A stretch of DNA of 33,886 nucleotides, taken from a virus. Taxonomy: Duplodnaviria > Caudoviricetes. Of the stretch, positions 1 through 33,886 are shown piece by piece. The stretch is from positions 1-33,886 of IMG/VR virus record IMGVR_UViG_3300030372_003450. One strand, 5' to 3'. Both the position numbers and the translations under genes were made by a program. The number at the start of each line of letters is the position of its first letter. Position 1 is the stretch's first letter. The notes below the pieces were generated by a model. It saw only the letters and a program-made list of their open reading frames with translations. It was not told the origin of the DNA and ran no database searches.

Positions 1-99
1 ACTAAGAATTTTTTAAATTATGAACGAAAAAACAACAATAGAATTACTAAACGAAAAATTTAAAACGAATTTAATTTTATCAAAAAATAAATTTTGTGA
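1..99. repeat. Terminal direct repeat, copy 1 (circular-assembly overlap)
   Basis: Bases 1-99 (actaagaatt...ttttgtga) are identical to 33788-33886. Confidence 0.95.
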
Positions 100-412
100 T
101 TACGATGCTGAAGATAAAAATTATATTGTTGAGGTAAAGAATAGAAAAGAATTTTACAAGGATAAATTAATTGAATGCGTAAAGCTTTTTAAAAATTATC
201 AAAATTCACAGATTAAAAACAAAGATTTTTTATACATTGTAACAGATGAAAAAGGTGTTTATGTTTTTAATATTTCAAAAAATATTGATGAAATTACTTC
301 GGGTAAAATGTATAAAACACTTCAACCGGAAACAACTGAATTTAATTCAACTAAAGAAATAAATAAATACGTTTACTTTTTAGACACTAAACTTTCAAAA
401 CAAATAAAATGA
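20..412 (+). CDS. Putative PD-(D/E)XK-fold nuclease
   Basis: YDAEDKNYIVEVKNR fits the D...ExK catalytic pattern. Follows the adenine MTase across the circular junction. Confidence 0.55.
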   Translation: MNEKTTIELLNEKFKTNLILSKNKFCDYDAEDKNYIVEVKNRKEFYKDKLIECVKLFKNYQNSQIKNKDFLYIVTDEKGVYVFNISKNIDEITSGKMYKTLQPETTEFNSTKEINKYVYFLDTKLSKQIK

Positions 413-732
413 TAATAGACATAATAACAAATAAAGCGAAATTGGAAAAGATTGTGCAAGATTTAAAAAAGAAATATACGATCCAAAACCCAAAATCAAA
501 AGCCGAAGCATTTAAACCGATTCCGGCAAATGCTAAAAACATTATTAACGATATAACCGAAGCAATTAAATTCATTGGTTGTTTAGTTGAATTAAACAAT
601 GATTACGCCAAAGAACACAAGAAAAATGAAATAATGCTAACAAAACAAGCGGTGAAAATTGGCATCCAGGAAGCAGAAATCAAGAAATTGAAGCGAATTA
701 ATGAAAGATTATTGAAAAATGTTAAAATTTAA
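409..732 (+). CDS. Hypothetical protein with C-terminal coiled coil
   Basis: ATGA overlap with the upstream gene; helical K/E-rich C-terminus. Confidence 0.6.
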   Translation: MIIDIITNKAKLEKIVQDLKKKYTIQNPKSKAEAFKPIPANAKNIINDITEAIKFIGCLVELNNDYAKEHKKNEIMLTKQAVKIGIQEAEIKKLKRINERLLKNVKI

Positions 733-734
733 TT

Positions 735-1175
735 ATGTTGTTAGACTTATCAAAAGCATTTGAAGCAAAGAAAGCACAAACAAAGCTTTCACAACTTATT
801 GAAAAAGGTGCTAAAATTGAATTGACTGAAAAAAAAGCAATGCGATCAGTTAAACAAAATTCATATTTACACGCAATATTAACGATTTTTGCTATTGAAT
901 ACGGTGAAACAATCGAATATACTAAACAAACAATTTTCAAAGCAACTGTAAACGCTGAATTATTTATTTACGAAAGGACTAATAAAAAAACCGGTGAAAT
1001 TCGTGAAGATTTAAAGAGTACAAAAAACATTTCAAAAGATGAAATGAATATTGCAATTGAAAAATTTAGAAATTTTGCTTCAGATAATGGAATTTATTTA
1101 ATGGATGCCGAAGAATTTAAACAGAATTATTTTTTGGTCCAGCAGATGGAAGAAGAAAATAAAATATATTTATAA
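735..1175 (+). CDS. NinB/DUF1367-like recombination-associated protein
   Basis: RSVKQNSYLH and STKNISKDEMNIAIEKFRNFASDNGIYL resemble NinB-family motifs; lies near ninG. Confidence 0.6.
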   Translation: MLLDLSKAFEAKKAQTKLSQLIEKGAKIELTEKKAMRSVKQNSYLHAILTIFAIEYGETIEYTKQTIFKATVNAELFIYERTNKKTGEIREDLKSTKNISKDEMNIAIEKFRNFASDNGIYLMDAEEFKQNYFLVQQMEEENKIYL

Positions 1176-1218
1176 CACAAAACTAAAAAAGCGTTTTAAT
1201 GTTTTTTAGATAACGTTA
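1173..1218. repeat. Imperfect inverted repeat with attC-like architecture
   Basis: TAAC(1173-1176)...CTAAAAAA(1183-1190)/TTTTTTAG(1202-1209)...GTTA(1215-1218). Confidence 0.45.
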
Positions 1219-1229
1219 AAAAATGAAAT

Positions 1230-1499
1230 ATGAAAGCTAAATTAAAATTATTTTGTCCGCTTTGCGAAAATTTATTTACAACGCATAAAAGTAATAAAAT
1301 ATGGTGCGGTAATGAATGCAGAGAAAAGCACGAAAAAGTTAAAATGCTGGTAAAAGTAAATCAAGAAAAACAAAAAACTTTTAAAAATGAAAATTTGGAA
1401 TATAACTTTGAAAGAGATACTTTTTCCATCAAAGGTTGGAAAACTGCAAATGAAGAACAAAGAAAGGAATTAATAAAAAAAGTCTATAAATATGTATAA
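1230..1499 (+). CDS. Small zinc-ribbon protein
   Basis: CPLC...WCGNEC motif, similar to the N-terminal Cys motifs of the downstream NinG. Confidence 0.6.
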   Translation: MKAKLKLFCPLCENLFTTHKSNKIWCGNECREKHEKVKMLVKVNQEKQKTFKNENLEYNFERDTFSIKGWKTANEEQRKELIKKVYKYV

Positions 1500-1722
1500 A
1501 ATAGTTTTTAATTTTAAAAAGGATTTGGATAAAAGTATAATGGTTCAAAAGAAAACAAAGAAGATGAACAAAATCTTTTTTATTCCGAAATCAATTATAT
1601 TAGACCAAAAAATTTATACTAAAGAAAAAAACCTTTGGAAAGATTTAAAGTATGAAGTTGAAAGAATTGAATTAACACTTCCAAAATGGTATTGTCAAAA
1701 AGAATTAGGATTTTATAAATGA
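1492..1722 (+). CDS. Hypothetical protein
   Basis: Overlaps both neighbours in a tightly coupled operon. Confidence 0.55.
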   Translation: MYKIVFNFKKDLDKSIMVQKKTKKMNKIFFIPKSIILDQKIYTKEKNLWKDLKYEVERIELTLPKWYCQKELGFYK

Positions 1723-2363
1723 AATGTAAAGTTTGCAACATAAAATTTGAAGTAGTTTATTTTAATCAAAAGTTTTGTTCCAACGAATGCAAACACAAAG
1801 CCGAAAAGGAACCAAAGAAGAAACCTAAACGACTTTATAAATGTAAACAATGCAAAACACCATTTGAAAGAATGAAGCCTTTACAAGCGGTTTGTTCCCC
1901 AATTTGCGCAATTGAATATTCAAAGGTGTTGGAAGAAAAAAAGAAACGCAAAGAAACGCGCGAATTGAAGCAATCAATGAAAACTTGGATGGATTACTAT
2001 CAAGATGCTTTGAAAGTGTTTAATTCATACATCAGAGAACGCGACAAAAACGAAAAATGTATTTCTTGTGATGCTGCTCCAGGAACTTACCGATTAACAA
2101 GCGGACATTACTTTCCACAAGGCCAAAATAAAAGTGTTGCACTTGATGAAGATAATGCTCACGCGCAATGTTGGTTTAATTGTAACAAAAATAAATCCGG
2201 AAACCTTGCGGAATATTATCCTCGATTGATTAAGAAGATAGGACAAAAAAGATTTTACGAATTAGAGCAACGAAAAAACAGTTTAAAAAAATATTCAATT
2301 CCGGAACTTATAGAAATAAAGATTATATTTAAAGACAAATTAAAAAAACTAAAAACAAAATGA
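1719..2363 (+). CDS. ninG: NinG/Rap-family endonuclease
   Basis: FNSYIRERD-CISC...GHYFP...DEDNAHAQC..CN..KSGN..EY...L..KIG pattern, preceded by two CxxC...CxxxC motifs. Confidence 0.85.
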   Translation: MKCKVCNIKFEVVYFNQKFCSNECKHKAEKEPKKKPKRLYKCKQCKTPFERMKPLQAVCSPICAIEYSKVLEEKKKRKETRELKQSMKTWMDYYQDALKVFNSYIRERDKNEKCISCDAAPGTYRLTSGHYFPQGQNKSVALDEDNAHAQCWFNCNKNKSGNLAEYYPRLIKKIGQKRFYELEQRKNSLKKYSIPELIEIKIIFKDKLKKLKTK

Positions 2364-3025
2364 AGATATTAGTAGCTTGTGAAGAAAGCCAGGCCGTAAC
2401 AATAGAATTGAGAAAATTAGGTCACGAAGCATATTCGTGTGATATTAAAGAATGTACCGGTGGTTATTCTGATTGGCATATTATAGGTGATGCTATTAAA
2501 ATTATGTACGATTCAACTTATAATTGGGAAATGATGATTGCTTTTCCACCTTGCACACATTTGGCGGTTAGTGGTGCAAAACATTTTGAAAAAAAGCGAA
2601 AAGATGGAAGGCAACAAGAAGCAATTGCTTTTTTTATGAAATTTGTTCACGCACCAATTGAAAGAATTGCGATTGAAAATCCTATTGGTATAATGAGCCA
2701 AATATACAGAAAGCCGGACCAAATTATTCAACCTTATTATTTCGGTGACGAAGCACAAAAATCAACTTGTTTGTGGCTTAAAAACTTAAATTTGTTAGAG
2801 CCGACAAATATTGTTTCAAAAGGTGAATTTTTTGAATTTATTGAAAAAAAAACCGGCAAATCTAAACGCCAACCTTTGTGGTATGCTGAAAGTTTAAGTA
2901 ATGCAAAATCAAATGAGGAACGAAGCACTTTGCGAAGTAAAACATTTCCAGGAATTGCAAAAGCAATGGCCGAACAATTTACAAAACCAAGAAAGCAATT
3001 AAACATATTTGATTTAGGTGCTTAA
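2360..3025 (+). CDS. Short C5-cytosine DNA methyltransferase-like protein
   Basis: FPPCTHL (motif IV PC) and IENP (motif VI). N-terminal ILVACEESQ stands where FxGxG would be. Confidence 0.75.
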   Translation: MKILVACEESQAVTIELRKLGHEAYSCDIKECTGGYSDWHIIGDAIKIMYDSTYNWEMMIAFPPCTHLAVSGAKHFEKKRKDGRQQEAIAFFMKFVHAPIERIAIENPIGIMSQIYRKPDQIIQPYYFGDEAQKSTCLWLKNLNLLEPTNIVSKGEFFEFIEKKTGKSKRQPLWYAESLSNAKSNEERSTLRSKTFPGIAKAMAEQFTKPRKQLNIFDLGA

Positions 3026-3044
3026 ATTTAAAACATAAAATGAT

Positions 3045-3052
3045 TATATTTG
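3045..3052 (+). promoter_or_regulatory. Bacteroidota-type -7 promoter box (TATATTTG)
   Basis: Intergenic TAnnTTTG ending 7 nt before ATG 3060. Confidence 0.55.
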
Positions 3053-3059
3053 TAATTAT

Positions 3060-3311
3060 ATGAAAGCGAAAACAGAATTTGTTGCCAATTTTAAAGAGAT
3101 TGAACAAGCACACCAACTTGGTTATGATCTACCCGATCCGGAAACAACCATTATAGATTTCAATTTTGATTTAAACGGAGTTGTTGCCTATTACATAAAC
3201 AACGATGGAAATATAAATTTATCTTTGTACGGTGAAATGTGGACCGTGCAATATGATAAAGCTATATTAAAGGCACTTGATAAACATTTAAACAGAAACG
3301 ACATAAAATAA
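3060..3311 (+). CDS. Hypothetical protein
   Basis: 83-aa ORF directly after a -7 box. Confidence 0.65.
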   Translation: MKAKTEFVANFKEIEQAHQLGYDLPDPETTIIDFNFDLNGVVAYYINNDGNINLSLYGEMWTVQYDKAILKALDKHLNRNDIK

Positions 3312-3315
3312 GAAT

Positions 3316-3447
3316 ATGAACAAAATGAAAAGATTAACAGACATTTTAAAAGGACTTTTGGCAATTGGAATAATTGTTTCAGTTACTCCTTTTATTGTTG
3401 TTTCAATTTGTTGGTACTTTGTAAAAATTTGGAATTTATTTTTTTAA
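3316..3447 (+). CDS. Small membrane protein, 43 aa (not in ORF track)
   Basis: MNKMKRLTDILKGLLAIGIIVSVTPFIVVSICWYFVKIWNLFF; fills the gap exactly and has one long hydrophobic segment. Confidence 0.6.
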   Translation: MNKMKRLTDILKGLLAIGIIVSVTPFIVVSICWYFVKIWNLFF

Positions 3448-3804
3448 ATGAAAATTGCCGAAATCATACAAGGAACATTTAACAAAGTTGTTGGAGTCAA
3501 TAAAGATTTAATGACATTCCGCACCGATTACGGTTGTAAAAGATGCGCTATTGGTTATGATTCCGAAGGTAATTATTCCGGATGGTGTAGAAGGCCCGAA
3601 GGCGGTTGTGGTTGTAAAACTGAATCAAAAGCTTCATTGATAAAAGCAAGATGTCCGAACGGTGTTTGGCAAAATAGAAAATTAAGCCAAAACGCATTAA
3701 TTAAAATAAATGAAGAAAGAAATTTTGTTTCCAGGAATCCAATTCAACCAAATGTTATTCTTGAATTAAACGGCAATAATTCAGTTATTGCAAATATTAT
3801 TTAA
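3448..3804 (+). CDS. Cys-rich putative metal-binding protein
   Basis: CKRC...WC...GCGC....K.....ARCPNGVW pattern. Confidence 0.65.
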   Translation: MKIAEIIQGTFNKVVGVNKDLMTFRTDYGCKRCAIGYDSEGNYSGWCRRPEGGCGCKTESKASLIKARCPNGVWQNRKLSQNALIKINEERNFVSRNPIQPNVILELNGNNSVIANII

Positions 3805-3806
3805 AA

Positions 3807-3989
3807 ATGAGAAGGCCAAGAATTGATTATTTAGATAGAATGATTCTGATTGCATACGAAAGCGGCGAAGCAAATTTCAGCGGTGTAAATGTTAAAAATA
3901 GAATAAAGTATTTAAAATTGAGAAGGTTTTTAGCAAACCGATTTATTAACAAAAGTAAAAGATTAGAGAAGAATGATAAAAGATTTTAA
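3807..3989 (+). CDS. Hypothetical basic protein
   Basis: 60-aa ORF with A-rich leader, coupled to its neighbours. Confidence 0.5.
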   Translation: MRRPRIDYLDRMILIAYESGEANFSGVNVKNRIKYLKLRRFLANRFINKSKRLEKNDKRF

Positions 3990-4134
3990 GCCTATGGATT
4001 TTTCAAAAAATTACACATACCAAGACAAAAAAATATACATAACACACGAAACAAAATATTATATTCTTTGTTCTTTCAATGAAGATGGAAAAGGTACTTT
4101 TAAATTAGATAAAAGTGAATTTAATTACAAATAA
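3973..4134 (+). CDS. Hypothetical protein, 53 aa (not in ORF track)
   Basis: MIKDFKPMDFSKNYTYQDKKIYITHETKYYILCSFNEDGKGTFKLDKSEFNYK fills the gap between 3807..3989 and 4115..4381. Confidence 0.5.
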   Translation: MIKDFKPMDFSKNYTYQDKKIYITHETKYYILCSFNEDGKGTFKLDKSEFNYK

Positions 4135-4381
4135 GTATTTAATAATTTTCTTTTCGGCTTTGTTTCTTGAAATAGGAAGTACAATGTACATTAATAGTGT
4201 TGCAGACAAAGAAATGATTAATACAATGTTTTGGGCCTTTGTTGGGCCATTTATCGCTTTACCTTTCGCTGGGTTTGTTGCTGATGAAAATTGGAAAGGA
4301 AGATTTTATTTAGCTTTATCAAGTGCATTTGGTTATGTAATAGGCGCGTTAATATCAATGACTTTTATATTAAACAATTAA
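4115..4381 (+). CDS. Small multi-pass membrane protein
   Basis: Three hydrophobic segments; GTG start. Confidence 0.65.
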   Translation: MNLITNKYLIIFFSALFLEIGSTMYINSVADKEMINTMFWAFVGPFIALPFAGFVADENWKGRFYLALSSAFGYVIGALISMTFILNN

Positions 4382-4392
4382 AACTATAAACA

Positions 4393-4632
4393 ATGAAAGA
4401 GGAAATATTAAACAGATATTTTGAAGAAAATTTATTAATTGCTGATGGTTTTGATGATGCTATAATTGGTATTGAACAAGATACAATGAGAATAATATAC
4501 TCAGTTAAAAAATGTATTAACATACTTGAAAAAGAAATGAGTTTTGAAGATGCAACGGAATATTTTTATATCAATGTGAATGATTCCTATGTTGGTAAAC
4601 AAACTCCGATTTGGTGTGTGGATAATATGTAA
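4393..4632 (+). CDS. Conserved phage hypothetical protein (acidic)
   Basis: ADGFDDAIIG...IYS..KC...EDA.EYF..NV...YVG..TP, a pattern I recognise from aquatic phages; function unknown. Confidence 0.7.
   Translation: MKEEILNRYFEENLLIADGFDDAIIGIEQDTMRIIYSVKKCINILEKEMSFEDATEYFYINVNDSYVGKQTPIWCVDNM
4617..4625 (-). promoter_or_regulatory. Perfect DnaA-box consensus upstream of the terS promoter
   Basis: TGTGGATAA on + is TTATCCACA on -. Function unproven. Confidence 0.3.
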
Positions 4633-4645
4633 ACAATTAATTCAC

Positions 4646-4653
4646 TAACTTTG
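4646..4653 (+). promoter_or_regulatory. -7 promoter box (TAACTTTG) for terS
   Basis: Intergenic TAnnTTTG ending 4 nt before ATG 4658. Confidence 0.6.
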
Positions 4654-4657
4654 TTAA

Positions 4658-5170
4658 ATGGGAAAGCTAACAGATAAGCAAGAAATGTTTTGTAAAGAGT
4701 ATTTAATTGATCTAAATGCAACACAAGCGGCAATTCGTGCTGGTTACTCCAAAAAGACTGCAAGTGTTATTGCAAATGAAAACCTTATAAAACCTTATAT
4801 TCAAAACAGAATTACAGAATTAAAAGAAAGCCGTTCAAATCGTATTGAAATGACTTCAGACGGCGTTTTAAAAGAACTTAAAAATTGGGTTCAAGGTGAC
4901 TATACTGATTTGATGATGTTAACCGCAAAACAGATAAAAGAACTTGCGCCCGAAATAAGAAGATTAATCACCGGATTCAAAAGAACAACGCGCCGGATTC
5001 CTGGAACTGATGAAGAAGAAATACAAATTGAAATTAAATTCATTGACAAAATCAAAGCAATGGAAATGATTTCAAAACACATTGGTTTTTATGAAAAAGA
5101 TAATTCGCAAAGTAATAAACAACCGATAATAATTAGTTTAGGAGAAGGAACAAAACCCAATGAAGATTGA
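4658..5170 (+). CDS. terS: Terminase small subunit
   Basis: KLTDKQEMFCKEYLIDLNATQAAIRAGYS.KTA...ENL.KP is the Terminase_2 N-terminal signature. Confidence 0.93.
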   Translation: MGKLTDKQEMFCKEYLIDLNATQAAIRAGYSKKTASVIANENLIKPYIQNRITELKESRSNRIEMTSDGVLKELKNWVQGDYTDLMMLTAKQIKELAPEIRRLITGFKRTTRRIPGTDEEEIQIEIKFIDKIKAMEMISKHIGFYEKDNSQSNKQPIIISLGEGTKPNED

Positions 5171-6456
5171 ATCTATTACCAAAACAAAACAACGCGGTTT
5201 ATTATTTAAAAGATAAATCAACAACAGAAATTTTATTTGGTGGTGCCGCCGGTGGTGGTAAATCTGCTTTTGGTTGTTTGTGGTTAATAGAAGGGTGTTT
5301 GTCATATCCGGGTTCACGTTGGTTAATGGGAAGAAGTAAACTAAAAACATTGAAAGAAACAACGCTAAACACTTTCTTTGAAATATCTTCACAACTTGGA
5401 ATAAATGAACATTGGATTTATAACAGTCAAAGCGGTGTTATTCAATTTATAAATGGTAGCCAAATAATATTAAAAGATTTATTTCTTTATCCTTCAGATC
5501 CACATTTTGATTCGCTTGGTTCTTTAGAAATCACCGGAGCATTTATTGACGAATGCAATCAAGTAAATTATAAAGCTTGGCAAGTTGTTAAATCAAGAAT
5601 TAGATACAAGTTAAAAGAATTTGATTTGATTCCGAAAATTTTAGGAAGTTGCAACCCGGCTAAAAATTGGACTTACAAACAATTTTACCGGCCTTACAAA
5701 AACAAAGAACTAATTGAATACAGAAAATTCATTCAGTCACTACCAAAAGATAATCCACATTTACCAAAATCCTATATTGAAAGTTTGAACCAATTGGATG
5801 AGGTAAGCCGACAACGTTTACTTTTGGGGAATTGGGAATACGATGATGATAAAAGCGCATTGATTTCGTATGATGCAATAATGGATTATTGGAACGGTCA
5901 ACAAGTGGAGCCAGGAACAACAAACTATTTAACAATTGATGTTGCAAGGAAAGGAAAAGATAAAACAGTTTTTAGAGTTTGGAAGGGTTTTGTTTGTGTT
6001 AATCGTTTTGAATTTGGCAAATCATTAATTAATGAAGTTGTTGATAAAGCAAAAGAAATACAAAGAGAATATAAAATTAGCAATTCAAATACAATAGCTG
6101 ATGAAGATGGTGTTGGTGGTGGTGTTGTTGATTATCTTGGTTGCATTGGATTCGTTAACAATAGCCGACCGGCACTTGGTGAAAATTATGACAACTTAAA
6201 AAATCAATGTTCTATCCGAATGGCAAAAAGAATTGAAGCGCGTGAAGTTGTGGAAATTTGCAATGATTCAAATATTATTGATATTGTTTCTGAAGAAATG
6301 GAACAAATTAAACTAAAAGACATCGATAAAGATGGAAAATTAGGATTGATTCCAAAAGATAAAATAAAAGCTTTAATTGGCCGTTCGCCGGATGATTGGG
6401 ATTCGATTATGATGCGCGAATACTTTGAGTTGTACGGCGGTTTTTATGTAGATTAA
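5167..6456 (+). CDS. terL: Terminase large subunit
   Basis: Walker A GGAAGGGKS, Walker B AFIDE, coupling motif SCNP, nuclease IDVARKGKD...SPDDWD. Confidence 0.93.
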   Translation: MNLLPKQNNAVYYLKDKSTTEILFGGAAGGGKSAFGCLWLIEGCLSYPGSRWLMGRSKLKTLKETTLNTFFEISSQLGINEHWIYNSQSGVIQFINGSQIILKDLFLYPSDPHFDSLGSLEITGAFIDECNQVNYKAWQVVKSRIRYKLKEFDLIPKILGSCNPAKNWTYKQFYRPYKNKELIEYRKFIQSLPKDNPHLPKSYIESLNQLDEVSRQRLLLGNWEYDDDKSALISYDAIMDYWNGQQVEPGTTNYLTIDVARKGKDKTVFRVWKGFVCVNRFEFGKSLINEVVDKAKEIQREYKISNSNTIADEDGVGGGVVDYLGCIGFVNNSRPALGENYDNLKNQCSIRMAKRIEAREVVEICNDSNIIDIVSEEMEQIKLKDIDKDGKLGLIPKDKIKALIGRSPDDWDSIMMREYFELYGGFYVD

Positions 6457-6474
6457 TTAATTAAAAAATTTGTT

Positions 6475-6482
6475 TAACTTTG
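6475..6482 (+). promoter_or_regulatory. -7 promoter box (TAACTTTG) for the portal/head genes
   Basis: Intergenic TAnnTTTG identical to the terS box. Confidence 0.55.
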
Positions 6483-6500
6483 TAAAAAGATTTTTCACGA

Positions 6501-7748
6501 ATGGGAATATTTTCAAATTGGTTTCAAGATGCAACGGAAAGACCGGAAGTTGCCGTTTATCAAATAGGTTCAAATTTCGACATTGGCAAAACTGAAGGCG
6601 TTATTGATAAAGCCTATATTAACAATGGCGATGTTTACGCAATTGTGAAAAAGATTGCCGATAATGCAAAACACATTCCGCGTGAACTTTGGCGAAAAGA
6701 TAACGGTGAATGGTCGCAAGTTACTGAAGGCGATTTGTTTCAAATAGTAACCAAAAGACCAAACGATTACCAAAACATTCACGATTTTGTCGAGCAATCA
6801 ATAACAAACTTATTAACGAAAGGAAACACTTTCAGACGCGGCCGAAAAACTCCCGGATTCGGTGATGCGTTCCAAGAAATCATAATGGTTAACAATAATA
6901 TTTTAACTATTGATTGCAAGATTGAAGATTTCAATTATATTCCTAAACAATACAAATTAGAACTTGGAAAGAACAAATTAATCGTGCCGGTTGAAGATAT
7001 GAACCACGTTAAGTTTTATAATCCTTCAGATTATGGGATGTCAAGTTGTTTGGGCCTTTCACCTTTACAAGCTGGATTGCTTTCTTTGGTTGCTTCAAAT
7101 GATAACAAAACGGCTCAATCTGTTTTGGTCCGAAATCAAGGAATCAGAGGTTTAATAACTTCACGATCCGAACGCGCACAAACACCGGAAGAAAGAAATC
7201 AAATTCAACAAGCGGCCGACAATAGAATGATGGGCGCAAGTAAATTTGGAAAAGCAATTGCAACTTCAGCAAATGTTGATTTCATTCAAATGGGAATGGA
7301 TGCGACACAATTAAAAATAATTGAAAGCGCGGTTATGAAGTTGCGTGATTTATGCAATCTTTATGGTGTTGATTCGTCATTGTTTAACGATCCGGCAAAT
7401 AAAACATATAACAACCGAAAAGAAGCGGAAAAATCAATGTTTACAAATGCGGTTATTCCGGTAAATGCAAAAGATATTCAAAGCCTTTCCGAATGGTTAC
7501 TCCCGGCCTGGAACGAAAGAGACAACACAACGTATGAGATTAGACAAAATCTTTCTTCTATTCCGGTGCTTCACGAGGATGAAGATAAAAGGGCCGCGAA
7601 ACAAGAAAAGATTAGCAAAATAATTATTAGTATCTTAGAAGCGCAAATTTCAAACGACCAAAAAGTTTATTCTTTAATACGTTCGTTAAATTTGTCTGAA
7701 GATGAAGCAAAAGAAATTGTTGGAAATGAAACACAAGAAATTGACTAA
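6501..7748 (+). CDS. HK97-family portal protein
   Basis: VYAIVKKIAD, PNDYQN, LLTKGN, GLSPL, LCNLYGV, TYNNRKEA motifs; follows terL. Confidence 0.92.
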   Translation: MGIFSNWFQDATERPEVAVYQIGSNFDIGKTEGVIDKAYINNGDVYAIVKKIADNAKHIPRELWRKDNGEWSQVTEGDLFQIVTKRPNDYQNIHDFVEQSITNLLTKGNTFRRGRKTPGFGDAFQEIIMVNNNILTIDCKIEDFNYIPKQYKLELGKNKLIVPVEDMNHVKFYNPSDYGMSSCLGLSPLQAGLLSLVASNDNKTAQSVLVRNQGIRGLITSRSERAQTPEERNQIQQAADNRMMGASKFGKAIATSANVDFIQMGMDATQLKIIESAVMKLRDLCNLYGVDSSLFNDPANKTYNNRKEAEKSMFTNAVIPVNAKDIQSLSEWLLPAWNERDNTTYEIRQNLSSIPVLHEDEDKRAAKQEKISKIIISILEAQISNDQKVYSLIRSLNLSEDEAKEIVGNETQEID

Positions 7749-7818
7749 AAAAGAAATTGAAAAGTTAAAGAAATCAAAGGTAAAATCTTTGAATGAAAAT
7801 AAACTGATTAAGAAATGA
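7726..7818 (+). CDS. Lysine-rich 30-aa peptide (not in ORF track)
   Basis: MKHKKLTKKEIEKLKKSKVKSLNENKLIKK; overlaps the portal end and has an ATGA overlap with the protease start. Confidence 0.5.
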   Translation: MKHKKLTKKEIEKLKKSKVKSLNENKLIKK

Positions 7819-8621
7819 AAATAACCGGTAAAACATTCGCAACCAAAAAAGAAGAAATTGATTATCTTGTTAAACACAACAAAGAGATAATTGAATTTAA
7901 AAAAGCGGTTGTTAAACATACTACTCCAACAACAACGGATAAGGAAAGTTGTTCAACTGTTAAGGCGTTAAGCACTTCAAAAGAACACGATACTGACAAC
8001 GTAATTAAAAGAACGGTTATTGGTAACACTTACAATTGGTTAGATTCACACGGTGATGTTCATCTTGATGGTACATTTGGAAAATCTATTTCAGAAAGGC
8101 AAAATAAAATTTGGCATTTACACGACCACGAACAAAAAATCACTGCAAAGGTTGGTGTTCCTTCAAAGATTTATGAAGAAACTGTTTCTTGGTCAGATTT
8201 AGGAATTAAGAAAGCCGGAACAACAACCGCTTTAATGATGGATTCCGATATTCGAAAAGATTATAACAATTTAATTTTCCAGGAATACAAAGATGGAAAT
8301 ATTGACCAACACTCGGTTGGGATGTATTACGTAAAGATTGATTTTGCGGTTAATGATAAAGATCACAAAGCGGAATTTAAAACTTGGAATGATAACATTG
8401 ATAAAATTGGAAATCGCGAAAAGGCTGAAGAATTAGGCTATTTTTATGCGGTTAAAGAAGCTAAATTAGTTGAAATTAGTGCGGTGTTACAAGGTAGTAA
8501 CGAACTAACGCCAACAATTGAAGCGAAAGATATTGAGCCGGAGCAATCCACTCAAACAAACGAGCCGGAGCAATCCACTCAAAAAATAAATAATAATTTA
8601 AGAAACAATCTATTAATTTAA
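7815..8621 (+). CDS. Prohead (capsid maturation) protease, HK97-type
   Basis: DSHGDV...GTFGKSI, HLHDH, QHSVG, KLVEISAV..GSN; lies between portal and capsid. Confidence 0.85.
   Translation: MKITGKTFATKKEEIDYLVKHNKEIIEFKKAVVKHTTPTTTDKESCSTVKALSTSKEHDTDNVIKRTVIGNTYNWLDSHGDVHLDGTFGKSISERQNKIWHLHDHEQKITAKVGVPSKIYEETVSWSDLGIKKAGTTTALMMDSDIRKDYNNLIFQEYKDGNIDQHSVGMYYVKIDFAVNDKDHKAEFKTWNDNIDKIGNREKAEELGYFYAVKEAKLVEISAVLQGSNELTPTIEAKDIEPEQSTQTNEPEQSTQKINNNLRNNLLI
8535..8583 (+). repeat. 22-bp direct repeat x2 (period 27), each copy a GNRA-capped hairpin
   Basis: GAGCCGGAGCAATCCACTCAAA at 8535-8556 and 8562-8583. Confidence 0.85.
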
Positions 8622-8632
8622 AATAAACAAAA

Positions 8633-9910
8633 ATGTTTACAAAAAAAACGGCTGAAGAAATCAGCAAAATGGATGAGGTCGAAATAAACGACTATCACAC
8701 GGCTTTAGAAAAGCACAGAGAAGAAAAAGAAGCGGAATTGAACAAATCAATTTCTGAAAAAGCTTCAAACGAAGAATTAACTGCATTAAAAGCGGAAGTT
8801 GCAAAACTTAAAGATTCAGAATTTGAAACAATGAAATCAACTTTAAAAGCGCAAGGAAAAGAAATGGCGAAATTAGTTGAGCAAGTTGAAACTCAAACTG
8901 AAAAAGAAGGTGTTTCATTTACAATGGCAGTTCTTAAAGGACTTAAAGAAAATGAAGAAAACTTAAAAGAAGTTTTAAAGCACGGAAGCGGAACTGTAAA
9001 ACTAGAAATCAAAGCAAGTCAATCGGCGGCGGATATCACTTCCGGTTCTGATTATGCAACTATCGAAAGCGGCATTGGTCAAATTGCAACTCGTCAAGCA
9101 TTAATGAAATCTTTGTTCCCGGTTCAAGCAATTTCGACTGAATATTTGAAATACAATGACCAAGAAACAATTGTTCGTGATGCTGAAAATGTTGCTGGAT
9201 GTGCGGCTTCAACTCCGGATTCAAAAATTACTTGGCAAGTTAGAACGTTGCAAATGAGTAAGGTCCGCGACTACGTGGATCTGTGCGTTGATATGATTGA
9301 AGATTATGATTACGTGGAAGGTGAAATTAGAAATCTTGTTTCTACTGATGTTGCTTTGAAAGTTGACCAACAACTTTTATTAGGTACGGGAGTTTATCCG
9401 GAACTTAATTCAGTTGATGCGGTTGCTTCTACTTTTGGCGCTGGATCTTATGCGGCGGCTATCCAAGATGCAACACTTATCGACTTAATCAAAGTTGGTG
9501 CGGCACAAATATCTGACTTCGGACAAAACAACAAATTTATGGCTAACACGGTTTTATTGAACCCGGTTGATGCGGTAAAAATGCAACTTTTGAAAGATGC
9601 TGATGGTAACTATATCGTACCAAATTGGATTACTTCTGATGGTGTTAACATAGGAGCAATGAGAGTTATTGCTAACCAATTGGTACCGGCAGATGAAATG
9701 TATATTTTTGATTCGACAAAAGGAACAATTTTCCAACGTAGAGGTGCAACGGTTGAAATGGCTTTTGAAAACAGAGAAAACTTTGAAAAAGAGTTAGTAA
9801 CTGTAAAAGCTTACGAACGTTTAAACTTCAGAGTTCGAAACGTAGATGCTAACGCATTCTTACACGTTCCTTCAATTGCAACAGCAGTTGCGGCTATATT
9901 AAAGCCATAA
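8633..9910 (+). CDS. Major capsid protein, HK97 fold, with N-terminal coiled-coil delta domain
   Basis: K/E-rich N-terminal ~120 aa; LLLGTG, LLNPVD...LKDADGNY, FEKELVTVKAYERL...DANAF. Confidence 0.93.
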   Translation: MFTKKTAEEISKMDEVEINDYHTALEKHREEKEAELNKSISEKASNEELTALKAEVAKLKDSEFETMKSTLKAQGKEMAKLVEQVETQTEKEGVSFTMAVLKGLKENEENLKEVLKHGSGTVKLEIKASQSAADITSGSDYATIESGIGQIATRQALMKSLFPVQAISTEYLKYNDQETIVRDAENVAGCAASTPDSKITWQVRTLQMSKVRDYVDLCVDMIEDYDYVEGEIRNLVSTDVALKVDQQLLLGTGVYPELNSVDAVASTFGAGSYAAAIQDATLIDLIKVGAAQISDFGQNNKFMANTVLLNPVDAVKMQLLKDADGNYIVPNWITSDGVNIGAMRVIANQLVPADEMYIFDSTKGTIFQRRGATVEMAFENRENFEKELVTVKAYERLNFRVRNVDANAFLHVPSIATAVAAILKP

Positions 9911-9931
9911 TAAGGTTTAATATTTATAATC

Positions 9932-9959
9932 GCGCACTTTCTTCGGGGGGTGCGCTTTT
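9932..9959 (+). terminator. Intrinsic terminator after the capsid gene
   Basis: GCGCACTTTC-TTCG-GGGGGTGCGC (cUUCGg loop, three G-U pairs) followed by TTTT. Confidence 0.8.
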
Positions 9960-9979
9960 ATAGGTAAAAAAAAGATGTT

Positions 9980-10135
9980 ATGAAATTAATATTAACAGAA
10001 AACCACCGAACACTTGGCCCAAAGGGAACAGAAATTGAACTTCCGGAAGAAAGCGCAAAAATTTGGATTGAAAGCGGAAAAGCAAAAGTTCCAGGAAAGG
10101 AAAAGAAAGAAGGTAAAAAGAAAGATAAAAAATAA
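9980..10135 (+). CDS. Small 51-aa protein after the capsid gene, ribosomal L9 N-terminal-like (not in ORF track)
   Basis: MKLILTENHRTLGPKGTEIELPEESAKIWIESGKAKVPGKEKKEGKKKDKK. Confidence 0.7.
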   Translation: MKLILTENHRTLGPKGTEIELPEESAKIWIESGKAKVPGKEKKEGKKKDKK

Positions 10136-10148
10136 ATACAATTAAATA

Positions 10149-10667
10149 ATGGCAATTTTACAACCTTCTGATTTTACAGATAACCCTATTTATAATATTG
10201 CGCTGACCATTCAAGCGGATGCGGAACTTGAAACTTTAATTGATGATGTTGAAAAAAACACTTTGCAAGAATTGTTGGGTTGTGATTTGTATAATTTATT
10301 TATTGCTGATTTAACCGCTTCAACTCCCCAAGTTCCACAAACACAAATTTATTTAGATATTTTTAACGCTTTTTGTTTTGATCACGTTTTATGTGGTCCG
10401 CAAAAAAGTCAAGGAATGAAAGATTTATTAATGGCTTTTGTATATTTTGAATGGCATCGATACAATTTAAACAAATCAGTTTCAACCGGAATTGTGCGTG
10501 GTGATTCTGAAAATTCAAATATGGTTTTGGCTGAAAGCTTTGGAACTTACGATAAATACAATAGGGCCGTTTCAAGTTATAGGTCAATTCAGCAATATAT
10601 TTCAGATAATTCAACCGATTATCCTTCTTTTGAAGGTAGAAGAAAACTTTATAATTCTGCAATATAA
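10149..10667 (+). CDS. Putative head-tail connector/adaptor
   Basis: Position after capsid; helical protein with LQELLGCDLY and GMKDLLMAFVY. Confidence 0.6.
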   Translation: MAILQPSDFTDNPIYNIALTIQADAELETLIDDVEKNTLQELLGCDLYNLFIADLTASTPQVPQTQIYLDIFNAFCFDHVLCGPQKSQGMKDLLMAFVYFEWHRYNLNKSVSTGIVRGDSENSNMVLAESFGTYDKYNRAVSSYRSIQQYISDNSTDYPSFEGRRKLYNSAI

Positions 10668-10678
10668 ATCAATAAAAT

Positions 10679-10999
10679 ATGAACGGGATGGAAACAACAT
10701 TTATTTTAAAAGATGTTATTTATATTGTTGTCGGTGTTGCTTCTGCTTTGGGTTTTTATTGGAAAATGGTAATGTCAGACAAAAGCCAGGAGGATAAAAT
10801 TCGACAGATGAAAAAAGATATTGATAAAAATGAATCTGTAATGTTTAAAAAGTTTTCGGGCGTTCATTCTCGAATGGAAAAGAATGAAGAAAAAAATAAG
10901 ACTGAATTAGATACGATTAACAAAGAACTTGCAGAAGTCAAAATTGGTATTTCGTCAATCAATGGAAAACTTGATATTCTTATAAATAAAAACTCTTAA
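10679..10999 (+). CDS. Membrane-anchored coiled-coil protein
   Basis: One N-terminal TM (VIYIVVGVASALGFYW) followed by a long heptad-patterned region. Confidence 0.7.
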   Translation: MNGMETTFILKDVIYIVVGVASALGFYWKMVMSDKSQEDKIRQMKKDIDKNESVMFKKFSGVHSRMEKNEEKNKTELDTINKELAEVKIGISSINGKLDILINKNS

Positions 11000-11006
11000 A
11001 CAAAAT

Positions 11007-11732
11007 ATGTTTAATACGATTGATTATATTAAAAGCATTATTGAAGGTTTGACTTTTACGCAAAAGATTTCAAATATTATTGCCGGACCAAGTGAAACAA
11101 CTTTCGAAACGTGCAAAACATATTGGATTTTCCCAAAGTCAATGATAACTATTAACGGCGTTGAATATCGCGTTATTGATTTTGAAATTAACGAAAGTGT
11201 AACTATTAAAGGAACGTTAACCGGAACAGAAACACATTTCACAATTAAAGCACCTAACTTTTTTAGAGGTACGCCAATGCAGACATCAAACGCTTTGCAT
11301 ATGATTAAAGATTGGAAAAAGAAACTTCCAATGGCTTATCTTATTCAACCAATGCGAGAAACAAGGAGTTTAAATCCAATTGAAAAAATTGGCGTAACGG
11401 CTGAAGGTGTTCGAATACTTTTTATGTTACCTGGAAAACTTGCGGAATCAATTGACCAACAATATCTGACCGCGATACAACCAACGGACAATTTGATTTT
11501 TGAATACGAGAAAGCATTAATGACTGATCCAAATATTGGTGAACTTGGTGATGCAACAAAATCAGATAGACCGAATTATGGTGTTTGGGTTTCAAGAAGT
11601 AGTAAAACAAAGCCAAGTAATCAAGACAACGTTAAAAAGTTGATTGATGAAGATATTTCCGGCATTGAATATATCATTGATATTCCTTTCAAAAGGCAAA
11701 TTTGTGATATTGATGCAACTTGCAAAAATTGA
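11007..11732 (+). CDS. Putative neck/tail-completion structural protein
   Basis: Position between connector and tail tube; no diagnostic motif recognised. Confidence 0.5.
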   Translation: MFNTIDYIKSIIEGLTFTQKISNIIAGPSETTFETCKTYWIFPKSMITINGVEYRVIDFEINESVTIKGTLTGTETHFTIKAPNFFRGTPMQTSNALHMIKDWKKKLPMAYLIQPMRETRSLNPIEKIGVTAEGVRILFMLPGKLAESIDQQYLTAIQPTDNLIFEYEKALMTDPNIGELGDATKSDRPNYGVWVSRSSKTKPSNQDNVKKLIDEDISGIEYIIDIPFKRQICDIDATCKN

Positions 11733-11748
11733 TATATTTGAAAATACT

Positions 11749-11756
11749 TATATTTG
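11749..11756 (+). promoter_or_regulatory. -7 promoter box (TATATTTG) for the tail tube gene
   Basis: Intergenic; a second copy lies at 11733-11740. Confidence 0.55.
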
Positions 11757-11794
11757 TAAAACAAAACATTAATTAATAATAAAAAATAAAAAAA

Positions 11795-12709
11795 ATGTCA
11801 GACAAAAATTGTAATTGCGATGTAATATCGCTAGGAAACACCGGGAAACCGGATTGTTCACTTATTGCAGATGTTGCCGCTTTTCCATTGTTGGATATGG
11901 CAAAAGATTCAAGCGGTGCGCCAAAAGAAAGATTGAAATCAGATTTAACAACTTTCGCAACTTTAGAACCGTTATTGAATGCGGCTTCACCTTTAAACAG
12001 AATTTACCCAATCGGTAAATTTGAAAATGTTGAACACAACCGCGAAGATGATGTGTTTTGGTCAGCAAATAGTGGAAAACAAGCTTTCGTTAGAGAAGGA
12101 TTTAAAACTTTTCAAGGTTTTATTATAAACGCACCAAGAGAATTAACTGCAAAGTTAAACGAAAACGCGTGTCAGTCTTTCGGATTTCACTTCATTGATG
12201 ATTCTAATCAATTGGTTACTAAAAAGGGAAGTGATGCAACAAAATGTAAGCCGATTTTAATTGATAGCGATACTTTTAGAACTAAGTACGTTGAAGCAAC
12301 TAATGATGCTCCGGCTATGTTGATGCTATCTTTCCAATGGAAAAGCACAGAAAAAGATGCTGATATTACTGTTGTTGGTGGTTTAGATTATACCGGTTCG
12401 GATTTATACGGTTTGTTAGATGCTGATGCGGTTTATTCTTCAATTTCTGCTTCCGGATTTACTGCAACAATCACTACAAGTGCTTACGGAACTGCGGTTG
12501 AAGGTTTAACACTTTCGGACTTTACACTTACTGAAATTTCACCAACTCCTGGAGCGGTTGTTATTTCTTCAGTTACCGAATCAAGTGCGGGTGTTTATGA
12601 TATAGTTGCAAGTACTACAAGTGCAGATGTTGTGAGATTATCTGCTTCTAAAGATAGATTTGATTTTGCTGAAATGTCAGATGGAACAAATGACATAACA
12701 ATTCCTTAA
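11795..12709 (+). CDS. Probable major tail tube protein with C-terminal Ig-like extension
   Basis: Own promoter box, very A-rich leader, LGNTGKPDC N-terminus, S/T-rich beta C-terminus; upstream of the tape measure. Confidence 0.7.
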   Translation: MSDKNCNCDVISLGNTGKPDCSLIADVAAFPLLDMAKDSSGAPKERLKSDLTTFATLEPLLNAASPLNRIYPIGKFENVEHNREDDVFWSANSGKQAFVREGFKTFQGFIINAPRELTAKLNENACQSFGFHFIDDSNQLVTKKGSDATKCKPILIDSDTFRTKYVEATNDAPAMLMLSFQWKSTEKDADITVVGGLDYTGSDLYGLLDADAVYSSISASGFTATITTSAYGTAVEGLTLSDFTLTEISPTPGAVVISSVTESSAGVYDIVASTTSADVVRLSASKDRFDFAEMSDGTNDITIP

Positions 12710-12897
12710 TGAATATCAAAGTGATACACGGCGTCCAATTTAATGTGGACGCCGTTAAATCAATGTCGCTTTCGAGGTTCAAGGAACTTTATAAAGCGAG
12801 GTTTGGAGAAAATACAGAAAATGTTTACTTCGAAATAAGCGGAAAAGTTAAAAAGGAAAAACCAAAGAAAAAGAAAAAAGAAGAAGCACCAAAATAA
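12709..12897 (+). CDS. Small basic tail-region protein
   Basis: TAATG overlap with the tail tube stop; Lys-rich C-terminus. Confidence 0.65.
   Translation: MNIKVIHGVQFNVDAVKSMSLSRFKELYKARFGENTENVYFEISGKVKKEKPKKKKKEEAPK
12728..12755. repeat. Perfect 10-bp GC-rich inverted repeat
   Basis: ACGGCGTCCA-atttaatg-TGGACGCCGT. Confidence 0.8.
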
Positions 12898-12909
12898 GGT
12901 GCTTTTTTT
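12884..12909 (+). terminator. Intrinsic terminator
   Basis: AAGCACC-aaaataa-GGTGCTT running into a T7 tract. Confidence 0.75.
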
Positions 12910-12914
12910 GTAAG

Positions 12915-13406
12915 ATGGAAGCACTAAAAAAATTATCAAGAAACTTTATTAACTTAAATGTTGATAATCTGATGTTCAAAACAATGTCAGACAATCCGCT
13001 TTTAAAGAAATTAGTTCGAAGATTAAATACGGTTAAACAGTTAAGGACCGAACACGTTGATTCAGATAATAAACCGTTGTATTCGAAAAGGCATCAAAGC
13101 GGTGTTTATAGTGCAACAACGGAATATTTATCCGGTGGTCGAAAGAAAGCCGGAACACCTTACACGTTGTTTGATACCGGTGAATTTTTTAATAGCTTTG
13201 AAGTAATGTATGAAGGTGATGGAATATTGATTGATGCCGATCCAATAAAGAAAAATTCAAGCGGTGCAATTGATACAAATCTTTTTGAAGAATACGGTGA
13301 AAAAATACTTGGATTAAATGATGTAAATTTGCGTATCTTTATAGACGCTTTAATGCCAAAAATAAGGGAAACAATAATTAAACAAGCTTTTGCCGGTGTT
13401 TTTTAA
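12915..13406 (+). CDS. Virion morphogenesis / tail-completion-like protein
   Basis: YSATT....RKKAGTPYTLFDTGEFFNSF resembles the L.DTG.L..S motif of virion-morphogenesis proteins. Confidence 0.6.
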   Translation: MEALKKLSRNFINLNVDNLMFKTMSDNPLLKKLVRRLNTVKQLRTEHVDSDNKPLYSKRHQSGVYSATTEYLSGGRKKAGTPYTLFDTGEFFNSFEVMYEGDGILIDADPIKKNSSGAIDTNLFEEYGEKILGLNDVNLRIFIDALMPKIRETIIKQAFAGVF

Positions 13407-13890
13407 AAAGTTAGAATTATACACAACAATAGAAGATTTACCGATTGGAAATTTTCAAAGAATAATGAAAGAAGGCGATTTAAAACATATGATTCAAAAA
13501 GGAAAGTTTAAAAAAAAACACCTTCCAAAACTTGAAAAAGCCTGGATTGATTGCTACAATCAGTATTTGCAAACTTTTGGATTGAACAAAATGTATTTAT
13601 TAGTTTTGGAGCAAGAAGAAAAGATTGCTAAATTAATTTGTGACCGTTGGATAAAAGACTTGAAACATTTAAACGGAATTATTAAACACGAAGAACAAGT
13701 ATTGAAAGAAATGATACTTCCAACAAAGGGAGTTAAAAAATCATTTGAAGAAGATTTGGCGATTATTCAGAAGCATAACGGTTTTGTGATTGATCCAAAA
13801 AAAACAAGCGTAAAAATGTTTTTTACCTATGTTAAGATGTTAGAAAAAGAAGCAAACGAACAAAAAATTAGAAATGCCGCAAAAAATTGA
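13390..13890 (+). CDS. Putative tail assembly chaperone (start uncertain)
   Basis: Helical protein directly before the tape measure. Only TTG/GTG starts are available before the internal ATG. Confidence 0.55.
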   Translation: MPVFFKKLELYTTIEDLPIGNFQRIMKEGDLKHMIQKGKFKKKHLPKLEKAWIDCYNQYLQTFGLNKMYLLVLEQEEKIAKLICDRWIKDLKHLNGIIKHEEQVLKEMILPTKGVKKSFEEDLAIIQKHNGFVIDPKKTSVKMFFTYVKMLEKEANEQKIRNAAKN

Positions 13891-16800
13891 AAATAAAGAT
13901 ATATTTAGCCAAGACTTTTTACAACCACAAATAAAAAGTTTTAAAGAAATTATTGAACTAATTAAGTTGATGGAATCAGAAATGAAAGATGTTTTGAAGG
14001 TTCAACAACAATTGGTTAAAACTTCGGATAAAAAAAGCGTTGAAGGATTGAAGAAAAGACAACGCGCGGTCCAATCTGTTAATCAAGTTTCAAAAGAAAT
14101 GTTGAAATTAGAGAAACAAAGAAAAGTTGCTTCTTCACAATTACAACTTGCGGAAACAAAAGAGGCGAAGGCCGTTCAAGCAACAAGAATTGAATTAGCG
14201 AGAAAGAAAAAAGCGGTTAAACAAGAAATTTTAGCTGAAAAAGGTTTGGTTTCTGAATATCAAAAACAATCTGCAAGATTAAACGATTTAAGAAAAAAGT
14301 ACAAAGATTTAATTTTAGTACAAGGAAAAGAAACACGCGCAACCAGGAAATTAAGAAAGGAAATCGGAACACTTGACAGAAGATTAAAAAGAGTTGATGC
14401 AAGTGTTGGTCAATTTCAAAGAAGCGTTGGAAATTACGGAAAAGCATTTGGAAAAGTTTCCGGTGTTTTAAGTAGATTTGGTTTAGCGGTTGGCGGTTTG
14501 GCTATTGTTAGAAATATTGGAAATATTTTTATGGGGTTTGAACAACAATCCGCAAATTTAGCTTCAGTACTTGGTAAAACCTCTGAACAAATAACCGCAT
14601 TAACAAAAGATGCAAAAAGACTTGGTTCTATAACCTCATTTACTGCGCAAGATGTTCTCAAACTTCAAACTGAATTTGCGAAACTTGGACTCAATGAAAC
14701 GCAAATTTTAAACGCTACTGAAGCAACTTTATCACTTGCGGCGGCTACCGGAACAGAATTGAGTGAAGCGGCAGCGGTTGCCGGTGCTACACTTGGCGGT
14801 TTTGGTTTGGGTGCTTCAGAAACTCAAAGAGTTGTTGATGTTATGGCGAAATCATTTTCAACTTCTGCACTTGATATGGAGAAATTTAAGGAATCAATGA
14901 AAACCGCAGCACCGGCGGCAAGGGCCGTTGGAATTTCAGTTGAAGAAACAACCGCATTATTAGGAACTTTGGCAAGTGCCGGAATATCCGGAAGTAAAGC
15001 CGGAAACAATTTAAAAACTTCTTTAATTAACTTAAATAAAGCCGGGTTAACTTTAGAAGAAGGATTGGAAAAAGTTGCAAATAGTGAAAATAAACTTGGT
15101 GCGGCTACTGAATTAGTTGGTAAAAATGCGGCGGCAAGTTTCTTGGTATTAGCTGAAGGTAGAAAGACAACGGATGAATTAACTGAAGGGTTAAACAATG
15201 CCGGTGGTGCTGCTGAAAGAATGGCAAAAACGCAACTTGATACACTTTCCGGGCAAACAAAATTATTATCTTCAGCGTGGGAAGGTTTTATATTGTCTTT
15301 AGAAGATGGCGGCGGTGTTCTTGGCGGTGTAATGGGTAATGCAATTAGGTTTGTTACTGAATTACTTGGTTTAATGACAGACACAAAAGATTCGGTTGCT
15401 GATGTTGTTGCCGAACAAATGAAGTTTAATATTGAGTTTAACGAATCAATACAAGCGGTAAATGATGCCAATATTCCTTTAGATGCGCGTAAAGTTATTA
15501 TTGATGATATAAATGAAAAATACGGTGAATATTTACCTTCTTTAATTACTGAAAAAACAACACTTGAAGAAATAACAGAAATACAAAAACAGTTTAATAT
15601 TCAAGCAAAAGAAAGATTATTATTAGCGTCTAAACAAGCACTTTTGAATAAAGCCGCAAAAGACCAGGAAAGAATATTAAATCAAATTGTTGCATTAAGG
15701 ACCGGAGTTTTTGAAGGTTTAACACTTGGCGAAGAACAAGTTATAAAGTCAATTAGGGCTTATGGTGCTGAAGAAGAACAAATTGAAAAATTAACAAAAG
15801 TTTACGCCGGTTATACTGACATCATAGCTAAATATACAGATACAACCGAAGAAGCGGTAATTGAAACCGAAGAACTAACAGAAGCGAATGAAGAAAGTGC
15901 GGATTCAACAAATAAAACTACAAAAGCGGTTGCAAAACAACTAACCGGTTTAGCAAAATTAAAAAAAGAACTTTCAGATGTAAGAAAATTAAGGTCTGAT
16001 GAATTGATTGCAAATGGCGAAACTTTTTTATTCCAAAGATACACCGACCAAACAAAAGAATTAACAACACAAATCGAACTTTTGGAAGCGCGATTAAAAC
16101 TAAGCGAAGAAGGATTTGAAAAAGCTAAAAAAAGAGATATTCAAGAAGGCCAAACAAGAGAAAAGGCAACGGAAGAAGCAATGAAAGATTTGAAAAATTT
16201 GTCTAATGTTCAAGTTGAAAGTGCTGAAGAAGTTGCGGAAAATGATAAAAAATATTACCAAGAAAGACTAACTGCTTTAAAACAATTTTCACAAAAAGCA
16301 ATTCAAATTGCAAACGCGAAAACAGACAAAGAAATTGAAAACACAAACAAAGAAATTGAAGCGAGTAAAACACGGCAATCCGAACTTCAACAACTTGCGG
16401 CGCAAGGTAATTTAACGGCTGAACAATCGGTTAGTGCTGAAATTAAACGTGAATTAGAGTTGGAAAGACAAAAAGAAGCGTTGGAAAAGAAGAAAGCGAG
16501 AAGGCAAATAATCATTGAAGGATTGGACTTGTTAAGTTCAAAAATTGATGGTGGTGAAAAAGATGCCGTTACTTCAACTCTAAATGATATGACGAGATTA
16601 TTAGGTGCATTGGCGGCCCTTCCTGGCTTCATTGATGGAACAGAAACAACCGTTGGCGAAGCACTTGGAAAACCACAATTAAACACCGGTCAAGATGATT
16701 ATATTATTCGTGTTGATGGGAAGGAAAAAATATTAAATCCGGCAATGTCAGCAAGAACCGGAAATATGACAACCGAAGAAATCACACGCGCGGCTGAAAT

Positions 16801-17032
16801 GTATTCAAGCGGAATGTTTGACCAAAACGTTTTAATTCATCCACAAGTTGCGGCATTAAATCAACCTTTCCAAAATAGCAACGAGATATTAAAGAAATTT
16901 GATAGTTTAGAAAGCACAATCAGAAACAAACCGATTCTTTCGGATTTAAAATTTGATGATTTACAAAAAGCTTTGGTTGTAACGGTTGAACAAAACGGTG
17001 ATTTGAAACGCGCACACTATAAACTAAAATAG
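13874..17032 (+). CDS. Tail tape measure protein (TP901-family domain)
   Basis: 1052 aa, helical; AKRLGSITSFTAQDV...TLSLAAATG..L.EAA...LSSAWEG core. Confidence 0.92.
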   Translation: MPQKIENKDIFSQDFLQPQIKSFKEIIELIKLMESEMKDVLKVQQQLVKTSDKKSVEGLKKRQRAVQSVNQVSKEMLKLEKQRKVASSQLQLAETKEAKAVQATRIELARKKKAVKQEILAEKGLVSEYQKQSARLNDLRKKYKDLILVQGKETRATRKLRKEIGTLDRRLKRVDASVGQFQRSVGNYGKAFGKVSGVLSRFGLAVGGLAIVRNIGNIFMGFEQQSANLASVLGKTSEQITALTKDAKRLGSITSFTAQDVLKLQTEFAKLGLNETQILNATEATLSLAAATGTELSEAAAVAGATLGGFGLGASETQRVVDVMAKSFSTSALDMEKFKESMKTAAPAARAVGISVEETTALLGTLASAGISGSKAGNNLKTSLINLNKAGLTLEEGLEKVANSENKLGAATELVGKNAAASFLVLAEGRKTTDELTEGLNNAGGAAERMAKTQLDTLSGQTKLLSSAWEGFILSLEDGGGVLGGVMGNAIRFVTELLGLMTDTKDSVADVVAEQMKFNIEFNESIQAVNDANIPLDARKVIIDDINEKYGEYLPSLITEKTTLEEITEIQKQFNIQAKERLLLASKQALLNKAAKDQERILNQIVALRTGVFEGLTLGEEQVIKSIRAYGAEEEQIEKLTKVYAGYTDIIAKYTDTTEEAVIETEELTEANEESADSTNKTTKAVAKQLTGLAKLKKELSDVRKLRSDELIANGETFLFQRYTDQTKELTTQIELLEARLKLSEEGFEKAKKRDIQEGQTREKATEEAMKDLKNLSNVQVESAEEVAENDKKYYQERLTALKQFSQKAIQIANAKTDKEIENTNKEIEASKTRQSELQQLAAQGNLTAEQSVSAEIKRELELERQKEALEKKKARRQIIIEGLDLLSSKIDGGEKDAVTSTLNDMTRLLGALAALPGFIDGTETTVGEALGKPQLNTGQDDYIIRVDGKEKILNPAMSARTGNMTTEEITRAAEMYSSGMFDQNVLIHPQVAALNQPFQNSNEILKKFDSLESTIRNKPILSDLKFDDLQKALVVTVEQNGDLKRAHYKLK

Positions 17033-17033
17033 A

Positions 17034-18809
17034 ATGGCTATTGAATTAATATTGAACGGTGATAATTCTTCTGAAATTAAAGAACTTCACGATCTTGAAA
17101 TTCTTGCAAGTGTTGAAGAAGGAAATGTAAACGCAAGAATAACAACCGAACAAATCACTTTAGTAAATGATTACGCTAAACTAGTTCGTGATTATATTTC
17201 CGGCGGTGCAAATGGAACAACGGAAGGTATTTTTGAAGGTTTACCGCTACAAATACAAGAAAACGGTGTAAATGTATTTGATGGTTATTTGGACTTCTTA
17301 AATGACTTTGAAATTGTTAATCCTACAACGGTTAAAAGTAGAATAAAAAAACACGATGGAAACAATAATTTCAAGGACCGCGCAAACGGTTTAACATTCG
17401 GTTATTTAGATGAAATTGATTTAATTGATCAAAATGATTATTTGCCTATTCCGTACATAATAGAAAAAGAATTTAATTTTGTCGAATTTGGTTTTATTAC
17501 TTTTCAGATTTACGCTATTTCAAGAGATTTGCAGAATCAGATTAGAATTGTAGCACAACAAGCTGCAAATATTGCCGCTTTAGTTGCTTCCGGAACCGCT
17601 TCCGGCGGTGCTTTGGCTTTGGCTATTTCACAAGCTGCATTAACCGCAACTTTTGCAACGGCTTTAGTTATAATATTAATTAATTTAATTGTTGATTTAG
17701 TTAAATATATTTTCTCGCCGATTAAATATCATCAAGGAATTAAGGTTAAAAAATTAGTTGAAATTGGTTGTACTTATTTAGGTTATTCTTATAACTCAAC
17801 AATTAACGATTTAGATAGCATTGTTATTATTCCAACAAAAACCGGAATTGATAAAAATGTTCAAGAAAATAAATTAATTAATGGTATTCCAATATATCAA
17901 CCCGGTGTTGGCTATCCATCCGCTTCAGATTTTGGATATACACTTGGCGAAATTTTTGAATTAATTAATAAACTTTTTTACGCTGAATTTACTATTCAAA
18001 ATGGAGTTGTTCAGCAACACGTTATTGATTCAACTTATTGGCTTCAAAATAGTACTTATGTTTTGCCGGATATATTACAAGAATCAATTGTGACAAATGC
18101 AAATGAATTAATTTCTGATAAACTAATTACTTTTAAAGCGGATGCAAAAGATGTGAACAGTTTTGAAAATTTTCTTGGCCATACATACGAAATAAGAACA
18201 CGCGCCGTATCAGTTGCCGATCAAAGAAACGTTTTATTAAATGGATTTAGTAGGATTGATATTCCTTATGATTTACCAAACAGAAAAAACACTTTAAACA
18301 ATTTTGAAAAATTGGCTTTCACACTTTTGGATAAAATTGATAATATAACAAATGTTTTCATCAATATGGCTTTAGATGCCGGAGGCCAACCGCCTTCTTC
18401 ACCTTCAAATTTAACCGGTTTTATAACTGATAGAATCGGTTGCAATATGATGGAAACAGATTATTTGTTTGTACCGAAAATTATGAAATTATCCGGCGTT
18501 AGATTAATTCCAAATCAAAGGGATTTTTGGTCTGCAAAATATTTATATGATAATTATCACAACAAAGGTTCTTTTGTTTTAAACAATTACGGAAATCAAT
18601 ATTACATTTATAAAGGTGTTCGCGTTCCTTTCGGTTTTGAACAATTTAATCAATTAACACAAAATTCGTATTTTTACAATCAGAACGGTGATTTATGCAA
18701 ATTGGAACAAATTTCCTGGAATGTTAGTCAAGATTTTGCTTTGATTGATTATAGAGTTAAAAAGAAATACACAACTAACTTAGTTGAAGAATACATTGAA
18801 GAAGCCTAA
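17034..18809 (+). CDS. Tail tip/baseplate-region protein with central hydrophobic segment
   Basis: Directly follows the tape measure; contains an Ala/Leu/Ile-rich hydrophobic stretch. Confidence 0.6.
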   Translation: MAIELILNGDNSSEIKELHDLEILASVEEGNVNARITTEQITLVNDYAKLVRDYISGGANGTTEGIFEGLPLQIQENGVNVFDGYLDFLNDFEIVNPTTVKSRIKKHDGNNNFKDRANGLTFGYLDEIDLIDQNDYLPIPYIIEKEFNFVEFGFITFQIYAISRDLQNQIRIVAQQAANIAALVASGTASGGALALAISQAALTATFATALVIILINLIVDLVKYIFSPIKYHQGIKVKKLVEIGCTYLGYSYNSTINDLDSIVIIPTKTGIDKNVQENKLINGIPIYQPGVGYPSASDFGYTLGEIFELINKLFYAEFTIQNGVVQQHVIDSTYWLQNSTYVLPDILQESIVTNANELISDKLITFKADAKDVNSFENFLGHTYEIRTRAVSVADQRNVLLNGFSRIDIPYDLPNRKNTLNNFEKLAFTLLDKIDNITNVFINMALDAGGQPPSSPSNLTGFITDRIGCNMMETDYLFVPKIMKLSGVRLIPNQRDFWSAKYLYDNYHNKGSFVLNNYGNQYYIYKGVRVPFGFEQFNQLTQNSYFYNQNGDLCKLEQISWNVSQDFALIDYRVKKKYTTNLVEEYIEEA

Positions 18810-18813
18810 AACG

Positions 18814-19047
18814 ATGAAAGAAGAAGAAATTTTAAAAGACTTTGAAAAAACAACAAGTGAAATGCTTGATAGTTTACAAACTTTTTTGCCGGGAATCAAT
18901 AAGTTGAAAAACTTAATGGATAGTAAATTGACCGAAACGCAAAAAGAAGTGATTGATGAATTTTCACGAAAAGCTGAAGGATTAGAAATTTCAAAGCTAA
19001 CAGAATTGAAAGAAGAATATTTAAAAAAAATAAATAATGGCGTTTAG
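18814..19047 (+). CDS. Small helical hypothetical protein
   Basis: ATG at 18814 (MKEEEIL), 4 nt after the upstream stop, is preferred over TTG 18784. Confidence 0.6.
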   Translation: MKEEEILKDFEKTTSEMLDSLQTFLPGINKLKNLMDSKLTETQKEVIDEFSRKAEGLEISKLTELKEEYLKKINNGV

Positions 19048-21523
19048 ATTAGTTAGCACAGAATTTTTTAATCAATATAATAACGGTGAAGCGTTGGATC
19101 AAAACTTAACCGATTTCACAACCAACTTGGTTGGTAATGTTACGGATAAAATAAGAACGCGCCAAACAATTGCCGTTTCTTGGACTTCACAAAGTAATTC
19201 AACAAATACTTTTGATGTTGCCGGAAATACATTAAATCAATTGGCTGGAAGTTTTATCGGTGCTGGATTTGTTGTTGGCGATATTATTTCACTTTATGAT
19301 AATGTAGGAACGGCCTTTGTATTTACTGATAGAACTATTACTTCAATAAGCGCAACGCAAATTGTTTTCGATGGTGCTTCAGTTTCAACGGTAAGTTATC
19401 CGGATGCGAAACTTTACGGAAAAACACCGCTTGAAAGTTTACGATTTAGATTTGGATTAATTGAGAATAACGAAGCAACAAATTATATTTCAAAAATTGA
19501 TGGAACGGCTGAAAATTCTTTTTCGGCTGATGGTATTGGATTTGACACCGGCGGAGGTGTTCGTTCATTAACTCCGGTAACGTTAACACCTTCAACCGGC
19601 GTTAATTCCTGGAAAGAAGATTTTGGAAGTGCAACGGTTGCTTTTTTATCAACCGGAACACAAGCGCAAGATTATGAGCAAATATTCGAAATAAATCATT
19701 ATTTTACAATTTTACCTTTCTATCTTGATGGTGATTTAACCAATTTACAAAACCTTTTATTAACAAGCGGAACGCAACCGGCATTATTTACATCAACAAA
19801 TTCTTTGAAATATGTTTTTGATGCACAATTAAACACAACTTTATCGAATCCAAATGGCACTAAATCTGCTTCAGTTGATTCAAATCTTGGAAGTGTTGGT
19901 TGGTTCAATGAGAATTTAAATGGTGGTAATAATCTTTATGCGGTTAGGGATTTAGTTTATACAAATGTTGATACCGCGCAAGTTGTTAACAGAATTGATT
20001 CACAACAAAAAACAAATGTTGCTTTCAATATTACAAACGCTTTTAATCCATTTACAGTTAATACAAATGTTTCGGTTGGAATTGCAATCCTTCCAAACGC
20101 TTCAGATTATCAACAAAACACGAACACAATTAATGAAAATTTTGTTCTTGATACTGATTTTACAACCGTAGGATTAGCACCAATTGCAAGTTCAATCATT
20201 TCAAACTATTCGGCAACACTTGTTGCAGCGGATGAAATTTCTGTTCAATTTGATGTTGATTATTTAACGGCAATAGAGCCAACACTTGAAAATAAAAATT
20301 ATGTTATTTGGGCCACAACTTGCGATGAAACCGCAATCGCCGGAAATACAGACCGCGTTTCCTTAAAGGTTGATACGCAACTATATGATTTTAATCCGGA
20401 CGTTGAAGATTTAATTTTCATTGATACAATTAATCATTTTCCGCATAACATAAACGATACGGTTTTAGCTGATGGATTTGATGATTACAAAGGTTGGATT
20501 GAAGATGGCTTCGAAATTGTTGTTCCTTTTCAATTAAACAATGATTTATCGGCCGGTTTATCAAGTTTATCGGTTCATTTATCCGCCTGGAATCCTTCAA
20601 CTGATGATAGATTTGATCTGCAAAATTATAATTATAGTTTATCCGGTGGTGTTTTAATAAATCCGGCCGGTTTAAATCAATATAAATCATACAATATAAA
20701 CACTACACGCGGTTTTAATTTGGTAAATGGAAGCCAATTCAACAACGCGGTTTTAACAACACAAGGACCAGGATTGCGCGGAGCAATTAACGTTATTAAC
20801 TATGAGTTAAAACTTGGAATAAAAGCGAATTTTGAAGAATGGATTTCGTTACCCGGTGCAAATACTGTTTTTTATAATGCGAATGAACCGAATAATGGTT
20901 TAAATTTAAAAGCAAGTAATTACAGTTTAAAAAATGGTTATGAATTAGTTGTTTTTATTGATGCGGTTGCGGCGGTTGTTGTTCAAAATCCTCCAACATT
21001 TATTCCAACAAATGTTTTTACTAATTATCAATTTCTTTCGCAACCACACGCTTATTATGATTATAATTTAGATGCGAATGTTACACCGGATTATTCCGTT
21101 GAAATAATTACACTTGATGAAAATGGTGCGAATACTTCCGGAATTGTTGAAACTTCGATTAATACAACGGTAAAAGCAACATTCACGCCCACAAGCGGAA
21201 CAACAAATTTCATTAATCCTTACGGCATAATAAGACTAAATCAATTCGGCGGTAATATTCAAACGATTTTTGAACTTTCTTCGATTCGTGAAAGCATTGT
21301 TTCAAATCCTTTAATTCCGTTAAGCGGTGAAAATTACACGAAAGTAACCGATAACGGTTCAACGGTTGTATTAGAATGTTTAATTGATGGTTCACTTTTG
21401 GATGCTTCTTTGAATTATGATATTTCTGCAACATTGCGAGATGATACAAGCGAAATCGGAATAGCAACCGAACTTGGAACATTGATTGAAACCGAATTAA
21501 ACGATATAATAATAATTGAGTAA
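19037..21523 (+). CDS. Large beta-rich tail structural protein
   Basis: 828 aa, N/T/S-rich, in the tail module. Confidence 0.65.
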   Translation: MAFRLVSTEFFNQYNNGEALDQNLTDFTTNLVGNVTDKIRTRQTIAVSWTSQSNSTNTFDVAGNTLNQLAGSFIGAGFVVGDIISLYDNVGTAFVFTDRTITSISATQIVFDGASVSTVSYPDAKLYGKTPLESLRFRFGLIENNEATNYISKIDGTAENSFSADGIGFDTGGGVRSLTPVTLTPSTGVNSWKEDFGSATVAFLSTGTQAQDYEQIFEINHYFTILPFYLDGDLTNLQNLLLTSGTQPALFTSTNSLKYVFDAQLNTTLSNPNGTKSASVDSNLGSVGWFNENLNGGNNLYAVRDLVYTNVDTAQVVNRIDSQQKTNVAFNITNAFNPFTVNTNVSVGIAILPNASDYQQNTNTINENFVLDTDFTTVGLAPIASSIISNYSATLVAADEISVQFDVDYLTAIEPTLENKNYVIWATTCDETAIAGNTDRVSLKVDTQLYDFNPDVEDLIFIDTINHFPHNINDTVLADGFDDYKGWIEDGFEIVVPFQLNNDLSAGLSSLSVHLSAWNPSTDDRFDLQNYNYSLSGGVLINPAGLNQYKSYNINTTRGFNLVNGSQFNNAVLTTQGPGLRGAINVINYELKLGIKANFEEWISLPGANTVFYNANEPNNGLNLKASNYSLKNGYELVVFIDAVAAVVVQNPPTFIPTNVFTNYQFLSQPHAYYDYNLDANVTPDYSVEIITLDENGANTSGIVETSINTTVKATFTPTSGTTNFINPYGIIRLNQFGGNIQTIFELSSIRESIVSNPLIPLSGENYTKVTDNGSTVVLECLIDGSLLDASLNYDISATLRDDTSEIGIATELGTLIETELNDIIIIE

Positions 21524-21528
21524 ATTTG
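21521..21528 (+). promoter_or_regulatory. -7 promoter box (TAAATTTG)
   Basis: Overlaps the upstream stop; ends 7 nt before ATG 21536. Confidence 0.4.
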
Positions 21529-21535
21529 TAATAAT

Positions 21536-22012
21536 ATGAGTATTAAATATAGTGGAATATTAGCAACGGATGAAGTAACTTCAGCCGGTGATGATGATAT
21601 AATAGTTTTGGCAATTGTTGATGGTACTTCAGCAACCGGCTACACGACAAAAGCAATTAAGAAAAGTAATTTAATAGTTGAGCCGTTAAAAGCTTTTCAC
21701 ACGTTAACAGAATTTGGTCCGGCGTTACGCTACCAATGGGATTATGATTTAGGTTATAACGCACAAATCACAATGACTTCAGATAGGTTGATGGATGAAC
21801 CAACGAATGTTGAAGATGGTGATTATGGCACTTTAGTAATAACACAAGATTCAACCGGTGGTTGGACTTTAGGCCTTCCGGCTTCATTTAAAGTTGTTAA
21901 CGGTGGCGGTGGCGCAATAACACTTTCAACCGCTCCAAATTCAGTTGATTCTATTTCCTGGGTAAAAAAGGGAAGTGATTTTCTTGTAACTTTAGGTTTA
22001 AATTTTAGTTAA
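21536..22012 (+). CDS. Tail fibre-associated structural protein
   Basis: TLVITQDSTGGWTL...LSTAPNSVDSISW pattern typical of fibre C-terminal modules; TAATG-coupled to the LamG gene. Confidence 0.6.
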   Translation: MSIKYSGILATDEVTSAGDDDIIVLAIVDGTSATGYTTKAIKKSNLIVEPLKAFHTLTEFGPALRYQWDYDLGYNAQITMTSDRLMDEPTNVEDGDYGTLVITQDSTGGWTLGLPASFKVVNGGGGAITLSTAPNSVDSISWVKKGSDFLVTLGLNFS

Positions 22013-23421
22013 TGAACGGGCCAATTATAGCATATCGCGGAAATATGGGTGTTCAAACAACACCGGCATTTACAAATACTTATAGCCTACTTTTTGACGG
22101 AATAGGTGATAGAGTTCAATTAGCTTCTGATTTTGTTGCAAGTGGCGAATTTACTATTTCGTTTTGGATGAAGCCAACGAGTTTTTCGGGTAATGGCAAT
22201 ATATTTCCTATTGGTACTTTTCCCGTTAATGCTAATTGGATTCGATTAACTTCCGCCGGTGTTTTATGGTTTAGAATTGGCGCGCAAACTCTTATTTATA
22301 GTGAAACCGTTTACGGTGGTGGTGCTAATGATATGGTTTTAAACACTTGGCAACATATAGCTTTTATTAGAGATAGTTCAAATAACATAAAATGTTATAG
22401 AAATGGTGCTGATTTTGGTTACAACGCTTCTGCCGCTACAAATAGCAACACATTAACTTATAATTCATTCGGTAGAATAATTACCAATGCTTTTGGGTTT
22501 TCGGGCGGTTTAGATGAAATTTCATTTTTTGATACTGACCAAACAAGCAATTTAGCAACTATATACAATAGCGGTACGCCTAATGACTTATCTAGTCTTA
22601 GTCCGTTAAATTGGTATAGGTGCGGCGAAAACGGTGCTTACAAGTCACCACAATGGCTTATACCTAATAATGAGAACTTTATAGCAAATAAATTAAGTAA
22701 TTATAGTTTTCAGTTTGACGGAATAGATGACTATATTAGTGTAACTGCAAATCCTTTAACCGATTTTACTGTTAGTTTTTGGGTAAAACCAAATTCAGCA
22801 GGTGCAAGTTATGAAGGTATTTTAGGGCAAGGAACTACATCGGCACAAGGTGGCATTTTGCGTTATGTAGCTTGGAATAGTTCTTCGGTAAGCGGTACTA
22901 TTTCCCTATTTTTAGGTTCTTGGACTAACATTAGCGGAACTGTAACAAATGGTGTTTGGACTAATATTGTTTTGACTTACGATAGCACTTTAGATGAGTT
23001 AAAGAGTTATAACAATGGTTCTCTTTATACAACTATTTCTTCTCCTAACTTTAGCGCACAAACAACTAACGCACATTCATTTGAAAGGATAGGATTAAGA
23101 AATGGAGTTAATAGTTCAGCGTTTGGCGGAAGTATAGATGAGGTAGCACTTTGGGATAGTGCCTTGACAGATATTTCAAGCATTTACAACGGTGGAGAAC
23201 CAACTACAATAAGCGGAGCAATTGCACATTGGAAAATGGGTGATGAAGCTACTTTTAGCGGTGGTGTGTGGACAATTCCCGACCAAGTTGGAAGTAATAA
23301 CGGAACATCTAACGCTATGACAATAGAAGATAGGATTGGAGATGCACCAAAATCTGAAAATAATGCTTTATCTTACAATATGGATTTAATAGACCGACAA
23401 ACAGATACACCTCCAACATAA
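22012..23421 (+). CDS. Putative receptor-binding protein with two LamG/concanavalin-A-like domains
   Basis: Duplicated motifs: SLLFDGIGD/SFQFDGIDD, FTISFWMKP/FTVSFWVKP, WQHIAF/WTNIVLTY, GGLDEISFF/GSIDEVALW, IYNSGTP/IYNGGEP. Confidence 0.85.
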   Translation: MNGPIIAYRGNMGVQTTPAFTNTYSLLFDGIGDRVQLASDFVASGEFTISFWMKPTSFSGNGNIFPIGTFPVNANWIRLTSAGVLWFRIGAQTLIYSETVYGGGANDMVLNTWQHIAFIRDSSNNIKCYRNGADFGYNASAATNSNTLTYNSFGRIITNAFGFSGGLDEISFFDTDQTSNLATIYNSGTPNDLSSLSPLNWYRCGENGAYKSPQWLIPNNENFIANKLSNYSFQFDGIDDYISVTANPLTDFTVSFWVKPNSAGASYEGILGQGTTSAQGGILRYVAWNSSSVSGTISLFLGSWTNISGTVTNGVWTNIVLTYDSTLDELKSYNNGSLYTTISSPNFSAQTTNAHSFERIGLRNGVNSSAFGGSIDEVALWDSALTDISSIYNGGEPTTISGAIAHWKMGDEATFSGGVWTIPDQVGSNNGTSNAMTIEDRIGDAPKSENNALSYNMDLIDRQTDTPPT

Positions 23422-23433
23422 AAAATAATAAAA

Positions 23434-23703
23434 ATGAATAATAAAATTTACGCAATAATTAAACTTGCAGACATTGAATTAATTGATTTTAGTCAAGTTT
23501 CTCAAAGTTCAGCATCCACAGTTAGAAAGAGTTTAGATGATACGCAATTTGTTATTAAATGGCAAGAAGGTTACGAGCCTACTTTTATTGCAGATAGTTC
23601 TGTTGTTCCTTTAGAAGTTTTAAGTCACGCTGAGTGCTTAGAGTTAATGTCAACAAGTGAATGGAGTGAACCGATTGAAACAAAAGAAGAAGCAAAAAAA
23701 TAA
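23434..23703 (+). CDS. Small acidic protein, possible fibre chaperone
   Basis: IDFSQV.Q.S..TVRKSLD.TQFVIKW...P...H.ECL.LM...EW; directly follows the LamG gene. Confidence 0.65.
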   Translation: MNNKIYAIIKLADIELIDFSQVSQSSASTVRKSLDDTQFVIKWQEGYEPTFIADSSVVPLEVLSHAECLELMSTSEWSEPIETKEEAKK

Positions 23704-23705
23704 CT

Positions 23706-24644
23706 ATGTCAATTATTCAAAGAGTTCCAGGAACAAGATTGATGCCCTTAAACGGTATGTCAAGCCAATTGATTGCACAAACTTTAGATTTGGAAGCAAC
23801 AACCGTTCCGACAACTTTAGTATCTGAATGCGTTGGTGCGCTTCCGGTGTTCGGTGATTTATTTTCTGATGATTTACAAAATAATGATTTTACTTCATTC
23901 TTAGCTTATCAACGACCGGGAACAACTGTTTCATTTAAGTTATTTGATGGAAATTGTAATTTTATAGCTAATTTAAATACTTCAGACTATGGTTTATATT
24001 ATCCAATAAATTACTTTGGTAGTGGATTCACATTTTTCCAAAATAATTATTTAGGATATAAGCTTGAATGGCAAAAAGTTTTAAATCTTCACGGTCCCGG
24101 AACGTATAAAATTCAAATAAAAACACTTTCAAATTTTATTCCGGCCGCTTTTGAACCAATTGAAGAATGTTCTTGCTTCTTTGAACTTTTGCAATATTCA
24201 AATTCATTTGCTGATGAAACGGTAAGAATTGAAACAACACAAAATGGTTATATTATCGGTGAAGGATTAGATTATACAAATATTAATTGGAAAGAACAAA
24301 TCCGGATTCCTGGTTTCTTTGGAAATAAACAACGAAGATTAGAACAAGATAATTATTTGGATAAAAACAGACGAACAACACAAATACAAGATTCTTTGAT
24401 TCACGAATTTACTTTAGAACCTTATTTTTGGCCCGATTGTTTACGTGATCAAATTGATTCAATTTTACTTGCAAATGAAATACTTGTTTCTGATTATAAT
24501 CGTGATAATACGGATAATCTCAAGAATATATCGGTTATTCCAACGACTATCGAAACTGAATATTTTGGAAAATCTAACAAAGCGGCTGACGAAATAAAAT
24601 TCGAAGAAAGAAGGAAAAACAGAGTTAAACGAAATGTGAAGTAA
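23706..24644 (+). CDS. Putative tail structural protein
   Basis: 312-aa ORF at the end of the structural module; no diagnostic motif. Confidence 0.5.
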   Translation: MSIIQRVPGTRLMPLNGMSSQLIAQTLDLEATTVPTTLVSECVGALPVFGDLFSDDLQNNDFTSFLAYQRPGTTVSFKLFDGNCNFIANLNTSDYGLYYPINYFGSGFTFFQNNYLGYKLEWQKVLNLHGPGTYKIQIKTLSNFIPAAFEPIEECSCFFELLQYSNSFADETVRIETTQNGYIIGEGLDYTNINWKEQIRIPGFFGNKQRRLEQDNYLDKNRRTTQIQDSLIHEFTLEPYFWPDCLRDQIDSILLANEILVSDYNRDNTDNLKNISVIPTTIETEYFGKSNKAADEIKFEERRKNRVKRNVK

Positions 24645-25168
24645 TGGAAACATTGGAAGGTTGCATTTTAAGTTATGCTAAAGAATTTGTTGGCCAAGAA
24701 GAAATTCCTGGAAACAAAGGTTTTAAAGATAAAAATTTTGATGCTTTAATTAGACATTTTACAAGTTTTCAAAACGGTCACGCTTGGTGTGTTTATTTTT
24801 GTTGGTTGTGTTGGCAATTAAGTTACACTGATTTTGCTGAAAGCTTTGAAATTGCAAAGGCTGAATTTTCCGGTGGTGCGGTGCGTACCTTTCGACATTT
24901 CCGAGAAATCGGTTGGACTTCAAAAGAACCACAAATTGGTTCAATTGCTATTTGGCAAAAATACAGAAATGGAAGCGCAACGGCATACGGTCACGCGGCA
25001 ATTGTTGAATATTGGGATGAAAAATATATCTTTACAGTTGATGGAAACACAAATGACAAAGGCGGTCGCGAAGGTTACATTGTCGCAGATGGTAAAAAAA
25101 GAAGTATTGATTTTAAACCAAGAAAAAACGGCTTAGTATTAAAAGGATTTATTCACCCAAAAATTTAA
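24644..25168 (+). CDS. Endolysin, CHAP-domain amidase/peptidase
   Basis: AWCVYF (catalytic Cys), GHAAIVE (His), VDGNT; first gene of the lysis cassette. Confidence 0.85.
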   Translation: METLEGCILSYAKEFVGQEEIPGNKGFKDKNFDALIRHFTSFQNGHAWCVYFCWLCWQLSYTDFAESFEIAKAEFSGGAVRTFRHFREIGWTSKEPQIGSIAIWQKYRNGSATAYGHAAIVEYWDEKYIFTVDGNTNDKGGREGYIVADGKKRSIDFKPRKNGLVLKGFIHPKI

Positions 25169-25172
25169 AAAA

Positions 25173-25355
25173 ATGGAAAGATTATTCAAAACCGGAATTG
25201 TTACGACAATGTTAGGATTAACAATTTTATGCGTTGCAATTGCTTTGTATATCAGCAAAAATCATACAGAAACAGAAGCCGGTGCCGTTGGTGCTTTGGC
25301 TTTATTATTATTAAGAAGTAAAGATTCATTAATTGGTTTAGGTCCAAAGAAATGA
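25173..25355 (+). CDS. Putative holin
   Basis: 60 aa with two hydrophobic segments and a basic C-terminus, directly after the lysin. Confidence 0.65.
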   Translation: MERLFKTGIVTTMLGLTILCVAIALYISKNHTETEAGAVGALALLLLRSKDSLIGLGPKK

Positions 25356-25624
25356 AAAAGCTTGATTTAATAGCTTTATTGTTACTCGGAATTATAGCTT
25401 TGTCGCTTATTTTAAGCCTATTTAAAAGCACTTCAACAACTATTGAAGGGTACACACAACAAGAAGTTAATTACTTGCTTGAAATCCAATCTTTGAAAAA
25501 TGACAAAAAACTTTTAAATTATGAAATTGAAAGGTTTAAAGACAAAATTATTTCTGATAGCGCTTTTGTTCATAATGCTACTAACAACCAAATCGACAGT
25601 TTATTCACAGACTATTTTAAATGA
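25352..25624 (+). CDS. Spanin-like inner-membrane component
   Basis: N-terminal TM plus coiled coil; overlaps the next ORF by 104 nt. Confidence 0.55.
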   Translation: MKKLDLIALLLLGIIALSLILSLFKSTSTTIEGYTQQEVNYLLEIQSLKNDKKLLNYEIERFKDKIISDSAFVHNATNNQIDSLFTDYFK

Positions 25625-25889
25625 TAGTTTAAAGTGTTTCACCTATGAACAAGCCAGGCAAATAATAACCGATTTGCGACAATTGCCCATAAAAGATTCG
25701 ATTATTCACCGCCTTAATTCAGTTGTGAAAATTGATTCTGCAATTATAAATAATCACGAAATTGTTATTGAAAAACAAGGCCGTGAATTAATTGATAAAA
25801 GGGCCAAGATTTTAAGATTAAAAAAAAACCGAAAACTTTTCTTTATATTTGGTGCAATCTTAGGAGTTAGCACACAACTCCTTTTTTAA
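25521..25889 (+). CDS. Second spanin-like component (signal peptide, coiled coil, C-terminal TM)
   Basis: Hydrophobic N-terminus ending VYS|Q; C-terminal LFFIFGAILGVSTQLLF. Confidence 0.55.
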   Translation: MKLKGLKTKLFLIALLFIMLLTTKSTVYSQTILNDSLKCFTYEQARQIITDLRQLPIKDSIIHRLNSVVKIDSAIINNHEIVIEKQGRELIDKRAKILRLKKNRKLFFIFGAILGVSTQLLF

Positions 25890-25897
25890 GCAAATAA

Positions 25898-27082
25898 ATG
25901 AAAAAACGGTTACGATTAACAGACGAAGAAGCGAAAATTTTAGGTTTAAAAATTCCTCAAACAAAGAAGCATAAAAATGCAAGATATACAATTACCGCCG
26001 AAGAATTGAAAGAAGTTTATGCTTTACGTGGTTACGATCCGGCGTTAATTGGTGAATGTATTGATAAAGGTATTTCACCGGAAAAAATCCGGCATTATTG
26101 GCACAAATCGGAACATTTTTCTTTAAATGTCCAAGAAGAAAAACAAGACCAAACGGTAAAAATTGGTGAAGTATTTGATGAAATTATTGAAAAGCATTTA
26201 AAAGACTTTACACCATTAAAGCGAACACAACCAACAAAAAAATCAAATAAAGCTTTAAAAGTAACTATTACCGATTCACACGTTGGAATGAATCCAAATC
26301 CGGCAAACAATTCACTTTTTCAATACGAATATAATTCAGAAATTTACAATCAATCAATTGCAAAAGTTTATAATTCTATTTTAAAAGAACACGCAACTTT
26401 CGGAACATTCGATTTATTGTTACTTGATGATTTAGGTGATTTGGCTGATGGTTGGAACGGTTACACTACGCGCGGCGGTCATACGTTACCGCAAAATATG
26501 AGTAACGCTGAAGTGTTTGAAGTTTGTGTTGATGCCTACGTGAATTTAATTCGTTCTTTAGTTGAAGCAAATGTTGCAAATAAAATTATTTTGCGTTGTG
26601 TTTGCAATGATAATCATTCCGGTGATTTTGCGCTTATCATTAATAAAGGTATTCAAAAGATTATCAATTTAATGTATTCAAAAGATATTGTTGAAGTTGA
26701 TATTTTGGAAAGGTTTATTGAACACCGTACTTATGGCGATCATTGTTTCATTCTTACGCACGGTAAAGATAAAGAACAAATGAGAGGTGGTCTACCGATT
26801 GTTTTAAATGATAAAGCTATTCGATTAATTACGGATTATATTGAGCATTACGAAATCAATTCAAAATTTATTCACGTTGAAAAAGGTGATTTACATCAAA
26901 TAGGCTATCAGCGAACAAAGAAATTTGATTATAGAAATTTTATGTCTTTCGCACCGCCTTCTTCCTGGATTCAGCACAACTTTGGTGATTCTTATTCCGG
27001 TTATTCGATCCAAGTAATACCAAAATTTAATAATGAAATTTCACATACTGACTACTTTATTAACTATGATAAAAGGAATTAA
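25898..27082 (+). CDS. Calcineurin-like metallophosphoesterase
   Basis: TDSHVG, LGDLADG, NDNHS, THG, GDLHQ motifs in canonical order. Confidence 0.85.
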   Translation: MKKRLRLTDEEAKILGLKIPQTKKHKNARYTITAEELKEVYALRGYDPALIGECIDKGISPEKIRHYWHKSEHFSLNVQEEKQDQTVKIGEVFDEIIEKHLKDFTPLKRTQPTKKSNKALKVTITDSHVGMNPNPANNSLFQYEYNSEIYNQSIAKVYNSILKEHATFGTFDLLLLDDLGDLADGWNGYTTRGGHTLPQNMSNAEVFEVCVDAYVNLIRSLVEANVANKIILRCVCNDNHSGDFALIINKGIQKIINLMYSKDIVEVDILERFIEHRTYGDHCFILTHGKDKEQMRGGLPIVLNDKAIRLITDYIEHYEINSKFIHVEKGDLHQIGYQRTKKFDYRNFMSFAPPSSWIQHNFGDSYSGYSIQVIPKFNNEISHTDYFINYDKRN

Positions 27083-27093
27083 ACAAAAATGTT

Positions 27094-27101
27094 TACATTT
27101 G
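27094..27101 (+). promoter_or_regulatory. -7 promoter box (TACATTTG) with no downstream CDS
   Basis: TAnnTTTG 11 nt after the phosphoesterase stop; a terminator hairpin follows ~40 nt later. Confidence 0.5.
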
Positions 27102-27104
27102 TGA

Positions 27105-27171
27105 AATATGTTCTTCATATATTTGTTTTTAGTTTAGGATTTCGCGGTTAATAGCCGCGATTTCTGTTTTT
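27105..27171 (+). ncRNA. Candidate small antisense RNA complementary to early-gene translation initiation regions
   Basis: Bounded by a -7 box and a terminator. Body TTCTTCATATATTTGTTTTTAGTTT is the reverse complement of AAACTAAAAACAAATATATGAAGAA. Ends are approximate. Confidence 0.5.
27142..27171 (+). terminator. Intrinsic terminator at the late/early boundary
   Basis: TCGCGGTT-aat-AGCCGCGA followed by TTTCTGTTTTT. Confidence 0.75.
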
Positions 27172-27270
27172 ATACAAAAAAACTTCAAAAAAACTTTCGT
27201 TCTAAAAGCCTTATAAACATTGACTTTTTAAAAATAATCTATATTTTTTTATATTTTATAGTAGGATATT

Positions 27271-27291
27271 AAATATAGTTTTCTATATTTG
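27271..27291 (+). promoter_or_regulatory. Early promoter -7 box embedded in a palindrome
   Basis: AAATATAG-tttt-CTATATTT-G; TATATTTG at 27284-27291. Confidence 0.65.
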
Positions 27292-27321
27292 TTACCAACA
27301 AACAAACAAAAACAAATTATT

Positions 27322-27552
27322 ATGAAAAATTTAACAGACGAACAAAAAATTAAAATTATTACAAATGAAGCTAATTATTGGACTTCAGTATTAAATGAAT
27401 GTACTAAAGAAGATGTTTATTTTTTAGCTGAAAAAATGGAAATAAATACAATACATCCAACATCGAAACGAAAAGTAAACAAGAATGATTTAATATCACT
27501 TATCAAATACAACAAGGCTGCTGAAATGCGAGATTTTTTAAGAAATAAATAA
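27322..27552 (+). CDS. First early gene; possible Rho_N/HeH-like motif
   Basis: ATG 27322 preferred because TTG 27289 lies inside the promoter. KEDVYFLAEKMEI...KVNKNDLISLI resembles helix-extension-helix motifs. Confidence 0.6.
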   Translation: MKNLTDEQKIKIITNEANYWTSVLNECTKEDVYFLAEKMEINTIHPTSKRKVNKNDLISLIKYNKAAEMRDFLRNK

Positions 27553-27560
27553 AAAACAAA

Positions 27561-27577
27561 GGGGGTGAAATTCCCCC
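27561..27577 (+). other. Short GC hairpin between early genes
   Basis: GGGGG-tgaaatt-CCCCC without a good U-tract. Confidence 0.5.
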
Positions 27578-27604
27578 ATTTATAAACAACTAAAAACAAA
27601 CAAA

Positions 27605-27799
27605 GTGAAAAACGAAACAATCACCGCAAAAGCAAATAAAAGCAAAAGAACTTTCACAATTCGTAAATATATTGATGGAAAACTATTCGCAAAATATAGA
27701 ACATTTGAAATGTCAGATGATGATTTTTTTGCTGAAGAAATGAACACAGAAAATGATTGGAAAGCCTTTTTGAAATCTGATTATTATTTTGAGGTATGA
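27605..27799 (+). CDS. Hypothetical early protein
   Basis: GTG start after an AACTAAAAACAAA leader. Confidence 0.65.
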   Translation: MKNETITAKANKSKRTFTIRKYIDGKLFAKYRTFEMSDDDFFAEEMNTENDWKAFLKSDYYFEV

Positions 27800-27915
27800 A
27801 AGAACTTCAAAAACTATTAAAGCAAGTTGAACAATTTAAAAAACTTGGTTACGAACCGCACTATTATCAATGGCACACAAAACGAATTTTTGAACTTAAA
27901 AACAAATTAAAATGA
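27796..27915 (+). CDS. Hypothetical early protein, 39 aa (not in ORF track)
   Basis: MKELQKLLKQVEQFKKLGYEPHYYQWHTKRIFELKNKLK; ATGA overlaps at both ends. Confidence 0.6.
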   Translation: MKELQKLLKQVEQFKKLGYEPHYYQWHTKRIFELKNKLK

Positions 27916-28193
27916 AAGAAACATTAAAAGAACTATTAAGAGAAAAACCAAATTCAATTGGTTGCATTTTTGTAAAAGGTAAAACAATTTTATATCTTCA
28001 ATACTCAGCTAAGAACTGGCACTACAAACTACATTTTTTAAACGATGATTTGCTTGAAATTGAAATGATTTGTGATGATGTTGGTGATACGGTTATGTTT
28101 GGCGAATCAATCGGAACAGACCGCGACATTTTAAACGAAATTAGTTTCGAAATTCATCCTTCAATTATTGAACATAAATCGCAAATGGTATGA
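27912..28193 (+). CDS. Hypothetical early protein
   Basis: 93-aa ORF coupled by ATGA overlaps. Confidence 0.65.
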   Translation: MKETLKELLREKPNSIGCIFVKGKTILYLQYSAKNWHYKLHFLNDDLLEIEMICDDVGDTVMFGESIGTDRDILNEISFEIHPSIIEHKSQMV

Positions 28194-28291
28194 AAAACAA
28201 AAAAGCACTTTTATCTTTTTGGGATAATTTCAACACCGAACTTTACTACAAATATTTAAAACTAAAAACAACTAAAAATGAAAACAATTAA
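28190..28291 (+). CDS. Hypothetical early peptide, 33 aa (not in ORF track)
   Basis: MKNKKALLSFWDNFNTELYYKYLKLKTTKNENN; ATGA overlap with the upstream gene. Confidence 0.5.
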   Translation: MKNKKALLSFWDNFNTELYYKYLKLKTTKNENN

Positions 28292-28490
28292 CGACTTAAA
28301 AAAAACAATAACAGAATCAAATGTTATTGATTACACAATTGAACAAGGAATCACTTTTAAAAATACTTTTACAATTCAGCTAACAACAAAAGAAGTTTTT
28401 TCAATGCCGGTTGGATATAATGTAACATCTTTTTCATTTTCAGCATTACCGGATTCAAAAGCAATTATTTCATTCACCGTAAATTTTTAA
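28278..28490 (+). CDS. Hypothetical early protein
   Basis: 70-aa ORF with an AAACTAAAAACAA leader. Confidence 0.6.
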   Translation: MKTINDLKKTITESNVIDYTIEQGITFKNTFTIQLTTKEVFSMPVGYNVTSFSFSALPDSKAIISFTVNF

Positions 28491-28492
28491 TT

Positions 28493-28687
28493 ATGAAAGT
28501 AGGAAATAAAATTAAACAACTAAAGAAAGAACACAAGGTGACACGCAAAGAAATTGCAAAAGCTACTAAAATTGATGTTCTAACAATCAAAGCAATTGAA
28601 GAAAACAATAATGGCAATCTTTCCAGGATCAAAAAAATATTTTTATTCTTTGGATATGATGCCGAAATTGTACTAAAGAAAAAATAA
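28493..28687 (+). CDS. XRE-family helix-turn-helix regulator (Cro-like)
   Basis: VGNKIKQLKKEHKVTRKEIAKATKIDVLTIKAIEEN matches the HTH_XRE pattern. Confidence 0.8.
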   Translation: MKVGNKIKQLKKEHKVTRKEIAKATKIDVLTIKAIEENNNGNLSRIKKIFLFFGYDAEIVLKKK

Positions 28688-28697
28688 AAACTAATAA

Positions 28698-28729
28698 TTG
28701 CATTTTTTAGATATAATTTTATATATTTG
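28698..28729 (+). promoter_or_regulatory. Bacteroidota sigma70-type promoter (-33 TTG, -7 TATATTTG)
   Basis: TTG 28698-28700, 21-nt spacer, TATATTTG 28722-28729. Confidence 0.7.
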
Positions 28730-28752
28730 CAATGAACTTAAAAACAAATCAA

Positions 28753-29253
28753 ATGAAAACTATTTATCAAAAATTAGCACAAGCAAAATCAGAAATCGGT
28801 GCAATTTCTAAGGATTCAAAAAATCCATTTTACAAATCAAAGTATTTCGATATTAACCAACTATTACAACACGTTGAACCGGTGCTGGAAAAATACGGCT
28901 TAATGATTATGCAACCAATTATTGAAGGAAAAGTTGTTTCACTTATTATTGATGTTGAAACCGGCAAAGATTGCCGAAGCGAAATTCAATTAACTGACGA
29001 ACGCGATCCACAAAAAATAGGTTCACAAATATCTTACTTCAGAAGATACACGCTTTCTTCATTGTTATCTTTACAAGCTGAAGATGATGATGCAAACAAA
29101 GCTATTCCACAAACACAAACAAAAAAGAAATTCACTAAATCTGATGCGGATGGTGAATTTTTAAAAGGTACTCCGGCGGAAGAATTATCCAAAAAGTACA
29201 TTATAACAACTGAACAAATTAACAAATATAAATTACTAACTAAAAACAAATAA
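28753..29253 (+). CDS. erf: ERF-family single-strand annealing protein
   Basis: KNPFYKSKY and DPQKIGSQISYFRRYTLSSLLSLQAEDDDAN (ERF GS..(S/T)Y..RY signature). ATG 28753 preferred over 28732. Confidence 0.9.
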   Translation: MKTIYQKLAQAKSEIGAISKDSKNPFYKSKYFDINQLLQHVEPVLEKYGLMIMQPIIEGKVVSLIIDVETGKDCRSEIQLTDERDPQKIGSQISYFRRYTLSSLLSLQAEDDDANKAIPQTQTKKKFTKSDADGEFLKGTPAEELSKKYIITTEQINKYKLLTKNK

Positions 29254-29255
29254 AA

Positions 29256-29744
29256 ATGAAAACATCACTTTATCAAATCGAAACAGAACACCTTGCATTG
29301 ATGCAACAAATTGAAAATGCTGAAGGTGAAATTACTGAAGAAATTGCGGAGCAACTTGAAATTAACGAATCACAATTGCAAAGCAAATCAATTGCATATT
29401 TATCAGTAATAAAATCAAAAGAATCTTTTAATTCGCAAATTGACGAAGAAATTAAGCGATTACAAGCAATGAAAAAGCGAAACAATAACCTTGTAACAAA
29501 CTTAAAAAATCGTTTGCTAGATGCCGTTAAATTGTTCGGTGAGTTTGAAAGCGGATTATCCAAATTTGGAACGCGAAAAAGTTCTTCAGTTGAGGTTGAA
29601 AATGTAAATGCTTTACCGAAGGAATTTAAAGTTATTAAAGTAACCGAACAAGCTGATAAATCAGCATTGAAGAAAGCGATCAAAGAAGGCCAGGAAATAG
29701 AAGGCGTTTCAATAGTTGAAAAACTAAATCTTAAAATAAATTAA
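29256..29744 (+). CDS. Siphovirus Gp157-family protein
   Basis: SLYQI..E, IDEEIKRLQAMKK, RKSSSVEV...LPKEF...DKSALKKAIKEGQEIEG. Confidence 0.88.
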   Translation: MKTSLYQIETEHLALMQQIENAEGEITEEIAEQLEINESQLQSKSIAYLSVIKSKESFNSQIDEEIKRLQAMKKRNNNLVTNLKNRLLDAVKLFGEFESGLSKFGTRKSSSVEVENVNALPKEFKVIKVTEQADKSALKKAIKEGQEIEGVSIVEKLNLKIN

Positions 29745-29812
29745 AAAAAGCGTACAATATAAATAAATAAAACAACAATTCAAAGAGTGTTAAACAAGCA
29801 AAAAGTAAAATT

Positions 29813-30151
29813 ATGAGTTTAGAAATTAAAGGAACAATCAAAACAATAGGTGAAACTATTGAAGGCGGTAAAGGTGAAAAAACTTGGCAAAAAATGTTTT
29901 ATACCATTGACACCGGTGAGCAATACGACAATATTATTTCATTTGAAATATTTAGTCAAGACAAGATTGAACAGTTCCGAAAATGGAATGTTATTGGCGA
30001 TAAAGTAACCGTTCATTTTAACATTAAGTGCCGGGAATGGGAAGGTAAATACTTCACCAATCTTTCATCTTGGCGATGTGTTAAAGATGTTGCAGAAACA
30101 ACGGAAGCACCGCAACCAATTGAAGAAGGTGCTGATGATTTGCCATTTTGA
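29813..30151 (+). CDS. DUF3127-like single-stranded DNA-binding protein
   Basis: LEIKGTI...WQK...IGDKVTVHFNIKCREWEGKYFT.L..W and an acidic DDLPF tail. Confidence 0.85.
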   Translation: MSLEIKGTIKTIGETIEGGKGEKTWQKMFYTIDTGEQYDNIISFEIFSQDKIEQFRKWNVIGDKVTVHFNIKCREWEGKYFTNLSSWRCVKDVAETTEAPQPIEEGADDLPF

Positions 30152-30200
30152 ATTAATCAATTAAAAAAAATAGGATTTAAACCAATAAAAACAAAAACAA

Positions 30201-30617
30201 ATGAAAACAAAAAGAAGAATACAAGACAAAACAATCGACAAAGCGTTTAATTATTTGCAAGAATTACACCACGTTTTGACCATAACCGATTCAGTTAATT
30301 TAACAAAGCTTTCAACGGTTCACAAAGTTTCCAAAACTTACGGAACATTATTGTTAAGAAACAATTTGTTAGTTAGAACAAAAAACGGTGCTTTGCGTTG
30401 GGCAACAATTGATCCAAGCCGAGAAATGGCAATTGAACTTGTAAGAAGGGCAAATGAATATCAATATAATTCTTTTGCTAAAAAAGAAAAGAACAAAGAA
30501 CAAGTTGCAATTGATTTCACAAAAAAACAAATATCGAAAACAGTTGTTCCAGGAAAAGAAAAACAAACAAAAAAAACATTCAATTTATTTTGGGGGTTAT
30601 TAAAATTCGATTATTAA
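30201..30617 (+). CDS. Hypothetical protein, possibly winged-helix
   Basis: 138 aa, ending FNLFWGLLKFDY. Confidence 0.6.
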   Translation: MKTKRRIQDKTIDKAFNYLQELHHVLTITDSVNLTKLSTVHKVSKTYGTLLLRNNLLVRTKNGALRWATIDPSREMAIELVRRANEYQYNSFAKKEKNKEQVAIDFTKKQISKTVVPGKEKQTKKTFNLFWGLLKFDY

Positions 30618-30625
30618 AAACCAAT

Positions 30626-30654
30626 AGAAGGGAGTTAAACACTCCTTTCTTTTT
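30626..30654 (+). terminator. Intrinsic terminator-like hairpin
   Basis: AGAAGGGAGT-taaac-ACTCCTTTCT followed by TTTT. Confidence 0.65.
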
Positions 30655-30667
30655 AAAACTAAAAACA

Positions 30668-31063
30668 ATGTATCAAGCACACTATTTAACAGAAATCGGA
30701 ATAAAAAAATATAAAGCAACTATTTCAACAAATCATTTGCTGGAGATCAGAAGAAATAAACCAACACCGCAAAAATGTGAAAATTTGATTCGATTAGTAT
30801 TTAATTATTTTGATATACCAACGGAAATGATGAAATCCAAATCTAGGAAAAGGGAAATTATTTTTGCAAGACAATTTGCAAGTTATTTTTTAAAACAAGA
30901 ATTTAATAATTTAAGCCTTCAAAAAATAGCTGATTATTTCGGTCAACATCATTCTTCCATAGTTCATTCAATAAAACAAATAAACAATTTGATTGAATAC
31001 GATTTGGAAAGTAAAGAACATCACAAAAATATTATGCAAAAAGTAATTGAAATGTATAAATAA
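30668..31063 (+). CDS. DnaA C-terminal (domain IV)-like HTH protein
   Basis: KSRKREIIFARQ...LSLQKIADYFGQHHSSIVHSIKQI. ATG 30668 preferred because 30590 would read through a terminator. Confidence 0.85.
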   Translation: MYQAHYLTEIGIKKYKATISTNHLLEIRRNKPTPQKCENLIRLVFNYFDIPTEMMKSKSRKREIIFARQFASYFLKQEFNNLSLQKIADYFGQHHSSIVHSIKQINNLIEYDLESKEHHKNIMQKVIEMYK

Positions 31064-31076
31064 ATTTGTATTTTTG
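31047..31076 (+). promoter_or_regulatory. Promoter of the replication operon (-33 TTG, -7 TATTTTTG)
   Basis: TTG 31047-31049, 19-nt spacer, TATTTTTG 31069-31076. Confidence 0.65.
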
Positions 31077-31081
31077 TAAAA

Positions 31082-31172
31082 GTTGCGGTCTAACAATATA
31101 GCAACAAAAAGAATTATTGGAAGCCTATAATGATAAAAGAAGTTAGACCCTTTTTGATTTATGGGCTTTTTT
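31082..31172 (+). ncRNA. Structured 5' leader with two loop-complementary hairpins (candidate attenuator)
   Basis: Loop 1 GGTCTAAC (31087-31094) is the exact reverse complement of loop 2 GTTAGACC (31142-31149). Hairpin 2 ends in a T tract. Confidence 0.6.
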
Positions 31173-31214
31173 ATGAATTAAATTTTATTGGTTTTTTAAA
31201 AACCTTTATTTATT

Positions 31215-31433
31215 ATGGCATACTCATTAACATTTTATTGTAATAGTGGTGATGGAACTACCTTACAAACTGAAAAAAATCCGGCTGATGAAATTTGGAT
31301 CAGCATAAAATATCCAGGTGATGAATCCGGCTCGGCAATAGTTTTAGATAAATCAACCGCAATTAAATTTGCAAAGACAATAAGAACGGAAATAAACAAA
31401 ATTCAAGAAGGGGGTCGTGATGAATGGATATGA
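31215..31433 (+). CDS. Hypothetical protein
   Basis: 72-aa ORF after the structured leader, overlapping the initiator start. Confidence 0.65.
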   Translation: MAYSLTFYCNSGDGTTLQTEKNPADEIWISIKYPGDESGSAIVLDKSTAIKFAKTIRTEINKIQEGGRDEWI

Positions 31434-32142
31434 ACTTTCACGCGCTTGGTTTAATTTCTGTTTTGACAATCCGGAAAAAATAAAACCTTCACATTCTGCA
31501 ATTTACTTTTTTGCAATCGAACATTGCAACCGTTTAGGCTGGAAAGAAAAATTTGGTTTTCCTTCTCAAATGGTTATGGAAGCAATTGGAATAAAAAATT
31601 GGCGAACCTATTCAAAAGCTTTAAATGATATTGTTGAATTTGGTTTTATTGAAATGATTGAAACAAGCAAAAATCAATATTCATCTAATATAATTGCTAT
31701 TGTAAAAAATACCAAAGCACCTACCAAAGCATTAGACAAAGCATTGTCGAAGCACATACAAAAGCAAGGTACAAAGCAAGGTCAAAGCATTGTTAGTATA
31801 GATAAACAATTAAACAAAGAACAAGTAACAAATAACAAAGGGAAAAATTCTTTTTCCGAAAAGAAAGAAAAGTTTCTAAATTGGTTTAATCTTAAAAAAG
31901 AAAAACACACCGGTAAAATTGGAAGGTTTAAAATACTAACTTCAACCGATGATAAAAATTTAAAAAAGTTATACAAAGATTATGGTGCTGAAGAATTTGA
32001 AATTGCAATTAAAAATTTGTACAAATCAAAATGGGCCATTGAAAATAATATGCTTACACCAAGCCATTATTTAAGAATTGAAAATTTTAATAAATATCTG
32101 AATCAAGGCGATACGGTTAAACGCTTAAATACTTTTGATTAA
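31417..32142 (+). CDS. Phage replication initiator (lambda O/DnaD-like organisation)
   Basis: N-terminal wHTH-like region, central linker carrying DNA iterons, C-terminal LTPSHYLRIENFNKYLN; directly upstream of the helicase. Confidence 0.75.
   Translation: MMNGYELSRAWFNFCFDNPEKIKPSHSAIYFFAIEHCNRLGWKEKFGFPSQMVMEAIGIKNWRTYSKALNDIVEFGFIEMIETSKNQYSSNIIAIVKNTKAPTKALDKALSKHIQKQGTKQGQSIVSIDKQLNKEQVTNNKGKNSFSEKKEKFLNWFNLKKEKHTGKIGRFKILTSTDDKNLKKLYKDYGAEEFEIAIKNLYKSKWAIENNMLTPSHYLRIENFNKYLNQGDTVKRLNTFD
31711..31840. repeat. Iteron array plus A-rich tract (putative replication origin)
   Basis: Seven CAAAGCA-like units starting at 31713, 31725, 31737, 31748, 31760, 31772 and 31783, followed by AACAA repeats. 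Confidence 0.7.
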
Positions 32143-33164
32143 TGAAAAAAGGATTCAAAATAACAAAAGCGTTTGAAATTACTGAAGCATTAATTGAATA
32201 TCGCGATAACTACAATGAAAAAGGAAAGTATTTAGGTTTTGAGAATTTAAACGAACTTTATACAATGCAATTAGGAACGTGTACAGATTGGACCGGATTT
32301 CCAAGAAGCGGAAAAACGCAAGTATTAATGGAATTGCTTTTAAATACTTCACTTTATTACTCGTGGAAACATTTAATATATTTTCCGGATGTTGGAAATA
32401 CAACCGAAATAATTGCTGATTTGCTACATAAAAAAACCGCGAAATGTTTTAATCCAAAATATAAAAATGTTATTTCGGATCAAGAAATATATCGACAAAC
32501 TGAATGGTTATTGGAACACTTTAAAGTTTTAACAAAATCGGATGTAAAAGCAAAATTAACTCCTTTCGAATTTTACGATTTGGCGGCAAGTATGAAGGAC
32601 GAAATACAAACGGCTTCGATTGATTCCTGGAAAGATATGAGCCACCCATACAATGAATTTGGCGGTTATGCAATGTATTTAGAAGCGGTGTTGCCTTATA
32701 GAAACCAAACGGCCGAAGATAACAACCTTCATATTCACACCGTAATTCATCCAAAGCTAACCGAAAAAGAAAACGGTAAAAGGAAAGCACCAACACCATA
32801 CGATTTGAAAGGCGGTTCAGAATGGTTTAACTCCGGTAAATGTATGATAACAGTTCATAGAGAAAGCACCGAAACAACGAATGCAGATATTTCAGTGCAT
32901 AAGGTTAAACCGAGAAGTTGCGGAAATGTTGGTTTTACTTCACTTCAATTTGATGTTGAAAAATTGGTATATTTCACCACCGAACAAACACAAAACGGCA
33001 ATGTGAAAAGATACGCAACCGAAAAAAGTAAACCAGCAAAGGTTGAGCCTATAAAAGAACCAACACCATTAACACCAAACAAAGATTTTGATATAAATAA
33101 CAGAATTGAACCACAAGGAAAAGTTGAAAATTGGGAAGAACCCGGTTTGGATTTGTGGCAATAA
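32142..33164 (+). CDS. SF4 (DnaB/T7 gp4-like) replicative helicase
   Basis: Walker A GFPRSGKT, Walker B SIDSW, VIHP, YDLKGGSEWFN, HKVKPR; no primase domain. Confidence 0.75.
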   Translation: MKKGFKITKAFEITEALIEYRDNYNEKGKYLGFENLNELYTMQLGTCTDWTGFPRSGKTQVLMELLLNTSLYYSWKHLIYFPDVGNTTEIIADLLHKKTAKCFNPKYKNVISDQEIYRQTEWLLEHFKVLTKSDVKAKLTPFEFYDLAASMKDEIQTASIDSWKDMSHPYNEFGGYAMYLEAVLPYRNQTAEDNNLHIHTVIHPKLTEKENGKRKAPTPYDLKGGSEWFNSGKCMITVHRESTETTNADISVHKVKPRSCGNVGFTSLQFDVEKLVYFTTEQTQNGNVKRYATEKSKPAKVEPIKEPTPLTPNKDFDINNRIEPQGKVENWEEPGLDLWQ

Positions 33165-33176
33165 AAAAACAAATAA

Positions 33177-33803
33177 ATGAAAGTAACAGATAAAATAACA
33201 ATAACAAATGAGGACAATATGGAGCTAATGGCTCGTTATCCTGATAACTATTTTGATTTGGCTATTGTAGACCCTCCTTATGGGATTGATATTGCTAAAT
33301 GGGATGAAATAGATATGCGACCAAGTCCAGAATATTTTAAAGAATTGTTTAGAGTTAGCAAAAATCAAATTATTTGGGGTGCGAATTATTTTAATCTACC
33401 ACATAACGAGGCTTGGATTTGTTGGGATAAAACGTATAAGTACAATCAAAAACTTCAAGTTGCTGAATTTGAATTGGCTTGGAGTTCTTTTAAACACAAA
33501 TCTAAATTTATAAGGTTTACTTATTGCGGTAATTTTTATGGTTGGAAAAAGCCAAGAGCAAATTATAAAAAACCTAAAAACATACACATTACACAAAAGC
33601 CAATTGAAATATACGAATGGCTTTTAATGAATTACGCAAAAGAAGGTGATAAAATACTAGACACTCACTTAGGAAGTGGAAGCATTGCAATAGCTTCGCA
33701 CAATTTAGGTTTTGAATTAACAGCTTGTGAATTAGACAAAGAATATTTTGATAACTCAATAAAAAGAATTAACAATCACGTTTCACAACTAAGAATTTTT
33801 TAA
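33177..33803 (+). CDS. N6-adenine/N4-cytosine DNA methyltransferase (beta-class order)
   Basis: AIVDPPY, IIWGANYF, HITQKP, ILDTHLGSGS. Confidence 0.92.
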   Translation: MKVTDKITITNEDNMELMARYPDNYFDLAIVDPPYGIDIAKWDEIDMRPSPEYFKELFRVSKNQIIWGANYFNLPHNEAWICWDKTYKYNQKLQVAEFELAWSSFKHKSKFIRFTYCGNFYGWKKPRANYKKPKNIHITQKPIEIYEWLLMNYAKEGDKILDTHLGSGSIAIASHNLGFELTACELDKEYFDNSIKRINNHVSQLRIF

Positions 33804-33886
33804 ATTATGAACGAAAAAACAACAATAGAATTACTAAACGAAAAATTTAAAACGAATTTAATTTTATCAAAAAATAAATTTTGTGA
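33788..33886. repeat. Terminal direct repeat, copy 2
   Basis: Identical to bases 1-99. Confidence 0.95.

Follow-up and report, generated by a model that had tools for sequence, protein, structure and literature searches.

At the late-early junction of a phage genome, after the last late gene and ahead of the early promoter, positions 27094-27171 comprise a box of the sigmaA type, a body rich in U and an intrinsic terminator, and we conclude that this unit is a real, conserved, non-coding regulatory element. Our preferred reading, to which we give a probability of roughly 0.55 from the sequence, is that the element yields a trans-acting small RNA that is antisense to early-gene leaders and would repress translation of the early genes.

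The window analyzed here is the whole virus record IMGVR_UViG_3300030372_003450 (33,886 nt), a complete phage genome which has direct terminal repeats and 32% G+C and carries all but one of its called genes on the + strand. The late module is siphovirus-like, with terminase, portal, capsid, tape measure and CHAP lysin, and the early region contains an HTH gene, Erf, Gp157, a DUF3127 SSB, a DnaA_C-domain gene, a helicase and methyltransferases; the names Gp157, DnaA_C, DUF3127, Erf-like, methyltransferase, terminase, portal and capsid were taken from protein family scans. Since the closest cultured terminases are those of Cellulophaga phi10:1 (66%) and Flavobacterium 11b (57%), the host is likely a member of the Flavobacteriaceae. 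BLAST of 26500-30500 against cultured phages gave no match. The start codon of terS lies only 4 nt past a TAACTTTG box (window 4646-4660), and the terS mRNA is for this reason probably leaderless.

Anatomy of the unit and its fit to early-gene leaders

The unit, present once in the phage genome, starts 11 nt past the stop codon of a phosphoesterase/exonuclease-like gene (25898-27082, + strand), the last gene of the late/lysis side. Its box, TACATTTG at 27094-27101 (+), has the sigmaA-type -7 form TAnnTTTG in the sequence and in the alignment of relatives, and is predicted to be a promoter without a -33 TTG. Because the Flavobacterium sigmaA box is placed at -12 to -5 in the accessible text of the relevant study (PMC9723704), the RNA is predicted to start at 27106 and to extend for about 65 nt to 27171 (+). 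Pairing probabilities predict a weak 5' hairpin at 27106-27120 (+) with the anti-start CAU in its 3' arm, in agreement with the proposal in the initial annotation that such a hairpin could mask the anti-AUG; its columns are nearly invariant in relatives and show no covariation. The anti-start segment UUCAU, the complement of AUGAA/GUGAA, occupies 27114-27118 (+) and is followed by a seed against the A-rich early leaders (27120-27136, +), which is predicted to be exposed, with an unpaired probability above 0.9 over most of its length; in the predicted fold the open U-rich stretch spans 27121-27136. The predicted terminator, a hairpin with a U tract (27137-27171, +), is likely also the end of the late operon; the GC hairpin and T tract originally described were recovered as a terminator-like hairpin at 27142-27160, the core of this element, with the U tract on the + strand only. 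The fold z score is about -3.4 to -3.8. Downstream lies the early promoter box (27284-27291, +), recognized in the sequence and conserved in the family.

The initial annotation proposed that the body is antisense to the start regions of many early genes, and every position that it claimed for the box and the leader complements was confirmed on the sequence. A perfect complement of at least 10 nt is present at the starts of 9 of 17 early genes, whereas 2 of 13 middle genes and 1 of 26 late genes have one in their start regions (early versus late, P=0.0007). In the composition-matched control that had been called for, 1000 dinucleotide shuffles gave a mean of 0.38 and a maximum of 7 early matches, so that none reached the nine observed, and no other 36-nt + strand window of the phage genome gave more than four.

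The predicted targets, all on the + strand, begin with the leaders of the first early gene 27322 (10 nt at 27308-27317), of genes 27605 (13 nt at 27588-27600), 27912 (11 nt at 27897-27907) and 28278 (13 nt at 28259-28271), and of the Erf-like gene 28753 (11 nt at 28739-28749). They continue with the Gp157/Gam-like gene 29256 (15 nt at 29238-29252), which has the strongest cofold gain (-19.5 kcal/mol), gene 30201 (10 nt at 30193-30202), the DnaA_C-domain gene 30668 (13 nt at 30656-30668) and the methyltransferase gene 33177 (11 nt at 33165-33175). Two further predicted targets, the leaders of methyltransferase gene 2360 (14 nt at 2346-2359, +) and of gene 409 (10 nt at 397-406, +), were absent from the initial annotation, as was the sole late exception, 10 nt at 17020-17029 before tail gene 17034. 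Complements also occur inside coding regions, 13 nt at 5337-5349 (terL) and 12 nt at 30523-30534, and none of 10 nt or more to the body is present in the start regions of key replication genes (SSB, rep, helicase) and of the HTH gene.

Eight of the nine matched early genes start with ATGAA or GTGAA, as had been said of most targets. The terS and portal leaders, described as lacking the motif, have complements of 6 nt each, the same as the gene at 11795, and the capsid leader, credited with a short match only, has 7 nt. Cofolding predicts that the duplexes extend to +7 to +13 in most matched genes, and the mean gain, folding costs included, is -11.0 kcal/mol for early versus -5.8 kcal/mol for late genes (P=0.0009). 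The seed-leader pairing is almost entirely A-U.

GC hairpins at 27561-27577 and 30631-30645 directly precede A-rich early leaders and are kept in relatives; it is possible that they are stems for processing or stabilization, or joints at which exchangeable early cassettes recombine.

Conservation in the phage family and like units in other phages

A metagenome pattern scan returned 28 loci, of which 22 belong to the phage family of the window and lie at the same late-early junction, one of them being identical to the window; the other six are unrelated gene starts or chance. TAnnTTTG is kept in all 22, and in the 18 aligned distinct rows TA and TTTG are invariant and the two n positions vary. 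The search pattern included the body and TTTG but not TA, and body conservation in these loci is consequently in part circular. A freer test came from contigs of RNA libraries, which were found with a 4.3-kb query and were not selected on the body. In three runs, these contigs were free of substitutions over 27080-27141 and differed there by a single 1-nt deletion (at 27135); by comparison, 19 positions were changed within the preceding 100 bases of coding sequence and 8 within the hairpin, where two pairs were compensatory. Such contigs, from six runs (seven contained 5-10% of the query words), extend straight through the unit; they are assembled sequences that carry no start, end or strand information and may include DNA.

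In the terminator, 162 of 162 cells are paired across the 18 distinct rows and three of nine pairs have changed on both sides, counts that cannot be converted to a probability as the rows are related. A -33 TTG is found upstream of the unit box in none of the 22 relatives, and the terS and portal boxes of the window likewise have none; the early promoter box has one in 9 of 15 relatives. A small peptide encoded on the minus strand was rejected as a candidate, the frame ranging from 4 to 42 codons across the 22 relatives and not being kept. The 35 bases past the terminator are also 93% conserved in the family. From the terminator to the early promoter there is an A-tract-rich block (27166-27283), 83-93% conserved in the family, which is possibly promoter-upstream DNA or related to the genome end.

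The unit is retained where the upstream gene or the spacer differs (L002, L412). Across 21 family loci, which are kin and not independent samples, a match of at least 10 nt was present for 101 of 187 genes downstream but for 8 of 62 upstream, and the leader occurs in 27 of 61 downstream protein families that are unrelated to one another. A viral pattern scan with the window's own stem had no hits, and a scan with the conserved DNA past the terminator, intended as an unbiased test, returned two known loci only, one of them cut at the element.

A box, an anti-start, a U-rich seed and a terminator, arranged in this order, were also found in unrelated phages (G012, G011, L008, L014, L319, L359 and others). 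The cultured Flavobacterium phage 11b (NC_006356.2) has the unit at 30326, after a phosphoesterase gene and before early genes; in the L475 family a like unit follows a phosphoesterase gene and precedes the early promoter, and in G005 and L185 it is located before head-tail adaptor genes. In several phages (window, L299, L398, L359, L008, L475) the late module ends, right before the unit, with a metallo-phosphoesterase-like gene, and these genes fall into at least two unrelated families. A pattern of the 11b form matched 90 loci, 28 with a terminator, and 26 of those fall in three families. The strand of these 28 agrees with that of the neighbours in 24, is opposite in two and is uninformative in two. 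Among 20 matches of the 11b form with a long opposite-strand ORF, a single one has a terminator.

In three families the seed mirrors the phage's own leader motif, which is AAAAACAAA in the window, AAAACCAAA in 11b and CTTAAACC in the L475 family. AAAACCAAA occurs in 5 of 66 leaders of 11b and 0 of 55 of the window. The window seed matches 11 of 52 of its own start regions, 3 of 66 in 11b and none in four L475-family loci, and the 11b seed matches 7 of 66 of its own and 0 of 52 in the window. The L494 and L530 seeds match 1-3 of 8 leaders in their own family and none of the 8 in any of eight further loci. In 11b, some of the best matches belong to small genes that sit as insertions in the late region, and the best matches of the L475 family are the first one to three early genes. 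In a first automatic test of self-matching, 5 of 15 seeds beat their shuffles at P<0.05. Seed and own leader motif correspond in three of four families but not in the G011/L509 family, whose seeds fit the window leaders (6-7 of 8) better than their own (0-4 of 8).

This exception bears on a different reading, in which the RNA, made in a cell that is already infected, acts mainly against a second incoming phage by silencing the early genes of kin or of other families, as superinfection exclusion or competition. The seed-leader fit of G011 and L509 would be in line with it, as would the commonness of the leader motif in several families, the 7 of 81 start regions of G009 that the window seed also matches, and the retention of the leader by swappable early genes. 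However, three of the four families match themselves best and their host ranges may not overlap, and we consider this reading unlikely, although sequence alone cannot separate it from self-control.

Not every phage searched carries the unit. Among 80 loci collected by Erf, TCAT occurred in 6 of 71 box-to-terminator units, not above permuted words. The detector found no unit in the cultured phages P12024S, snork6-1 and P12002L or in the examined parts of Nekkels_1 and phi46:3, and gave one match of a different shape in cultured phi19:1. With a relaxed viral pattern, of which 120 among about 2900 matches were listed, 10 were flagged and 3 were clean by eye. The unit class is real but not universal, and self-direction is not evident for every look-alike.

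Other arrangements were seen in the course of these scans. Two anti-leader-like units stand in tandem at G006:C1 23071-23223 (L052), on the strand opposite the late genes, and could be two tiny gene starts behind two-way terminators. G005:C1 has at 8962-9027 (-) a second U-rich unit with a terminator, scoring 26.5 bits with the FopS model (cut-off 56). Units of 60-110 nt from box to terminator whose 5' segment complements the terminator hairpin occur at 31069-31175 of the window (31086-31093 region with 31140-31150) and are frequent at Erf loci (L356:2113, L366:13523, L382:2877 and many more); they appear to resemble an attenuator leader before replication genes.

Host chromosomes and described antisense RNAs

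In five Flavobacteriaceae genomes, which stand in for the phage host, the strict anti-leader motif occurred 1-4 times per genome, and the six long genes behind 11 strict matches have mixed functions with none in common. The looser TAAAAACAAA lay within 10 nt of an ATG 50 and 37 times in two such genomes, versus 18 and 23 times in the reversed control. The initial annotation had suggested that host initiation regions might perhaps also be blocked. The counts of the looser motif, together with the report that FopS acts on susC porin messages (PMC11697453, in part), could favor a reading in which the RNA acts mainly on host mRNAs, for receptor removal or metabolic takeover, and the match to phage leaders reflects a common leader style. 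To judge from genome size, however, the looser motif would cover about 1% of host genes versus about half of the early phage genes, and the strict matches are few and functionally mixed. We therefore rate that reading as improbable, and host targets of the RNA look minor.

Chromosome contigs gave 117 matches in a pattern scan, mostly ordinary gene starts; seven had a hairpin and one was by eye a full unit (L076; G013:C146, near 6021). The latter is found at the end of a contig, 6 kb long and assigned to a Bacteroidetes MAG, that may be a binned phage piece. A family model of the unit matched 0 of 151 Flavobacteriaceae genomes in a run without a positive control, which shows little. In Sediminibacterium and kin (L116, L132-L134, L164), a TAACTTTG box, an anti-start and TTTGTTTTTAG form a conserved chromosomal arrangement without terminator before a gene, probably an ordinary leader.

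The element has one general feature of trans-acting bacterial sRNAs, a conserved seed, predicted to be exposed, that complements start regions at other loci. The initial annotation knew of no description of such a mechanism, and this part of its claim did not stand. In the accessible text on Bacteroides thetaiotaomicron, FopS and GibS have such an architecture and block start regions; many PUL messages are bound by FopS RNAs at their start regions, with a block of translation in vitro, and one copy is reported in a Caudovirales phage (PMC11697453). By sequence and predicted fold, the phage unit resembles FopS as described there in its sigmaA TAnnTTTG box, single-stranded 5' part, anti-start UUCAU near the 5' end and Rho-independent terminator. 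Unlike FopS, the element fails the RF04319 covariance model (gathering score 56 bits), with no match at E<=1 in G000; in a control set of 14 genomes, one was over the cut-off, and B. thetaiotaomicron was among the matches. Compared with the 5' ends of FopS-10 and GibS in the primer list of the same paper, 27114-27119 shares only a TTCATA core and the anti-leader differs; in the 11b and G011 families the shared stretch is longer, TTTTTCATAG. FopS, of the Bacteroidaceae, has 12-15 paralogues and targets host PUL messages according to that account, whereas the unit comes from a Flavobacteriaceae-type marine phage, is single copy and has a seed that fits the phage's own early leaders.

GibS of B. 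thetaiotaomicron lays a long AU-rich seed over the start codons of its targets (PMC7366714). As far as that report could be consulted, the likeness to the unit consists in an AU-rich, single-stranded seed of 30-50 nt at start codons, in a phylum without Shine-Dalgarno pairing; unlike the unit, GibS is 145 nt long and chromosomal, with two seeds, its own promoter motif and two shown metabolic targets. The antisense RNA C4, known from phages P1 and P7, acts in P1 against the phage's own immI operon (PMC8198154), and would share with our prediction the post-transcriptional repression of the phage's own genes. As described in the part of that source available, C4 serves lysogeny control of an E. 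coli phage and acts on a single operon (icd, ant), whereas the single seed of the unit matches 9-11 scattered leaders. No c4-icd-ant immunity operon was found in the window, and no integrase or antirepressor family among the 51 phage proteins scanned, but since many small phage genes have no family, the absence of an integrase is no proof of a lytic life style. An Rfam scan of the whole phage genome, C4 model included, gave no match at E<=1.

In phage lambda, short RNAs are reported to steer the lytic programme: OOP, a small RNA of a 2024 preprint (10.1101/2024.10.31.621285) that by its title acts on host replication, and aQ, for which cis action on one gene has been proposed (PMC12197685, in part). 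None of them, as far as we found in the sources at hand, is aimed at a leader motif of a gene class. The accessible text of a 2025 review of phage sRNAs makes no mention of a Bacteroidota phage (PMC12197685), and we found in the literature, with incomplete coverage of subscription papers, no phage RNA directed against a class of its own early leaders. What would be new here is a mechanism in the style of FopS and GibS aimed at the phage's own early genes, which we did not find in print. Of the claim that one RNA addresses the early start regions, the conserved promoter-seed-terminator unit whose exposed part fits early but not structural leaders stands, and the mechanism itself has a described precedent.

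Proposed action of the RNA and its meaning

We propose that the RNA would be transcribed from 27106, or be released as the 3' end of a late transcript that ends at the same terminator. Pairing would begin at the exposed U-rich seed (27120-27136); the weak 5' hairpin would then open and UUCAU would cover the start codon. Initiation in Flavobacterium depends on upstream adenines and not on Shine-Dalgarno pairing, according to the accessible part of one study (PMC6847099). Because Bacteroidota ribosomes rely on these adenines, masking them would stop initiation, a block comparable to that described for FopS-10 on susC (PMC11697453, in part). One RNA of about 65 nt would in this way block translation of about half of the early genes together, in trans. 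It would accumulate from mid-infection and close the early programme of recombination, replication control and accessory functions, and the structural leaders would escape.

A late timing of the RNA is weakly supported. The unit box lacks a -33 TTG, like the terS and portal boxes, and the terminator stands at the end of the late operon, both of which are compatible with late action, but the box is of the host sigmaA type, which would fire early too. Because the terminator likely ends the late operon, late transcription would supply the seed, as a 3' end, even if the unit had no promoter of its own.

Action in trans is favored because the strongest target lies 2.1 kb from the unit, behind a second promoter box (28722). 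Under a cis-only reading, late read-through RNA would fold the anti-leader onto the first early leader and silence that gene alone. In a model of the read-through RNA 27106-27345, 13.5 pairs are expected between the seed and the gene 27322 leader, and the L475 family has its best matches in the first one to three early genes. In each molecule, however, the one seed can mask no more than one leader. Moreover, among the nine matches that of the first leader is the weakest (10 nt), the best is behind another promoter box, and a conserved promoter box would be needless; we hold action confined to cis to be unlikely.

Finally, it seems equally unlikely that the element has no RNA function and is what remains, inverted, of the start of a minus-strand gene, or conserved DNA at a recombination junction: the hairpin-plus-leader modules of early genes (27561-27577, 30631-30645), the minus-strand gene of Cellulophaga phages at the same junction, the conserved DNA past the terminator and the orientation of the G006, G007 and L193 matches against their neighbours' strand speak for it, but no minus-strand TAnnTTTG box lies within 27100-29000, the U tract is on the + strand only, the minus frame is not kept, the body is conserved above adjoining coding DNA, and 24 of 28 further loci in three families have the same polarity.

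The proposed repression of early-gene translation by a trans-acting RNA allows a broader model, which we put forward tentatively and regard as possible rather than probable. In many phages of Bacteroidota, a private A-rich leader would serve as a tag on early and accessory genes, and one RNA from the late-early junction would silence the tagged class, co-evolve with the tag and silence co-infecting phages that share the leader, acting as a protein-free master switch of the lytic programme.

To our knowledge, the way in which small phages that lack an RNA polymerase and sigma factor of their own shut off early genes has been worked out mostly in a few models. If our reading is true, a simple answer would be one 65-nt RNA that reaches a gene class by way of a common leader, and an anti-leader RNA would suit the Shine-Dalgarno-free translation of the Bacteroidota, a phylum of major degraders both in oceans and in guts. 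Since cultured Flavobacterium phage 11b has such a unit at the same junction, the idea is directly testable. If the repression is true, the unit would also be a compact, retargetable repressor for the genetics of Flavobacteria.
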